Virus record (IMG/VR): IMGVR_UViG_2912375805_000003
Reading direction: 5' to 3' (one strand)
DNA: 64,000 nucleotides
DNA from: an uncultured virus (IMG/VR IMGVR_UViG_2912375805_000003)
Lineage: Duplodnaviria; Heunggongvirae; Uroviricota; Caudoviricetes
Shown here: positions 1 through 64,000 of the stretch, in pieces
Position numbering within the stretch: the stretch's first letter is position 1
Layout of the letters: every line of letters starts with the position of its first letter
The notes under the pieces: generated by a model
Seen by the model: the letters and a program-made list of their open reading frames with translations, nothing else
Told to the model about the DNA's origin: nothing
Databases searched by the model: none
Program-made: the position numbers and the translations under genes

Positions 1-1233
1 ATGTTATCTGATTTTAATGAACTTCTAAAAAAATATGCACGCTTAATTGCAGAAACTGGCGTAGCCACAGAAAAAGGACACACAGTTGTTTTACAGATCA
101 GCGTGGAACAGGCACCCCTTGCTCGATTGATCACACAAGAAGCTTATAAACTAGGAGCCGCTGAGGTTATCGTTCAATGGACTGACGACCAGATCCAAAG
201 AGAATTTCTTTTACATGCTGCAACGGATCGTATTGAGAATGTACCACAATCTAAAATCGATCAAGCGGATGAATGGCTTGAAAAAGGAGCAAGCAGGATC
301 AGTGTTGTTTCTGCCGATCCCGATGCATTTGCTGGTGTAGATAGCCATCGAGTAGCGTCTTATCAATCAGCGGCTGGCAAAGCACTAATGAATTTACGCA
401 AGGCAACTCAAGCAAATAAAGTCAGTTGGACTGTCGTGGCTGCGGCTGGTAAACAATGGGCAGCAAAAGTCTTCCCAGAACTGCCAGAAGAAAAACAAGT
501 TGAGGCATTATGGGATCAGATTTTCAAAACGACTCGTGTCTATGAAGAAGACCCTGTCTTAGCATGGAAGAAGCATGATGAAAAATTAGCAAAAAAAGCA
601 GAAGAATTGAATCGAGAACAATTTTCTGCCCTGCACTATACTGCTCCCGGTACAGATATCATTATCGGATTGCCTAAAAACCATCTTTGGGAAGGCGCTG
701 GAAGCTATAATGCTCGTGGAGAAAAATTCATGGCAAATATGCCGACGGAAGAAGTGTTCACAGCACCTGACAGTCATCGAGTAGATGGTTACATTTCAAG
801 TACAAAGCCACTGAGTTATGCTGGCACCATCATCTCGGGTATGAAATTTACTTTTAAAGATGGAAAAGTCATTGATTTTTCTGCCGAACAAGGAGAAGAT
901 GTCTTAGCAAAACTGCTTGATACAGATGAAGGTGCGCGTCGTTTAGGAGAAGTCGCACTTGTACCTGACCCTTCACCTATTTCTCAATCTGGCATCATCT
1001 TTTTCAATACATTATTTGATGAAAACGCATCGAATCACTTAGCACTAGGTTCTGCTTATGCCTTCAGTGTGAAAGGCGGTACAGAAATGTCCGATGAAGA
1101 ATTAGCAGAAGCTGGATTGAATAGAAGTCAAACCCACGTAGATTTCATGGTAGGATCTGACAAGATGGATATCGACGGAATCCGTGAAGATGGCTCTACA
1201 GTACCGATTTTCCGAAATGGCGATTGGGCTTGA
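1..1233 (+). CDS. pepS: Aminopeptidase S (peptidase M29, thermophilic metalloprotease family)
   Basis: 410 aa; NMPTEEVFTAP, LGEVALV, FDENASNHLALG and NRSQTHVDFM motifs of the M29/AmpS family. Confidence 0.93.
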   Translation: MLSDFNELLKKYARLIAETGVATEKGHTVVLQISVEQAPLARLITQEAYKLGAAEVIVQWTDDQIQREFLLHAATDRIENVPQSKIDQADEWLEKGASRISVVSADPDAFAGVDSHRVASYQSAAGKALMNLRKATQANKVSWTVVAAAGKQWAAKVFPELPEEKQVEALWDQIFKTTRVYEEDPVLAWKKHDEKLAKKAEELNREQFSALHYTAPGTDIIIGLPKNHLWEGAGSYNARGEKFMANMPTEEVFTAPDSHRVDGYISSTKPLSYAGTIISGMKFTFKDGKVIDFSAEQGEDVLAKLLDTDEGARRLGEVALVPDPSPISQSGIIFFNTLFDENASNHLALGSAYAFSVKGGTEMSDEELAEAGLNRSQTHVDFMVGSDKMDIDGIREDGSTVPIFRNGDWA

Positions 1234-1274
1234 GTATACTTTCGCACACATGCAAAAAATAATATAAAGCATAG

Positions 1275-1311
1275 AATAAAGGATCTAAGCTATTGGCTTA
1301 GATCCTTTATT
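1275..1311 (+). terminator. Intrinsic terminator after pepS, probably bidirectional
   Basis: Inverted repeat AATAAAGGATCTAAGC / GCTTAGATCCTTTATT. Confidence 0.8.
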
Positions 1312-1621
1312 TCGCTAAACAACCCCACCGTTTTTTTATATGGTACTTTGAAAAGGAAAGTTGTAAGTATTAACCCATCAGCTATTACTAAAAATAATAA
1401 AAAGTCATCTCCAGTTCATTCCCATTGGCTTTACGTAAAGCTTCAAGTTATACCGCTAGAGTTAAGAACGATATATCTTTCGTCGGATAGGACTGGTATA
1501 AGCCAATCGAAATCGTTTAATTCGAATCTGTTGAAGTATGAAAATCAACTACACCGTCGACCTAGTAAGTTTTTCTTTAGTAATCAATTTTTGCCTATTT
1601 TCTCTTCGACTGTTTATTGAG

Positions 1622-1738
1622 GGACTAAGACATACGCATGCATCTATTTTACTTTATCAAGGAGTAAATATACTTAGCGTATCGAAACGTTTAGGACATA
1701 GCAGTTTAGAAACTACAATGTCTACTTATACAAAATAA
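1622..1738 (+). pseudogene. C-terminal remnant of a tyrosine integrase
   Basis: GLRHTHASILL...VSKRLGHSSLETTMSTY holds the box II catalytic residues; no upstream integrase body. Confidence 0.8.
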
Positions 1739-1770
1739 CCCCCTGTACCGCAAAGGATACAGGGGTTATT
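1734..1770. terminator. Hairpin terminator after the integrase remnant
   Basis: AATAACCCCCTGTA...TACAGGGGTTATT inverted repeat. Confidence 0.65.
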
Positions 1771-1878
1771 TGTACGTTCCTGACTAACTATTACACGTCT
1801 TCTGTTGTGTTTGTTATTGCAGGAAATCTTAATATAGAAGGTTTTCTATTTGTTTACATTTTGTTGAATTCGAATTTT

Positions 1879-1899
1879 TTTGGCACATAATTTGGCACA
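1879..1899. repeat. Putative integrase arm-type sites (TTTGGCACA x2)
   Basis: 9-bp direct repeat at 1879 and 1891 near the left prophage edge. Confidence 0.55.
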
Positions 1900-1938
1900 A
1901 GTACTTGTTTTCTATTATTCAGTATATTAAATTCCGCC

Positions 1939-1967
1939 TTCACAAAAAGAACATTCGTTCGTATACT
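1939..1967 (+). promoter_or_regulatory. SigA promoter with a LexA (SOS) box in the spacer
   Basis: TTCACA-17 nt-TATACT; AGAACATTCGTTCG at 1948-1961 fits the Gram-positive GAAC-N4-GTTC box. Confidence 0.8.
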
Positions 1968-1986
1968 CTTTTTGAGGTGAACTTTT

Positions 1987-2289
1987 ATGCTGATGGAAGG
2001 AAAAACACAATTATGGTTTAAATTTGACCCTTCGAATAGATTTATCAAAGATTTTTATAAAGTATGGAATTCAGAAGTTTTCTTTTTAGCAATCGAAGAT
2101 AGCTTATTAATCAATCTCTACTATTCTAATAAGAACTATTTCAAAATTCCTGCTGCGAAAACTAGAATGAAGAAGGGTGTATACTTTTTGTTTGATATCG
2201 TGACTGACGTGCCGGACGCACGTAGCGATCATCGGCGTTATGACTATATAAAGTATACTTTCGTTGATCCAGAAAGATACAAAGATTAA
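1987..2289 (+). CDS. Hypothetical prophage-end protein, putatively SOS-regulated
   Basis: 100 aa ORF; RBS GAGGTG; LexA-boxed promoter upstream. Confidence 0.75.
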   Translation: MLMEGKTQLWFKFDPSNRFIKDFYKVWNSEVFFLAIEDSLLINLYYSNKNYFKIPAAKTRMKKGVYFLFDIVTDVPDARSDHRRYDYIKYTFVDPERYKD

Positions 2290-2324
2290 ATAAAAAAATA
2301 ACAAACAAACTCGCTTGAAATTCA

Positions 2325-2696
2325 TTAGGTGAGTTTGTTTATTATTTTTTCTGCTTCTCGATTCATCAGCGCCATATCTGTTTTCGTAATGGTTTCATTA
2401 GGAATATAGTCAGCACATTTTCTTTTCTCTAACATTCTATACCCACTATTATGTATTCCTAAGGTATTCAATTCCTTAACTGTTGAAAACAAATTCCAAA
2501 CGGTTTGGTGGCTTCCTTTTCCGCTACTTCCATTATAAATAATATCATAATTTTCTTTCAAATACTCATCAGATTTTTTAAAAGCACTGTAGTATGCTCT
2601 TGAAACAGCAGTTCTTCTATAAGATTCTTTAGAATTATATTTATCATCTGATTCAATTTGTTTGGAAATAGATAAATATTCATTAAAGTCAAACAT
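2325..2696 (-). CDS. HEPN domain protein (UPF0332-like)
   Basis: AVSRAYYSAF...SHQTVW...KRKCADY pattern. Confidence 0.75.
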   Translation of the reverse strand: MFDFNEYLSISKQIESDDKYNSKESYRRTAVSRAYYSAFKKSDEYLKENYDIIYNGSSGKGSHQTVWNLFSTVKELNTLGIHNSGYRMLEKRKCADYIPNETITKTDMALMNREAEKIINKLT

Positions 2697-2697
2697 T

Positions 2698-3099
2698 TTA
2701 TTCCCCCAAAGTTGCTACTACAGATTTCCCCATATATTTATAGTCAGATAATACATTATCGAGAGTATCCAAAACATCGTAATCTGAGGAAAACAATTCA
2801 GATGTTGTTTTGATAACAAAGAAATACAAGTTTAAATCTTCATCATATTTTATATTGATTTCAGCTTTTCTTTTTAAAACCGTATTTATCACATCAAAAA
2901 TTTTGCCATCATTACTTGAAATTGTGTTAATCTCATTTTTTGTAGTAATTACAAGTTGATTATCATTTTTAGTTTTCGGAGTAGAACTTGCATCCACAAC
3001 AACTGGAGATGCTAGAATTACCGATGCGCAAGCAAAAATCGCAGCAAAATTTATTAAGCTACCACTCCGATGTGTATTTGATGGTACTATATCAAGCAT
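2698..3099 (-). CDS. Hypothetical protein with an N-terminal hydrophobic (TM/signal-like) segment
   Basis: Start reassigned to ATG 3099 behind AAGGAG, which overlaps the upstream stop; LINFAAIFACASVILASPVVV. Confidence 0.7.
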   Translation of the reverse strand: MLDIVPSNTHRSGSLINFAAIFACASVILASPVVVDASSTPKTKNDNQLVITTKNEINTISSNDGKIFDVINTVLKRKAEINIKYDEDLNLYFFVIKTTSELFSSDYDVLDTLDNVLSDYKYMGKSVVATLGE

Positions 3100-3112
3100 C
3101 CGTATCGTCTCC

Positions 3113-3520
3113 TTAATTTTTTTCCACTGGTTTGTTGACCTTGATATCAAAGATTTGCCTTCCAATCTCAGTTCCATTAAATTTAACAACAGCATAATGC
3201 TCTCCTGCTTCTTCAACCAAGACATTTCTGGCGTTTATATTAAAGTTTATATCGTTAACTTGAGGAGGCAAGCTTACCGATACTTCACCCGTAGAAAAAA
3301 TTTGTTTTTCATTCTTGTTTAAAACTTCAATTTCTACTATTTTTATCTTTTCTGTATCCTCTATCTCAGACACCACAGCTGTTACAGAAAATGATAAAGC
3401 AGTAGGAATTAAAGGCGCATTAATAGAAAGAGCTGGATTAATTACTTTATTAATAACATTAGTGCCAAATTGCTGACTTTCTACATCTTCTGAAATTATT
3501 AATTGTACTCTATAAGACAT
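3113..3520 (-). CDS. Hypothetical beta-rich protein (DUF6941-like)
   Basis: 135 aa; RBS AGGAG; pattern LIISEDV...SINAPLIPTALSF...EAGEHYAVVKFNG recalled as DUF6941-like. Confidence 0.6.
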   Translation of the reverse strand: MSYRVQLIISEDVESQQFGTNVINKVINPALSINAPLIPTALSFSVTAVVSEIEDTEKIKIVEIEVLNKNEKQIFSTGEVSVSLPPQVNDINFNINARNVLVEEAGEHYAVVKFNGTEIGRQIFDIKVNKPVEKN

Positions 3521-3582
3521 TGATTTCTCCTAATTTTTACATTTATTTAATAAATTTATGTTTCACTTTTGCTAGTCAATTT

Positions 3583-3612
3583 AGTTTAACAATAGTAACA
3601 AAGCTTTGTCAA
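3583..3612 (-). promoter_or_regulatory. SigA promoter of the three-gene cassette
   Basis: Minus strand TTGACA-18 nt-TAAACT with extended -10 TG. Confidence 0.65.
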
Positions 3613-3630
3613 CGGAAATATTAGCTAATT

Positions 3631-3666
3631 TTGTAAGCATATTTATAAGTATATTTGTAAGCATAT
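3631..3666. repeat. Three tandem 12-bp repeats
   Basis: TTGTAAGCATAT TTATAAGTATAT TTGTAAGCATAT. Confidence 0.75.
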
Positions 3667-3810
3667 CTGACATTTAATCAGTAGTAAAAGTGCCTCTATA
3701 TAAGGAACAAACTGTTTTTTTACTATCTAAATTCGTATACAGTTTTACTAACAAATTAGCTAACAATATTAGCAACTATATCAACAACTATATGTACTTC
3801 CCCTCAAAAA

Positions 3811-4314
3811 TGATGTGCACCCCAAAAGTTAGACTAGAAATCTAATTAAAAGGGGTGCTTTTTTTGCGGAAATATACATTTGTTTTTAAGAAAAAAGTAG
3901 TTTCAGACTATTTAAATAACGAAGGCGGCTACAAATATCTTGCACATAAATATCAAATAAATCGTACACTGGTTAGACATTGGGTAAGGATTTATAACTA
4001 TCATGGTTGGGAAGGCTTGGTTGGAGGTGGCAAAAGCTACACTACAAAATTTAAACTTGATGTTATAGAATATATGGAAACAAATGGTCTTTCTATCCAA
4101 GAAACTGCTAAAAAATTTAATATCGGTTCAAATAGAACTCTAAGTAAATGGATAGAGCAATATGAAGAAGGCGGTGCTTCTTCACTTGAGAGCCAAAAAA
4201 GGGGCAGAAAAATTAGTATGAATTCCAAGCTAAACATTCCTAAAAAACTTAAAGATGAGTCTCTTGAAGAAGAAGTTATTCGTTTAAGAGCAGAGAACGC
4301 ATATTTAAAAAAGT
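3811..4314 (+). mobile_element. IS3-family (IS150 group) element, left part, cut at a contig join
   Basis: Terminal TGATGTGCACCCCAAAAGTTAGAC; OrfA with HTH repeats ending LRAENAYLKK; A6G frameshift motif at 4307-4313; N at 4315. Confidence 0.88.
3855..4314 (+). CDS. IS3-family transposase OrfA (partial)
   Basis: Tandem HTH segments and an EEEVIRLRAENAYLKK zipper. Confidence 0.85.
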
Positions 4315-4315
4315 N

Positions 4316-5028
4316 TTTTCGATTTCTCCAAACTGATCAATGTGGGCGTAATTCGTTCCATCTGTCAGTGTAGGATTAGCTGCACCAGCTCGTGTTGGAT
4401 CAATGACAGGCTTGTTTTCAGAAGTTGTTGGATTTTCATCGGTAAATCCATGAGCTAAATCATATGCTAATTTTTCTTTACTTACGCCCATTTCAGAAAG
4501 ATAACCGTATGGATCAGTATGATCTCCCCAGATATTTTGTGTTACCCATAAATGTGATTTGATTCCTGGTTGGTTATAAGGCGTGTCTAATGTTAATGGA
4601 ATACCATATTTCATTGCTGAATCTCTAGCCAATTCAACGTATGCCTTGTAGTTTTTCTCAAACGTTGCTTTATCATGTGTGTGTTGTAACTCAATCTGCA
4701 CAGGACTGTTGGCATTAGCATACGAACCAGCACCGTACTGTACATAACCAGGTTGACCGACTTGATAAACAATTCCGCCGTCTCCCACAATATAAGCAGT
4801 ATAAGCGCTAGTCCATGAACGTTGCATATACTGCGCTTCATTGCGTCCTGTTGCTGTTTCATTAGCCGTTTCATGCAGTAAAATGTACTGATTATTTGCT
4901 ATTTGTGAGCTACCTTCATTTGCGCCCAAATTAAATTCATTGTTGATAGTATAGGCAAATCCGTTAATTGGCAATAAAAAAAGAGCCGTTAACAGGCTCA
5001 TCGCAGTAATAGTAATTTTCTTTTTCAT
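4316..5028 (-). CDS. Endolysin, N-acetylmuramoyl-L-alanine amidase (Amidase_2) with signal peptide; 3' truncated at N
   Basis: ILLHET, QIEL, SHLWV and HTDP motifs; N-terminal MKKK plus hydrophobic stretch. Confidence 0.88.
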
Positions 5029-5038
5029 TTGTTTCCTC

Positions 5039-5236
5039 CTATTTTTTCAAATTATAAGCCGACACACCAGTGATAACGCCTAAAAATGTTGCTACTGCAT
5101 TGATAGTCAACACTATCATATCTGTTCCATTCCATCCATACGCTTTCCCTAACATGGCTACTAAAGCAGATGCAGCTGGCAATACTGTTAAAACTGTCCA
5201 TTTAATGACTTGATAATACTTATCTGGTAAAATCAT
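5039..5236 (-). CDS. Phage holin
   Basis: 65 aa, two TM helices, directly upstream of the lysin. Confidence 0.85.
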   Translation of the reverse strand: MILPDKYYQVIKWTVLTVLPAASALVAMLGKAYGWNGTDMIVLTINAVATFLGVITGVSAYNLKK

Positions 5237-5272
5237 TTCTTCTCACCTCCTTTACAATTTAGTCAAGAAATN

Positions 5273-5822
5273 TACTTACGCCCATTTCAGAAAGATAACC
5301 GTATGGATCAGTATGATCTCCCCAGATATTTTGTGTTACCCATAAATGTGATTTGATTCCTGGTTGGTTATAAGGCGTGTCTAATGTTAATGGAATACCA
5401 TATTTCATTGCTGAATCTCTAGCCAATTCAACGTATGCCTTGTAGTTTTTCTCAAACGTTGCTTTATCATGTGTGTGTTGTAACTCAATCTGCACAGGAC
5501 TGTTGGCATTAGCATACGAACCAGCACCGTACTGTACATAACCAGGTTGACCGACTTGATAAACAATTCCGCCGTCTCCCACAATATAAGCAGTATAAGC
5601 GCTAGTCCATGAACGTTGCATATACTGCGCTTCATTGCGTCCTGTTGCTGTTTCATTAGCCGTTTCATGCAGTAAAATGTACTGATTATTTGCTATTTGT
5701 GAGCTACCTTCATTTGCGCCCAAATTAAATTCATTGTTGATAGTATAGGCAAACCCATTAATTGGCAATAAAAAAAGAGCCGTTAATAGGCTCATCGCAG
5801 TAATAGTAATTTTCTTTTTCAT
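5273..5822 (-). CDS. Endolysin amidase (second copy, truncated at N)
   Basis: Same protein as 4316-5028. Confidence 0.85.
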
Positions 5823-5832
5823 TTGTTTCCTC

Positions 5833-6030
5833 CTATTTTTTCAAATTATAAGCCGACACACCAGTGATAACGCCTAAAAATGTTGCTACTGCATTGATAG
5901 TCAACACTATCATATCTGTTCCATTCCATCCATACGCTTTCCCTAACATGGCTACTAAAGCAGATGCAGCTGGCAATACTGTTAAAACTGTCCATTTAAT
6001 GACTTGATAATACTTATCTGGTAAAATCAT
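5833..6030 (-). CDS. Phage holin (second copy)
   Basis: Identical to 5039-5236. Confidence 0.85.
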   Translation of the reverse strand: MILPDKYYQVIKWTVLTVLPAASALVAMLGKAYGWNGTDMIVLTINAVATFLGVITGVSAYNLKK

Positions 6031-6045
6031 TTCTTCTCACCTCCT

Positions 6046-6288
6046 TTACAATTTAGTCAAGAAATAGCCAATGATCGTAATGCCTAAGCCAATCATATAG
6101 CCCCAAGCCCATTTATTATTGTTCTTCATTTCCTTGATGTCTTCTGCATTGTTTAGTGCTACTGAATAGGCTTTATCTGCTAAATCTTTTGCACTATCAG
6201 CCTTTTCTCTAAGTGATTCGTAGTTGTCTAATTTTGTTTCAATTCTTACTAATCTCTCCACAACGTCTTGGAGCGCTTCTTCTTTCAT
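6046..6288 (-). CDS. XhlA-like membrane protein of the lysis module
   Basis: ERLVRIETKLD coiled coil plus C-terminal TM; start reassigned to MKEEALQ. Confidence 0.7.
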   Translation of the reverse strand: MKEEALQDVVERLVRIETKLDNYESLREKADSAKDLADKAYSVALNNAEDIKEMKNNNKWAWGYMIGLGITIIGYFLTKL

Positions 6289-6322
6289 GTTCCACCAACT
6301 TTCCAACAAAAAAACGCATCAC

Positions 6323-6460
6323 TTAAGATGCGCTCTCTTCTTTGCTAATGATTTTATCTGCTTCTTCGTCTGTAATGCATAGTGGAACGAATAGTCGAAC
6401 TTGATCGTCAGTAAAACAGCCCCAATCATACATCATTTTCACATCGCTAAAACTAAACAT
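6323..6460 (-). CDS. XkdX-like small phage protein (45 aa, not in the ORF track)
   Basis: MFSFSDVKMMYDWGCFTDDQVRLFVPLCITDEEADKII; homolog at 51094-51231. Confidence 0.7.
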   Translation of the reverse strand: MFSFSDVKMMYDWGCFTDDQVRLFVPLCITDEEADKIISKEESAS

Positions 6461-6461
6461 A

Positions 6462-6908
6462 CTACTCACCTCCCTTTAAAGTTGGATTTAGTTGCTCTTT
6501 AATTTCTGAAATGTCTTTGCTATTTTGTAACGAAGCAAGCATCATTTTTGAATTGATTTGTGCTAAACTATCCGCTTTTTCTTTCAATGCAGTATTTTCC
6601 TGTTTAATTGCTACATCGCTTAGCATGAGTTTGGCGTTGAGCTGTTTTAAATCGCCGTTCTCGTGTTCCAGTGCCTCGTACATCGCTTTGAGATTGTTTA
6701 AATCGTTGTGATCCAGTGTGTTCGCTAAAACAATCCATTGGTTCAGTTTAGGATCAAACATCTGATCAGCAATCGTTAGCGGTTCGCCATCAGCACGTAA
6801 TCCTTCGAGCGGTGGCTGATCCGTGTAAGGAACGGATACAAGCATATCGTCCAATACTTTTCCTGCATACTCTCCGCCAGTACGTCCGTATTTCCAAATG
6901 TTTTTCAT
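6462..6908 (-). CDS. Phage tail-associated hypothetical protein (coiled-coil C-terminus)
   Basis: 148 aa; near-identical homolog at 51233-51679. Confidence 0.75.
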   Translation of the reverse strand: MKNIWKYGRTGGEYAGKVLDDMLVSVPYTDQPPLEGLRADGEPLTIADQMFDPKLNQWIVLANTLDHNDLNNLKAMYEALEHENGDLKQLNAKLMLSDVAIKQENTALKEKADSLAQINSKMMLASLQNSKDISEIKEQLNPTLKGGE

Positions 6909-6919
6909 TTATTTCCCTC

Positions 6920-9100
6920 CTACTTTGTTTCTGGATAACTATCAGCTGTTCGCCATTCTCCTGAAATATAATGATTTCCTACTCGATTAGTTGCAAATTT
7001 AACTACTTGTTTACCAGTTGAATCAGTGATTACCAAAGCGCTGATTTCTCCTTGTGGCGTAGTCCACTGTACAACCGACAACGGAACCCCTACAATTGTC
7101 CATCCAATAGGAAACTGAAATCCTAAAGGAATTTCTAGTAGATTCACATGTGAAGCTACGGCTGTTGTCGAGTTTGTTTTTACTCGTGCGTGAAAGAATA
7201 CCCTATCACCAATACGTTCGAATTCGTATGAAAATTCATCAAATGCGCTTTGCTTATCTGATTGAATAGTAGTCAAACCAGATCCACTCTGTAACACACT
7301 ACCTAAGTTTTTAACTGTTGCCACATCTACTCCGTCGATCTGGACCCCATCTTTGAAATTTTTAAGTCCTAAAACGGTTTCGGGTTCAGTTAGACTAACC
7401 GTATTATTCAAGCCTTTTTCAGCATATTCAGGTGTGATATCCCAGCTGTAGTCGTTCGGATTGTTACTATCTTTCAAGCCTTCACCGAAGTATTTAAACT
7501 GACTAATATTGGGCGTTCGGGTGTTGCCTTTTTCAATCTTGAGCCAGTCAATTTGGCATGCGCCTACTGTTGATCGTGGATACTGATAAACACGGAAAAG
7601 TTTAGGCATCGCCACAACATTCGTTGGTGTGAATGTTAGAGACCATACGTCTGTCAACCCATCAACCGGCTTTAGTTCTCCTAAACGAGCAGTCCAATGA
7701 TTATACGCTACAAAGGTTTGACTTGCGGGTTTTGTTCCTTTAAGCGTGATAGTATACGTTTGACCTATCATAAGCTCTTCTTCTGTGTAACCTTGATATA
7801 TTTGGTGGTCGCCAGATTCGATTGGGAACTTAACTGTATGATCGGCAATATTTTCGTTAGGATATTCGCGACACATGTTGTAAGGTTCTGCTAATAAGTT
7901 AGGTTGGAATGGTGTAGCTGTTGAGCCTTCTTCGATTTTGATGTCATAGCTCATTTCTATTTCCCCAAGTATCCCATCTTGAGCCCTAAATTGTATCCAA
8001 GGATGGTATGCTTGTGGGCTAAATGTTGGAGTAGTTCCAGTAATACTAAACTCTTTCCATTCCTGAGTTATCGAATTACTGTTAATAGGTAAGTCTAAAA
8101 CAATCTTGCCAGTTCCACTGTCAACATACCTATATCTAATCAGTATAAGTTTTCCGTCAACTGGACTATAGTCCGCTCCAGCTCTAAGCTTAACAGTCAT
8201 TACAAGCGTTTTATTAGATGGTAGCCAGTTAGCTATACCTCTTCGTTTATAATATAGCTCTACTCCACCTTCCACTTCAGCTGATATCTTATTATATTTA
8301 AACGAGTTTTCACCTTTAGAAAGTGTTCCAGCTGAAGTATTTTGATTTTCAATTAAGTCGTATGATAGCTTACTTAACAAATTAGGATTTCCACTATAAT
8401 CATAGTTCCCGAAATCGATGCTGTTGGAGTACATCTTTTTCAGCTTTCCGAGATCACTTATTTGCTGGTTCGTTTGATCAATACGATCATTTGCTTTATC
8501 AATATTCGTATTGAGAGTTGTGACATCTTGATTGGCTTTCGTGATTTTGTCGTTTGTATTTTTTAATTTCGCATCAATCTGCGTTTCAGATTCCGTAATT
8601 TTCTGTTCAATCTCTTGCTTTCCATCAGCTAGAATTTTTTCGATTTTATCAATAGTCTGACTGAAACCATTGAAATAATAATCTTCCAATTCTGGTGTAC
8701 TATCATCGATTGGACTGCGTTTGATGTCAAAAGTAAAACGACCAGCTGTATCTAACGAGCGGTCGTTTGGGAAATCAATATAAACACTACCTTCGACAAT
8801 TCCAACATAGCCTAAAATATTATCTTCCAGCACAATGGACACAATACCATTTACACGATCTTCAATGGTGGCGAGATAGTCATGTTTTCCATAACCACCT
8901 TCTGCCGTTGCAGATCTGAACATCAGACGAATCGGAACAGTTGTCCCTTCGGGTAAGCTTTGAGGGATGCCGTTTTTCCGAACTAACTTCATTCGAAGCT
9001 TAGCTGTTCCTCGGTCATGCGACCAAAAAACAACATTCGTCCTGTTTGGACTAGTGGCTTCTGCTTGAATCACAATGATCGATTCATTAATTTTAAACAT
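6920..9100 (-). CDS. Baseplate upper protein (BppU-like) / receptor-binding protein
   Basis: BppU-type N-terminus (FWSHDRGTAKL), coiled coil, CBM-like modules ending IKIEEGSTATP and LKIEKGNTRTP. Confidence 0.8.
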   Translation of the reverse strand: MFKINESIIVIQAEATSPNRTNVVFWSHDRGTAKLRMKLVRKNGIPQSLPEGTTVPIRLMFRSATAEGGYGKHDYLATIEDRVNGIVSIVLEDNILGYVGIVEGSVYIDFPNDRSLDTAGRFTFDIKRSPIDDSTPELEDYYFNGFSQTIDKIEKILADGKQEIEQKITESETQIDAKLKNTNDKITKANQDVTTLNTNIDKANDRIDQTNQQISDLGKLKKMYSNSIDFGNYDYSGNPNLLSKLSYDLIENQNTSAGTLSKGENSFKYNKISAEVEGGVELYYKRRGIANWLPSNKTLVMTVKLRAGADYSPVDGKLILIRYRYVDSGTGKIVLDLPINSNSITQEWKEFSITGTTPTFSPQAYHPWIQFRAQDGILGEIEMSYDIKIEEGSTATPFQPNLLAEPYNMCREYPNENIADHTVKFPIESGDHQIYQGYTEEELMIGQTYTITLKGTKPASQTFVAYNHWTARLGELKPVDGLTDVWSLTFTPTNVVAMPKLFRVYQYPRSTVGACQIDWLKIEKGNTRTPNISQFKYFGEGLKDSNNPNDYSWDITPEYAEKGLNNTVSLTEPETVLGLKNFKDGVQIDGVDVATVKNLGSVLQSGSGLTTIQSDKQSAFDEFSYEFERIGDRVFFHARVKTNSTTAVASHVNLLEIPLGFQFPIGWTIVGVPLSVVQWTTPQGEISALVITDSTGKQVVKFATNRVGNHYISGEWRTADSYPETK

Positions 9101-9115
9101 CTATATCCTCCTTTC

Positions 9116-10489
9116 TTAAATAATTGGTATTGGGTCATTCGTTACCCATGTACCTGAAATATAAGATGATCCATTTCCTGAGTATGCGACTACGCGACTA
9201 GCTTGTGTTAAGCCTGCCCTTGCGCCAGCAGGTTGGGTTTCATTGCGATATAAAGCCAGCGGATGGTAAGCAGGATAACTTTGATCACGTTGAAATCCAG
9301 CGGGAACCAAAATAACATTTCTTGTGTTAGAAGCATCAGAAGGATAATTATTGCATTCATACTTGATTGCTATTGTGACTGTGTCTCCTTCACGTTTAAT
9401 AGTACCGTTAACGTTTGTAATATTGTCACGATCGCTAATATCATCGTTAGTGATTTGGCGAATGATTTTACCTGTAACGACATTCCCTTGATTTCTTACT
9501 TCAGCAATTTTATTCGCTTTTACTTTAGAACCAACAACTTTGATTCTAGCAGTTCCGTTATCCGCAATTATGCCATAGTCATTTCCAGTTCCTTGATCAC
9601 TTGGATCAATGTTAATGTCAGCTAAATTTCTAGCTTCTGCAATACAGTTTTGATTTAGGTAGTAATTATTGTTTGTAGCAATTTTTGAACCTCCTGTGGC
9701 AAATAAACAACGATTTGATTTCCCATAAGTAGTTTCAGCAAAACGACAATTCCAGACAGCTAAATAACTAGACTGTTCAGAATAAATTGCACACTTTAAT
9801 TGTCCTGAAATATTCGCCTGATCTACAAACTCGATTCCATTAACTTGTTGGTAACCTAAAGAGCTAATAAATGAAATGGAGCGAACTTTAACACTTAAGT
9901 CAGACGTTACATCCGTTACACTTTGGCGACTGCGCAAAGTAATGCTAACTGCTTTGAGATTGCGAATCGCGACATCTTCAAGGTATACTCCATCGCCAAT
10001 CCAAATAGTTACTCGTGAACTAGTTAATAACGGTATTTGATTTACAGCAGCTTGAATTGTAAGAAATGGATTTTTTTCTGTACCATCCCCACTTTGATCA
10101 CTTCCTGTTTTAGCAACATATAAATCGAGCGTTTCGCCGTATGCTCCCATAAGAGTTCCAACAGAAACATCTAGTTGATTTAGCTGACCTTGTTGATTAT
10201 CTTGTCTTGTCTTTAATTCTGTATAATTCAAATTGAAAAGGTTATCCAATGCTAATAATCTCGAATAAAGCGTTGGATAGATCGTACCTTCAGCATTTAT
10301 TCGAGCATCCACTACTTCGTTAGGAGAATCACCGCCTGAATGAAGCACGAGATTATCTATACGACTGTTTGTTGATTTGTGCTGCTCGTCTAAATTTTTT
10401 TCCAAATTTTCTAAGTAGTCCACATTGTCATTGAATGTTTCTTTCCACTCGTTGGAAATTCGGTTATTCTTCAATTTTTCTAATTCCAA
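9116..10489 (-). CDS. Minor tail/baseplate protein, allele A (beta-helix-like)
   Basis: SPNEVVDAR motif; LYVAKTGSD...GDGTEKNPFLTIQAAV start typical of pectin-lyase-like folds. Confidence 0.7.
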   Translation of the reverse strand: MELEKLKNNRISNEWKETFNDNVDYLENLEKNLDEQHKSTNSRIDNLVLHSGGDSPNEVVDARINAEGTIYPTLYSRLLALDNLFNLNYTELKTRQDNQQGQLNQLDVSVGTLMGAYGETLDLYVAKTGSDQSGDGTEKNPFLTIQAAVNQIPLLTSSRVTIWIGDGVYLEDVAIRNLKAVSITLRSRQSVTDVTSDLSVKVRSISFISSLGYQQVNGIEFVDQANISGQLKCAIYSEQSSYLAVWNCRFAETTYGKSNRCLFATGGSKIATNNNYYLNQNCIAEARNLADINIDPSDQGTGNDYGIIADNGTARIKVVGSKVKANKIAEVRNQGNVVTGKIIRQITNDDISDRDNITNVNGTIKREGDTVTIAIKYECNNYPSDASNTRNVILVPAGFQRDQSYPAYHPLALYRNETQPAGARAGLTQASRVVAYSGNGSSYISGTWVTNDPIPII

Positions 10490-10859
10490 CTAAATCACTC
10501 CTTTTTTCGTTAGATTAGCGAGAATTGCAGTCATTGTTTTCTTTGTGTTGCTCAATGTGATCTCTGGTGGCTTATTTGGTATCGCTGGATACGTCTTGAT
10601 TCCTACCACTTGAATGTACGTATTAATATTCAAAGGTTCATAAATGAATGGGACGTGATCGCCTTTGTTGGGACTGATTTTCCATTTCAAGGTTACGGAT
10701 CCCGAAATACTTGGATAGTCTTGCAAGTCTGTCTTTAACCGCTCGAGCATGTTCCCTGATACGGTATACCGTTCGTCTTTAACAGGATCTTGTATCCTGA
10801 TTCCCCACTTCTGTGATTCAGGGCTTGTGTAAGTGATGGGAGTAAATATATAGTCACTA
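10490..10859 (-). CDS. Prophage tail endopeptidase-like protein, C-terminal fragment
   Basis: Identical to the end of 13313-14224; cut at N 10860. Confidence 0.75.
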
Positions 10860-10860
10860 N

Positions 10861-11526
10861 TTTCAGCTTTCCGAGATCACTTATTTGCTGGTTCGTTTGA
10901 TCAATACGATCATTTGCTTTATCAATATTCGTATTGAGAGTTGTGACATCTTGATTGGCTTTCGTGATTTTGTCGTTTGTATTTTTTAATTTCGCATCAA
11001 TCTGCGTTTCAGATTCCGTAATTTTCTGTTCAATCTCTTGCTTTCCATCAGCTAGAATTTTTTCGATTTTATCAATAGTCTGACTGAAACCATTGAAATA
11101 ATAATCTTCCAATTCTGGTGTACTATCATCGATTGGACTGCGTTTGATGTCAAAAGTAAAACGACCAGCTGTATCTAACGAGCGGTCGTTTGGGAAATCA
11201 ATATAAACACTACCTTCGACAATTCCAACATAGCCTAAAATATTATCTTCCAGCACAATGGACACAATACCATTTACACGATCTTCAATGGTGGCGAGAT
11301 AGTCATGTTTTCCATAACCACCTTCTGCCGTTGCAGATCTGAACATCAGACGAATCGGAACAGTTGTCCCTTCGGGTAAGCTTTGAGGGATGCCGTTTTT
11401 CCGAACTAACTTCATTCGAAGCTTAGCTGTTCCTCGATCATGCGACCAAAAAACAACATTCGTCCTGTTTGGACTAGTGGCTTCTGCTTGAATTACAATA
11501 ATCGATTCATTAATTTTAAACGCCAT
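10861..11526 (-). CDS. BppU-like protein, N-terminal fragment
   Basis: Matches 8438-9100; cut at N 10860. Confidence 0.78.
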
Positions 11527-12581
11527 CAGGACAACACCGTCCCTTTAGTAATGATTAAGCCAAGATCTTTAACATCTTCATTTTTATCAGCAAAACCCAC
11601 TGAGAATTTCCCACGAATGATTGCATCCTTACTCCTAGCACCTGTTGTGTTTTCTTTGCCGCTTGTTTGTTGTGATATAAGAACTTGTGACATTAAATTG
11701 GCATAAACTACAATATTTTGTCTATAAAAATAGCAAGTATTGTAGACGTTAGAAGCAGACAACCCTTCTGTATAAATCGCTGCGCTGGTTAAATTTCTGT
11801 TATCCTCAGCAAATTTACACTTATCGACAGAAAGATATCCTCCTTGTAGCAACATCAGACTATATATTAATCCACTATTTTTGGGTGCATTTATAGTATC
11901 TACAAATTGAAGACCTGTGACCTTGAAAAAACCTTTACATTGATAAAATGCAAGACTGCGAAGTTTTACTGGCATATCTGATTTTGATGGATCAATTACA
12001 GATGTATCATTTTTAGGGCCAATATGAATAGTAGTAGCACTAACATTTCTTATGAAAACATCTTCCAAATAAACACCATCATCTACCCAAATTCTAATTC
12101 CAGGAATAGAAACTAACGGGATCTGATTTACAGCCATCTGAATTGTCGCAAATGGTTTTTCTTCTGATCCATCTCCAATTTGGTCGCTTCCCAAATCAGC
12201 TGAAACATAAAGATTTATCCAGTCAGCACTACCACCAATGATTGTTTCTACACTATTGTTTAATTGAGCGACTTGTGCTTTTATATCAGCTTGATTTTTT
12301 TCTAGGGTAGAGACACTTTCAGAAACTTTTTTTTCGGTGTCTGTCAGTCTTCCTTGTAACGTAGCGAATGTTTCGCCTTTGTGATTCACCCGAGCATCCA
12401 CTACTTCGTTAGGAGAATCACCTCCTGAATGAAGCACGAGATTATCAATACGACTGTTTGTTGATTTGTCTTGATCAGACAATTTCTTTTCAAGATCATT
12501 AAGGTAGTCAATGTTTTTATTAAATTTCTCTTTCCATTCCGTAGAGATACGGTTACTGATTAATTTTAATAACCCCATCAA
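11526..12581 (-). CDS. Minor tail/baseplate protein, allele B
   Basis: Paralog of 9116-10489 (shared STNSRIDNLVLHSGGDSPNEVVDAR); shorter and divergent C-terminus. Confidence 0.7.
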   Translation of the reverse strand: MMGLLKLISNRISTEWKEKFNKNIDYLNDLEKKLSDQDKSTNSRIDNLVLHSGGDSPNEVVDARVNHKGETFATLQGRLTDTEKKVSESVSTLEKNQADIKAQVAQLNNSVETIIGGSADWINLYVSADLGSDQIGDGSEEKPFATIQMAVNQIPLVSIPGIRIWVDDGVYLEDVFIRNVSATTIHIGPKNDTSVIDPSKSDMPVKLRSLAFYQCKGFFKVTGLQFVDTINAPKNSGLIYSLMLLQGGYLSVDKCKFAEDNRNLTSAAIYTEGLSASNVYNTCYFYRQNIVVYANLMSQVLISQQTSGKENTTGARSKDAIIRGKFSVGFADKNEDVKDLGLIITKGTVLS

Positions 12582-12921
12582 ATCACTCCTTTCTTCGCCA
12601 TTTCAGCGAGTATCGACGTCATTGTTTTCTTTGTGTTGCTCAATGTGATTTCTGGTGGCTTATTTGGTATCGCTGGATACGTCTTGATTCCTACCACTTG
12701 AATGTACGTATTAATATTCAAAGGTTCATAAATGAATGGGACGTGATCGCCTTTGTTGGGACTGATTTTCCATTTCAAGGTTACGGATCCCGAAATATTT
12801 GGATAGTCTTGCAAGTCTGTCTTTAACCGCTCGAGCATGTTCCCTGATACGGTATACCGTTCGTCTTTAACAGGATCTTGTATCCTGATTCCCCACTTCT
12901 GTGATTCAGGGCTTGTATAAG
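12578..12921 (-). CDS. Tail endopeptidase-like protein, C-terminal fragment, variant end (MTSILAEMAKKGVI)
   Basis: Near-identical to the other copies but with a different last helix; N at 12922. Confidence 0.7.
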
Positions 12922-12922
12922 N

Positions 12923-13312
12923 ACTTCCTGTTTTAGCAACATATAAATCGAGCGTTTCGCCGTATGCTCCCATAAGAGTTCCAACAGAAACATCTAGTTG
13001 ATTTAGCTGACCTTGTTGATTATCTTGTCTTGTCTTTAATTCTGTATAATTCAAATTGAAAAGGTTATCCAATGCTAATAATCTCGAATAAAGCGTTGGA
13101 TAGATCGTACCTTCAGCATTTATTCGAGCATCCACTACTTCGTTAGGAGAATCACCGCCTGAATGAAGCACGAGATTATCTATACGACTGTTTGTTGATT
13201 TGTGCTGCTCGTCTAAATTTTTTTCCAAATTTTCTAAGTAGTCCACATTGTCATTGAATGTTTCTTTCCACTCGTTGGAAATTCGGTTATTCTTCAATTT
13301 TTCTAATTCCAA
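12923..13312 (-). CDS. Minor tail protein allele A, N-terminal fragment
   Basis: Identical to 10100-10489; cut at N. Confidence 0.7.
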
Positions 13313-14224
13313 CTAAATCACTCCTTTTTTCGTTAGATTAGCGAGAATTGCAGTCATTGTTTTCTTTGTGTTGCTCAATGTGATCTCTGGTGGCTTATTT
13401 GGTATCGCTGGATACGTCTTGATTCCTACCACTTGAATGTACGTATTAATATTCAAAGGTTCATAAATGAATGGGACGTGATCGCCTTTGTTGGGACTGA
13501 TTTTCCATTTCAAGGTTACGGATCCCGAAATACTTGGATAGTCTTGCAAGTCTGTCTTTAACCGCTCGAGCATGTTCCCTGATACGGTATACCGTTCGTC
13601 TTTAACAGGATCTTGTATCCTGATTCCCCACTTCTGTGATTCAGGGCTTGTATAAGTGATGGGAGTAAATATATAGTCACTATCTTTAGGATTCTCAGTA
13701 TTTGCACCATCCTTCAATTTTCCATAGCCTTTGATCTGCGTCTTCAAGGAATACGTATCAATATCAAACGACACTTCATCTGTATTGTATTTATAGCGAA
13801 TCTGTTCTTCCGTCTGCTGGCCGTACTCACTGGCAGGATAGAAAGTTAGATGTTTATTATTCGGAATCACGACTGCATTATAGTCAGANNNNNNNNNNNN
13901 NNNNNNNNNNNNNNNNNNNNNNNNNNNNNNNNNNNNNNNNNNNNNNNNNNNNNNNNNNNNNNNNNNNNNNNNNNNNNNNNNNNNNNNNTGTCCAAGTGCT
14001 TTGCGAGTCATTTCTTTGATCACAAATTCCTGTCCGTTGTAGAAAACAGAAGACTCGTATTCGACTAAATCAAATACTTCCTGATTCAACGAATTGCTGG
14101 TAACGGTAAAGCCAATCTCCCACGTTTCATTTTGTTGCCAGTTTTCATAAAAAGAACCCTTGTCATAACCGACAAGGATTTCTTCTTTGGTTTGTTCATA
14201 ATTTCGAATAATTAAATCAGTCAC
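13313..14224 (-). CDS. Prophage tail endopeptidase-like (Tal) protein, spans the 100-N gap
   Basis: Lies after Dit; YTSPESQKWGIRIQDPVKDERY motif. Confidence 0.72.
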   Translation of the reverse strand: MTDLIIRNYEQTKEEILVGYDKGSFYENWQQNETWEIGFTVTSNSLNQEVFDLVEYESSVFYNGQEFVIKEMTRKALGXXXXXXXXXXXXXXXXXXXXXXXXXXXXXXXXXXSDYNAVVIPNNKHLTFYPASEYGQQTEEQIRYKYNTDEVSFDIDTYSLKTQIKGYGKLKDGANTENPKDSDYIFTPITYTSPESQKWGIRIQDPVKDERYTVSGNMLERLKTDLQDYPSISGSVTLKWKISPNKGDHVPFIYEPLNINTYIQVVGIKTYPAIPNKPPEITLSNTKKTMTAILANLTKKGVI

Positions 14225-14232
14225 TCAATCAC

Positions 14233-14878
14233 CTACTTATACAAGAATCGGAAATCCCATGAAGATTTCACGCGAGTAATATTTTGGATCTCGATTTCAT
14301 TGACACCCTCAACCAAATTGATCAGACCGTGATTCGTATTGATTCCACATCTTACACCGTTCAATTTTGGAATCACGCCATCCAAGACTAATGTCTGTCC
14401 GAGATTCGTAGAAAGTGATGGATAGTAAATAAATCGATCGCCAGTTGTTTTATTGAAAATCGTCACATTTCCTTCTGATTCTCCTTCTAATGCGATCCGT
14501 AGATAATGTTCACGTGGATCAATTTCAAAGCTTCCAGCATTGTAAATAATGAAGTGACTAGTCTGATGCGTGTACTTGTAATCTTCCGCCACTAGACCTT
14601 GCGAGAACTGCCATTCTTCCTCTAGATTGAAATCCGTTAAAGTAGTTGCGATGGATTCAGAATATCCTCTGATAGCTTCCAGATTTACAGTATATCTTGT
14701 GTAAATTACGCCTTTTCTTTCATCGTCAATAGAATCATAAACTACTCGATATTTTTTACCTGGCTCTTTGCTGTAAATTAGATAAAATTCCGGTTCTCTA
14801 GTAAACAATTCGCGGAGTTCCGTCTTTTGTAAAACTAAGTCAAACATCGATTGCTCTCTACTTCGAATGTCAAATGAG
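14233..14878 (-). CDS. Distal tail protein (Dit), second allele, 5' truncated
   Basis: C-terminal half nearly identical to 15013-15834; N-terminal half divergent; N at 14879. Confidence 0.7.
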
Positions 14879-15012
14879 NGTAACGGTAAAGCCAATCTCC
14901 CACGTTTCATTTTGTTGCCAGTTTTCATAAAAAGAACCCTTGTCATAACCGACAAGGATTTCTTCTTTGGTTTGTTCATAATTTCGAATAATTAACTCAG
15001 TCACTCAATCAC

Positions 15013-15834
15013 CTACTTATATAAGAAACGGAAATCCCATGAAGATTTCACGCGAGTAATATTTTGGATCTCGATTTCATTGACTCCCTCAACCAAATTG
15101 ATCAGACCGTGATTCGTATTGATTCCACAACTTACACCGTTCAATTTTGGAATCACGCCATCCAAGACTAATGTCTGTCCGAGATTCGTAGAAAGTGATG
15201 GATAGTAAATAAATCGATCGCCAGTTGTTTTATTGAAAATCGTCACATTTCCTTCTGATTCTCCTTCTAATGCGATCCGTAGATAATGTTCACGTGGATC
15301 AATTTCAAAGCTTCCAGCATTGTAAATAATGAAGTGACTAGTCTGATGCGTATACTTGTAATCTTCCGCCACTAGACCTTGCGAGAATTGCCATTCTTCC
15401 TCTAGATTGAAATCCGTTAAAGTGGTTGCGCTGGATTCAGCACTCCCTGATGGAATACTAAAGGTTATTTCTATCGTAGAATAATCGTTCTCTTCCTCAG
15501 TAATTTCGAAATTTGTTGGATTTACTTTAAATCTTTTTCCTGGGCTTAAATCATAGGAAATGTAATATTGATAACCGACAAAAATTAGCTCATAGAACTC
15601 TGTTAATAGCAGTTCTTTATCATGCTTATTTTTGTAAAAGATATCAAAAGTCAGCACTAATTCAAAAGGACGAAAACTAGCATTAGCTTCTCTGCTACCG
15701 TTCGTCCCTTCAAAATCTTCGTAATTCACTTCATACACTGGTGCTTGACGTTTGATTTCTTTACATACAATTTTTTCTTTTCTTTGCGGATCAAACAACT
15801 TCCCATTTTGATTGAACTGTAATTTGTAAAACAA
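15013..15834 (-). CDS. Distal tail protein (Dit, Sipho_tail-like)
   Basis: 273 aa directly after TMP; YNAGSFEIDPR motif. Confidence 0.8.
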   Translation of the reverse strand: MFYKLQFNQNGKLFDPQRKEKIVCKEIKRQAPVYEVNYEDFEGTNGSREANASFRPFELVLTFDIFYKNKHDKELLLTEFYELIFVGYQYYISYDLSPGKRFKVNPTNFEITEEENDYSTIEITFSIPSGSAESSATTLTDFNLEEEWQFSQGLVAEDYKYTHQTSHFIIYNAGSFEIDPREHYLRIALEGESEGNVTIFNKTTGDRFIYYPSLSTNLGQTLVLDGVIPKLNGVSCGINTNHGLINLVEGVNEIEIQNITRVKSSWDFRFLYK

Positions 15835-15837
15835 TTA

Positions 15838-18800
15838 TCAAACACCTCCATTCGTATATCGAAGTTTATTCAAATCAGAGCCCATATAATGATTAGCAGC
15901 TTGCCCAATGTCAGAAGACTTGAGACTTAAATCTTTTCCAAGAATCGCTCTAAGAATCATCATTAACTCATTATGCTGTTTTTGTTGCTGTTTAATCAAA
16001 GTTACAAGCTCTGCTGAATTATCAGCTGTATTTGTAGTGTTGGAGCGTTTCTTGTCATCGCCAGAAAGAAAAGCTAATGCTTGACCCATCAATTCAATAG
16101 CTCTTGTTTTTCTTGTCAATGGAATAACCATTTCTGGTTTATTTCCTTCTCCCGCTCGATATAGTCCGTCTTTGGTAATCAATCCACCATTGGCATATCC
16201 ATGTCCTTTCCCGATAACTTGCAACATACCTGCAACTCCGTAACGTTTCTTAGCATAATTGATTGCTGCTAACATGTTATCAAATCCGTTCATAATATTT
16301 CCGTGACCAGGAAAAGCGTTAGCTGCAAAAGTTCCGGGTTTCGTTTGAAGTAATCCTGTTGCATTGCCTTCAGCGAGCCCATCATTGCCGCCGATTGCTT
16401 TCTCATTACCACCAGATTCCGTTTGGATTTGGGACATCCAGGCATTTATATAAGCTGCTGTAGCTGGTAATCCATTCATTTTCAATGCTTTAGACACATA
16501 AGAACGCCAGCGTGCAACACCACTTCCTCCAACTCCTCCATTGAATATATCGCCAGACCCCATCGAACCGTTTAAATGAATATGATCGAAGTGATCGCCA
16601 TCTGGCCAATTCGTCCATTGTCCGCTTGACCCTGTTCCAGATAATCCCATGCGGTCACGTACACGTCCATTCGTAATGACATACGCAATTTTTGAAGGGA
16701 ATTTTTCAAAAGCGTAATTAGCTGCTGCTGTATATCTCGGATCTCCAGATATACCTGGATAAGCCAAGTCTATAGCTTGCCGTTTTCCGTGATAGTAAGC
16801 ATCTCCTGCTCGATATCCAGAAGTTACTGTAAGTCCGGGGAACTTACCCATTACTTTCTGTGCAACATCAACTAAATATTGATAAACACCATTGGCATTT
16901 ACTGCACCATCAAAATTGCCATGAGTGAAGAATTCACTTAATTTTGATTGAAGCATTGTATTTGCAGCTTTAGACATTAATGACGTTCCTGATTTAGTCA
17001 TATCAAGCCATGGTTCATTAATGCCTGAAAAGTCAACTTTGCTAGTCAAGAATTCTAACATTCTTTTTTCATCATCTAACAAATCAACAATATCTAAATT
17101 GCCAATACCTTTTTCGTAGTGTGGAATATTTAAACGTTCCTTTAATTTCTTTGTTAAAGAAGCATTTAAGACCTGAGCACCTTTAGGCAAATTAACAAGA
17201 AGGTCTCTACCTTTGGCAATAAAACCACGTCCATCTGGCATCTGTACATATTCTTCGTGAACTAGGCCTTTTTGATCATTAATCATAGCAAGTCCACCAG
17301 GATGTCCATCAGTTCCCTTAGCGTATTGTGGAATTGGCCAGTTTCCGATATTCTTACTTGACTCGACTTCCTTAAGCACATAGTTAACTCCCGATATGAC
17401 GCCATTAACCCCTTTGCCCATACCACCAACCATTGTATTAGCGACATTGTTCATTGTTGTAGAAAGAGAATTACCTAACGAATTCATTCCGTTTATTAAA
17501 GATTGCAACAAGAATGTCCCTGCATTGTAAAAACCACCACTTTTAGAACGAAGGTTGTTAATCGAATCGTTACCAAGCTGATTTACACGGGCTATGAATG
17601 ATCCATACAATGAATTCCAACCATTAAGATTATTTTGCTGCCACGTTCGGCCATTGTTGTACATAGGAGTGTTGTAGTTTCTAAGCGTGACCATTGCTTG
17701 ATTACAAAATGAATTGATCGTAGAAATAAATGTCCCAGTTAAACTATTCCATCCATTCAGTAAGTTCTTATTCCATGCTACTCCTTGCGTATAATTAGGA
17801 TTGTTTTGAAGTTTTAGCGCATTGAGATAGTTTGTAATAAAAACCATTTCACTATTCATATATTGAGGAACCGCTGAGTTCCAACCATTCATTAGATTGG
17901 TTAACCATTGAGCTCCAATTCCTAGATACTGATCTGATTTTTCTGAAAGACTGCCCGGAATAATCGGATCGGCAACTTTTGTTTCATCTGATAGTTTAGT
18001 ATCTTTAGCATTAGTCGTTTCTGCCATCAGTTGAGTTCTCAATACCGTCGTTAGCTCGTTAATAGCTAAAATTAAAGCATCTAAGTTTAGCGTAGATGAA
18101 ACCGTCGTTATGTTTCCTATACCATCAGCATATTTAGGTACTAGACGTTTAGTTTTAGTGGCGTTCAGTACTTTCGAACCTCTTGGTAAGTCTAAAACGA
18201 CATTACGTCCTTTAGGTATAAAAGCTTCTCCGCTTGGCAAGGTTATAAGCTCTTCATAAGTAGGTCCTTTTTGATCGTTTACCATAGCTGCTCCGCCAGG
18301 ATGGAAGTTCGTTCCTTTAGCATTAGGCATAGGACCTATAAAGTCAGCTGATACAGTTTTAGTAATTTTATCTGGTATTTTTGTTTGGAAGATGTTGAAC
18401 GCTTCAAATGCATCTTTAGCAGCTTGTGAAGCCTCATCGTGTCCTACTGCAGTTTTATCATTAGGAAAAATATTTTTGTTGTAATTCTCTATAGAGCTTT
18501 TAGCCCCACTGATTGCCTCTTTTAAATTAACGTTATCTCCATATAGAGTTTTAAGAAGTGGCATAACTTTGTTATATTCTTCTACACTTACAGTCCCATC
18601 TTTCACTTTAGCCAGTAAATCAATATTATTACCAAGCAAGTTTTTAACTATGTCTGGAATTGCTTTCCATGCATTCCATGATTCTTCTGAAGCAAATATT
18701 TTGTTTGCTAAGTCAGTATTGTCAGCTAACATATATTTTTGATTATCTGGTAATTGAGTCCATCTTCCGTATATTTCTTCTGAAGATAAAACAGTGGTAG

Positions 18801-21800
18801 CTAAATCTTCGTTATCTGCAAGTAATCTTTTCTCATTATCAGGAAGGTTTACCCATTGATTCCACATTCTGTCAGATGATAAAAGAACCTCTGTAAATTT
18901 AGTATTATTAGCTGAAAGAAACTTTGCATTAGATGATAACTGATTCCAACGTTTAAACATTTCTTCGGAATTAAAAAGTTTTGTAGAAAAATCTGAGTTA
19001 TCTAATAACAATTCTTTTGTGGGGTTATCTAATTGAGCCCAACTATTTAATTTTTCTTCTGATCCATCGATAGCATCGTATACTTTATACGCATTCAAAT
19101 CTAAATCTTTCACTTGAAGTTTGTAAGTATCCCATAGTCCCAAATTCATGAGAGTTTCACCCATAACTTCAGGAGTATTTGAAGTTAGGATTGCTTCTTT
19201 AGAAGGAATATCTAACTCATTCCATTTACCAGCATTTTCTAAAGCCTTGTATACATTTTTAGAACACTCATCTTCTAATAATGCTTCTTTTTCTTTCCAT
19301 TCCATATCATCCCAATAACCATTTTGTACTGCCGCTATGGAAATGACATCTTTTGCGTTCGTTGTTAGTTTCGCATCATGAACAACAGGTTTAAGTTCAT
19401 TCCATTTAGTGAAATCCTTCGTTGCTTCATTCACTACTTCTTGTACGTTAGTTTTTACTTTTCCTGTTTTTTCGTCTAAAACTAATCCATTCCAAGTTGA
19501 TCCAGCATGCGTAGCCTCATCAGCTACCATACCAAGTTGTTCTGCATTTTTTTCGGCATTATCTGCTATTTCATCCGATGTTTTCTTCGCTTGGGCTAAA
19601 ATCTTTTCATTACTTTCGAGAAAAACTTTTGTATACTGACCAGTATTGTCCATAGCAGCTGCCGTTTTGCTAAATAATTGACCATTTGATAAACTCACTT
19701 CGTTAATCAATTGTGGATATTTATTTGTTATAGCAGCTATTTGGCTATCGAATCCTTGATTTGTAGTTTTGATGTAATCATTCATTTCATCTTCTAATGC
19801 ATCAATGAATTCTTTGCTTACTCCCTTTTCCTTTAAAGCCGCCTTTTTTTCTTCAAGCATTTGTCTATAATTTTCGGTAGTTGCAGCTTTTTGTTTCGCT
19901 AAAGATTGTAACCACGTCTTCGCTTCTTCTTCTGTAGCCTGTGCAACATCACCATTCATGGCTGATAGTATCTTTTTTCTGTCTTTAGCAGAAACATCGA
20001 GCGTATCCACATACGCTTGAGAAGTTCCTTTCATCAGATCCTGTATCTGTTGTAGTTCTGAAACAGTCAAGTCTCTGTTCTGATTTGCGGCTCTTTCTCT
20101 GATTTTTTTTATTTCTTCATTGTTGTCTTTTATTTTAGAAAGAGATTGCCCTAAGGTTTCTTCTTCTGATTCAGCTACTTCTTTCATGGCATCCTGAACT
20201 GATTGAGGTAGCCCTTTTAGTGCATCGTCTAATGCCTTTATTCTACCTGTTAAAGATGTTTCCAAAGATGTTCCAGCGGTTGCGAAATTAGCCGCCATAT
20301 TATTCGCATCATCAACAGTAAAACCCTCTTTGAGAAGACCGAATTGACCATTTGCACCTTCAATATTCTTCTGTACTCCGTCAAGAGTATTATCTATTTC
20401 CTCACCGACATCTGTTCCCCATTGCTTTACTCTTTGCGAGGAATTCCAAGCTTCTTCACCAAATAATTTCCATGCTCCATAGCCAACTGCTAGTGCGCCA
20501 CCAACGCCAACAATACCAAGTAGAGCAGGACCTAACAAACCTAGTGATGTTGTCATTGCGCCTATTCCGCTAGCGCCCGCAGCAGTACTTGCAGCACTAG
20601 CTGTTTTTCCCATCATAGGGACTAACCCGCCAATACCTCCAGCTCCTGCTGTCTTTGCAGCTGCAGCACCAGCTGTTGTTACCGACGATGCAAAGGCATC
20701 CAGAGCCTTCTTTTCTGCTGCTTTCGCTGCTAAATCAACAAGGCTTTTCGTCAATCTTCCAGTAGTTGAAGTAACTTTACCTATTACTGAAGTACCAGTT
20801 CCTAAAAGCTTCAGCGCTGGACCAGCTGCTGCTGCTAATCCAACCCATTTGATAATGTTTCTTTGTTGATCATCACTCATGGCTGAGAAAGCTTTCGCCA
20901 TATTCCCTAAGTTTTTTATCAACGGTTTTGATACATTTAGACCATCACGCAACGCGTCTACAAATGGACCTCCAAGATCGATTGCTGTATCAATCACTTC
21001 GTTTTTCAACATCTTTAGCTTTGATTCAGTTGTTTCGTATCTTTTATTAGCTTCATTTGTTAAAGCTGTATTTTGTTTCCACGCGCCGTTTCCTTTTTCA
21101 ATTGCTCCTTTGAATATGTCACTAGCATTTGCAGCTCTCAATAAACTGTCGCGTAGTCGAACTTCTTTTATATCCATGTCATCCAGAACTTTGATTGCTG
21201 AAGTCCCATGTTTTTCTGAATCTTTCAGTCCTTGAATGAACTTGATGATTGCTTCTGAAGGATCACTCTTGAACAACTTCTGGAATTGTTCACTTGTAAC
21301 ACCTGCCACATTCGCAAAATTTTCAAGCGAACTTTTCGAATTGTCCGCTTCTTTATACATTTTCTTTAAATCAGATGAAGTGAATCCCATTTGCTCTGAT
21401 ACTGCTTTTAACGATTTTCCACCGTCTCTCACAGCATTTACTAAATTAACCCACGGAACACCTTGTTCTTCTGCCATCTGTTTCAGCTGATCAAAAGCGC
21501 CAAATCCTTTTTCTACAGCTAGTTGCATCTGGATCATGACCTTCGAAAAGGCAGACCCACCTGCTTCAGCTTCGACACCAACAGAGGATAGAGCAGTAGC
21601 AAATCCTAGAATTTCGCCTTGGCTCATTCCAATCTGTTTACCAGCACCCGCTAACCGCAGTCCCATTTCAGTGATTTCCGATTCGGTTGTAGCAAAATTG
21701 TTACCTAGATCAACAATGACTGATCCTAATTTATCAAAGTCTTTTTGAGACATTTGGGTTATATTAGCAAATCGTGCTAAAGAAGTTGCAGCTGTTTCTG

Positions 21801-22602
21801 CTGACATATTAGTAGATTCGCCCATATCAATCATTGTCTTGGTGAAACTAACTACATTTTCTGTCTTAATCCCTAATTGACCTGCTGCTTCAGCAACGTT
21901 CGCTATTTCTTGGTGGCTTGCTGGCAATTTAGTCGCTAAATCACGAAGGCCTTTTTCTAAATCACTGTAGGAGTAAACTACGTTCCCATTCGAATCTACA
22001 ACTTCATCATTTGTCTTTTTTACTCCTGCAAAAGCACTTTCCCAAGAAATAGCTGCACTAGTAACAGCAGTTGCACCTGCCACTATTGGAGCTGTTACTC
22101 CAACAGTTAGGGCAGATCCTATCCCAGAAACTCCTTTACCAAAGGCTTCAATTTTTTTCCCAGAATTAATCAATACATCAGAATTAGCTTTTAGTTTCCC
22201 CGTAATCCCTTCCGTTTCCACTTTCATCCGAGCAATCTGTCCAACGGTTGTTTTCATCTGAGATTCGTAACTTGCTGATCTAGCTGTTGCTTGATTCAAT
22301 TGATTAGCGTATTTAGCAGTCGAAGCAGTAGCGTTTCCATTAGAGTCAAAACTATCCTTATAAGCCTTAGTGAGCAATTCTACTTGCTTTTCATTTGCTT
22401 GTAGAACTCCGCCTAAACCATTATATTTTGCTTGTAAAGCACCGAGAGAATTCCCTGAAGAGTTCATTACTTGCATCTGTGATTTCATTGCTTTCATTTG
22501 ATGGTTAACAGCGTTTTTAGCTCCGGCTAGACCTTTTGAAAAAGCTGAACTGTCTAAGTCTAGTTTTATAATCATATTGCCTAAAGGTTTTCCATTTGCC
22601 AT
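15838..22602 (-). CDS. Tail tape measure protein with C-terminal zinc-peptidase-like and lytic transglycosylase (SLT) domains
   Basis: 2254 aa; TP901-type core (WESAFAGVKKT); SGYR...H...AIDL...HFDHIH; QIQTESGGN...ATGLLQ. Confidence 0.92.
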   Translation of the reverse strand: MANGKPLGNMIIKLDLDSSAFSKGLAGAKNAVNHQMKAMKSQMQVMNSSGNSLGALQAKYNGLGGVLQANEKQVELLTKAYKDSFDSNGNATASTAKYANQLNQATARSASYESQMKTTVGQIARMKVETEGITGKLKANSDVLINSGKKIEAFGKGVSGIGSALTVGVTAPIVAGATAVTSAAISWESAFAGVKKTNDEVVDSNGNVVYSYSDLEKGLRDLATKLPASHQEIANVAEAAGQLGIKTENVVSFTKTMIDMGESTNMSAETAATSLARFANITQMSQKDFDKLGSVIVDLGNNFATTESEITEMGLRLAGAGKQIGMSQGEILGFATALSSVGVEAEAGGSAFSKVMIQMQLAVEKGFGAFDQLKQMAEEQGVPWVNLVNAVRDGGKSLKAVSEQMGFTSSDLKKMYKEADNSKSSLENFANVAGVTSEQFQKLFKSDPSEAIIKFIQGLKDSEKHGTSAIKVLDDMDIKEVRLRDSLLRAANASDIFKGAIEKGNGAWKQNTALTNEANKRYETTESKLKMLKNEVIDTAIDLGGPFVDALRDGLNVSKPLIKNLGNMAKAFSAMSDDQQRNIIKWVGLAAAAGPALKLLGTGTSVIGKVTSTTGRLTKSLVDLAAKAAEKKALDAFASSVTTAGAAAAKTAGAGGIGGLVPMMGKTASAASTAAGASGIGAMTTSLGLLGPALLGIVGVGGALAVGYGAWKLFGEEAWNSSQRVKQWGTDVGEEIDNTLDGVQKNIEGANGQFGLLKEGFTVDDANNMAANFATAGTSLETSLTGRIKALDDALKGLPQSVQDAMKEVAESEEETLGQSLSKIKDNNEEIKKIRERAANQNRDLTVSELQQIQDLMKGTSQAYVDTLDVSAKDRKKILSAMNGDVAQATEEEAKTWLQSLAKQKAATTENYRQMLEEKKAALKEKGVSKEFIDALEDEMNDYIKTTNQGFDSQIAAITNKYPQLINEVSLSNGQLFSKTAAAMDNTGQYTKVFLESNEKILAQAKKTSDEIADNAEKNAEQLGMVADEATHAGSTWNGLVLDEKTGKVKTNVQEVVNEATKDFTKWNELKPVVHDAKLTTNAKDVISIAAVQNGYWDDMEWKEKEALLEDECSKNVYKALENAGKWNELDIPSKEAILTSNTPEVMGETLMNLGLWDTYKLQVKDLDLNAYKVYDAIDGSEEKLNSWAQLDNPTKELLLDNSDFSTKLFNSEEMFKRWNQLSSNAKFLSANNTKFTEVLLSSDRMWNQWVNLPDNEKRLLADNEDLATTVLSSEEIYGRWTQLPDNQKYMLADNTDLANKIFASEESWNAWKAIPDIVKNLLGNNIDLLAKVKDGTVSVEEYNKVMPLLKTLYGDNVNLKEAISGAKSSIENYNKNIFPNDKTAVGHDEASQAAKDAFEAFNIFQTKIPDKITKTVSADFIGPMPNAKGTNFHPGGAAMVNDQKGPTYEELITLPSGEAFIPKGRNVVLDLPRGSKVLNATKTKRLVPKYADGIGNITTVSSTLNLDALILAINELTTVLRTQLMAETTNAKDTKLSDETKVADPIIPGSLSEKSDQYLGIGAQWLTNLMNGWNSAVPQYMNSEMVFITNYLNALKLQNNPNYTQGVAWNKNLLNGWNSLTGTFISTINSFCNQAMVTLRNYNTPMYNNGRTWQQNNLNGWNSLYGSFIARVNQLGNDSINNLRSKSGGFYNAGTFLLQSLINGMNSLGNSLSTTMNNVANTMVGGMGKGVNGVISGVNYVLKEVESSKNIGNWPIPQYAKGTDGHPGGLAMINDQKGLVHEEYVQMPDGRGFIAKGRDLLVNLPKGAQVLNASLTKKLKERLNIPHYEKGIGNLDIVDLLDDEKRMLEFLTSKVDFSGINEPWLDMTKSGTSLMSKAANTMLQSKLSEFFTHGNFDGAVNANGVYQYLVDVAQKVMGKFPGLTVTSGYRAGDAYYHGKRQAIDLAYPGISGDPRYTAAANYAFEKFPSKIAYVITNGRVRDRMGLSGTGSSGQWTNWPDGDHFDHIHLNGSMGSGDIFNGGVGGSGVARWRSYVSKALKMNGLPATAAYINAWMSQIQTESGGNEKAIGGNDGLAEGNATGLLQTKPGTFAANAFPGHGNIMNGFDNMLAAINYAKKRYGVAGMLQVIGKGHGYANGGLITKDGLYRAGEGNKPEMVIPLTRKTRAIELMGQALAFLSGDDKKRSNTTNTADNSAELVTLIKQQQKQHNELMMILRAILGKDLSLKSSDIGQAANHYMGSDLNKLRYTNGGV

Positions 22603-22617
22603 ATGTTTACCTCCTCT

Positions 22618-23105
22618 CTACATGGATTTCAAGAAGTCTTTAAGATCAACTTCTTTTTGTTTCTCTTTCTTAGGCGAAGTGCACGCAATTTTCATCATCA
22701 TTTCAAAGGAATTATCTTCTATGTCAGATAGTGACCATCCCGCTTTCACTAACTCTCTGCATAGGTTTAAGTACATTTCTTCTGCTTCTTCGGGTGTTAC
22801 TTTTTTGCGTCTGGGTCTGGATTACTTTCAATCCCCATTACTTCTCCTAGGATGTCGTCCAATGTGCTCATTACCTTCTCAGATGGTAAGCCATCAAGAA
22901 TTTGTTCAGCTGTCAATTTGCTATCCCTGAAGATACCTACAGCAAAATCCAAATAAATGTCTAAACGATTCCAAATCATTACTCCATCTTCATTTAGCTT
23001 TTTGATTGTTTCTAAAGCTTTTCGATAATCTTTACCTGTTGTGTCTATGTTTTCATAGACTTTCTTTCCTGATTCTTCTTTCAATTCAATTCTTACTTTT
23101 GCCAT
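22618..23105 (-). CDS. Tail assembly chaperone gpG (22797-23105) and -1 frameshift product gpGT (to 22618)
   Basis: Slippery A AAA AAG before the stop (22800-22806); -1 frame VTPEEAEEMYLNLCRELV... open to just before TMP. Confidence 0.82.
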
Positions 23106-23150
23106 TTAGATTCCTCCATTATTTTCCAAATAAAAAAGCTAGTCCGAAGA

Positions 23151-23618
23151 CTAGCCCGCTGCTTTTTCAATAACTGTAATAGTACATTTTGCTACTTTAC
23201 CGCCATCCGTAGTAGTAAATGAAACTTCTGTAGTTCCGCCAACTTCAGCGTCTGTTTTTACTGTAACGTTGCCTCCAGTAACAGTAGCTACAGCTGTATT
23301 CGAACTGCTCCAGCTTCCTGTTTTGTCTGTTGCATTTGCTGGTGTTACAGTAGGAGTTAATTTTAAGGTTCCGCCTTGTTCGACTTCAGCTGTCGTTTTA
23401 TCCAACGTCACACCAGTAACTGAAATTGGAAGAGTGGTAAATGCAGGAATATCTACTTTTACTGATTCTTGACCTCCAACCACACGCGTAGCTTGGTAGT
23501 CTCCTTTAGCAACTTGAGTATTTGCTGCAATTCCAGTAATAGAAAGTGGACTTTCACCCTCTGCGACTTTTGTAAATTCAGTACCATTTTTTTTATAGAT
23601 TTTAAATGTATCTGGCAT
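23151..23618 (-). CDS. Ig-like virion accessory protein: truncated FN3-like N-domain plus Big_2 domain
   Basis: VTGVTLDKTT...LTPTVTPANATDKTGSWSSSNTAVATV (Big_2); N-part FKIYKK/LSITGIAANT/YQAT/ES...FTT. Confidence 0.82.
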   Translation of the reverse strand: MPDTFKIYKKNGTEFTKVAEGESPLSITGIAANTQVAKGDYQATRVVGGQESVKVDIPAFTTLPISVTGVTLDKTTAEVEQGGTLKLTPTVTPANATDKTGSWSSSNTAVATVTGGNVTVKTDAEVGGTTEVSFTTTDGGKVAKCTITVIEKAAG

Positions 23619-23628
23619 AGTTATCCTC

Positions 23629-23704
23629 CTAACTTAATTCAACTGTTACCCCATTAATAGTGGGAGTGATTGCTCCAACAACGGAGCTAGTTACTCCCCC
23701 GCTG
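23629..23704 (-). other. Putative -1 frameshift site and 21-aa extension of the major tail protein
   Basis: GCG GGG GAG TAA; -1 frame VTSSVVGAITPTINGVTVELS*. Confidence 0.72.
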
Positions 23705-24278
23705 CAGGAAATACCATCTCTTTCAAAGCAGTAATAGAAGCTTCTTCGTCTCCAACATATTTTGCGACTGTTTGGCCTTTAGCATCACCTTCAACATCAT
23801 TGGCAATCGCTGAAAATACATATTCTTCTGCTTCTGGTTCGAAAGCTTCATTTGTCGTAGTGTTAAGATTAATAGATTCACGACTGAATTTTCCTTTGAA
23901 CATCGCAAGCATTGCTGTATCGCCGTTCAAATCCTCCGATTCCATCAAAATTGCACAATATGGTGGCTCAGTATCTTCTCCCAAGAAGCTGATTTTGTTT
24001 GTATCGGTTTTGTAACCAAGAATTTTGTCATTTACTTCTGTTGGTAAATCTAACAATCCAAAAGTAGCTGAAACATCGCCTGTTCCTTTTTGAGAGACAT
24101 AGTAAGCGATGTTCGATCCGTAAACTTTTGATGGTTCTTTTGATAGCCCACTGATTTCAGCAGATACAGTCGCCCCTTTGTCTTGTTCACCTTCAATTAC
24201 ATATAAATTTGCTGCTGGAATCTTCCCTGTGCTGTCAAAGATCCCGATTGTCATTTTTTTGAATCCTACTAAAGTCAT
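23691..24278 (-). CDS. Major tail protein (phi13 family-like)
   Basis: 195 aa; EDTEPPYCAILMES motif; position upstream of the chaperone and TMP. Confidence 0.88.
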   Translation of the reverse strand: MTLVGFKKMTIGIFDSTGKIPAANLYVIEGEQDKGATVSAEISGLSKEPSKVYGSNIAYYVSQKGTGDVSATFGLLDLPTEVNDKILGYKTDTNKISFLGEDTEPPYCAILMESEDLNGDTAMLAMFKGKFSRESINLNTTTNEAFEPEAEEYVFSAIANDVEGDAKGQTVAKYVGDEEASITALKEMVFPAAGE

Positions 24279-24338
24279 AAAATTTTCCTCCTAATTTTGG
24301 GTAATAAAAAAAGACACGTTATTTTCGTGTCTTAATTT

Positions 24339-24749
24339 CTAATATTCGGTATCGTAAATTTTTGTATTTCCTTCGTAACGACGCGCGTCTACAAAGCGTT
24401 TTGTTTCAGAAAAGTATTCATCTAACCCTTGACCAGAAATTTGGCCAAAGCCTAGTTTTTTCATCTCTTTTTTTATCTCATATTGAATCTGCTTGCATGT
24501 TGCTCTATATTTCGATTCAACATCAATCTGTACCATATGCTCTACAGAAAGCTCTTTGTTACTTCCGTGATATGCTTCGTTAGGTGTATCTACAGGACGA
24601 AGTGTGATCATTGGCCCTGTTTTATCGGCGGTTTCAGGTTGCTCATAAAATTTAATACGATATTGCTCGGTATTCTCGTTATATGTCATTGAACGAATAT
24701 ACTCATTCAAACAAAGAGCCTCATAAATGATATTGAGCATATCTTTCAT
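24339..24749 (-). CDS. Tail completion/terminator protein
   Basis: Position before the major tail gene; VQIDV and VDARRY motifs. Confidence 0.7.
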   Translation of the reverse strand: MKDMLNIIYEALCLNEYIRSMTYNENTEQYRIKFYEQPETADKTGPMITLRPVDTPNEAYHGSNKELSVEHMVQIDVESKYRATCKQIQYEIKKEMKKLGFGQISGQGLDEYFSETKRFVDARRYEGNTKIYDTEY

Positions 24750-25150
24750 AATCTCTTTTTAACCTCCTCCCCAACAGCATCAAAATATAGTGGCTCGGAA
24801 TTTTTAAGCGATTTAGTGATTACGCCAAAACCTCTTGGCCTAATTTGCTTACCTTTTCGTGTATATCCCCATTCATTTAAGTGAATGATTCTATAACGCT
24901 GATGAGGACCATTCCAACCGATTTCAGCTTCTGCCTTGTAATTTCTATACGTAGCGTTCTTACGTACAACCTCATCAATCGTATAACCTTTGTCTTTAAA
25001 AACGGTCATGTCCGTTTGCAACTGTTTTTCTACTTTTTCAGCGCCAACATTGATTGCTTTTTTTGTTAATGTCTTAGTTTTCTTTTCTCCAAACTTTTTT
25101 TCTAAAGCTTGGATTGTTTCTTGAACGCCTTCAAACTTTACGTTACTCAT
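24746..25150 (-). CDS. HK97 gp10-like head-tail joining protein
   Basis: IIHLNEWGYT motif; synteny. Confidence 0.72.
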   Translation of the reverse strand: MSNVKFEGVQETIQALEKKFGEKKTKTLTKKAINVGAEKVEKQLQTDMTVFKDKGYTIDEVVRKNATYRNYKAEAEIGWNGPHQRYRIIHLNEWGYTRKGKQIRPRGFGVITKSLKNSEPLYFDAVGEEVKKRL

Positions 25151-25165
25151 CGTTTATCACCAAAT

Positions 25166-25528
25166 TTAAGTAATTAATTCTAATACTATCTTTACAATTG
25201 AATTTTCTTCCAAATCCGGTGAGACATCGATTATTTCCCAAACTTTATCTCCATATCGATAATCTAATATCCTTACTTTATGTTTGTTAGTAGGAATATA
25301 AGATTGATGGGGATCCCGTATTTTTATCGTAACGCCTTCTTTTGTGCCAAGAATGTCACGATCTTTCATTGATGGGTTGTAAACTAGTGCTGTACAAAAA
25401 TACAGTTCCTTTTTTTCTTCATCACCAGGTTCTGGACCCTTATTAGGTTGAAACTCAAAAAAAGTAACTGGCGTATTTAGATCACCAGCTACAATTTTAG
25501 GCTTCTTATAATTTGATTTAATTGGCAT
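25166..25528 (-). CDS. Head closure / head-tail adaptor protein
   Basis: GDLNTPVTF...WEIIDVSPD; synteny. Confidence 0.72.
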   Translation of the reverse strand: MPIKSNYKKPKIVAGDLNTPVTFFEFQPNKGPEPGDEEKKELYFCTALVYNPSMKDRDILGTKEGVTIKIRDPHQSYIPTNKHKVRILDYRYGDKVWEIIDVSPDLEENSIVKIVLELIT

Positions 25529-25796
25529 ATCCAGCACCTGCCAGATCAATTGATGCATCCATAATCATTGTTTGAAAATTGTCGTAAAAGTACTCTAGTG
25601 ATTCGTTCCGTAGATACCGAGTACGTTCATAAACTAATTCTTTTCCTTTCTCATAAGTGGAAGGATCAAAACTGCCGATTAGAGATTTTATATCGGCAAA
25701 CCCGCTCTCTAACTGTTTCCCGATATCCTCATCTTCGGAAGTATGGAAAATACGAAATCGGGCCTTATATTCTTTTATAAATTCTTCAGTGTTCAT
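25518..25796 (-). CDS. Head-tail connector (gp6-like)
   Basis: 92 aa after the capsid gene; ELVYERTRY. Confidence 0.72.
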   Translation of the reverse strand: MNTEEFIKEYKARFRIFHTSEDEDIGKQLESGFADIKSLIGSFDPSTYEKGKELVYERTRYLRNESLEYFYDNFQTMIMDASIDLAGAGYAN

Positions 25797-25809
25797 ACTC
25801 TAACCCCAT

Positions 25810-25885
25810 TTACGAAAGATTAATGACTGCCCCATCAGTCGTCGGTGTTATCTCACCAATTGCAGGGGACGTTACTCCCCCGCTG
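25810..25885 (-). other. Putative -1 frameshift site and 21-aa extension of the major capsid protein
   Basis: GCG GGG GAG TAA; -1 frame VTSPAIGEITPTTDGAVINLS*. Confidence 0.72.
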
Positions 25886-27032
25886 TAAAGTCCAAGTCAT
25901 ATACTTGTGCTGCATCATTATTTGTTGGATAGCCATTACCAAGCATGTCGACAGCATACAAAGTTGCGCGTTTCATTGCAAAAGTTTCTTTATATACATA
26001 GACTTTTTCAGCTCTTGATTGAGTAGCTTCATACTCTTTATCAACGTATGCAATGCATTTACTTTCTGGTACGTCTACAGATTCGATGATATGATCAACA
26101 GCGATAAATGGCATCGTAGTCCCATACACATTGTTTAAATTTGCAAATGTAACTCTAGCTACGATATCCCAGTAATCAACAGGATTAACAATTAGATACA
26201 CTCGTCCAGCAACAGAACGGTATTCCACTTCACCTTCATCGTCACCATCTACTTTGTATGTGTATTTAGATAATTTTTTCATCACCCCTGCAAGTTCAAG
26301 AACAATCTTCTCTTTCGCAAAAGTTAATGTCCCTGCGCTAGCTTTATCTGGATATACACCACTTGTGACCGCACCATCTAGATCTTTAAGCAATCCAATT
26401 GGCTCATCTTTACCAGAACCTGTAATAATTTTTTTAGCCCAAACATCACGTACTGCTTCACTTAAAGAAAGATTGATAAAACGGTCAATCCATCGTGGTC
26501 CTAAATCTAAGGTATCATTAGAAATTAAGAAAAATGCGGTCAACGCAAGTTGAACAAATTCAGTTGCACCAAATTCAGCATCTAGTTGGCCTTCAAGGTC
26601 TTTATGCAATGGTCCAAAAACAGCAACACCTTTACGACGTGCTCTAATTACTTTGACACGACCTACAGTTGGTGTAAAGTTAATGAGGCCTAAAATAGGA
26701 TGATCGTTTTGAAGATTTTCAAAAACACGTTCCAAAATCGTTTCTGGCCAAACTACGTCAGAATCGAAACCTCCAGATTTTACGGCTTCATTATAAAACT
26801 TTGTTTCTTCTACTGTTAGTGTAGGAATTCCACGAGCCTCTAATACACGGTTGTCCGTCACATTTTTCAATTCTTCATATTCAGCACGCACCTGTTTGCC
26901 GGCATCTTCTGCAATGGCAGTTACATATTCTTCTAGAGCAGCATTAATTTGTTCGGGTGTTGCATCTTCTTTCGAAGAAATAGCATTAAATGCCTTTTTT
27001 GCATCTGCAGTTTTATCTGTAATTTTTAACAT
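25872..27032 (-). CDS. Major capsid protein (HK97 family)
   Basis: 386 aa after the prohead protease; ITGSGKDEPIGLL motif. Confidence 0.9.
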   Translation of the reverse strand: MLKITDKTADAKKAFNAISSKEDATPEQINAALEEYVTAIAEDAGKQVRAEYEELKNVTDNRVLEARGIPTLTVEETKFYNEAVKSGGFDSDVVWPETILERVFENLQNDHPILGLINFTPTVGRVKVIRARRKGVAVFGPLHKDLEGQLDAEFGATEFVQLALTAFFLISNDTLDLGPRWIDRFINLSLSEAVRDVWAKKIITGSGKDEPIGLLKDLDGAVTSGVYPDKASAGTLTFAKEKIVLELAGVMKKLSKYTYKVDGDDEGEVEYRSVAGRVYLIVNPVDYWDIVARVTFANLNNVYGTTMPFIAVDHIIESVDVPESKCIAYVDKEYEATQSRAEKVYVYKETFAMKRATLYAVDMLGNGYPTNNDAAQVYDLDFTAGE

Positions 27033-27036
27033 ATCT

Positions 27037-27741
27037 TTATTCTCCTTTTCGCAATCGTGCGATTAATGATTTTTGTTTTGATTCTTGTTCGATTTTATTA
27101 GTAACAGGTTCCTTTAAATTCGCTATTGCAACGGCAACAGCATCTTGAATCATCGCTGCAATATTTTGAGGTTCGTTTTGTGGTTCTTCACGCTTCACAG
27201 AATTGGCAAATCCATATTTGACAGCTTCATCTGCTGTAAACCATTTTTCTTCATTCATCCATTCACGCAACTTATCAACAGATTGGCCAGTCTTATCTGA
27301 ATAAATAGCTAAGATAGAATCATCGATCGTTTCCAATGCGTTTAACGTTTTTTGGATGTCCTGTTTATTCCCCCAAGCAAATGTAGAAGCTTCATGAATC
27401 ATCAAAGAAGTCCCAACATTCATAATCACATCATTGGCACCAGCGACAATAAACGTTGCTGCGCTTGCGGCAAGCCCTGTAACTTCTACAGTAATATTTG
27501 ATGGGTGATCTTTTAAATAATTGTAAATCTCAATCCCTTCAAACACATCACCGCCTGGGCTGTTCAACTTGATTACAATATCATCGGTTACAGTATCTAG
27601 AGAGTCACGAATATCTTTAGCGTTTATGACATCATCATCACGCCAATATTTTTTCTGTACATTTCCACTCAAGGTGAGAATGTGCTTACCATTCTGAATT
27701 TCGTTAGTAAACTGAAATGGTACTTTTTTAGCTTTCGGCAT
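27037..27741 (-). CDS. ClpP-type prohead maturation protease
   Basis: LNSPGGDVFEG, GLAASAAT, LMIHEAS; start set by RBS GGAGGTG. Confidence 0.92.
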   Translation of the reverse strand: MPKAKKVPFQFTNEIQNGKHILTLSGNVQKKYWRDDDVINAKDIRDSLDTVTDDIVIKLNSPGGDVFEGIEIYNYLKDHPSNITVEVTGLAASAATFIVAGANDVIMNVGTSLMIHEASTFAWGNKQDIQKTLNALETIDDSILAIYSDKTGQSVDKLREWMNEEKWFTADEAVKYGFANSVKREEPQNEPQNIAAMIQDAVAVAIANLKEPVTNKIEQESKQKSLIARLRKGE

Positions 27742-28900
27742 TGTCGTTCTCACCTCCCTTCACAGTTTCTTCATAGTTTTTCGTACGAATACGAATTTTT
27801 CCTTCATTATTTGGCAACTCATCATAATCAACTTCATCACGAACTTCGTCAATATAAAACGCACCACCAGATGTTATTTTGTCAATTTGAGTAGCATACT
27901 CTAATAGATCTTTTTGGAGAACTTTTTTAACTTCTATACGTTCCCCGTTTTTGTACTCTTGTCGACTAATTATTTTTGCCACCAATTCGTCCTGAAGTTT
28001 TTTAACTAGTGGAGCAATACACAATTTACGAAAAGCTTTAATATTTGAATCTAGTTCAGCTTTTTCGCCATAAATAAGCGCCGTAGGTACTCCTATGGCG
28101 TTGGCAACATCGGCAATTAAAGACGACTTCATCTTATTCAGTTCATCTAGTGATTGATTCGATACGCCTTGTTTATTGGTGTATTCCTCATACTCAAAGC
28201 CTTTCACTTTGGGAACAATTGCAACTGAGTTAGTTTTAAAAGAGTTCCAAATCTTATCAATATATTCTTGTAATCTTTGAGATCTAGTCTTACCATCTTT
28301 TCCTTTTTCATCATTTGCCGTTCCTGTTGAATCAATGGAGACAGACCCACGAATTTGGTTATTGCGCATTGCAACTTCTAGAATCCGTCCGAACAACTCG
28401 GCGTAATCTTCAAATAAACCTCGTGTAAACCTTTCTAATTCTTCGTTATTATATTCCATATAAATGACGTCAGACATGGCCCATGAACGTTCAAAGACAA
28501 AATTTTTCACCATCACATTTGTAAAAACATCATCATACACGGCATACTCTGTTCGACTAAAATCATCAGCAATCAGCAATTGATTATCATCTGTAAATAT
28601 CACTAACACTTCGTTGTCATCTAAGAGCCGATAAAAAAATTTTTGCCAAAATGTAGCTGCTGACATATCAGAATTAGGTCGGACATTTAGAATGTAATCC
28701 CAATCTGATGTCCCATCTTTATTTTTAAACTTAACTTCTAACGTTGACATAGTTCTTGCAACAAAATCAAGAACTGTACTTTTAGCCATGATTTTCAAAT
28801 ATGCTCTAGCAGATTCTTCATCACCAAACACAAAGTCAGGAATCCAATCCGATGGATCTTCGTTCTTTATTGATTGCTTAAAGATATCAAATAAACTCAC
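27728..28900 (-). CDS. Portal protein
   Basis: LNVRPNSDMSAATFW; VANAIGVPTALI; IDEVRD. Confidence 0.9.
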   Translation of the reverse strand: MSLFDIFKQSIKNEDPSDWIPDFVFGDEESARAYLKIMAKSTVLDFVARTMSTLEVKFKNKDGTSDWDYILNVRPNSDMSAATFWQKFFYRLLDDNEVLVIFTDDNQLLIADDFSRTEYAVYDDVFTNVMVKNFVFERSWAMSDVIYMEYNNEELERFTRGLFEDYAELFGRILEVAMRNNQIRGSVSIDSTGTANDEKGKDGKTRSQRLQEYIDKIWNSFKTNSVAIVPKVKGFEYEEYTNKQGVSNQSLDELNKMKSSLIADVANAIGVPTALIYGEKAELDSNIKAFRKLCIAPLVKKLQDELVAKIISRQEYKNGERIEVKKVLQKDLLEYATQIDKITSGGAFYIDEVRDEVDYDELPNNEGKIRIRTKNYEETVKGGENDNAES

Positions 28901-29028
28901 ATATTTTCACCACCTTTCAAGGTAAAATAAAAAGCCCTATTTCTAGGACTATACTCCATTACTTATAATAATTTTATTTCCATCTTGTAACGTGTATCTT
29001 ATTCTCAAAAGAGATAATAAGTTATCAT

Positions 29029-29895
29029 TTATCTTTCTATTTTCAAATAGTTTTCTATTTTTTTTCTTGTTTTTACTGATTCACGATACGATTTCTTTTC
29101 AACAAAATTATCCTTAATGATTTCAGTTAAAAACTCTGGATGTTCGAAATGCTGTTTTAAATCAATATCTAGTTCATCACCAAAGAATGATGTTTCAATT
29201 AACTCAATCCCCATACCCGTTCCGCGAAGAGTAAACAAAGAATTTATAAGAATTATATAAAATTCGTAATCTTCAATCTGACTACGTAATATGCCAACAT
29301 ACATTTTGTATTCTTCATGCGAAATATCTTTTGATTCATACCTGTTATTTAGTATTTTAAGAATCCTATGGAATACTTTTAGATAACTACCTATGTCTTT
29401 GTAGTTATCCTCAAATATTTCATTAATTTTTTTAACGCTTTCGCTTAAAACTTTATTCAATGATGCACTATATTCTTTTAAATCCTCCTGTACTTCTTTA
29501 GTAGTTTCTTTATTTTCTCTAACATCTAAATTTGTATTTATATTATTTATAGGTACTTTAATTCTTTTTTCAATTGTACTAAATAATTCAGAATTCATTT
29601 TATCCTGTATACTTTTGAATAAATTTAGCAAATTATAAAAATCTTTACTGACGTTATCTTTAATTAAGTTTTTTGAAGATTCTAATTGAGTTTGAATTGT
29701 TCGAACAAAAACAATTAGTGTTAATGCTGGTCCTAAAATTGAAATAATTAGTTTAGCTCTTTCTAAAACCAAATTCTTTGAAACTACACTGTCATTTGGA
29801 ATAATAATTTCTGATAGTTTTATTGCCACAAATGTAAAAGCTAAAATCCCCAACATGTAAAATACCCAAGATATGTTTTTTCCTTTTATCCTCAT
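29029..29895 (-). CDS. Putative phage abortive infection protein (putAbiC-like) with two N-terminal TM helices
   Basis: Very AT-rich; IGSYLKVFHRILKIL...YVGILRSQI..E..IILINSL pattern; start MRIKGK behind AGGGG. Confidence 0.65.
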   Translation of the reverse strand: MRIKGKNISWVFYMLGILAFTFVAIKLSEIIIPNDSVVSKNLVLERAKLIISILGPALTLIVFVRTIQTQLESSKNLIKDNVSKDFYNLLNLFKSIQDKMNSELFSTIEKRIKVPINNINTNLDVRENKETTKEVQEDLKEYSASLNKVLSESVKKINEIFEDNYKDIGSYLKVFHRILKILNNRYESKDISHEEYKMYVGILRSQIEDYEFYIILINSLFTLRGTGMGIELIETSFFGDELDIDLKQHFEHPEFLTEIIKDNFVEKKSYRESVKTRKKIENYLKIER

Positions 29896-29926
29896 GAAAG
29901 CACCCCTTTGTAAAGAAAAGTATACC

Positions 29927-31618
29927 TTAAAATTCAATCTCATCCAACATATCAAAAGCATCATCGTAATCAATCTGTTCATCTAATTCTGTAGCTTTGT
30001 ACAATGCGTGTACAAATGCTTGGAACCCATCAGTTTTACGCTTGACTTCCTCTTTTTTTAAGAATTGTTTGCCTGCTTGCGTTTCCTTTACGTACACATT
30101 ATTAGTAAACCAACGCATTAACGGATTATCTCCAAAAATAAATTTGTGATTTGCAAATCCATCTTCTATACGAGGAGCTAATAATGGATGTAAACTAGAT
30201 GGTCTTTTTAGTCGAACTACTTCAAATCCTTCTTTTTCAAGCATAGGCCCTAAAATATCTGCCTTATAGTTATCCACGATAATTACTCTCACTCCATATT
30301 CTTCTCTAGCTTGAATAAACCAATCAACAATATACTTAGGATTTAAAGATGGCTCGTCAATAACTTTCATCAGCCCCATTTTTTCCCAAGTTTTTATTGG
30401 TGCCCGTTTTTCACTGCCAACCAATTGCTCTTTCAACGAGTATCCATAATGAACGTCGCAAAAATTTTTCATTGCAAACGTAAATGATTTAAACGCGTAT
30501 TCCGATTTCTTTCGATTTTTAAATAGCAAACCGCAAGTAGCAAAATCTCGAACACTACCGAAATCGAGAGATCCAATCGGTACCGTATCTAGTTCAAAAA
30601 ATGGACGATTTGTTGCCATTATTTCTTCTCTTGAAGCAACAGAGTTTTCCATATTGTCTTCAAGAAAATTCATTCGTTTAGTAACAAATGCCGAGCGTCC
30701 AGAAGGTTCTTTAGCTAACTTTTTGTACTTTTTCATGACTTCGTTAAACAGACGTTTCCCACGTTTATTCAACGGTGGTTGCAGTGCCGGGTTTGCTTTC
30801 GGCCAATTTTTGGGGTCATCCATTTCTTCAATGGCATCCAGTTCGCATATGTACGGAAATACACCCTTGAACTCTGACAAACCATTTAAAATATCTTCAC
30901 ACTCTCTATATTTAATATCAAAGTAACCTTCACGAACAAACCCCTTAGTACCAATGAAAAATTGCCGTCCGTGATCAACTTTCCCCAGTCCACCAGAAAA
31001 CACATCTACAATATCTGTGTTTTCCATTTCGTGGTATTCGTCGTATATTACTGCACCTTCTCGACCGCCATCTTGAGAGCTTGCATTACTAGTTTTGTAC
31101 TCAAAAACAGACTGTGTCTCTAAACCGGTTAGACTGCTTTTATACGCTTCAAACTCTTCTTTTAAATCTTCATTTCCTTTTTTATTGATTACTCGATAGC
31201 ATTCTTGAAAACTTCTTTTTGCTTGTTTCTCACTATTAGCTACAATTGAAACATCATAGTAATCAATCCCGTGAAGCGAACTGACAAAATAATTTGCCAA
31301 TGTTGAAATAAAGCCATTTTTACCCCCGCCACGCCCCATATTAATAACAAATTCATCAAAAACAACTTCGTCATCTTCTTTATAAAACAAAAAAATGAAT
31401 GCAGAAATAAATTTCTCCCATTCATCTAACTCAAAATACCATGCTTGACTAAACTCGATATAATTATTTATTTGCTCCTCGTCGAAGTAATAAATGTCGT
31501 CGCGAGGTAATATTTCTTTTTCTATTAGTTTTAAAAGTTGTATCCTTTTTTCGTTAAGGATTAACTCACCAGATTTCCATTTACGAATATATTGATCAAC
31601 GTGCTGGTTAAAAAGCAT
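29927..31618 (-). CDS. Terminase large subunit
   Basis: Walker A MGRGGGKN, Walker B IYDEYHE, C-terminal KTDG. Confidence 0.93.
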   Translation of the reverse strand: MLFNQHVDQYIRKWKSGELILNEKRIQLLKLIEKEILPRDDIYYFDEEQINNYIEFSQAWYFELDEWEKFISAFIFLFYKEDDEVVFDEFVINMGRGGGKNGFISTLANYFVSSLHGIDYYDVSIVANSEKQAKRSFQECYRVINKKGNEDLKEEFEAYKSSLTGLETQSVFEYKTSNASSQDGGREGAVIYDEYHEMENTDIVDVFSGGLGKVDHGRQFFIGTKGFVREGYFDIKYRECEDILNGLSEFKGVFPYICELDAIEEMDDPKNWPKANPALQPPLNKRGKRLFNEVMKKYKKLAKEPSGRSAFVTKRMNFLEDNMENSVASREEIMATNRPFFELDTVPIGSLDFGSVRDFATCGLLFKNRKKSEYAFKSFTFAMKNFCDVHYGYSLKEQLVGSEKRAPIKTWEKMGLMKVIDEPSLNPKYIVDWFIQAREEYGVRVIIVDNYKADILGPMLEKEGFEVVRLKRPSSLHPLLAPRIEDGFANHKFIFGDNPLMRWFTNNVYVKETQAGKQFLKKEEVKRKTDGFQAFVHALYKATELDEQIDYDDAFDMLDEIEF

Positions 31619-31620
31619 TT

Positions 31621-32166
31621 TTATTTCCTACCGAGTAACTTACTTTTCTTGTCCGCTCTTGTGCCTTGCGGTAATAAATCGGTGAGTTGTTTGACGATGG
31701 CTTGATAAGTTTTATCTCGATTATCATAATTTTCAACTATAGGACGCTTTCTATCATAAGCAATTTGGTTCTCGCTTTGTTTAAATTTCTCGTACTCCCC
31801 GTTTTCAATGATGTCCTTCCAGTTATCATCCAACAAGACACGTAACCTTGCTGCCTGAATGATCAGCCCTTCAACTAAATTAAGTTTGTCATGAGGAATT
31901 TTATCGAATATCTTCTGCAGACGTTTCTTTTCTAGCTCTACGCGTTTTTCCATGTCGTCCATGCGATCATTGAGTAAGAAATGTAAACTGCATCCAATGA
32001 CGATGGAAATTGAGTTTAACGTTTCGATACTAGGGGAATTTTTCCCATTTTCAATACTTCCATAATACCTACTAGAAATACCACTTTTCGTTGCTACATC
32101 AGCCTGTGTCAATCCTTTTTCAATTCTTTTTTGTTTCATTCTCGTGCCAACCAACTTAGAATTCAA
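31621..32166 (-). CDS. Terminase small subunit with N-terminal XRE-type HTH
   Basis: GLTQADVA...YGSIENGKNSPSIETL HTH; LIIQAARLRV...RPIVENY; probable TTG start at 32166 after AGGAAGG. Confidence 0.72.
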   Translation of the reverse strand: MNSKLVGTRMKQKRIEKGLTQADVATKSGISSRYYGSIENGKNSPSIETLNSISIVIGCSLHFLLNDRMDDMEKRVELEKKRLQKIFDKIPHDKLNLVEGLIIQAARLRVLLDDNWKDIIENGEYEKFKQSENQIAYDRKRPIVENYDNRDKTYQAIVKQLTDLLPQGTRADKKSKLLGRK

Positions 32167-32196
32167 ACCAATCACCTTCCTTCTATATTTACTAAA

Positions 32197-32310
32197 GGGG
32201 CGGCGGAGGGGGGAGGGGTAAAATAAATACGTTGCATTTGCAGAATTAACCCCATCCACCGGTTCCCAAAAATTTTATTTCTTCTCAAAATCTTTTGACC
32301 GGGGGTATTT
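32197..32310. other. Probable cos/packaging region
   Basis: GC-rich tracts (minus strand ATACCCCCGGTC...GGGAACCGGTGGATGGGG...CCCCTCCCCCCTCCGCCGCCCC) between HNH and terS. Confidence 0.45.
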
Positions 32311-32342
32311 CACTCTATATATCTTCGCTTTATACTGATTTA

Positions 32343-32603
32343 TCAGCCGTCTTGCTCGTTGCTTTCTACAATATGTGCAAATGGACTCAAGGTATAATCA
32401 ATGTCTACATTAATATTAAATGTCCCTGTTACTTCATTAGCGTTACCTATTAGTCTATTGTTGATAGATATATCCTCTACAGTTGTTGTTTCTTCAATGA
32501 GCTGACTCTTAAATAGAACCAACTTATCAATAGCCTTATCAACCATAGCGATTGCTTCTGCTCGTTTGACATCATCTCTGTTTGCTGTTTTTCTTACCAC
32601 CAT
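32343..32603 (-). CDS. Hypothetical phage protein
   Basis: 86 aa ORF overlapping the HNH stop. Confidence 0.6.
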   Translation of the reverse strand: MVVRKTANRDDVKRAEAIAMVDKAIDKLVLFKSQLIEETTTVEDISINNRLIGNANEVTGTFNINVDIDYTLSPFAHIVESNEQDG

Positions 32604-32905
32604 TCATCATCCCACTTTCTTTTCTTTTGTTGGCCACGATATTTCATACGGTTGTGCCTTTTGTTATGGCAATCTTTGCATAAGGTTCTTAGGTTGTTTA
32701 TATCTAGAGCTAAATCCGGATGATACTCCAGCTCCTTTATATGATCCACTTCAAGAATTGAATCATGTTGAGTTGTTAGTCTACCCTCTGCTTTACACCA
32801 TTGGCACTCATAATGATCTCGCTCTAAGCATTGACTTCTAAGTTTCCTCCACTCAGTTGATCCATAGAACCTAGCTCTTGCTTGTTTAGTTGAAACATCA
32901 ATCAT
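32594..32905 (-). CDS. Packaging-associated HNH endonuclease
   Basis: CQWC...VDHIKE...NLRTLCKDCHNKRH. Confidence 0.9.
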   Translation of the reverse strand: MIDVSTKQARARFYGSTEWRKLRSQCLERDHYECQWCKAEGRLTTQHDSILEVDHIKELEYHPDLALDINNLRTLCKDCHNKRHNRMKYRGQQKKRKWDDEWW

Positions 32906-33478
32906 TTACATATCTCTCTTGTGCCCAATGATTTTTCTATCTAAGTACTTGTTATTATGTGAATCATAATATTCAATAGTGATGTCGTTAGCTCCTTTTG
33001 GTACTTGGCATTCATATTCTTCCGTATGCCAATGATAAGTAATATCGACAAGACCTATCGGCATCTCATCCATTCGTTGACCTTTATAATAAACTTCTGG
33101 TACTGAGTCAGTATCTCTTAGTTTGATTTCTAGAAGGTTCGTATTACTTCCATCATCTAACGTCAATTCAGCAATCCTCTTTTTGATCTGTTGAATTACT
33201 TTTCTTCCTGTCTCGCCTGTCATTGGTACTACCGTCTCATATCCAGTAAACTCGCAAGTAAAGCGTTCAATAGCATAAGCGTTTTGAAGTGGCTTAGCAC
33301 TAAGAACAGCTGGATTGTTGCTATAATAACGATCTACTAATAACTTCCCTATAGGAATGGCATCTAAAGCTCTATCAGTAAACACTAAAACATTGGGATA
33401 ATCTTCTTGAATTTTGTAAGCTAGATTTGGTGTAGTTACAATGTTATACCCTTCCCTGATATAATCTTTTAATTTCAT
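32906..33478 (-). CDS. Hypothetical phage protein
   Basis: ORF with GGAGG RBS before MKLKDY. Confidence 0.65.
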   Translation of the reverse strand: MKLKDYIREGYNIVTTPNLAYKIQEDYPNVLVFTDRALDAIPIGKLLVDRYYSNNPAVLSAKPLQNAYAIERFTCEFTGYETVVPMTGETGRKVIQQIKKRIAELTLDDGSNTNLLEIKLRDTDSVPEVYYKGQRMDEMPIGLVDITYHWHTEEYECQVPKGANDITIEYYDSHNNKYLDRKIIGHKRDM

Positions 33479-33518
33479 AGTTTCCCTCCTGAAAACATCC
33501 AATAATTACTTGTTAATG

Positions 33519-33803
33519 CTATTGCATCTTTTCGACATAAACATTCACTAAGGCTTCTTGCACTTTGAATATCCCTTCAACGCCTAATCCTTTTACATCT
33601 AGATCTAACCTATCTTTCAAGAACTTAGCATTGTGCTCTGCTCTAATTGTTTGCTCAGCGATGAAATAATTTAGTGCCGCTACTTCATCCATCTTTAACC
33701 CCACCAAACTAATGATGTTCATGAATAAGTTAGCTAGTTCGTCCATATCTTTTTCTGCTCTTATCTTTTCAATCAACTTGATGTAATCATAGTTATCATT
33801 CAT
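33519..33803 (-). CDS. Hypothetical phage protein
   Basis: 94 aa, coupled to the upstream gene. Confidence 0.65.
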   Translation of the reverse strand: MNDNYDYIKLIEKIRAEKDMDELANLFMNIISLVGLKMDEVAALNYFIAEQTIRAEHNAKFLKDRLDLDVKGLGVEGIFKVQEALVNVYVEKMQ

Positions 33804-34027
33804 TTGATGTACCTCTCAATGTTTTGTTGAATATATTCGTCTTTCCAATATCCATGGCCACAGTAACGAAGATTGTACTTATCGATCTCATTTGGTGTAG
33901 CTTCTCTGGTCATTTCAATGATGGAGTACTTCTTTTTGATTTGTACAGAACGCACAACACGCACTGAACAATCATCAATGGTTCGAGGATATTCATTAGT
34001 TAGCGATACATACCAGTAATTTCTCAT
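33800..34027 (-). CDS. Hypothetical phage protein
   Basis: 75 aa ORF in the operon. Confidence 0.65.
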   Translation of the reverse strand: MRNYWYVSLTNEYPRTIDDCSVRVVRSVQIKKKYSIIEMTREATPNEIDKYNLRYCGHGYWKDEYIQQNIERYIK

Positions 34028-34033
34028 TACGTA

Positions 34034-34246
34034 TCACTCTTTCTGTTGGTTACTGGCAGAAAAGGTTCGCATCATAAATTCCATAGCCTGTCCTTCATTA
34101 AACCCTTGTAGAATAAGCTGGTCATAGAAATACTTAGCTTGTTTTGCGATTAACGCTAAGCTTTTTTGAGCTTCATAGAATGTTGCCTCTGCAGTTTGAT
34201 TTGATTCATTCAATTTAAATAACTCGCTTAATTGTTTTTCATTCAT
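34034..34246 (-). CDS. Hypothetical phage protein
   Basis: Start MNEKQL after AAGGAG. Confidence 0.65.
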   Translation of the reverse strand: MNEKQLSELFKLNESNQTAEATFYEAQKSLALIAKQAKYFYDQLILQGFNEGQAMEFMMRTFSASNQQKE

Positions 34247-34264
34247 AGATAAAACTCCTTTCAA

Positions 34265-34429
34265 AATAAAAAGACCACTCAAAGAGTGATCTAATATGTA
34301 AAAACTACACCTCATAAACGAGATGCAGTTATAGTTCTATCAAGCAACCTACACCGATTCCATCGATTACTATCGACCTCGCCTTGCTCGTGTACTTGGA
34401 GCGCCCATTTCCAACCCTCGGTTGCCAAA
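34265..34429 (-). ncRNA. Putative structured RNA and terminator downstream of the tRNA-like gene
   Basis: GCAACC...GGTTGC closing stem with internal hairpins; AACTGCATCTC/GAGGTGTAGTT hairpin; GATCACTC/GAGTGGTC-TTTTT terminator. Confidence 0.4.
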
Positions 34430-34517
34430 GTCACTGGCAATGAATCGAACATTGCATGGTTGCCGAAGCATTGACCTAGCACGCATGCTTAGCGTCTACC
34501 CTTTCCGCCACAGTGAC
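34430..34517 (-). tRNA. Non-canonical tRNA-like gene (anticodon ambiguous, GCT possible; may be a pseudo-tRNA)
   Basis: Acceptor GTCACTG/CAGTGAC; D-arm GCG..GGTAGA-CGC; T-loop TTCGATT; no encoded CCA. Confidence 0.7.
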
Positions 34518-34604
34518 AAATTAATATTGTGAAAATAAATACTAAGCGTATAATTTTATTTATCAGCGAGTGGTCCGCTGAAATAAATTATAGGTGGTGA
34601 ATAT

Positions 34605-34853
34605 ATGAAAATAACTGCTGCTATTACCAAAGAACAGGGCGTAACTTTTACAGTTGTTGTTGTGAAAAACGGTGTGATCTCTTCTTCTCATAGAGAACAA
34701 GTTAGAAGTAGCATCCCAAGAAATTTCCCAAGACCTATTATCTTAGCTGAACAGTCGCATGGGAAAATGAAGTATCACGGTAGAACAGATATCGTAAAAT
34801 TTCTTTCTAATGTACCTTATCAAGCTTTGCCTTGGAAGGATTATACTTTATAG
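34605..34853 (+). CDS. Hypothetical protein, antisense to the late region
   Basis: 82 aa; RBS AGGTGG. Confidence 0.7.
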   Translation: MKITAAITKEQGVTFTVVVVKNGVISSSHREQVRSSIPRNFPRPIILAEQSHGKMKYHGRTDIVKFLSNVPYQALPWKDYTL

Positions 34854-35067
34854 GTTCTGCTACCGGATTGTTGATATCCCCTTCTGGTAAATCAATGTTC
34901 CAATTTGCTTTTACAAAAAAACTAGAATTTTCACTTTCAGCTTTATTCACAATAGCAATTTCATCTAAAGTTTCTTGTAACTGTTCGACTTGGTCACTAG
35001 CCTTGTTGAGCAGTTCTTTTAGTTCAGTCAAATCTAATTTGACAGTTACTTTGATTTCTTTATCCAT
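34807..35067 (-). CDS. Hypothetical phage protein
   Basis: MDKEIKV start after GGAGGG. Confidence 0.55.
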   Translation of the reverse strand: MDKEIKVTVKLDLTELKELLNKASDQVEQLQETLDEIAIVNKAESENSSFFVKANWNIDLPEGDINNPVAEPIKYNPSKAKLDKVH

Positions 35068-35093
35068 TCGTTTTCCCTCCAATACATAAATTA

Positions 35094-35182
35094 ATAGACA
35101 GCAACGGATGATAGATAATAAGAACAATTTAGAAGGAGTTAAAATTCACATCCTTATTCTTAATATTTCCGCTGCTGTCTAT
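35094..35182 (-). ncRNA. Long hairpin at the 5' end of the late transcript
   Basis: ATAGACAGCAGCGGA...TCCGTTGCTGTCTAT; includes an anti-SD-like ACTCCTTCT. Confidence 0.4.
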
Positions 35183-35266
35183 CGAAGCTTAATTGTGAAA
35201 CAATAATAAAACGATGTTCCTTTTATTATTATTTTGTCTTAGACCTATCACTAATCTTTCGACACT

Positions 35267-35325
35267 ATCATAATATCACGTTAAACCACTCAAAAACCCT
35301 ACACTATCCCTACAAAAACCCTACA
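35267..35325 (-). promoter_or_regulatory. Late promoter with activator-binding direct repeats
   Basis: CCCTACA at 35297, 35308 and 35319 (11-bp period); -10 TATGAT; just downstream of the ArpU-type gene. Confidence 0.68.
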
Positions 35326-35328
35326 AAA

Positions 35329-35748
35329 TCAACGATACTGAACTAATACGCCTTTTTTGTATGCTTCAGCAAATTCGATCAGCGCGATAGATTTCAGCTT
35401 CTCTACATTCTTCTCTCCGTATCCTCGTATCAATTGCCCTATTTCATAATTAGAGTGCTTGTTTACGTCACAAAAGCTATAATAGAGTATCTGACGGCTA
35501 ATCAGACTAAGAGCCATCAAAGCCGCTAGAATCGCATCTCTCTCTGCTTCTATATCCATCATCTGAATAATCGCGTCCTCTGCCTTATTGCCGTGCTTCG
35601 GTGCCTTCGGCATATCCGTAATAATCGGCGACTTAATATCTATCAAAGAGCGACCTGCCATCCGCTCTAAGCGTCGAAAATTCTTCAGCACATCTCTCGC
35701 ATTGCATCTTGTCTGTTTGAAATCTACCTCTCGTAACAATTGCATCAA
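35329..35748 (-). CDS. ArpU-family late transcriptional activator
   Basis: IKSPIITDMPK...KSIALIEFAEAY; position at the end of the early region. Confidence 0.85.
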   Translation of the reverse strand: MMQLLREVDFKQTRCNARDVLKNFRRLERMAGRSLIDIKSPIITDMPKAPKHGNKAEDAIIQMMDIEAERDAILAALMALSLISRQILYYSFCDVNKHSNYEIGQLIRGYGEKNVEKLKSIALIEFAEAYKKGVLVQYR

Positions 35749-36004
35749 GTCAAACCGCTCCTTTATGTGATATAATAAACTTGTTGGGTTTATTACATCA
35801 GTCGGAGCGATCCGGCTTTTTTTATTTGCCGAGTTACACTTCTCGACTTAGCATGCTGGTGTGTCAAATACTTCAATATATGCTTCTTCTGTTTTTATTG
35901 TCTTTTTCATTCCGCCATTCCTCAACCTCCGCAATTTTGTTATAATTAACTGTCAGGTAAATTATAATTGTGCGTTTAGCTAAGGGGCTAAACGTTTTTT
36001 TATT

Positions 36005-36298
36005 TTATTTTTGATGTTCTTTCATAAAACGATCACATTCTTCTTTGCTGATACGAATAACGCCGTTAACGATACCCATTTTCAAACCAGCTGGTACGTA
36101 CTTATCCATCATCGTGTTGTAACTTACACCAAGATATTTTGCTGCTTGCATTTTGTTCATATATTTCGGAAATTGGTATTTCTTTTCTAGCAAAGCAATC
36201 AATTCATCTTGTTTTTTCTCGACCAATTCTGCAATTCGTTCATCCATTTCTTGAAATGCTGGTTCTTCAAACGTTACCTTGTCAATTTTTAATTCCAT
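36005..36298 (-). CDS. Excisionase-like HTH DNA-binding protein
   Basis: YMNKMQAAKYLGVSYNT...IRISKEECDRFM. Confidence 0.65.
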   Translation of the reverse strand: MELKIDKVTFEEPAFQEMDERIAELVEKKQDELIALLEKKYQFPKYMNKMQAAKYLGVSYNTMMDKYVPAGLKMGIVNGVIRISKEECDRFMKEHQK

Positions 36299-36587
36299 TG
36301 TTTATAACCTCCATATCCACCAATCTCACCACTGCTAAATTCTCTTTGCTTTTCGCTAACCACTTATCGCATTCCATTGTGTTTTCAATACGAATGATCG
36401 CTGAGTGATTATAGACGTGTTCTACATATCCACGAAACGGATAAATGAACTCTTCTGCTTCACAGCGAACCATGTCACCGACTTTGACTTTTGGTTTCTT
36501 ACGTTTTTTAGGATTCTTTGTCGGCATGTCTAGCATTAAACCGCCGATACCGTGACTACTAGCGTAAAATCCGTCTTTTAGTTTCAT
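36282..36587 (-). CDS. Hypothetical phage protein
   Basis: Coupled ORF starting MKLKDG. Confidence 0.65.
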   Translation of the reverse strand: MKLKDGFYASSHGIGGLMLDMPTKNPKKRKKPKVKVGDMVRCEAEEFIYPFRGYVEHVYNHSAIIRIENTMECDKWLAKSKENLAVVRLVDMEVINNGIKN

Positions 36588-36787
36588 CTCATTTCCTCCC
36601 ATTTACGATCATCATTTAATATCGAAATCCCAAACTTACGAATAGCATCACTTGCATCAGCAACAAACTGACTTGCCACTTTATATGTTTCTTCTGCTGA
36701 AATTCCATATTCTTTTTCAAACTTTGTCTTTAGTACATTCAGTTCCTGTTTTCTTAGTTTTGTTATTCTGCGGTGTCTGTTGTTCAT
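36584..36787 (-). CDS. Hypothetical phage protein
   Basis: Coupled ORF starting MNNRHRR. Confidence 0.6.
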   Translation of the reverse strand: MNNRHRRITKLRKQELNVLKTKFEKEYGISAEETYKVASQFVADASDAIRKFGISILNDDRKWEEMR

Positions 36788-37170
36788 TCCGCTTCCTCCT
36801 GTTCTAATCCCCATTGAGCGAATGCTGATAGGACTTCATATTCTTGTTTACAAGCCAATAGTTTATAAGCTTTGCGTACTTTATCAGGTAATTTTCCTAG
36901 TAAATTTTTATCAGAAAAAGCATTAACAGATAATATTGGTGCTTCTCTAGTTAAAATTGTCTCGCTTTTCAACCACTCCAACACGATTTTCTGGTTGTCG
37001 TTGAGTTGAATTGATTTTTCTATTTGTCTTAAATCTTCCAATTCAAGTCGTAGATGACTGATTTGAGTCATTTTAGCTTGCTCAACAATTGGAAACCCCA
37101 ATCCCAAACTATCTTCTAAATTTTGGAGTTCGCTTTCTTTCTCAGATATGAGTTGGTGCAATTTTTTCAT
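36784..37170 (-). CDS. Hypothetical phage protein
   Basis: 128 aa, coupled. Confidence 0.65.
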   Translation of the reverse strand: MKKLHQLISEKESELQNLEDSLGLGFPIVEQAKMTQISHLRLELEDLRQIEKSIQLNDNQKIVLEWLKSETILTREAPILSVNAFSDKNLLGKLPDKVRKAYKLLACKQEYEVLSAFAQWGLEQEEAE

Positions 37171-37883
37171 CCTTCTGCCTCCTCTTCCACTGGCACAGCA
37201 AATGGCCAGTATCTTTCATCAATTGCTTTTATTTCTGATTCCGTAAAAGTATTTTTCCATTTAGCCCCATAACGTTCTGTAGCCGCTGAGAAACACATAT
37301 GAGTATCTCCTGGCATTAAAAAAGTTTGGATAAGGTAGTATGTTACGCCTGGTATTTTTAGCTTCACGTGATACAACGGTTCTTTCTCGACCTCGTAGCC
37401 GTATAACAAAGCTTCTATTGCTTTCTTTTTATTAGGATAATTGTCGCTGCATTTATCAACAAGCCAGTACAACAGCTCTTTGTTTTCTGATGATGATCCG
37501 TTCTCGCTAAGTTCAAAATCAACACCATATCCCCAACTTGCACGTGCAACAAGTGAAATAGCATAAAACTTGTCACGTTTTTCCAGAACTTGTTTTGCCC
37601 AATCATCAAAAAACTTAGGCATAACTGGTTTCTGCGATTCACCAGTCTTACCAAATACAGCATTATCTAAAGTGTTTCTCAAGCTTTGTGCCGATTCAGG
37701 ATAAGCCTCAGCTACCTTATTCCAAGCTTGTTCGTCTGTAATTTTTGATTCATTTAGTCTTTTCGCCAACTTTAAAGATACTTCATAAGCGCAGTACCTT
37801 CCTTGGCCATGCTCATCCATAACGTTCTCATAACGCTTTACATATTTAGCTAATTTCTCAATCAATTCCTGTTTATTCATCAC
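37167..37883 (-). CDS. DUF1642-like phage protein
   Basis: KPVMPKFFDDW...ALLYGYEVEKEPLY...FTESEIK. Confidence 0.72.
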   Translation of the reverse strand: MMNKQELIEKLAKYVKRYENVMDEHGQGRYCAYEVSLKLAKRLNESKITDEQAWNKVAEAYPESAQSLRNTLDNAVFGKTGESQKPVMPKFFDDWAKQVLEKRDKFYAISLVARASWGYGVDFELSENGSSSENKELLYWLVDKCSDNYPNKKKAIEALLYGYEVEKEPLYHVKLKIPGVTYYLIQTFLMPGDTHMCFSAATERYGAKWKNTFTESEIKAIDERYWPFAVPVEEEAEG

Positions 37884-38266
37884 TGTTCCTCCAATAACTC
37901 TGGATTTTCGTAGATATTGCCGATGATCTCAAAGTTATATATGCTACCTCCTAATGATTGCATATATAAATCATGCCTTTCACTTCCGTTATCTAGATAA
38001 AACATAGTATATCTGTTGGAATACTTGACTATGCCGTTTATACGAACAGGGATAGTTGTTGTTAAATATTGTTCGGCTTGCACAACGTCACCATCAAATA
38101 TCTCCACACTATTCTTGTCTTTCATTCCTGTGGATTGCATAAGCACATATTTATCTGGAGCCATTTCAGCATGAGTGATCAACCTTCCTGCTTGCCCATA
38201 TTTCATTTCTTGTCCAATTGTTTTACCTTTAAATGGTGTGTACCACGCTCGAAATCTCGGTATCAT
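37880..38266 (-). CDS. YopX family protein
   Basis: PRFRAW, LMQSTGMKDKN, EIIGNIYENPELL. Confidence 0.88.
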   Translation of the reverse strand: MIPRFRAWYTPFKGKTIGQEMKYGQAGRLITHAEMAPDKYVLMQSTGMKDKNSVEIFDGDVVQAEQYLTTTIPVRINGIVKYSNRYTMFYLDNGSERHDLYMQSLGGSIYNFEIIGNIYENPELLEEQ

Positions 38267-38574
38267 TTGCTGTCCTCCAAATCACTCGACTTCACGAATA
38301 CACCATCTACCATTTTTCCTGTGCGCCCTTTGATTTCGTTGTATGCCATTTCTAAACACTCTTGTATGTTTGTCCCTTTTTGCATGGAAAGGATAATCAG
38401 CGTGACGATAACGTCTCCTACGCTATCTTTAAATAGCTCATCATTACTTCTTGCCATCGCTGAAGCAATTTCTCCGAATTCCTCAGCTACTTTCAAAAAC
38501 TGTGCTTTTGGATCCGCTTGATCCAGTCCCTTGTCTTTTGCCCACTGCTCTACTTTTGTGATTAGTTCGTCCAT
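38263..38574 (-). CDS. MazG-like nucleotide pyrophosphohydrolase
   Basis: KVAEEFGEIA...DSVGDVIVTL...AYNEIKGRTG. Confidence 0.85.
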   Translation of the reverse strand: MDELITKVEQWAKDKGLDQADPKAQFLKVAEEFGEIASAMARSNDELFKDSVGDVIVTLIILSMQKGTNIQECLEMAYNEIKGRTGKMVDGVFVKSSDLEDSK

Positions 38575-38750
38575 TTTTCATTCTCCTTTATATATTTAAG
38601 TTGGATAATACAACTTGTAACAAATGAAGCTAATGTTAAAATTGTGCCGATTGGTGTTAAAAAACCGCTTTTTATCGTATTAATTAATATAGCTACAAAT
38701 ATCGTTATATAGAATAAAAAGTGAATTGACACTAACGTTAAATTAAACAT
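38562..38750 (-). CDS. Small membrane protein
   Basis: 62 aa, two hydrophobic helices. Confidence 0.55.
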   Translation of the reverse strand: MFNLTLVSIHFLFYITIFVAILINTIKSGFLTPIGTILTLASFVTSCIIQLKYIKENEKWTN

Positions 38751-39065
38751 CTAGTCCTCCTCGAAATACTCATTCAGTATCTCTCTATACTTTTCTACAA
38801 ATTTGAAACGATCTTGATGAAGTTTCTTGCTCCAATTTGTTTGCCGATCCAGCTCACGCATCTGATCGAACCCTTTTTGAATTTCGTTGTAATAAAATTC
38901 AATGTTTGCTGCTGCTTTCCAATGCCTGCTACTTCGCACTCCTACTCCTGTTTCAGCCATTTCCAACTTAACTAATTCCGCTCGTTCTTTTGCTTTTTTA
39001 TCTTTCTGAATCTTTGCCATGATTTTCTTGAGGATGATATCACTGTATTGTGTAATGAGATCCAT
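38751..39065 (-). CDS. Phage protein (DUF1140-like)
   Basis: GVRSSRHWKAAANIEFY pattern. Confidence 0.6.
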   Translation of the reverse strand: MDLITQYSDIILKKIMAKIQKDKKAKERAELVKLEMAETGVGVRSSRHWKAAANIEFYYNEIQKGFDQMRELDRQTNWSKKLHQDRFKFVEKYREILNEYFEED

Positions 39066-39076
39066 TATTTCTCCTC

Positions 39077-39190
39077 CTAAAATTTCATTTCATCGTTGTT
39101 GTCATCTTCTTTGTCATCAGTTTGGGAAAGGAGCGCATACACGAGATATGCTGCTCCTACTAAACCTAAGAACAAGAGAATTTTAGCCAT
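39077..39190 (-). CDS. Small membrane peptide (37 aa)
   Basis: MAKILLFLGLVGAAYLVYALLSQ plus an acidic tail. Confidence 0.45.
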   Translation of the reverse strand: MAKILLFLGLVGAAYLVYALLSQTDDKEDDNNDEMKF

Positions 39191-39203
39191 AAAGAATCCC
39201 ATA

Positions 39204-40019
39204 TTATTTGCCTGCTTCATCCGTAACTACAGTATCTGCTCCATTTACTGTTACCCATCCATGCTTTTTGCGAGCTTGAGCTTCTTCATAACGAATCAAA
39301 TTGTCTGTTACTGATTCGGCGACTTTGCGATTAGATTCTGCCTCTGCTTCTGCAGCTTTTGTTTTCTTGTAAGCTTCACTATCAGCTTGAGTTTTTGCAG
39401 TTTCTGCATCTAGCTTCGCTTTTTCATTTTCTTGACCAGCTCGAATGATCGCATCGATTGATTTTTGTGTTTCTTTATCGACATCTGGAACACCAAGTGT
39501 TACGTCTTCGACTTCAAACCCTTTAGATTCAACTGATTTAGCAAAGTTCGTTAATACCTCAGCTTCAACTTTAGAGGAATCTCCTGAAAGGACATCAAGC
39601 AGACTATATTTCGCATAAACTTCACGAGCGACCTTTTGAAGCTTAGATTTTAACCATCCACTTTCGATATCTTCCGAAGTGATATTCCCAAATTCCTTGT
39701 ACATTTTTGCTGCTTTAGTTGAATCAACTTTGTAGTCATATTTGATATCAATCGTTGTCTTTTTGCCGTCGCTTGTAGATACTGAAATATTTTTTGATTG
39801 GATAGTTTGCAAGCGAATTGGATATTGGATCACTTTGTCAATCCCTACAAATTTCACACCTTGCGTCAGTGCTTCATCTTTGATACCGCCGTTCATTGAA
39901 TAGCGCACACCCACATATCCATTATCGATTTTTTCGAAGAACTTAAATCCTCCGATAACTCCAATACCTACGATTACTGCTCCTGCTACACCCAATTTGA
40001 TTAATTTGTTTTCGTTCAT
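39204..40019 (-). CDS. SPFH/band-7 (prohibitin) domain membrane protein
   Basis: N-terminal TM, KIDNGYVGV, AEAEA coiled coil. Confidence 0.85.
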   Translation of the reverse strand: MNENKLIKLGVAGAVIVGIGVIGGFKFFEKIDNGYVGVRYSMNGGIKDEALTQGVKFVGIDKVIQYPIRLQTIQSKNISVSTSDGKKTTIDIKYDYKVDSTKAAKMYKEFGNITSEDIESGWLKSKLQKVAREVYAKYSLLDVLSGDSSKVEAEVLTNFAKSVESKGFEVEDVTLGVPDVDKETQKSIDAIIRAGQENEKAKLDAETAKTQADSEAYKKTKAAEAEAESNRKVAESVTDNLIRYEEAQARKKHGWVTVNGADTVVTDEAGK

Positions 40020-40336
40020 TATTCTTCCTCCAAATACTTATATTCGTGCCCTTTTCGATCGGTGTGATTTCGCCAAGCGTACGTTCGAATAGTCCCACGC
40101 GTATATCCAGTTTCTGCAGACAGCTCACTAGCTGTTCCTTGCATCAAAATTTTGCCTTCGTGTAAAACAACGACGATTTTCCTTTTGCGCTGTTTTCTTT
40201 TGTCTGGCTTTTTTCGTATACGTCCATTAGCGATCTTTCCTAGTCGCTGAACTTCAGCAACCACTTCTTCATCTTCCTGCCAACTTTCAGAATGCGTCAG
40301 TTCAATGATTCGTTTCATTGCCGCTTTCTTATCCAT
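40019..40336 (-). CDS. Hypothetical phage DNA-binding protein
   Basis: GTASELSAETGYTRGTIRTY HTH-like. Confidence 0.6.
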   Translation of the reverse strand: MDKKAAMKRIIELTHSESWQEDEEVVAEVQRLGKIANGRIRKKPDKRKQRKRKIVVVLHEGKILMQGTASELSAETGYTRGTIRTYAWRNHTDRKGHEYKYLEEE

Positions 40337-40493
40337 CCCGACGTTCCCCTTTCAATAATTTGAGTACTTGATCAAGTGCGCTCTCACGTCCACCATGGAA
40401 CGTGTTGAGCCACTTGTCTTCGTACGAGGCGCTTTGTCTTAAAGCTTCTTGATGCATTAGTTCGATCTGTGCTGTAAATGTTTTTAGATCCAT
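40329..40493 (-). CDS. Hypothetical phage protein
   Basis: Start MDLKTF. Confidence 0.55.
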   Translation of the reverse strand: MDLKTFTAQIELMHQEALRQSASYEDKWLNTFHGGRESALDQVLKLLKGERRDG

Positions 40494-40497
40494 CTGA

Positions 40498-40767
40498 TTA
40501 CACCTGCTCAAGTTCACTAAGATGTTTTTGCAATCCTTTAACGCAATCAACAAATAGTAATTTTGTATAAGCTAAATTTCTTAATTGTGTTGTATCGATA
40601 TAGAGTGCGAAATAGTATCTGAGTTTACTCCAACTCGAACGATCATTATTAATTCCTTCGATTCCAGCTTCTTCGAGTTGATCATATACGTCTCTCAGGA
40701 TTTCTATTTCCTCACCAGTTTTATACTTTGCTATTTCATTAATTAGTTCTAGATAATCGATTTTCAA
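40498..40767 (-). CDS. Hypothetical phage protein
   Basis: 89 aa, TTG start with GAGGTGG. Confidence 0.6.
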   Translation of the reverse strand: MKIDYLELINEIAKYKTGEEIEILRDVYDQLEEAGIEGINNDRSSWSKLRYYFALYIDTTQLRNLAYTKLLFVDCVKGLQKHLSELEQV

Positions 40768-40778
40768 TTTTCCACCTC

Positions 40779-41606
40779 TTAAAATGGTGCTTTTGATTGT
40801 CTATTAGCTCGTTCTAGCGCTTTTTTCTTGAGATAGGCTTCTTGGTCGATTGCCCATTCAGGAAGCTTCTCTCGTCTTCCTGTGCGCTTGTATCCACTGC
40901 TTGCGTTCTTAGGTTCACTTTTTTCTTTCCTTGCCCAACTTCGAATAGTTGCCAAATAGTTTTTATAAGTCTTACCAGATGATTCACAATACTCTGACAG
41001 TCGTTCGATTCGCTCTTGGTAATCATTAGGGAATTCTGTTTTGAGTTTCTCCATCTGCTCATCTGACAAAAGAACATTTTTATACTCTCCGTATTTATGA
41101 CGGATGGGCTTAGCCTTCGATTTTTTCGAAGGCGTTAAATCTTTTATCTCTTTACTATCCTTACCTAACCTATCCTTACCTAACCTAACCTGTGTATCCA
41201 TTTGGTATACCGCTTGGTTGTCATCTGGTATACCAAGTTTTTCATCATGTTTAGAAAGCTCTTCTGCAAATGTATAAGCTTTGTTATCTTTGTCTGCTAG
41301 TAAAGCTTTTTCATCCTGATATAACGTGGGTTTGTAACGATCATTACGAATATAGTTGTGTATTTTCCAATGCTTAATGACGATCACACCGCTCTCGAAA
41401 ACTAAGATGAATCTTTTTGCCATAAGCAGTTTTAAATCATCATCACCACAACCAACCATACGTTGTATTTTTTTGGGATTATTAATAAATCCATCATCAT
41501 CTGCGCGCATTGATAGATGGAAATATAATGCCTGTGTCGATAAAGGCATATCTAGGAATGCATCAGAATCAATAATTGTCTTTGCGAACATTCTTCTTTC
41601 TGCCAA
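40779..41606 (-). CDS. Phage replication initiator (replisome organizer)
   Basis: MAERRMFAKTIIDSDAFLDMPLSTQALYFHL; YKNYLATIRSW; internal repeats at 41155-41190 (probable ori). Confidence 0.85.
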   Translation of the reverse strand: MAERRMFAKTIIDSDAFLDMPLSTQALYFHLSMRADDDGFINNPKKIQRMVGCGDDDLKLLMAKRFILVFESGVIVIKHWKIHNYIRNDRYKPTLYQDEKALLADKDNKAYTFAEELSKHDEKLGIPDDNQAVYQMDTQVRLGKDRLGKDSKEIKDLTPSKKSKAKPIRHKYGEYKNVLLSDEQMEKLKTEFPNDYQERIERLSEYCESSGKTYKNYLATIRSWARKEKSEPKNASSGYKRTGRREKLPEWAIDQEAYLKKKALERANRQSKAPF

Positions 41607-41608
41607 AA

Positions 41609-41839
41609 TTATTCCTCCTCATCCACGACGATAATCGTGTACTGGTAACAAGTCTCTGTAATTCCATTAACTAATCTATTCGTCTTAATTTTTTCAACAC
41701 TAATATCGCTTTGTTCAGCTTGTGTACCAATGAAAGCAAATGTCATGATTTCTAAGAACAATTTGTCTCTTGGACTCATTTTTTTATACTTAGTGCGCCA
41801 TGTTTGTTCAAACGCTACTGCGTTTAAATTAATCATCAT
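41609..41839 (-). CDS. Hypothetical phage protein
   Basis: 76 aa, coupled. Confidence 0.6.
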   Translation of the reverse strand: MMINLNAVAFEQTWRTKYKKMSPRDKLFLEIMTFAFIGTQAEQSDISVEKIKTNRLVNGITETCYQYTIIVVDEEE

Positions 41840-42525
41840 TAGCCCCCGATTCTTAATTTCTTGATTGTCTCCTGGTTTAACTTAATCCCTTTGATTTGAT
41901 ACTTATTTTTGAAATTGGTCACACCTATTTTGTGTTTCTCCGTGTGATGAATTCTACAGAGTGCTGCAAATGTGTACTCTGAATGATCAACTTCTTTGCG
42001 CTTTCGTCTTCCTAGCGCTTTGTCAAAGTGATCGATATCAGCTCCTGTTTTGCCACAGATACAGCAGACTCTTTTTGTGATGCATTTGTAGAAGTAATAT
42101 TCTTGATTCGCTGGTAAAATCTCATAGCCTTCTTTGAAAGGAATATGATGTTCAAAGATAAAATCTAAGATGATATTTGCTAAGATATTGGCATCACTCA
42201 CAGTCGTATTCGATTCATCTTTGAGGCTTATTTCGCGCCCTGTGACACCTTCGAAACGGAAGTAAAAGAATTCCTTCCAGAAGTCCGTTGGCATGCCTGT
42301 ATCGATGAAAATATCGCCTATGAGTGCATAGATGAAGTTTCGTTGCTGTACTGTGAAACGTCTAGGATCAATAAAACGAATTTCAATAACTCGATCACCA
42401 TCGTAGCCGTCATACATCGTCTTTAGTCGATCAATGTTCACTTCCTCATTGATGGTTGCGCTTATGTCTTTTCCTTTGAACTTTTTCAGAACCGCTGAAT
42501 ATGAATCGATTAATGGTTTAAACAC
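41839..42525 (-). CDS. Putative HNHc nuclease (DUF968-like)
   Basis: CCICGK..ADIDH...ALCRIHHTEKH. Confidence 0.8.
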   Translation of the reverse strand: MFKPLIDSYSAVLKKFKGKDISATINEEVNIDRLKTMYDGYDGDRVIEIRFIDPRRFTVQQRNFIYALIGDIFIDTGMPTDFWKEFFYFRFEGVTGREISLKDESNTTVSDANILANIILDFIFEHHIPFKEGYEILPANQEYYFYKCITKRVCCICGKTGADIDHFDKALGRRKRKEVDHSEYTFAALCRIHHTEKHKIGVTNFKNKYQIKGIKLNQETIKKLRIGG

Positions 42526-42530
42526 TCATA

Positions 42531-42825
42531 TCACTTCTTATCTAATTCTTTTCTCTTAGCTGCTATTGCTCGCTCCATCAAGGCACATTGCTCATAGCTT
42601 AACTGTTCAATAGTTTCAACGTTATCAGCTAAGAGCCCTAATTTATCTGTCTGCTCATTAACATATTCGATTAAGGTTTTGGTCATATCTTTACCCATCT
42701 GCTCATTGAAAGCTTCTAGAATCGTCTCTAGCATGTTTAATTTCTTTGTATCGATTCTAGGTGGTGTTGGAATATCTTCCCCTTGAAATACATATAATCC
42801 CAGTCCGTGTAGAGCCAATGCTTTC
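42531..42825 (-). CDS. Sak3/DUF1071-like single-strand annealing protein, C-terminal fragment
   Basis: KALALHGLGLYVFQGEDIP; cut at N 42826. Confidence 0.72.
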
Positions 42826-42827
42826 NC

Positions 42828-43103
42828 CGCAGATGGTCAGCTACTCCATTTAAGAAATTAATTGCTAAAGGAGGATCAGTCGATGATAATAGAATATACT
42901 CTGAAGCTGTACCGCTAAATATTCCTCCTAAAAGTGCTATATCTTGTTACCTTGCATTTGAAGTAGGGAAAATTAATTTTAATAAACTCCTTAATCACCA
43001 AACAAAAATGATATTTACTCTAAATAGAACCCAAATCCACAAAATTGTTGATATCAAAAATACAAACTTCCCAATAGAGAAATTAGTGAAAGAATTAAAC
43101 TGA
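42828..43103 (+). CDS. 3' part of a plus-strand hypothetical gene (5' lost at N)
   Basis: Open frame RRWSATPFKK...EKLVKELN*. Confidence 0.55.
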   Translation, partial: RRWSATPFKKLIAKGGSVDDNRIYSEAVPLNIPPKSAISCYLAFEVGKINFNKLLNHQTKMIFTLNRTQIHKIVDIKNTNFPIEKLVKELN

Positions 43104-43143
43104 GTAATAGTAATATACATTCTAGTTTCTCTTTTCTATTCAT
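43054..43143 (-). CDS. 29-aa hydrophobic peptide
   Basis: MNRKEKLECILLLLSLILSLISLLGSLYF; RBS GAGGGGG. Confidence 0.45.
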   Translation of the reverse strand: MNRKEKLECILLLLSLILSLISLLGSLYF

Positions 43144-43145
43144 TT

Positions 43146-43325
43146 TTAGTCAGCCCCCTCGGTTGGCTTTTTCGCTCTGTACTCAGCTTCAGCTTCATCA
43201 AGCCCCATAAAAATCCAAACCATGTAAACAATCGTTCCTATCAACGCTTGCCTGCTTCCCCAGAGGCCTAAAGCGTAGATGATGAATGGTGTGCTGAATA
43301 CTAGTGCTCTGTTGAATTTGCCCAT
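43146..43325 (-). CDS. Small membrane protein (59 aa)
   Basis: MGKFNRALVFSTPFIIYALGLWG...; RBS GAGGTG. Confidence 0.6.
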   Translation of the reverse strand: MGKFNRALVFSTPFIIYALGLWGSRQALIGTIVYMVWIFMGLDEAEAEYRAKKPTEGAD

Positions 43326-43355
43326 TAACCTTCACCTCTCAAAATGTTCTGTTTT

Positions 43356-43604
43356 TTATAAATCAACTAAATGCTTCTCGATAAATTCTTTAGGTGTTAT
43401 CTTTCTTGTGCGTAACCTGTTATAGGATTTGAAAGACAAAAATTTATCGTATAATTCTGTATTGATCCAAACTTCTTGTCCTGTGACCCGTTCATACGCC
43501 GCTGAGAAAATTGCTGTATTTTTTAGTTCCGACATTCGACGTTGATAAGTAGATGGAGAATAATTGTATTTTTTTACAAAATCTTGTTTTTTTAGTTTTG
43601 TCAT
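43356..43604 (-). CDS. Putative excisionase / DNA-binding protein
   Basis: 82 aa, basic, wHTH-like, directly after cro. Confidence 0.55.
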   Translation of the reverse strand: MTKLKKQDFVKKYNYSPSTYQRRMSELKNTAIFSAAYERVTGQEVWINTELYDKFLSFKSYNRLRTRKITPKEFIEKHLVDL

Positions 43605-43616
43605 CGCCTACCCCCC

Positions 43617-43802
43617 CTATCGGATGTCCAATATTTTTTTCACTGTTTCGATATGCTGTTGTGCTTTCTTTCCATCACGATTGCCGTTTAGAATATCTGA
43701 TAAATAAGCTCCTGAAATACCAACAAGCGCAGCTAGTTCTTTGAAAGTCATTCTTCTTTTTCTCATCTCCGCTCGAATTTTTAAGTCTAAATTCTCAGAC
43801 AT
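43617..43802 (-). CDS. Cro-like HTH repressor
   Basis: MTFKELAALVGISGAYLSDILNGNR. Confidence 0.88.
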   Translation of the reverse strand: MSENLDLKIRAEMRKRRMTFKELAALVGISGAYLSDILNGNRDGKKAQQHIETVKKILDIR

Positions 43803-43831
43803 AAAAATAGCTCCTTTCTAAAAAATAGTCT

Positions 43832-44060
43832 GTAAGCTAAAAAATTAGCTAATATTCGTTGACAATAACTAATATTTTTATTAGTATATAGATATAGCTA
43901 AATAAGACACAGAAATGCCTAGTAATTTACATTTCAGAGTTTGCCGACCGTGAAGTGTTTATTAGTTATCAAGTCTTTTTAGCTAATATTTTAGCTTACG
44001 AAAACAGTATACTAACAATTTTATTAGTTGTCAACACCTTTAACTAATTTTTTTATTAGT
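43832..44060. promoter_or_regulatory. Lysis-lysogeny switch: face-to-face promoters and operators
   Basis: Plus TTGACA-17-TAGTAT (43859-43887); minus TTGACA-17-TATACT (44034-44006); ACTAA-N8-TTAGT at 43868, 44011 and 44043. Confidence 0.8.
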
Positions 44061-44086
44061 GTTTTCGTAGCTTGTGAGGTGCGAAA

Positions 44087-44461
44087 ATGAATTTACTAGA
44101 TAGAATAAAGGAATTAGCTCATAAAAGAGGCATAAGTATAACTCAATTGGAAGAAGAATTAAATATACCTAAAAACACGATTTATCAATGGAAAAATAGA
44201 ACTCCTAGTACTAAAAGACTACAACTTGTAGCAGATTATTTTAATGTAACTACTGATTATTTACTCGGTAGAAACCAAGTTCCTGACTGGGCAACAAAAG
44301 ATGAAGTAGTTGAACTTGATAAATTACTAGATTCAAATGTCAATATGTCTTATGGCGGAGAAACACTGACGCCTGAACAGGTCCAACGCGTAAAAGATAT
44401 CCTTATTGGAACCTTCTGGGATATTGTGAAAGAAGACAAAGAAAAAGGCAAAAAGATGTGA
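44087..44461 (+). CDS. CI/ImmR-like XRE repressor
   Basis: HTH; VADYFNVTTDYLLGR. Confidence 0.9.
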   Translation: MNLLDRIKELAHKRGISITQLEEELNIPKNTIYQWKNRTPSTKRLQLVADYFNVTTDYLLGRNQVPDWATKDEVVELDKLLDSNVNMSYGGETLTPEQVQRVKDILIGTFWDIVKEDKEKGKKM

Positions 44462-44465
44462 GCTT

Positions 44466-44894
44466 ATGGAGATGGATACGATTAATTTAGTCGAGGAGTT
44501 GAAGCGGAAATACCGGTCTGCTAATCCTTTTTATATTTGTGAAAAGATGGGCATTAAAATTCAATACGTTCCTTTTATCGAAAATCCCAAAGGACAGTTT
44601 CAAGAAATTAGAGGTCGTGCAATAATCTTCTTAAATGATGAACTGCGAGACTCTGAGGAAAGATTCTACATTTGCGCTCACGAATTAGGTCACGCTATTT
44701 TTCATCGCGGCTTATCCAGTTACTATGTATCAACAAGAACATCTAGAAGCAAATCTGAAAGCGAAGCTAATTGCTTTGCTGCTAATCTCATTGTTTCTCT
44801 TTATAAAGAAGATAATGATCAATATCCCAAAAAAATCGATGAATTAAAGAATCTTTACGGACTTCCAGAAAGCGCTTATCGTTTTCTTATATAA
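44466..44894 (+). CDS. ImmA/IrrE family metallopeptidase (anti-repressor)
   Basis: AHELGH; ESEANCFAANL. Confidence 0.9.
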   Translation: MEMDTINLVEELKRKYRSANPFYICEKMGIKIQYVPFIENPKGQFQEIRGRAIIFLNDELRDSEERFYICAHELGHAIFHRGLSSYYVSTRTSRSKSESEANCFAANLIVSLYKEDNDQYPKKIDELKNLYGLPESAYRFLI

Positions 44895-44943
44895 AAAAGC
44901 CCGTGTTAGCACACATATTACAACGAGAAAGAGGAATTATAAA

Positions 44944-45597
44944 ATGAAAAAAGTTAGCGTTATGTTGTTGTTAAGTACTGCTCTGCTACTTTCAGCTTGT
45001 TCAAATAATAAAAAAGCTGAATCAACAGATGCCACTTCTAACCAAGAAACAAAAGTAAGTAAAACAAAAGAAACAACTGAAACCAGTTCCTCTACTAGCA
45101 AATCTACATCTAAGACAGATTCTAGTTCAACAGTTACAAGCTCTAACCAAGCTACGGCGGAACCTAGCCCAACAGTTATAAGCTCCAGTCAGGATACAAT
45201 CCAAACCGCACCTCAAGAAGAAACATATGAACAGATGAAACAACGCACTTTACAGTCAACTCCAGCTGATCGTGCAAATTGGTCCAACAAAGAGTGGGAA
45301 GCTTTCGGCGTGGCCCTTTATGAAAATGGATTGACTACAGATGATGCTGGCAATATTATCAGTCAAGATCAGAAAGAACAACAAGCAGCATCTCAACAAA
45401 ATCCAGAAGACCAACAAACAAGCGGTCAGCAAGACGCTGACACTTTATCACTTACTGATTTTGTTAACAAATACGGGATGTCGCCTGTTGCATGGAAAGT
45501 ACAGAATGGAATGTCTGAAGAAGAAGCATTGCGTACAACACAGCAAAAAACTTCTGGTGAAGTTCAATTAGGATTTTCTAAATACGGAATACAATAA
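44944..45597 (+). CDS. Lipoprotein, candidate superinfection exclusion
   Basis: Lipobox LSAC; Ser/Thr-rich linker; lysogeny module. Confidence 0.75.
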   Translation: MKKVSVMLLLSTALLLSACSNNKKAESTDATSNQETKVSKTKETTETSSSTSKSTSKTDSSSTVTSSNQATAEPSPTVISSSQDTIQTAPQEETYEQMKQRTLQSTPADRANWSNKEWEAFGVALYENGLTTDDAGNIISQDQKEQQAASQQNPEDQQTSGQQDADTLSLTDFVNKYGMSPVAWKVQNGMSEEEALRTTQQKTSGEVQLGFSKYGIQ

Positions 45598-45734
45598 TAT
45601 ATTTTTGTGTCCTACTATTTTGCCTATAATCTCTAAAAAAGTTATAAAGAAAAAAGCCCGTGCTGCAACACGGACTAAGATCTCGTTTCTAAGATCCTAC
45701 ATAAAAATAATATCATAGAAACGGAGAATAAAGA

Positions 45735-46427
45735 ATGAAAAAAGTGATTTTAGGGTTAGTATTTGGTGCTTTTTTTCTTACCGGATGTAGCCAATCTAAT
45801 GTTGTAGATAATACTGGCAAAACAAACGAAAAAGACTCTTCAGTTACGTTATCAGAAAGTACAACACAGTCTTCTAAAAATTCACAGGAGGTTGATGGCC
45901 CCCTCCTCAAAGTTGGTCAATGGACCAAAGAAAAAAGAGATACAAGTGGCAAAATTGAATTAATTGGAACGGCAAGCCCACAATCAGATATTCCTCTTGG
46001 TGATATCGGCATTTATATATCTAATATCAAACTACTCAAGTATTCCAATTATGCTGACCCTAGCGCTGCTGGTTACTACGATGCAAATAATCACAAAGAT
46101 AGTGAAGGAAATTTTTATGGTTTACAAATTGCATTCAAAGTTAAAAACAATTCTGAAGTAGATTATGGTTATAATGGGCTTGCACACGCCATACTTGATA
46201 ACGGCCAACAAATTGATTTCAGTTCAGACGATCTTATGCATACAATGACAACAAACTCGTTTTTCAAAAAAACTGAAAGTAAAGAATTTTATAGTTTAGC
46301 TTACTTAGATCCATCTAAAGTTAACGATATTACAAAAGTAACGATAAAAACCGGAGTGTTATATAATCCGTCTGATTATAGTACAGTTGCTGAAAGTGCT
46401 GAATCAACATTCAATATAAATCGTTAA
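45735..46427 (+). CDS. Lipoprotein, candidate superinfection exclusion
   Basis: Lipobox LTGC; beta-rich C-domain (IAFKVKNNS). Confidence 0.75.
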   Translation: MKKVILGLVFGAFFLTGCSQSNVVDNTGKTNEKDSSVTLSESTTQSSKNSQEVDGPLLKVGQWTKEKRDTSGKIELIGTASPQSDIPLGDIGIYISNIKLLKYSNYADPSAAGYYDANNHKDSEGNFYGLQIAFKVKNNSEVDYGYNGLAHAILDNGQQIDFSSDDLMHTMTTNSFFKKTESKEFYSLAYLDPSKVNDITKVTIKTGVLYNPSDYSTVAESAESTFNINR

Positions 46428-46534
46428 AATACAAAAACACGCCCCCTCCCTCGCCAAAGTTTGTGGACGTGATGAAAAATAAACCTGCTATAATCGGCTT
46501 ACTTATCCATTCCTATTATAGCAACAAATAGGAG

Positions 46535-47680
46535 ATGAAAACAATGTGGATTGAAACCAAAACTGATAAAAACGGAAAAAAAGTATATAAATATAATGAA
46601 CGATATATTGATCCAAAAACTAGAAAAAGAAAAAAAGTGAGCATTACTTATAAAAATAAGTCTCGAGAAACTCAGAAAGTGGCATTACTGGAGTTAAATA
46701 AAAAAATTGATATAAAACTAAATGAAAAAACACTCCAGAAGCCTAATCTAACATTTCATGAGCTTGTCGAAGAATGGTTAGTTATTTACAAAAGGCAAGT
46801 TAAGGAGTCTACATATTATCCTACGAATAATATCTTAAACACTATAAAGAAGAAGATGCCTGAGACTTACATCGTTTCTGGTATTAATACAGTAGATTTA
46901 AATAATATTTTTGAAGATATGATATATAAAGATGACTTGTCAAATAAGTACGTCAGTGTAATTAAATCCAAATTGAATCTTCTTTTTTCATACGCTATGA
47001 AAAAAGGCTATGTAGAAAAAAATCCTATCAACGAAGTAGTTATTGATTATAAACGAGAGTCAAAAACGATAAAAATTAAAGATAAGTTTTTAGAAGATGA
47101 TGAATATAAAAGACTAGTAGATTTCACAACTTCACACAATAAAAGATATTCTCTCCTTTTCCAGTGGCTATATTTGACTGGAATGAGACCTGGAGAAGCA
47201 ATCGCATTAAGTAAAGACGATGTACACATTACCAATAATAATGCATCAGTAGTTATAAATGGGACGATGATGTATAGAGAACGTTCAATAGCTGATATGA
47301 AAAAATCTGATTCTACAAAAACTGCTGCTGGAATGCGAGAAATTGATTTACCAAAAAAAGCGATAGCTATTTACAATGAGCTTCTAGAATTAAATCCGAA
47401 GGGTCAATTTCTATTTCAAACAACGAAAGGAACTCCTTTCCAACTAACAGCAATTAACACCTATTTGAGAAATCATAAAGCTGACATGAAGATTGATAAA
47501 AAACTTAGTTCACATATTTTTAGACATACCCATATTTCAAAATTAGCGGAACTAGGAACTCCTCTGTATGCTATTCAGGATCGCGTTGGGCACGAAAATA
47601 GTGATATCACTGAAAAGATTTATTTGCATGTGACAAAAGGAGTAAAAGAAAAATTGAAAGAAGATATAGAAAAACTGTAA
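46535..47680 (+). CDS. Tyrosine integrase
   Basis: TGMRPGE, HIFRHTH, RVGH, IYLHV catalytic motifs. Confidence 0.95.
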   Translation: MKTMWIETKTDKNGKKVYKYNERYIDPKTRKRKKVSITYKNKSRETQKVALLELNKKIDIKLNEKTLQKPNLTFHELVEEWLVIYKRQVKESTYYPTNNILNTIKKKMPETYIVSGINTVDLNNIFEDMIYKDDLSNKYVSVIKSKLNLLFSYAMKKGYVEKNPINEVVIDYKRESKTIKIKDKFLEDDEYKRLVDFTTSHNKRYSLLFQWLYLTGMRPGEAIALSKDDVHITNNNASVVINGTMMYRERSIADMKKSDSTKTAAGMREIDLPKKAIAIYNELLELNPKGQFLFQTTKGTPFQLTAINTYLRNHKADMKIDKKLSSHIFRHTHISKLAELGTPLYAIQDRVGHENSDITEKIYLHVTKGVKEKLKEDIEKL

Positions 47681-47684
47681 CTTG

Positions 47685-47707
47685 TTGCCCCTTTTTTGCC
47701 CCTTTTT
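47685..47707. repeat. Putative integrase arm-type sites (TTGCCCCTTTTT x2)
   Basis: Direct repeat immediately after the integrase stop. Confidence 0.55.
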
Positions 47708-47759
47708 ATTAATCAAAAATGTACCAAATAGAAATCGTTAATATAAAAAAACAGATAAT

Positions 47760-47793
47760 AAAAAAAGAACCCTTGAATACCAAGGGTTCTTTC
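47760..47793 (-). terminator. Terminator downstream of rplS
   Basis: AAAGAACCCTTG/CAAGGGTTCTTT hairpin followed by a T-run on the minus strand. Confidence 0.75.
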
Positions 47794-47811
47794 TCAGTCT
47801 GATAACAATGA

Positions 47812-48159
47812 TTAACGACGGATTTCTTTGATACGAGCAGCTTTTCCGTGTAATGCACGTAGGTAGTACAATTTTGCACGACGTACTTTACCGTAGCGAA
47901 CTACTTCGATTTTTGCAACACGTGGTGTATGCAATGGGAATGTACGTTCAACGCCCACTCCGTTAGAAACTTTACGTACTGTATAAGTTTCGCTGATTCC
48001 AGCACCGCGGCGTTTGATAACAACACCTTCAAATAACTGGATACGTTCACGAGTACCTTCAACAACTTTTGCGTGAACACGCACAGTGTCACCAGGGCGG
48101 AACGCTGGGATGTCAGAACGTAATTGTTCTTTTGTTAATTCTTCGATTAATGGATTCAT
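47812..48159 (-). CDS. rplS: 50S ribosomal protein L19
   Basis: [29 protein letters not shown]...RRAKLYYLR. Confidence 0.98.
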
Positions 48160-48177
48160 GGTTTTCTTCTCCTTATT

Positions 48178-48218
48178 CCAAATATTCTTATGAGCTTTTC
48201 TCATAGCGGAATATCGTA
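48178..48218 (-). promoter_or_regulatory. L19 leader RNA
   Basis: ACGATATTCCGCT-hairpin-AGAATATT directly upstream of rplS. Confidence 0.65.
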
Positions 48219-48294
48219 ATAGTTAAGTGCTTTTGCACTCACCATAAAATACTAACATATTATCAACCTACTGTAAAGAATATTTTAGAAAAAG

Positions 48295-48556
48295 TCACTT
48301 GGCTTCATCTGCTGTTTTTTCTTGTTCTTCTTTCTTGATTTCTTCTAAAAATTTCGTCATTTGAGGTGTCCATTCAAGTGTTTCCAAAAGATCAGGCCGA
48401 CGTTGATAGGTCCTTCTTAGTGATTCTTTTAATTGCCATTCTTCAATCAATTTATGATTTCCATTTGTCAATACTTCTGGTACTTTCATCCCTTTATATT
48501 CTGCCGGGCGAGTATATTGGGGATGTTCCAATAAACCGGTTGAATAAGAATCCGTT
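48295..48556 (-). CDS. trmD: tRNA (guanine-N1)-methyltransferase, C-terminal fragment
   Basis: [11 protein letters not shown]...[10 protein letters not shown]...RRPDLL; synteny with rplS; cut at N 48557. Confidence 0.92.
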
Positions 48557-48796
48557 NAAAGATTAAAGTAGGCTACCTAAAAAGGTAGCCCGGAACGAAT
48601 TTTATCACCATACTTGTGAAAGGAGATATTTTTTAAGTTAGTATTAAGATTGTGTAATATGATGATATCTATATTTTATAGTATCAGTGCTATAAAATCA
48701 AAAATAAGTCACTAATTAACTACCACTCCAATTGTAAGCCTTTTTTCTCACTTTTTTTCAAAAATATGGTATGCTTTTTAATGGCTTCAAATATAA

Positions 48797-48855
48797 AAGA
48801 GTTTAAAGCGTAACACACTTATGGGGAAGTGGTTTGGGGTGCGCTTTAAACTCTT
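48797..48855 (-). ncRNA. Long hairpin with C-rich loop, candidate sRNA
   Basis: AAGAGTTTAAAGCG...CGCTTTAAACTCTT; loop region with ACTTCCCC on the minus strand. Confidence 0.45.
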
Positions 48856-49079
48856 CTTTATTATTATCTCACAATTTAACCCAAATGTCTTTCTATTTAA
48901 AAATCAAAGTAAAACTTTTCAAATATACAGAAGTATAACTATGTGAAACATCCTTTCATTAATCCATAAAAGGATACATAAAAAAGCCACTCATTTGAGT
49001 GGCAATGAAGAAAAGCTTTAGCTTGTATAATACTCTTCAAAAAAATTCTAACACAGAACGATTCAAATGGCTACGTTAA

Positions 49080-49153
49080 TGTACCCTGTAGGACTCGAAC
49101 CTACGACCGGACGGTTATGAGCCGTCTGCTCTGACCAACTGAGCTAAGGGTAC
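49080..49153 (-). tRNA. tRNA with CAU anticodon (Ile2-like or Met)
   Basis: GTACCCT/AGGGTAC acceptor; GACGG-CTCATAA-CCGTC anticodon arm; GTAGG-TTCGAGT-CCTAC; no encoded CCA. Confidence 0.93.
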
Positions 49154-49276
49154 TGGTTGTTGCCACATAAAGCCATAAACAATCAACCAGTAGAATGTGT
49201 GGCAACAAACCTGTTATCGCATAGCTTGGAGTGTGACTATTTATGGGTGATAGTGAAGATATGCGATAACATCACT

Positions 49277-49306
49277 ATTTTATCGAATGATTTTTATAGT
49301 TGTCAA
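49277..49306 (-). promoter_or_regulatory. SigA promoter for the hairpin/tRNA cassette
   Basis: Minus TTGACA-18-TAAAAT just after the lysin terminator hairpin (49321-49337). Confidence 0.7.
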
Positions 49307-49519
49307 TATAGTTATGTACTGCTCCTCAACGAGGAGCTATTTTTATCGTTTAGGAATATTTAAATACCAACGTTTGTCATGGAAATCTTGCGCACCGCCT
49401 TTAGTGTTTCCCTCTGGATCATTCGTTGCCCGCATCATGACNNNNNNNNNNNNNNNTTATCGAATAATTTTTATAGTTGTCAATATAGTTATGTACTGCT
49501 CCTCAACGAGGAGCTATTT

Positions 49520-50545
49520 TTATCGTTTAGGAATATTTAAATACCAACGTTTGTCATGGAAATCTTGCGCACCGCCTTTAGTGTTTCCCTCTGGATCATT
49601 CGTTGCCCGCATCATTACATAGACTTTCTTACTAGGAAAATTACGCATATTGAAAGATACATGATAACCAACATTTCCAGAAGTATTATAAGCTTGGTTT
49701 ACATCTGGTCTATAAATTCCATCAGCTCTTACTCGAGCTAATTCTTTCCCAGTATTGTAGTCCATAATGAAAATATACTCGTATTTATAGTTAGCAATGT
49801 GCCATCCAGCCACATGCAAGTTTGCGTTTTCGATTTCCCCAAACTGATCAATGTGGGCGTGATTTGTTCCATCTGTCAGCGTAGGATTAGCTGCACCAGC
49901 TCGTGTTGGATCAATGACAGGCTTGTTTTCAGAAGTTGTTGGATTTTCATCGGTAAATCCATGAGCTAAATCATAAGCAAGCTTTTCTTTGCTAACTCCC
50001 ATTTGCGATAAGTAACCATATGGATCTGTGTGGTTCCCCCAAACATAATTTGTCACCCACAAATGAGAAATGATTCCTTTTGTAAATAAAGAAGTTCCTT
50101 GATCAAGAGTCAATGGAATTCCATATTTTTTTGCACTATCTCTTGTATATTCAATATAAGCTCGATAGTTTTTTTCAAACAATGCTTTATCATATGTGCG
50201 CTGTAATTCAATCTGTACAGGCGCATAAGGATTAGCGTTACCAGCTCCCCACGAAACATATCCTTGCTCACCCACACGGTAAACAATCCCACCGTCACCA
50301 ATAACATCTGTAGTATAAGGATTGCTTCCGTTATAATTATTTTTCATGTTGGCGGCTACGTTTCTTGCTGGTGCATCTATTCCAGTTTCGTGCAAAATAA
50401 TTTTGTTAGGAATTGCTAATCTGGAGTCTCCTTGATTCGGCGCTAAATTATACTCGTCATTAATAGTATAAGCAAACGTATTAATGGGTAATAAAAAAAG
50501 AGCCGTTAACAGGCTCATCGCAGTAATAGTAATTTTCTTTTTCAT
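49520..50545 (-). CDS. Endolysin (Amidase_2 plus C-terminal domain) with signal peptide
   Basis: IILHET, QIEL, SHLWV, HTDP; full length 341 aa. Confidence 0.92.
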   Translation of the reverse strand: MKKKITITAMSLLTALFLLPINTFAYTINDEYNLAPNQGDSRLAIPNKIILHETGIDAPARNVAANMKNNYNGSNPYTTDVIGDGGIVYRVGEQGYVSWGAGNANPYAPVQIELQRTYDKALFEKNYRAYIEYTRDSAKKYGIPLTLDQGTSLFTKGIISHLWVTNYVWGNHTDPYGYLSQMGVSKEKLAYDLAHGFTDENPTTSENKPVIDPTRAGAANPTLTDGTNHAHIDQFGEIENANLHVAGWHIANYKYEYIFIMDYNTGKELARVRADGIYRPDVNQAYNTSGNVGYHVSFNMRNFPSKKVYVMMRATNDPEGNTKGGAQDFHDKRWYLNIPKR

Positions 50546-50766
50546 TTGTTTCCTCCTTCTTCGCTTTCAGCCGAGAACATTTTGTAGGTTCGATTTGATA
50601 CACCCAACACACTCCCTAAAAACGCGCCAAAACCAGTAATGATGACAACACAGATATCTGTGTACTGCCAATTGAGCGCTTTACCAACTAACCCCACGAA
50701 AGTAGCTAGTGCGGGAATAATTACCAGTGCGAACCATTTTAGTACTTCGAACGTTTTATTATTCAT
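50542..50766 (-). CDS. Phage holin
   Basis: Two TM helices; LKWFALVIIPALAT; overlaps the lysin start. Confidence 0.88.
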   Translation of the reverse strand: MNNKTFEVLKWFALVIIPALATFVGLVGKALNWQYTDICVVIITGFGAFLGSVLGVSNRTYKMFSAESEEGGNK

Positions 50767-51056
50767 TTTCTTCTCTCCCTAAATAAAGTTTTAATTTGTT
50801 GCGTGTGTTCTACCAATTTTTCTGCATGTGTATCTAATCTTTCATCGTGTTTCTTTAGTTCTTCATGAATCATCAATCGATCTGATTTGCTCGATTCTAA
50901 ATCTTTAGTCAGCAAATCTAAATTGTGACTTACTTTTGAAAGAGTCTCAGTAATCTTCGAGAAAGATGCAGTAATTGGTTTTATTACTAATAAAATCAAA
51001 GAAACGATAGCGGTTATTGATCCTGCTATCGCTCCCCATTCCCCTAAATTAATCAT
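50763..51056 (-). CDS. Holin-associated membrane protein
   Basis: N-terminal TM plus coiled coil. Confidence 0.65.
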   Translation of the reverse strand: MINLGEWGAIAGSITAIVSLILLVIKPITASFSKITETLSKVSHNLDLLTKDLESSKSDRLMIHEELKKHDERLDTHAEKLVEHTQQIKTLFRERRK

Positions 51057-51093
51057 GTGACAACTCCTTGAATCAAAATAAAAAGCACATCAA

Positions 51094-51231
51094 TTAAGAT
51101 GCGCTCTCTTCTTTGCTAATGATTTTATCTGCTTTTTCTTCAGTAATGCACAACGGAACGAAAACCATTACTTGTTCGTTAGTGAAACAGCCCCAATCAT
51201 ACATCATTTTCACATCGCTAAAACTAAACAT
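51094..51231 (-). CDS. XkdX-like small phage protein
   Basis: Homolog of 6323-6460. Confidence 0.7.
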   Translation of the reverse strand: MFSFSDVKMMYDWGCFTNEQVMVFVPLCITEEKADKIISKEESAS

Positions 51232-51232
51232 A

Positions 51233-51679
51233 CTACTCACCTCCCTTTGAAGCTGGATTTAGTTGCTCTTTAATTTCTGAAATGTCTTTGCTATTTTGTA
51301 ACGAAGCAAGCATCATTTTTGAATTGATTTGTGCTAAACTATCCGCTTTTTCTTTCAATGCAGTATTTTCCTGTTTAATTGCTACATCGCTTAGCATGAG
51401 TTTGGCATTGATCTGTTTTAAATCGCCGTTCTCATTTTCTAACGACTCATACATTGCTTTGAGATTGTTTAAATCGTTGTGATCTAGTGCGTTCGCTAAA
51501 ATAATCCATTGATTCAATTTAGGATCAAACATTTGATCAGCGATTGTTAACGGTTCGCCATCAGCACGAATTCCTTCAAGCGGTGGCTGATCTGTGTAAG
51601 GAACGGATACAAGCATGTCGTCCAATACTTTTCCTGCGTACTCTCCGCCAGTACGTCCATATTTCCAAATGTTTTTCAT
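51233..51679 (-). CDS. Phage tail-associated hypothetical protein
   Basis: Homolog of 6462-6908. Confidence 0.75.
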   Translation of the reverse strand: MKNIWKYGRTGGEYAGKVLDDMLVSVPYTDQPPLEGIRADGEPLTIADQMFDPKLNQWIILANALDHNDLNNLKAMYESLENENGDLKQINAKLMLSDVAIKQENTALKEKADSLAQINSKMMLASLQNSKDISEIKEQLNPASKGGE

Positions 51680-51825
51680 TTATTTCCCTCCCAGTAATTG
51701 AATTTCGGTTTCCAATTTGGAATCGGTGGTTCGACTTCTGTGCATTCTTCCGGTAAATGTTCTTCATCATTCACAATGATTTGCTCGAATCCGTAAGGTT
51801 CAATTGGTCTATATGCTGCCTTCAT
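51676..51825 (-). CDS. Small phage protein (49 aa)
   Basis: MKAAYRPIEPYGFEQ...CTEVEPPIPNWKPKF; ATGA overlap with the next gene. Confidence 0.55.
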   Translation of the reverse strand: MKAAYRPIEPYGFEQIIVNDEEHLPEECTEVEPPIPNWKPKFNYWEGNK

Positions 51826-51841
51826 ATCGATTCACGCTTTT

Positions 51842-53968
51842 CTAAATCGTGTAAGTAATTGCAAAGGTATAATCCGATCCATAACTTGAGTTTCTTCGCC
51901 ATTTAATGGCTCCATCTGCACCAATAGATAACTGAGCACTGTTCAAAGTAGAACGGTCTATCGAGCCAACCAGTTGCTCAAAACTAATTGGTGGCCGATA
52001 GCCTTCTGGAATTGTTAGTATCGTTGAATCATTTCCACCACTGCTTTTTCCGTTTAAAGCCACAAAATATATAGAAACTGTTTTTCCTTCACGATAAAGC
52101 TTTGCTGATCCGGTATTCCCGTTTGTAACTGTTAATGTGGTAGTAGCTGTATCATTAATGCGTTCATCGATCTTATTGTCTAATTCATCTATAGCAGTCG
52201 CATTAGCATTCGCTTTTGTTTGAGCATCCTTAGCTGTGGTGTCTACTTCATTAATTGAAGCAGTCAACTGCGAATTAATCTCCGATACTTTCCCATCGGT
52301 ATAATTGTTTGCTTTACCAGTAATTTCAGAAATTTTAATATCTGTGGCCAAATTATCTTCGACATATTCTGGTGCTAGATCCCAAACATAATCTTTTGGA
52401 TTGTTTGAATCACGCATACCAGTACCACGATATTTATACTCACTAATATTCGGGGTTCGAGTATTGCCTTTTTCTAGTTTGAGCCACTCAATTTGAACAG
52501 CTCCTTTTGTAGCTGACGGGTATTGGTATATTTCCAGATAATTAGTTACCCCACTATCTATATGTTGCTTAGTTACAGTAAAAGTTAACTCCCATGTATT
52601 AGCTAACCCCTCAGTAGGCTTCATGTCTCCTACTTTAACGCGGCCAGCAGCAATATACACGGCAAACGATTGAACTGTTAGTTTAGTTGCTTTCATTGAT
52701 ATGGTATATGTTTGGTCAGCGATATAGTTTTCTGTATTGCGTCTACCATAAACCATATATTCACTAGTTTTGTGTGGAAAGACAACTGTAGGGTCAGCAA
52801 TATTCTCGCCTAAAGGAACTTTACCTAACCAGTAAGGGCCATCTAGTAAGTTAGGGTAGTGTGCTTTTAACTTAACGTCATAGCTGACACTAACCGTTCC
52901 TTTATATTCACTATTAAGTGAGAATATTTCAACATAACAGTTTGTTATGCTAGTTACATTATCTTTTGTTATACCAGTAAATGTATGAGTGACCATTTTA
53001 TCGCGTTCTACATTTGCTGGTATTAATGCATTAATGGGCAGTTCTATACCACCTTGTTCATTTAAATATCTAAGCCTAACCCCTATAGTATTGGTCTCTC
53101 CAGTCCAATCTGAACCGACACTCATAGTAACGCTTAATGTGTATGTCGTAGATGGTCGTAAAGTGGTTATAAGATACCTATTATTAGCTTCCGCTGTACA
53201 CGGAATACCTAAGCCAAGCGATAATATGTCGCCGGAATTAGCTGTTCTAGTTTTAGTATGAGTTATAACCCTTTTAACACTATCTTTAACTGTATGTCCA
53301 TTACCTAACAAAGGTCCAACCCAAGGTTCTGTAATATATGGCATTAAATTCGGGTTCTCCGAATAATCATAGTCCCCGAAGTCGATGCTGTTACTGTACA
53401 TCACTTGTAAGTTACCTAACTTAGAAATTTCTTCTTTCAGAGCATCTAACTTGTCTTGTAGCGTTTTAGCTTGACCAGTTAAATCAGTAATCTGTTGATT
53501 TAAGCTATCCACTCTACCTTTGATTTCAGCCATAAAAGCATCAAAAGTTTCGTTGTACTTTCGAATCAACTCTTCTAATTGCGAAACATATTCATCGGCT
53601 TGGCCTTGCGAAATGTCAGACACTCCTAGTGAGAAAAAAATGATATCTTGCGTTGTTAAAATTTGATTGTCTTTTCTATATTCTACGTAGCAGTGTTTAT
53701 AATATCCTGCTTCACTCATAAATGTGCCATCAAGAGAAAACGTGACTTCTTCACTAGTTACACTAGTTGCAACATTATCTACGTAACGGTTAGATGGTGT
53801 TGTTCCTTTTAAAGTAAATGTTCCGCCACTCGTATCCATCTGCAAGCCATTTAGAAACGGTTTAACCGTCACCGTAATCCCTTTATCACCTTGACGAGCC
53901 ATAATAGCTTTGGTGTAGTTTAATTCTTTGCTGAAATCTAAAGCCAAATTATATAAACTGCTAGCCAT
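51842..53968 (-). CDS. BppU-like baseplate / receptor-binding protein
   Basis: ARQGDKG N-terminus, coiled coil, CBM-like modules; shares MYSNSIDFG.YDYS.NPNL and LK.EKGNTRTPNIS blocks with 6920-9100. Confidence 0.8.
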   Translation of the reverse strand: MASSLYNLALDFSKELNYTKAIMARQGDKGITVTVKPFLNGLQMDTSGGTFTLKGTTPSNRYVDNVATSVTSEEVTFSLDGTFMSEAGYYKHCYVEYRKDNQILTTQDIIFFSLGVSDISQGQADEYVSQLEELIRKYNETFDAFMAEIKGRVDSLNQQITDLTGQAKTLQDKLDALKEEISKLGNLQVMYSNSIDFGDYDYSENPNLMPYITEPWVGPLLGNGHTVKDSVKRVITHTKTRTANSGDILSLGLGIPCTAEANNRYLITTLRPSTTYTLSVTMSVGSDWTGETNTIGVRLRYLNEQGGIELPINALIPANVERDKMVTHTFTGITKDNVTSITNCYVEIFSLNSEYKGTVSVSYDVKLKAHYPNLLDGPYWLGKVPLGENIADPTVVFPHKTSEYMVYGRRNTENYIADQTYTISMKATKLTVQSFAVYIAAGRVKVGDMKPTEGLANTWELTFTVTKQHIDSGVTNYLEIYQYPSATKGAVQIEWLKLEKGNTRTPNISEYKYRGTGMRDSNNPKDYVWDLAPEYVEDNLATDIKISEITGKANNYTDGKVSEINSQLTASINEVDTTAKDAQTKANANATAIDELDNKIDERINDTATTTLTVTNGNTGSAKLYREGKTVSIYFVALNGKSSGGNDSTILTIPEGYRPPISFEQLVGSIDRSTLNSAQLSIGADGAIKWRRNSSYGSDYTFAITYTI

Positions 53969-53991
53969 TTATATACCTCCTTGTCTTCGTT

Positions 53992-56283
53992 TTAAAAACG
54001 TTTTTGGTCAAGCACTGTGCTATCATATGCTGTATCCTCTTTTAATCTAATATCTTCATACCCTAGACGGTGTGCCACTAAATTCCATCTAACTAATACG
54101 TTTGGCTTACTAGTTTCAATGATGAAATGGTCAATATCTTCATGAGTAACAGCACACAAAACTAGTTCTGTAGGTGTCACATGTGTCATATACCGACTTA
54201 GATTTACTGTTTCAGCAAACATGGGGTCAATATCAACACGAACTTTACCATTGTCACCTGTAACGGCTTCCCCATAATCAGCGAAATAATATTCTGGAGT
54301 TTCATAAGCGTTCAATAGTCGTTGTCCATAATGTTCTGTTGGTACAGTTGAGTTTTTAGTACCTCTAACAGTAAAATCTTTATATACTTGTACCGTTGAT
54401 TGTTCAAACCTAGCAAGTTTCCCATCTTCCCATGAACCAAAAAAACAACCTGGTAACGTTAGCATACCATCACTAGTAAATTTCATAGTCCTACCAGCTA
54501 CCTTAAATTCCCATGAGTTACCCGCACTACCATTAATGCTTAAAGAACTACCGTCGCCAGAAGTTACATAACTAGCATTGCTATACCTGAAATTGGGCGC
54601 ACCAAAAGATAGAAACGGTCTGTTATTACCATTATCCCACGTACTAAAAACCAAGTTACCCTGTGGATTTCTAATCATGAAACCACCACCAGTTTTCATG
54701 GTGTATGATACAATACCGGCATCAGCACTTACATAATCACGTGCTTCTAGCTCCATAATATCTTTGTTAACTTTTTTTGAGTACCAAGTCATTTTGCCAT
54801 TAGCAATACTTGTTCTATAATCAGCACCATCACTAATTAATGTAGTACCTCTAATAGTAATTCCTACTATTTCACCAGCCGTAATAAACGAGGCATTGAA
54901 TCCGCCATCTAACGTCCATGCCGTTTCATATGTTCCATTAATGCCAGTTTTAGAAAAACCAATACCAGCATTGTTGATTTGTAAAACATTCCTTGCGGTA
55001 TTCTTATCTGGTGTGTCCATAATCAAAATACGACTAGGCGCTTCTTTAGGATCTAATAAAACATAACCACCATTTTGACCAGTAATCATATCAGTTTGAT
55101 GATCTACAATATCATTGAGTAAATCACTGATTTCGCCACCGTTTTTCAATTGATCAATGGCATCATTAATCAAATTGCTGACATTATTCTCTGTGTTTTC
55201 TAAGAAGTTTGTTTTGACGTTTCCTACAACTAATTTATCGTATGAATTGGTTAGAACATTAAACGTATATTCCACAATTCTCGCTGACATATTCACTTTT
55301 AACTGTGGATGATACACATCTACTCCGTCACCCATCGAAACTTTTTCTAGATCAACAAATTTTTCATAGCCTCTTTGATGCCTCAATGGTACTAATTCAA
55401 TCGAACCACTCACTTGTGGTTTTTGTTTATCTATGTTTGTTTTCAACCAGTCTTTAGCAGCTTCCCTTAATGTGGCTACATCAGTCGCTTTGTCTTTAAA
55501 ATCAACAAAAGAAACATATCCAGCAGGATAATCATCCACGTAATCCGTGAAAATAACTTCTTCTGGTAGAGTGATCTCGTCTTCTCCTTCTGAAGAGCTG
55601 CTAATGAATGGATAAACTCCAACTAAAACACTTTGAGCATCAATCTCTAAGTCAAGACCAGTTAAGTTTTTAGTATAAATCGCTTTGATTTTATGATCCG
55701 TACCTAGACTTTTTTCATGACGTAATGTGTTATTATCTTTTAGAAACTCACCATGAAATCGATCTAGAATAGATCCCTCTTTTCCACCAAAGAATTCTAA
55801 AAAATTCGCCTTTTCTATCTTCACATTAGCAAGCGTATCTACTAATGACGAGAAAGAAAACTGCGAAGGGATAGCTGGTTTCGCTAAAACTTTTGCGTTT
55901 TGCCATGCCTGAGTAGCAGTGATCTTTTCTGTTCCGCTGTCATATTTATTCAACACCGATTTTCTTATATCATTGAAAATAGGTTCAGCTTTTACTTCTA
56001 TCGTATTGCCTATTACAGAAGTTTTTGCATAATAAATCCGTAGACGCTGTTTTGCTCGATTTTCATCTACATAACACTGAATAATACGTCCGTCTACAAT
56101 CAAATCTGCATTAGTTCCGTTTATTGAATAAGTACCCTGAAATATCTCGGCTCCGTTTAGTTTATTGCTAACAGTAGCTGTTAACCAGTCTGACAAAGCG
56201 CCTAAACCTTGCGTATCATATAAATGTTCAGCTAAATTATTCGCGTCATTTTTATCGTAAATAGTTATTAAATTATCGATCAT
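53992..56283 (-). CDS. Tail spike / Tal (prophage endopeptidase-like) protein
   Basis: Follows Dit; ILIMDTPDKNTA...GIGFSKTGINGTYETAWTLDG. Confidence 0.8.
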   Translation of the reverse strand: MIDNLITIYDKNDANNLAEHLYDTQGLGALSDWLTATVSNKLNGAEIFQGTYSINGTNADLIVDGRIIQCYVDENRAKQRLRIYYAKTSVIGNTIEVKAEPIFNDIRKSVLNKYDSGTEKITATQAWQNAKVLAKPAIPSQFSFSSLVDTLANVKIEKANFLEFFGGKEGSILDRFHGEFLKDNNTLRHEKSLGTDHKIKAIYTKNLTGLDLEIDAQSVLVGVYPFISSSSEGEDEITLPEEVIFTDYVDDYPAGYVSFVDFKDKATDVATLREAAKDWLKTNIDKQKPQVSGSIELVPLRHQRGYEKFVDLEKVSMGDGVDVYHPQLKVNMSARIVEYTFNVLTNSYDKLVVGNVKTNFLENTENNVSNLINDAIDQLKNGGEISDLLNDIVDHQTDMITGQNGGYVLLDPKEAPSRILIMDTPDKNTARNVLQINNAGIGFSKTGINGTYETAWTLDGGFNASFITAGEIVGITIRGTTLISDGADYRTSIANGKMTWYSKKVNKDIMELEARDYVSADAGIVSYTMKTGGGFMIRNPQGNLVFSTWDNGNNRPFLSFGAPNFRYSNASYVTSGDGSSLSINGSAGNSWEFKVAGRTMKFTSDGMLTLPGCFFGSWEDGKLARFEQSTVQVYKDFTVRGTKNSTVPTEHYGQRLLNAYETPEYYFADYGEAVTGDNGKVRVDIDPMFAETVNLSRYMTHVTPTELVLCAVTHEDIDHFIIETSKPNVLVRWNLVAHRLGYEDIRLKEDTAYDSTVLDQKRF

Positions 56284-56292
56284 CTATTTCAC

Positions 56293-57030
56293 CTACCTTA
56301 ACCCGTTACGATAAATTTGTATTTTGCTCAAACCAGTGCAATTAAAATGATTGATATCCACTTGCAATGTCGGATATTGCATGGTCTTCATTTTGTTGGA
56401 CCGATCTAAAATATCTCCGTCCGATTGCTCTTCGTAGCAAAGCATCAAATCACTATCAATGACTACATCAGTTCCTGCTACTAAGCCTTCGAAACTAAAC
56501 ACATAATCATTTAAGATGAACTGGCATGAAGTAGCTGAAGGAGTGATGATAATCTTTGGAAAACTTTCTTCTAAACTATTATTCAGCAAGTTAAATGACT
56601 GTGGTTTATCTACGGTTATAGGTACATCTTCTTGAACTCTTGCGAATGGTTTCGCAGTAATATTTACATCGAACTCTCCCCATTCAACAATATCGTTTTC
56701 TGCATCCCCAATATCGATAGTCTGGATAACGTAATAGACGTTGGGATCGTCAGAGAATTCTAATTTCTTTGCATAGTTTAACCAATGACGCATGATATAA
56801 AACGATTGCTTGAACGCTTGATGGTCTTCCACATCCTCTAAATAGTTATAGTGCAATGTAAACGACATATCTTCAAACGAGTAATCTTGTACTAAGCCAC
56901 CTAACCTACCTAAAACAGAAGTTTCAACTCTCTGTCTTTTTGGAGAAGGTATGGTTGGTCTTTCAGCTAAAGCCAATTTATGCAAATAATCAGGAAATCC
57001 ATCGATTATAGAATGTATACAATCAGTCAT
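56293..57030 (-). CDS. Distal tail protein (Dit)
   Basis: 245 aa after TMP; LEFSDDPNVYY. Confidence 0.78.
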   Translation of the reverse strand: MTDCIHSIIDGFPDYLHKLALAERPTIPSPKRQRVETSVLGRLGGLVQDYSFEDMSFTLHYNYLEDVEDHQAFKQSFYIMRHWLNYAKKLEFSDDPNVYYVIQTIDIGDAENDIVEWGEFDVNITAKPFARVQEDVPITVDKPQSFNLLNNSLEESFPKIIITPSATSCQFILNDYVFSFEGLVAGTDVVIDSDLMLCYEEQSDGDILDRSNKMKTMQYPTLQVDINHFNCTGLSKIQIYRNGLR

Positions 57031-57080
57031 TTTTTCACATCCTTTTTAATACTAAAAAAACAGGAGAAATACTCTCCTGT

Positions 57081-60000
57081 TTAACGCCATGCCGAAGCAT
57101 TATCATTTTGAATTTTTGTAATGCTATCAATGATTTGTTGAGTTGTTTGCTTCATAGTAACCTCATCTGCGTTACCATCAATTGTGAAATTGAATTCGTA
57201 GTTATTCACAGGTTGAATCGTTTGTGCCCTAGATGAAACTGATGTGCTACTCAAGATACGATCACCAATTTCTTGCAAAACAGATCTTTTCAAAGGTAAA
57301 ACTGCTTCAGGTCCTGCTTCACCGACACCGTTCATTCCACCTAGTAAAGTTGGTTTAGTAAAGATACCTCCTTTAGCATGCCATTTTACACGCAAATGGG
57401 GGATTTGACCTTTTAGCGGGTTAAAGCTGCCTTCCATGATAAATTCCGGTAACGGAATATGTGGTATAGAAATATTCAAATTATCAAAAATGCCACTGAT
57501 TTTGTCTCTAATCCAATCAATTGGAGCGCTAACAGTCTTTTTGATGCCTTCCCATATGTTAGCAATTGTACTTTTAACATTATTGAATATGTCGGAAACA
57601 ATACCTGTTAGATTGGACCAACCGCTTGAAATTGCATTTTTTCCATCGTTTACTTTAGAGCTAATAGTGCTTGTAATTCCATTCCAAAGATTCAAAGCAG
57701 TATTTTTGATACCGTTCCAAATTCCGCTAATCCACGAAGATATACTATTCCAAACACTTTGAATGGCACTTTTAGCTGCGTTTATAGCATTGCTTATACT
57801 ACTAGTCACACTATTCCAGATATTTGATGCTGTAGAGCTGATTGAATTCCAAATTCCACCTAACCAACTAGATACAGTTGACCAAATATTTTGAATTACT
57901 GTAGCAGCTGCTTGTACCAAGCTAGTGATTGTATTCTTGATACTGTTCCAAATACTAGAAGCTGTTGCACTAATTGAATTCCAAATATTTGAAGCCGTAG
58001 TACTAATAGCTGTCCATATACCATTCCACCATGCCACTACTGGATCAAATATAGTATGGAATGTAGTTACAATCCCATTCCAAGCGATACTTATCCATTG
58101 TGTCATAGTATCCCAAGTATTTTTAAGGAAATCAGAAATAGGTGTCCAAACAGCTTGCCAAGCTGCGCCCAATCACTGTCCAGCTACATCAAAAATACCC
58201 ACGATAATATTAATACCAGCTTGAATCAATGACGTTATTAATGTCCATGGTATTTGAACAATTCCTACAATGTCTGCCCAAATAATCGACCATACTTCTT
58301 TGACTCCGTTCCAAATATTTGAAACCCAATCAACGAATGTTTGCCAAGTTTCTTGGACTCCTTGCCAGATGTTGGAAGCTCCTTCAACTAATCCGCTCCA
58401 TAGCTCTCCAAACCAATCAGAAACTCCTTGCCAAATATCTTGAACCCAATCTACAAATCCAGACCAGGTTTCTTTAACCCCATCCCAAACTGATGAGGCT
58501 CCGTCTTTTATACTTTCCCAAGTATCACCCAACCAATCAGTAAATTTTTTCCATAAACCACTAAACCAGTCAGTAATTGCACCCCAGTTCTTAATTGCCA
58601 CAATAACGCCTGCTATAACAGCTATAATTCCTCCAATTATAAGCATCATCGGACCAAATAAATATGACACGGCTAGTATTGCCGGTAACAGTATGCCAAA
58701 TGCTGCTGTAAGACCACCTATAGCAACAATGAAATCCTGTACTGGTTGTGGAAGATTATTAAACGCATCAGCCATCTTTCCTAGAAAATCAATTACTGGT
58801 TCGAGTGCATCTATGATTGTGTTGCCTATAGGAGCTAATGAATCCTTTAATTCAGCTATTTTCCCGTTCAACTCTTGCAACGGAGTAGTAGAATCTTCAT
58901 TCATTTTTTGTGCAGATCCACTAACATCATCAAATGTATGGTTAACATCAGTTAAAGATTGGACAACTTTCATCGCATTATCTTCGCCAAGCGCAGACCA
59001 AATTGTCGAAGCTTTATTTAATTGGTCGTATTGACCATCCATATTGCTAAAATCTTGAATCATGGAATTAATAACGTCTTTTTGTGTTCCTCCGCCATTT
59101 TTCCACTCTTCAAAAGCTTTTCTAGTACTTTCACTAAACATATCCATGTTTTGCTCAAATCGACCATCTGTTAACGATATTCCCATTTCCTTAACTAAGT
59201 CATTGACTTTATCAAGGTTATAAGCACCCGCATCTAAACCATTTTGAAGCATTCCGAACGTTTCATCAGCTGAATATCCCATTTGACTCCATAATTGGCT
59301 ATATTCTGCCATATTGTCGCCTAATTCGTGCGTTTTATCTAAACCGTTTTGAGTACCCGAAACCATTAAATCCATTGCATCTTGAGCACTCAAGCCGAAA
59401 TTGACCATTAAGCCATTTACACCACGTAACGTTTCATCCATATCAGCGCCCATGGTGTTTTCTAGGACCATAGCTTGTTCCGTGATATTTTGTAAATCTT
59501 GATTATTTAAATCTCCTAAATTACGCTTTACCAAAATCAATGCATCTGTGGACTGATCTAACGATTCTCCAAAACCTTTATAATAAATGTCTCTGGCTAC
59601 ATTCGTTAATTCTTCAGCCTCTTGTTTAGACAAACCAAAATTAGCTTGTATCTTACTCTGGGAACTACCTACACTGTTAGCAGAGTCCACTGCTTGTTTC
59701 CCTAATTCTGTAAGCTTATCGCCAATGTCGCTTAAAACGTCAGAAGCTTCCATTAAATTATTCATATCTATTTTGCTTCCGATATCGTCCAAGTTAGTTG
59801 TATCTACATTTTTAGCAGCTTGTCCTAACTCTTCAAATTCACGTTCAGCATCATTAAGCTTCGCTTCCATCTGCATTGCTTCTGTGGATGTAGCGCCAAA
59901 TTCAGACTGTGTAGCTTCTAACTGTCGTCTTAGGATATCTATCGTTTTCTCCGCATTTTCAGATTGTTGAGAAACATATTCTTGGGCTTTCGCTAATTTC

Positions 60001-60512
60001 TCGGCTTCAGAAGCTGATTGACCAGCAGTTGCTTGCCATTTTTTGTATTCGGATTCAATCAGAGAAGCACTAGCTTGAACATTTTTTTGTTCGCTATCCA
60101 ACTGTTGCATTGTAGACTCGTACGTCTGTATTTCGCCTTTTGCTTGAGCTAGTGCATTACTCGTTTTATCAATTTCGTTTGACAAACGTTGTTGCGCTGT
60201 TTGTTGATTAATCAGTTCTCTTTCAAGTTTCTTAACTTCGGTGGAATTTTCTCCATAATATTTTTTCGCATTGGCTAAACGTTGGCTAGTTACTTCAACT
60301 TTTTGACTTTGTAATTCATACTGCTTTTCTAAAGAAGATAATTTACTTCCTAACTTGTCTGATTCAGAACCAGTCTGTTGTAATTGAGCTTGTTCTAGTT
60401 TTAATTCTGCTCTATTTTTAGTTAATTCAGCACTGATTTCTTTTAACGTAGATTTCAATCCGTCATCGTTAGCTATGAAAGTTACTTCTGCTTCTGTTCT
60501 CTTTTTAGCCAT
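57081..60512 (-). pseudogene. Tape measure protein interrupted by one in-frame TGA (58173-58175)
   Basis: Two abutting ORFs in the same frame; Trp-periodic TMP repeats continue across the stop. Confidence 0.85.
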
Positions 60513-60528
60513 TTTTTACCTCCTTTCT

Positions 60529-61076
60529 TTAGTTTTTCTGGGATTGGTTTATTGCATAGTTTTTCCATCCTTCATAAGCACTCTTGTTGTAAGCCATTTG
60601 CAAAATGTCATCTAAACAGATATCGCTTAAAACCAAATCTGAAGGCATAGAAAAAACGTCGGTCAACATCGAATAGACATCGACCCACGTTTCAACTAAG
60701 AGCTTTGGAATTTTTACTTTTGAAGCTTTTTTTCCTTATTTGCTTTTTCAAATTCTTTTTGATAAGCATCGCGTGCTTGTTTGAACATCATCAATTGATA
60801 AATATAGCTGGCAGTAGCCATATCAAAATCCCATTTATCGATAAATTCATCGAATGAAATATAATCAGTCATGTTCGCTTGGCGGTAAGCAATATACACA
60901 GCCTTTGCACCTTGAATAACAGAAATATCCATGGATCCTTTTCCCACAGTCATTTTTGCAAACTCGTCTGTGTTAAAATCTCTATTGATCATCAATAATT
61001 TCTTGATATTCAGTTTAGGTTCTAAATTCAAAATTGTTCCATCGTTTAGTTCAATTTTTGAGTAATCTTCGTTCAT
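60529..61076 (-). CDS. Tail assembly chaperone gpG (60714-61076) and -1 frameshift product gpGT (to 60529)
   Basis: A AAA AAG near the gpG end; -1 frame KASKVKIPKLLVETWVDV... open to just before TMP. Confidence 0.8.
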
Positions 61077-61095
61077 TTCGCTACCTCCGTTTTTT

Positions 61096-61704
61096 TTACT
61101 GTGATTGAGTGGCCGTAGTTGTCACAACTGAAGTTTTTTTAATCACATCAGCAGATAGATTCGTCATCCATTGATCTGTTAAGTCTTCTTCAAGTTCTGC
61201 AACAATTGCTTCATGATAAAATTTACCAAATTCATCTTGCATAACTTTTGTTTCTAGTTCTAACGCAGCTACTTCATCCGCACCATTTTCAATAGAGAAT
61301 GTTAATCCTGTATTCGAAGTGCATGCTAACATACCAACTAACTTTCTATTTTCTTCGAAGTCATCCACGATCTCTGCAGCAAGTGAGAAATCTTCGCCTA
61401 CGGAATCAGGACCGTAAGAGTAAATGCCTGGTTTAATACGTCCATCTTGTTTCAACCCATTGAAACGTCGATAAACTTCCATCGGTACATGTGCAGTAAT
61501 TGTTACCGTCATATTGATTGGTTTAGATTTTGATTTTACTTCTGTCGCTCCACATTTTTTAACCACCGTTTGCATTTCTGTTTCGCCATCTAATTGTCCG
61601 TTACAATTCGTTGCGATTGCATTTCCTGCGTTCTTAAAATTAAAAGCAATTCGTTTGATACTTACGTTATCGAACGTTGTTACTACAGTTTTTGTTTTAG
61701 CCAT
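61096..61704 (-). CDS. Major tail protein
   Basis: 202 aa before the chaperone; Ser/Thr-rich C-terminus. Confidence 0.78.
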   Translation of the reverse strand: MAKTKTVVTTFDNVSIKRIAFNFKNAGNAIATNCNGQLDGETEMQTVVKKCGATEVKSKSKPINMTVTITAHVPMEVYRRFNGLKQDGRIKPGIYSYGPDSVGEDFSLAAEIVDDFEENRKLVGMLACTSNTGLTFSIENGADEVAALELETKVMQDEFGKFYHEAIVAELEEDLTDQWMTNLSADVIKKTSVVTTTATQSQ

Positions 61705-61715
61705 TGTTGTTCCCC

Positions 61716-62120
61716 CTATTTATTTAATTTATCGAATTGACGAATCAGAAGTTCTGTAATTGGATCAAGTGCAAGACCTAATCCTCTTCTCATAAATTCG
61801 TCCGGCTGATTTCTTTTAGAAGTACCTATCCCCAAATCAGGATATTTTAAATACTCAAATTTTCTTGTAGGTCTAATGATGAAACCCAAATTAATGTATT
61901 GAGTCTTAAGTGGACGACTATTTTTTGCGTGTTGGTGCCCTCTTCTTAAATCTGCTTCAGAAACAGGAATTTTTTCTGTAATCCTATCCACTGCAATAGC
62001 CGAACCTTTTGATTTCAATGCTTCGTTAATCAGTCGTTCGCTCTCGCTTGAATAGCGTTCCATCCGCACAAGAAGTTCATCATGTCCATTTATTTTTAGC
62101 TCCCAACTATTTTTAGCCAT
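61716..62120 (-). CDS. HK97 gp10-like joining protein
   Basis: YLKYPDLGIGTS...FMRRGL; synteny. Confidence 0.68.
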   Translation of the reverse strand: MAKNSWELKINGHDELLVRMERYSSESERLINEALKSKGSAIAVDRITEKIPVSEADLRRGHQHAKNSRPLKTQYINLGFIIRPTRKFEYLKYPDLGIGTSKRNQPDEFMRRGLGLALDPITELLIRQFDKLNK

Positions 62121-62514
62121 GACAATCACTCTTCAATAATCGTCTAAACGTAAATACCAATTGATCGATATAGCGATCTTGGTTCTCTAGTTTTAAATGA
62201 TTGGGATCCATTCTCTGAAAACGAATCGAACGATTTTGAATCAATGAAATAATATCTAGTGAGTCTCCTGTTAAATCTTCTCTATTTTCTGAATAGAAAG
62301 TTAGATATAGATTTTGACCCACGCTATATTTTGGCTCAGTGATCATTTCTATTTCTCCTGTTTCGAGAATGAAGTAATTAAAATCATCAGGTAGCTCATC
62401 CTCGCCTACGGAGTCTTGAAAGAGTTTGAGGCCAAAATGCTCTTCTAAGGAAGTTTTGATAGCAGAAATTTGCTTATTTAAACGTTCTTTTTCTTTAGAA
62501 TTATCAATCACCAT
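62113..62514 (-). CDS. Tail completion-like protein
   Basis: Synteny; start MVIDNS. Confidence 0.62.
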   Translation of the reverse strand: MVIDNSKEKERLNKQISAIKTSLEEHFGLKLFQDSVGEDELPDDFNYFILETGEIEMITEPKYSVGQNLYLTFYSENREDLTGDSLDIISLIQNRSIRFQRMDPNHLKLENQDRYIDQLVFTFRRLLKSDCHG

Positions 62515-62857
62515 ATTCACCCACACTTTCAAGATAAAAATAGATATAAAAATTATCGTAATCGGCATAGATAACGTTGTAACGCATACTATCGATTACG
62601 ATAAAATATTGATCTTTATTAAATTTCTTGGCGATTGGATGAAATGGAGTCTTTACTTTCTTAGTTAATTTCGATCCCATCGCATCCATAGCTGTTATAT
62701 CACTATCTCTCATGGAAAGATTTCTAAATTTTAAAGAAGTGATTTCTGTATCTTCTACACCAATCTTTTTTCCTAGTTCATTTCTTTTGGTAGTTTGCGT
62801 CAAAATCTTTAACCAACCATCGTTGAATGTTTCTTCGAGTCTACGATTATTCGCCAT
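62504..62857 (-). CDS. Head closure protein
   Basis: 117 aa; synteny after the connector. Confidence 0.68.
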   Translation of the reverse strand: MANNRRLEETFNDGWLKILTQTTKRNELGKKIGVEDTEITSLKFRNLSMRDSDITAMDAMGSKLTKKVKTPFHPIAKKFNKDQYFIVIDSMRYNVIYADYDNFYIYFYLESVGEYGD

Positions 62858-63158
62858 TCACATCACCTGCAATATATTCTTGTAGCGCATAATGTTGAAT
62901 GAAACCTAATAACTCACTAGCGAAATTTTGTTCAAACTCATCTAAAGCACGATTCCAGTCGTATCTACATCTTTCGATTAGCAATCCGTATTCTAAGCTT
63001 TCAGGAGAAAAAGAAAGTGTTGTACTCACTTTACTTTGAAGATAAACAGCATTTTTAGCTATCATCTTTTTAATTGACTCATCTTCTTCGTTCCAGGTAA
63101 CGTAAATATTATCCTTCACAGCTATTAGCAATTCTTCAGTCACTTGTTCAGGCGTCAT
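62847..63158 (-). CDS. Head-tail connector (gp6-like)
   Basis: LLIERCRYDWN...FEQNF motif. Confidence 0.72.
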   Translation of the reverse strand: MTPEQVTEELLIAVKDNIYVTWNEEDESIKKMIAKNAVYLQSKVSTTLSFSPESLEYGLLIERCRYDWNRALDEFEQNFASELLGFIQHYALQEYIAGDVNGE

Positions 63159-64000
63159 CTAACCACCGCCTTAATTGCTTTAACATATGCGTAAGAGCAT
63201 TTTTTCTTGTTTACAAATGATAAATCTTCATCAAAAGGCGTAGAAGTCACGTATCTCCCTTTGAAAAATAAATCTTCATCGTTTGTTGTTACTCCAGCAT
63301 TGTGTAAGATTTTTACTTCTTTAACTTTTTCTATTGGATCAGTAGCAAAACAAAAGTCTAATTCCTCGTGAACTTTAGGACCAATATTGAAATACATCAT
63401 GTTCCAAAGCTGTGCCCACATCTCGGCTGTCCAGATTTGTATATTTGTTTTTTGCCCTCTAAGGTAGCGATATAGCCGATTAGAATCCAGATAAACCTTT
63501 TTCCAATAATTCGCTTTAGGACGGTTAATAACCCACTGTGCGCCTCCTGAATTAGTGTTTATAGTTTCCAAAGATTCTACTGTAACATTTACAATGTTTG
63601 CCATATCTTTTAGAATATTTTCTCCGTTTTCACAGCTTCTAATATAATCAAGACTTAGATAACTACAGCAGTCGCTACAATACCAAACATCATCTTTAGA
63701 AGGCAATTTGCGCAAATTAATTCTTTTATTGAAAATGACATCCGAATCGATATAGAAATATCGGTCGTCCTCACGCGAATGATCTTCTTCTAAATATTTC
63801 CACCATAAATATGGTTTAATCGAAGGAATATACTCTTTGTCGTCCCGCAGATCATCGTACACATGAACTTCAACACCATATTCCTTCTCAAAAAAAATAG
63901 GAATCTGATCATCGTGTCTGCTGAAAAGCAATACGATATCTTTGATTCCTAGTTTCTTCAGATTAGTTAAACAAACTTCAAGCTCCCATTTAAACCGATT
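63155..64000 (-). CDS. GT-A fold glycosyltransferase (5' end outside the window)
   Basis: YFYIDSDVIF DxD motif; NSGGAQW; ILHNAG; frame open to base 64000. Confidence 0.75.
   Translation of the reverse strand, partial: NRFKWELEVCLTNLKKLGIKDIVLLFSRHDDQIPIFFEKEYGVEVHVYDDLRDDKEYIPSIKPYLWWKYLEEDHSREDDRYFYIDSDVIFNKRINLRKLPSKDDVWYCSDCCSYLSLDYIRSCENGENILKDMANIVNVTVESLETINTNSGGAQWVINRPKANYWKKVYLDSNRLYRYLRGQKTNIQIWTAEMWAQLWNMMYFNIGPKVHEELDFCFATDPIEKVKEVKILHNAGVTTNDEDLFFKGRYVTSTPFDEDLSFVNKKKCSYAYVKAIKAVVR

What the first reader, a model, noticed from the sequence alone, without database searches (positions are those of the whole stretch)
23151..25885. Candidate split-FN3 'plug-and-display' system: one frameshift tag on both capsid and tail, and a partner protein lacking those strands
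Seen: the major capsid gene (25871-25885) and major tail gene (23690-23704) end in the identical minus-strand 15-mer CAGCGGGGGAGTAAC (A-G-E-stop). In both, the -1 frame stays open for exactly 21 codons: VTSPAIGEITPTTDGAVINLS (stop 25810) and VTSSVVGAITPTINGVTVELS (stop 23629). The peptides are clearly homologous while the DNA has diverged, which points to protein-level selection. The next gene (23151-23618) has its own RBS, is out of frame with the tag, and begins FKIYKK / TKVAEG / LSITGIAANT / YQATRV / ES..DIPAFTT before a Big_2 domain. Known: frameshift-extended capsid or tail proteins carrying whole Ig/FN3 domains exist (e.g. SPP1 gp17.1*), and FN3 has strands A-B-C-C'-E-F-G. Inference: the tag supplies strands A-B and the separate protein supplies C-G. 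Strand complementation would dock one Ig-like adhesin on a frameshift-set fraction of both head and tail subunits. I know of no description of this mechanism.
Basis: partly seen in the sequence, partly recalled or inferred. Interest (0 to 1): 0.9.

Follow-up and report, generated by a model that had tools for sequence, protein, structure and literature searches.

The report
Split FN3 tag-and-catcher on phage virions
A prophage appears to add, by a rare ribosomal slip, the first two strands of a small Ig-like (FN3-type) domain to some head and tail subunits, while the next gene makes a surface protein that starts with the missing five strands, so one decoration protein can probably clip onto both head and tail by completing its own fold.

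Summary
The capsid and tail-tube genes both end in CAGCGGGGGAGTAAC. In each, the -1 frame encodes a homologous 21-residue peptide that ends at a stop. The next gene encodes a 64-residue N-domain plus Big_2.

The pattern is conserved. Of 94 loci fetched through the N-domain, 80 carry two such tags and 13 carry one. Each tag ends exactly at a stop. Nearly all start 1 nt before the stop of a capsid or tail-tube gene, directly after a slippery run (G GGG GAG, G GGA AAG, A AAA AAA). Some relatives carry the tag in frame or reach it by +1 slippage.

The N-domain model superposes on the C-terminal two-thirds of FN3 domains. Natural unsplit relatives exist, and profile comparison places the tag on their first strands and the N-domain five columns further on.

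The carriers belong to at least five Pfam families. The cargo varies, and the partner gene sits after the tail gene or after the capsid gene. Trans docking by fold completion is therefore the best reading (about 0.7).

My searches found no paper describing this. Earlier unchecked notes of this scan describe similar layouts on other DNA.

The parts
25872..27032 (-). Major capsid protein gene (386 aa), the first carrier of the tag
   Evidence: ORF; Pfam Phage_capsid PF05065, E 1.7e-08
25875..25881 (-). Putative -1 slip site G GGG GAG, followed directly by the capsid stop TAA (25872-25874)
   Evidence: Sequence. G GGG GAG + stop is the commonest of the slip-site classes among distinct tag contexts in relatives (35, plus 2 offset copies). 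Slippage itself is inferred.
25813..25875 (-). Capsid tag, -1 frame, VTSPAIGEITPTTDGAVINLS, then stop TAA at 25810-25812; proposed FN3 strands A-B
   Evidence: tag HMM E 4.7e-11. The tag profile aligns to columns 5-25 of unsplit domains.
23691..24278 (-). Tail tube (major tail) protein gene (195 aa), the second carrier of the tag
   Evidence: ORF; Pfam Phage_TTP_1 PF04630, E 5.5e-18
23694..23700 (-). Putative -1 slip site G GGG GAG, followed directly by the tail stop TAA (23691-23693)
   Evidence: Sequence; identical 15-mer; slip-site classes
23632..23694 (-). Tail tag, -1 frame, VTSSVVGAITPTINGVTVELS, then stop TAG at 23629-23631
   Evidence: (E 1.8e-08)
23625..23630 (-). Ribosome-binding site AGGAGG of the partner gene; it overlaps the tag's TAG stop
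   Evidence: Sequence. Relatives also have their own RBS, with variable spacing and frame.
23427..23618 (-). Partner protein N-domain (aa 1-64): the 'catcher', proposed FN3 strands C-C'-E-F-G
   Evidence: AlphaFold2 pLDDT 94.8. Best structural matches are FN3 domains, matched on their C-terminal ~65 residues only. No Pfam family at E<=10. hhalign to columns 31-90 of unsplit domains: 99.7%, E 2.8e-26.
23178..23420 (-). Partner protein cargo: Big_2 Ig-like domain (aa 67-147). The whole gene is 23151-23618, 155 aa.
   Evidence: Pfam PF02368, E 5.1e-13; model pLDDT 96.2; PDB matches by sequence fall on the Big_2 part only
22797..23105 (-). Tail assembly chaperone gene. It ends in the heptamer A AAA AAG (22800-22806) + TAA, and the -1 frame continues into ORF 22618-22776. 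This is the same 'heptamer + stop' design as the two tag sites.
   Evidence: Pfam Phage_TAC_19, E 3.2e-20; sequence. G/GT frameshifting is established knowledge (review passages).

Best explanation
This is a natural split-domain docking system on a siphophage virion. At the last two sense codons of the capsid and tail-tube genes (G GGG GAG, directly before TAA), a fraction of ribosomes slips back one base. Instead of terminating, they add 21 residues: the first two beta-strands (A, B) of an FN3-type sandwich. The gene after the tail gene is translated on its own and makes a protein whose first 64 residues are the other five strands (C, C', E, F, G) of the same domain, followed by a Big_2 Ig-like domain. 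The incomplete domain completes its fold by taking up the two-strand tag. One decoration protein is thereby attached non-covalently to the tagged share of both head and tail subunits, and frameshift efficiency sets the density. The Big_2 cargo probably gives weak adhesion to surface carbohydrates, as proposed for other phage Ig-like domains. What the calls show: the sequence layout, its conservation, the fold of the catcher, and the homology of both halves to one unsplit domain. Inferred: the ribosomal slip, the binding, and the function of the cargo.
For: LAYOUT. There are two identical slip-site 15-mers and two homologous 21-codon -1 frames.

CONSERVATION.
- A tag HMM gave 181 hits on the gene strand against 17 weak hits on the other strand.
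- Of the 181, 170 lie in the -1 frame, 5 in frame, 2 in +1, and 4 have no upstream ORF. All but one distinct tag end exactly at a stop.
- Of 94 loci that hold the N-domain (93 fetched plus the window), 80 have two tags, 13 have one (6 of these on contigs under 8 kb) and 1 has none at E<=0.01.
- Each locus has exactly one N-domain gene. Gene order is tag-tag-partner in 69, tag-partner-tag in 11, tag-partner in 13 and partner alone in 1.

SLIP SITES. Among distinct contexts: G GGG GAG 35 (+2), G GGA AAG 15, G GGA AAA 6, and A-runs 10. Each is followed by a stop at once or after one codon. The phage's own chaperone gene uses A AAA AAG TAA in the same way.

PROTEIN-LEVEL SELECTION. Differences between tag DNAs fall 5237 / 4935 / 10545 on codon positions 1 / 2 / 3.

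FOLD.
- The N-domain model has pLDDT 94.8.
- Nearly all of the 50 best chains among 48,161 are FN3 domains (Z 4.6-7.0).
- All ten single-domain entries numbered from 1 are matched only from residue 28-49 to their end.
- Foldseek's best hits are also fn3.
- The E-strand segment has no pairing partner in the models.

UNSPLIT RELATIVES.
- 218 of 239 N-domain copies start within 12 residues of the protein's N-terminus.
- Well-scoring internal copies are preceded by a tag-like segment plus a loop of about 5-8 residues.
- hhalign places the tags on columns 5-25 (95.4%, E 1.8e-8) and the N-domain on columns 31-90 (99.7%, E 2.8e-26) of the unsplit domain.

MODULARITY.
- Of 39 representative tagged carriers, 13 are Phage_capsid, 1 Phage_cap_E, 2 Phage_capsid_4, 11 Phage_TTP_1, 1 Phage_tail_2, and 11 have no Pfam family.
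- Cargo after the N-domain varies: one or two Big_2, He_PIG, HeH-like, G5, or further FN3-like copies.

NO COVALENT FUSION. The partner's frame relative to the tag is 0 in 40 loci, +1 in 32 and +2 in 4, and it has its own RBS.

CONCERTED EVOLUTION. The capsid and tail tags of one phage are more alike than tags of different phages: 0.571 against 0.491 over 14 representatives, reached by 3 of 10,000 permutations.

CONTROLS. Six loci with homologous tail genes or known frameshifts but no N-domain gene gave 0 tag hits at E<=1.
Against: - Nothing here shows a frameshift product or binding.
- G GGG GAG is not a canonical X XXY YYZ heptamer: after the slip, the A-site tRNA-Glu would sit on GGA.
- The predicted hairpins include the slip site itself and are only modestly better than shuffles (z -1.67 and -3.24), so no clear downstream stimulator was found.
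- The N-domain alone is modelled with high confidence, so it might be stable alone.
- The structural matches are middling: no Z reaches 8, and no Foldseek E is <=0.001.
- Pfam fn3 does not match. Even unsplit relatives reach only E 0.004-0.09, below the cut-off.
- Two full-length loci (L012, L036) have a tag on the tail gene only.
- Gene conversion between the two sites could also explain why tags within one phage are alike.
- The control set is small (6 loci).
- The loci were fetched through the partner, so the converse question (tags without a partner) was not surveyed.
Confidence: 0.7

Rival explanations
1. Covalent fusion. After the -1 slip, a second recoding event at the tag's stop (readthrough, a hop or a +1 shift) joins the tail protein, the tag and the partner into one chain. 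The result would be a tail-FN3-Big_2 protein like SPP1 gp17.1*. The partner's own start would be secondary.
For: The partner gene always lies 9-18 nt after a tag's stop, and in 40 of 76 loci it is in the tag's frame. Whole Ig-like domains added by frameshifting are well known (review passages).
Against: - In the window the partner is in the +1 frame relative to the tag. Across loci the frame is 0, +1 or +2 and the spacing varies.
- Every partner gene has its own strong RBS.
- In 80 loci a second tag stands with no partner gene after it, and in 11 loci the tail tag is the orphan.
- 218 of 239 N-domain copies start at a protein N-terminus.
Confidence: 0.07
2. The tags are translated, but they act on their own (for example as short C-terminal arms between subunits), or they are decaying remnants of a formerly fused FN3 extension. 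The partner would bind the virion by some other surface, or not at all.
For: Binding was not tested. The N-domain alone is modelled confidently. Two full-length loci have only one tag.
Against: - A remnant would not keep 21 codons ending at a stop across 41 distinct two-tag combinations, nor show a third-position excess of differences.
- The tags co-occur with the partner: 93 of 94 loci with a partner have a tag, against 0 of 6 loci without one.
- The tag and the N-domain map to adjoining parts of one domain.
- Tags within one phage co-vary.
Confidence: 0.13
3. No recoding occurs. The conserved stretch after each stop is an RNA element (a terminator, or translational coupling for the next gene), and its peptide-like conservation is incidental. 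Alternatively, the extra frame is reached by transcriptional slippage and not by the ribosome.
For: The slip site pairs with the following UCCCC/GCUCC in predicted hairpins (z -1.67 and -3.24). The A-run sites in relatives (7-8 A) could allow polymerase slippage.
Against: - Differences concentrate on the third codon position of the tag frame.
- The same peptide is encoded in frame on phiEf11-type tail proteins and forms the first strands of unsplit domains.
- A run of five G is short for polymerase slippage (my knowledge).
- Contigs from two RNA libraries show no inserted or missing letters here, but contigs drop rare variants, so this is weak.
Confidence: 0.05

Closest known systems
Frameshift-derived Ig-like or FN3 C-terminal extensions of phage capsid and tail proteins (SPP1 gp17.1*, Lactobacillus phage A2, T3 gene 10; Fraser et al. 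2006 as cited in the review)
   Same: A slip at the 3' end of a major structural gene gives a minority of subunits an Ig-type surface module. Recoding may be -1, +1 or none (review passages). Relatives here also use -1, +1 or no shift.
   Different: In those systems the whole domain is encoded in the shifted frame and is covalently attached. Here only two strands (21 residues) are added. The rest of the domain, with the cargo, comes from a separate gene that serves two different carriers.
Listeria phage PSA Cps-L / Tsh-L (also A118, A500): programmed frameshifts in both the capsid and the tail genes
   Same: Both major structural genes of one phage are recoded at their 3' ends. The PSA record annotates this as ribosomal slippage (review passages).
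   Different: PSA and A118 hold neither the tag nor the N-domain. In my translation the PSA capsid extension looks like a helix-extension-helix (HeH/SAP-like) motif attached directly (the motif label is my reading, not a family search).
Donor-strand complementation in chaperone-usher pili (recalled, not searched here)
   Same: An Ig-type fold that lacks strands is completed by strands from another polypeptide. Proteins found here that begin with the catcher half and end with a tag (P0042, P0155, P0170, P0197) suggest head-to-tail chains like pilus subunits.
   Different: In pili one strand is donated from an N-terminal extension, and a chaperone and an usher take part. Here two strands (A, B) would come from a C-terminal extension made by frameshifting, on a virus particle. 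No chaperone is evident.
SpyTag/SpyCatcher 'plug-and-display' (an engineered split CnaB2 domain; recalled)
   Same: A short peptide tag and a truncated domain rebuild one fold, which lets exchangeable cargo be displayed on particles.
   Different: SpyTag/SpyCatcher is man-made and locks with an isopeptide bond. Here the split is natural, the fold is FN3-type, and nothing suggests a covalent bond.
Lambda-type G/GT tail chaperone frameshift
   Same: The same phage uses A AAA AAG followed directly by TAA for its chaperone pair, with the -1 frame starting GUA. This is the design seen at the two tag sites.
   Different: G/GT products are assembly factors that are absent from virions (review passage). 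The tags would be on virion subunits.

Membership tests
Programmed -1 ribosomal frameshift site | An in-phase slippery heptamer X XXY YYZ at the point where the frames overlap | tested here: inconclusive
   Relatives have canonical G GGA AAG (15 distinct contexts), G GGA AAA (6) and A-runs (10). The window and 36 other contexts have G GGG GAG, which fits only for the P-site tRNA.
Programmed -1 ribosomal frameshift site | A stimulatory element (a downstream structure, an upstream SD-like sequence, or a slow codon) | tested here: inconclusive
   A 0-frame stop follows the heptamer at once in nearly all contexts. The predicted hairpins include the slip site and reach only z -1.67 and -3.24.
Programmed -1 ribosomal frameshift site | A trans-frame protein product is detected | not testable with these tools
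   This needs virion mass spectrometry or a reporter assay.
Fibronectin type III domain (Pfam PF00041 fn3) | A sequence match to the family profile above its cut-off | tested here: not met
   The N-domain has no Pfam family at E<=10. Unsplit relatives reach fn3 E 0.0038-0.094, 13-18 bits against a cut-off of 25.
Fibronectin type III domain (fold level) | A seven-strand sandwich with sheets A-B-E and C'-C-F-G | tested here: inconclusive
   The model of residues 1-64 matches FN3 chains (Z 4.6-7.0, rmsd 2.4-3.9 Å, 55-62 residues aligned) over their last ~65 residues only. Foldseek's best hits are fn3, but with E >= 0.056. The completed seven-strand form was not modelled.
Frameshift-added whole Ig-like domain (SPP1 gp17.1* type) | A complete Ig/FN3 domain encoded in the shifted frame, contiguous with the carrier | tested here: not met
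   The shifted frame closes after 21 codons at both sites. The partner has its own start, and its frame relative to the tag varies.
Split-domain (fold-complementation) pair | Both pieces are homologous to adjoining parts of a single domain that also exists unsplit | tested here: met
   hhalign places the tags on columns 5-25 (95.4%, E 1.8e-8) and the N-domain on columns 31-90 (99.7%, E 2.8e-26) of an alignment of 11 unsplit copies. The upstream segments are shown.
Split-domain (fold-complementation) pair | The two pieces bind and rebuild the fold | not testable with these tools
This needs a multimer fold, ITC or pull-down, or cryo-EM.
Big_2 (PF02368) Ig-like domain | A profile match above the cut-off | tested here: met
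   Residues 67-147, 49.2 bits against a cut-off of 22.8, E 5.1e-13.
Tag/Catcher with isopeptide lock (SpyCatcher type) | A Lys-Asp/Asn isopeptide triad in a CnaB-type fold | not tested
   The fold matches are FN3 and not CnaB. I did not look for a reactive triad.

The most novel reading that the evidence does not exclude
Phages of Firmicutes carry a portable, natural 'tag and catcher' system. FN3-type domains are cut at the B-C loop and spread over separate polypeptides. A 21-residue two-strand tag can then be hung on any virion protein, by -1 or +1 slippage or in frame, and any cargo that starts with the five-strand half will dock there. Frameshift efficiency doses the decoration. One catcher gene serves head and tail at once. 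Proteins built as catcher-cargo-tag can extend the decoration into non-covalent chains, much as pilus subunits do.
Probability: 0.5. Interest if true: 0.9.

Novelty: new variant of a known kind. Interest (0 to 1): 0.8.

Why it matters
Ig-like decorations on phage heads and tails are thought to help phages stick to cell surfaces and mucus. Until now they were known either as covalent extensions or as separate proteins that bind a capsid surface. A split domain would be a third way.
- The attachment site would be a short, movable peptide.
- Its dose would be set by recoding.
- The displayed cargo would be exchangeable without touching the capsid or tail fold.

This would explain many unannotated 70-nt 'gaps' after capsid and tail genes in phages of Enterococcus, Brochothrix, Staphylococcus and Bacillus-group hosts. 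It would also explain why small proteins are annotated there as a second 'major tail protein' or simply as Ig-like. It would add a natural case of fold complementation outside pili, and it would offer a ready-made non-covalent display handle for phage particles. It is directly testable with peptides, virion mass spectrometry and cryo-EM.

Tried and rejected
- COMPLEX PREDICTION. 
- NEAR-IDENTICAL PHAGE DNA. Megablast of 23100-27100 against the phage collection found nothing.
- OWN ASSEMBLY. It is not held, so other copies in the same genome were not counted.
- TBLASTN WITH THE 21-MER. It gave only 5 weak records (E 0.3-0.6). The HMM scan of fetched loci replaced it.
- PDB BY SEQUENCE. Only the Big_2 part matches. 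The N-domain profile has no hit at E<=10.
- LONGER HOMOLOGUES. A word-index search with residues 1-65 for fused forms gave 2 proteins, both with the N-domain at the very N-terminus. Unsplit forms came only from the exhaustive profile search.
- TUC2009 BppA. It was the best structural match (5e7t_B, Z 7.0). I read passages of PMC4742702 and found no mention of strand complementation. I treat the match as fold likeness only.
- PSA AND A118. I considered them possible experimental precedents for this very tag and rejected that: neither holds the tag or the N-domain. Dorscht et al. 2009 is not held.
- RNA EVIDENCE. Contigs of two metatranscriptome libraries from one study cover the region from a near-identical variant, without indels. 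The tool notes that this does not show transcription, and contigs hide rare variants. Two raw RNA runs with the same species label laid 0 reads. This is evidence neither way.
- TYPED-SEGMENT ALIGNMENT. The comparison was made in a script from the stored files instead.
- LITERATURE. Searches for a published description and passages of four candidate papers gave none. The library lacks most subscription journals, so absence from print is not proven.
Full report
OBSERVATION

On the minus strand, the tail-tube gene (23691-24278; Pfam Phage_TTP_1) and the major capsid gene (25872-27032; Phage_capsid) both end in GCG GGG GAG TAA. Both lie within the same 15-mer, CAGCGGGGGAGTAAC. That 15-mer occurs only at these two places in 64 kb. 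About 0.02 matches are expected, and no shuffle out of 100 gave two.

Read one base back, from the G before TAA, both sites stay open for 21 codons:
- Tail: VTSSVVGAITPTINGVTVELS, then TAG.
- Capsid: VTSPAIGEITPTTDGAVINLS, then TAA.

The tail tag's TAG overlaps AGGAGG, the ribosome-binding site of the next gene (23151-23618, 155 aa). That gene is in a different frame from the tag. Residues 67-147 are a Big_2 domain. Residues 1-64 match no Pfam family, even at E<=10.

THE LAYOUT IS CONSERVED

Two annotated phages show the same plan.
- Brochothrix phage BtpYZU02 ends its capsid and tail-tube genes in G GGA AAG + stop. The -1 peptides are VDSPVVAKVNSTTTGANVELS and VTIPLVGAVNATSTGANVNLT, and a partner gene follows.
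- Enterococcus phage phiEf11 ends its capsid gene in A AAA AAA TAG, with -1 peptide IEAPKVESVIPTTDGASIVLS. Its tail-tube protein belongs to a different Pfam family and carries the tag in frame at its C-terminus (...VDSPSVESVTPTFDGASTELS). A partner gene follows again.
- None of these records annotates the tags.

With an alignment of 11 partner N-domains I fetched 80 viral contigs and 13 genome contigs. The genome contigs come from Enterococcus, Oceanobacillus, Siminovitchia, Bacillus, Atopostipes, and one MAG labelled Veillonella.

A profile built from six tags, run over all stop-to-stop frames, gave these results.
- There were 181 hits on the gene strand and 17 weak hits on the other strand.
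- Of the 181, 170 are in the -1 frame of an upstream ORF of 150-400 aa, 5 are in frame, 2 are in +1, and 4 have no ORF. With one exception among distinct tags, each ends exactly at a stop.
- At E<=0.01, 80 of 94 loci (93 fetched plus the window) have two tags, 13 have one and 1 has none. Six of the 13 are contigs under 8 kb. Two full-length loci (L012, L036) have only the tail tag.
- Every locus has exactly one N-domain gene.
- Six control loci hold homologous tail-tube genes or known frameshifts but no N-domain gene: Latilactobacillus TMW 1.46 P2, Streptococcus Javan64 and Javan126, Staphylococcus CF1, and Listeria PSA and A118. They gave no tag hit at E<=1.

RECODING

Among distinct contexts, the last seven sense bases are:
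- G GGG GAG in 35 (plus 2 offset copies);
- G GGA AAG in 15;
- G GGA AAA in 6;
- A-runs in 10;
- a few others.

In nearly all contexts the stop follows at once, so the tag's first codon is GUA or AUA. The chaperone gene of this same phage ends in A AAA AAG TAA, and its -1 frame runs into the next ORF. That is the well-known G/GT frameshift (review passages), built in the same way.

Differences between tag DNAs fall 5237, 4935 and 10545 on codon positions 1, 2 and 3. This is the signature of selection on the peptide, although the pairs compared are not independent.

A Staphylococcus aureus siphophage (vB_SauS_IMEP5) reaches equivalent tags by a +1 shift at CCC TAA on both genes. So -1, +1 and in-frame solutions all exist, as noted before for whole Ig-like extensions.

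G GGG GAG is not a canonical heptamer, and I found no convincing downstream stimulator. The predicted hairpins include the slip site and score z -1.67 and -3.24. That ribosomes slip here is therefore inferred from conservation and was not shown.

WHAT THE TWO HALVES ARE

AlphaFold2 models the partner with pLDDT 96.2 and residues 1-64 alone with 94.8. Strands are called at residues 4-11, 14-21 and 41-47, with short bridges beyond. The conserved SPLSITG stretch, which would be strand E, has no pairing partner.

Against 48,161 representative PDB chains:
- nearly all of the 50 best rows are FN3 domains (Z 4.6-7.0, 55-62 residues aligned);
- all ten single-domain entries numbered from 1 are matched only from residue 28-49 to their end, for example 7jgu_A at 31-91 of 90 and 8oty_A at 36-101 of 101.

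Foldseek's best hits are also fn3, but none reaches E<=0.001. These scores are middling, so 'FN3' is a statement about fold, not about family.

The stronger evidence comes from sequence. A profile search of 1.84 billion representatives gave 184 proteins at E<=0.001. Of 239 N-domain copies in the proteins held, 218 begin within 12 residues of the N-terminus. In the well-scoring internal copies (P0204, P0162, P0163, P0125, P0178, P0220, P0260, P0265), the N-domain is preceded by a tag-like segment and a loop of about 5-8 residues. In P0204 this reads ...SPTLTELTPTKDGFTVKLT-GSNEDS-TFRIYDKSG....

In the alignment of 11 such unsplit copies, the upstream 28 residues were taken blind to their content. 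Profile comparison places the tags on columns 5-25 (95.4%, E 1.8e-8, 21 of 21 columns) and the N-domain on columns 31-90 (99.7%, E 2.8e-26). The tag and the catcher are therefore the two parts of one domain, cut at the B-C loop.

WHY DOCKING IN TRANS IS THE BEST READING

- One partner gene stands beside one tag, while a second tag stands alone. In 69 loci the partner follows the tail gene, and in 11 it follows the capsid gene with the tail tag about 2.4 kb downstream.
- The partner's frame relative to the adjacent tag is 0, +1 or +2 (40, 32 and 4 loci), and it always has its own RBS. This argues against a covalent fusion.
- The carriers are unrelated. Of 39 representative tagged ORFs, 13 are Phage_capsid, 1 Phage_cap_E, 2 Phage_capsid_4, 11 Phage_TTP_1, 1 Phage_tail_2, and 11 have no Pfam family.
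- The cargo after the N-domain varies: one or two Big_2, He_PIG, an HeH-like motif (below Pfam's cut-off), G5, further FN3-like copies, or a longer tail-tip-like protein.
- The capsid and tail tags of one phage resemble each other more than tags of other phages: 0.574 against 0.522 over 41 distinct pairs, reached by 0 of 10,000 permutations, and 0.571 against 0.491 over 14 representatives, reached by 3 of 10,000. This is expected if both must fit the same catcher, although gene conversion could do the same.

WHAT REMAINS OPEN

No call tested binding or frameshifting. Contigs of two RNA libraries cover the region without indels, but that shows neither transcription nor the absence of rare slippage, and two raw RNA runs laid no reads.

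COMPARISON WITH WHAT IS KNOWN

The closest known kind is the Ig-like or FN3 extension added to capsid or tail proteins by frameshifting: SPP1 gp17.1*, phage A2 and T3. Related to it is the double recoding of cps and tsh in Listeria phages. Here the defining feature of that kind, a whole domain in the shifted frame, is not met. In mechanism the system resembles donor-strand complementation in pili and the engineered SpyTag/SpyCatcher pair (both recalled, not searched).

Eight full-text searches and passages of four candidate papers gave no description of a split FN3 on phage virions. Most subscription journals are not in the library.

Earlier notes of this scan (unchecked AI notes) describe the same idea on other DNA: Staphylococcus phage Twort, a Lactiplantibacillus phage with +1 tags, a -1 capsid tag with a catcher, and a half-PKD plug. 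I saw the Twort-type trio independently in the K-like phage Stab22.

VERDICT

The interpretation held in every test that could be run. Binding and slippage still need the bench. I rate it a new variant of a known kind (frameshift-dosed Ig-like decoration), with a mechanism that, as far as I could find, has not been described for viruses.

Noticed in passing
window 22797-23105 and 22618-22776 (- strand); slip site 22800-22806: The tail assembly chaperone pair has the classical G/GT layout. The gene ends in A AAA AAG TAA, and the -1 frame (KKVTPEEAEEMYLNL...) runs into the next ORF. This is the same 'heptamer then stop, new frame starts GUA' design as at the capsid and tail tag sites.
   Followed up: partly
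L099 (Staphylococcus phage Stab22, K-like myophage) 19338-20737: Three adjacent genes form a chain of split domains. g149 ends in frame with a tag-like PSTPENVQVTPTEDGADVTAE. g150 is catcher + Big_2 and ends with another tag-like segment. g151 is a catcher alone (72 aa). The trio lies in the replication region, far from the capsid genes. The tag hit on g149 is weak (E 1.1), but it sits exactly at the C-terminus.
   Followed up: partly
Proteins P0042, P0155, P0170, P0197, P0177: Some relatives begin with the five-strand catcher half and end with a two-strand tag, with or without cargo between. The linker is too short for the tag to fold back on its own catcher, if the domain ends lie apart as in tandem FN3 arrays. 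Head-to-tail, non-covalent chains are therefore possible.
   Followed up: no
L098 (Staphylococcus phage vB_SauS_IMEP5) 5090-5180, 7240-7345, 8900-9003: The layout is the same but uses +1 recoding. The capsid and tail genes end in ACT CCC TAA and TCA CCC TAA, and the +1 frames give KPPQNVEVTANAKSVVISAE and NTPQNVVVDADTNSASITAE. A catcher + 2x Big_2 gene follows. The record also holds a duplicated tail gene with a truncated catcher copy. My tag profile did not detect these divergent tags.
   Followed up: partly
L100 (Listeria phage PSA) 2149-2291: The annotated +1 extension of the PSA capsid protein reads ...KVVELKEELDKRGITYNTSDLKSDLILKLEE. This looks like the HeH/SAP-type motif that some Enterococcus partners (P0051, P0103, P0113) carry as cargo behind the catcher. 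The same cargo may therefore be attached directly in one phage and through the split domain in another. The motif label is my reading; Pfam HeH matched P0051 and P0103 only below its cut-off.
   Followed up: no
window 23620-23704 and 25801-25885 (- strand): In both predicted RNA folds the G-run of the slip site pairs with the codons for the tag's Ser-Ser/Ser-Pro (GCUCC / UCCCCUGC) a few bases downstream. Whether this hairpin matters for slippage, or merely follows from the coding, is open.
   Followed up: partly
L052 and L090 (Bacillus sp. contig) 6918-6980: This is the only distinct tag in a +1 relation to its carrier. The carrier ORF ends ...AGG GAA ACT AAC TGA, and the tag starts 5 nt before the stop. 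It could be a different recoding site or an indel in the record. No second tag was found in these full-length loci.
   Followed up: no
Fold search rows 1 and 2: The two best structural matches of the catcher are phage proteins: Tuc2009 BppA residues 227-284 (Z 7.0) and residues 4-71 of a 477-aa chain in the Mycobacteriophage Bxb1 tail tip (Z 6.6). The Bxb1 match lies at the chain's N-terminus, like the catcher. I did not check whether that domain is completed by another chain in the solved structure.
   Followed up: no
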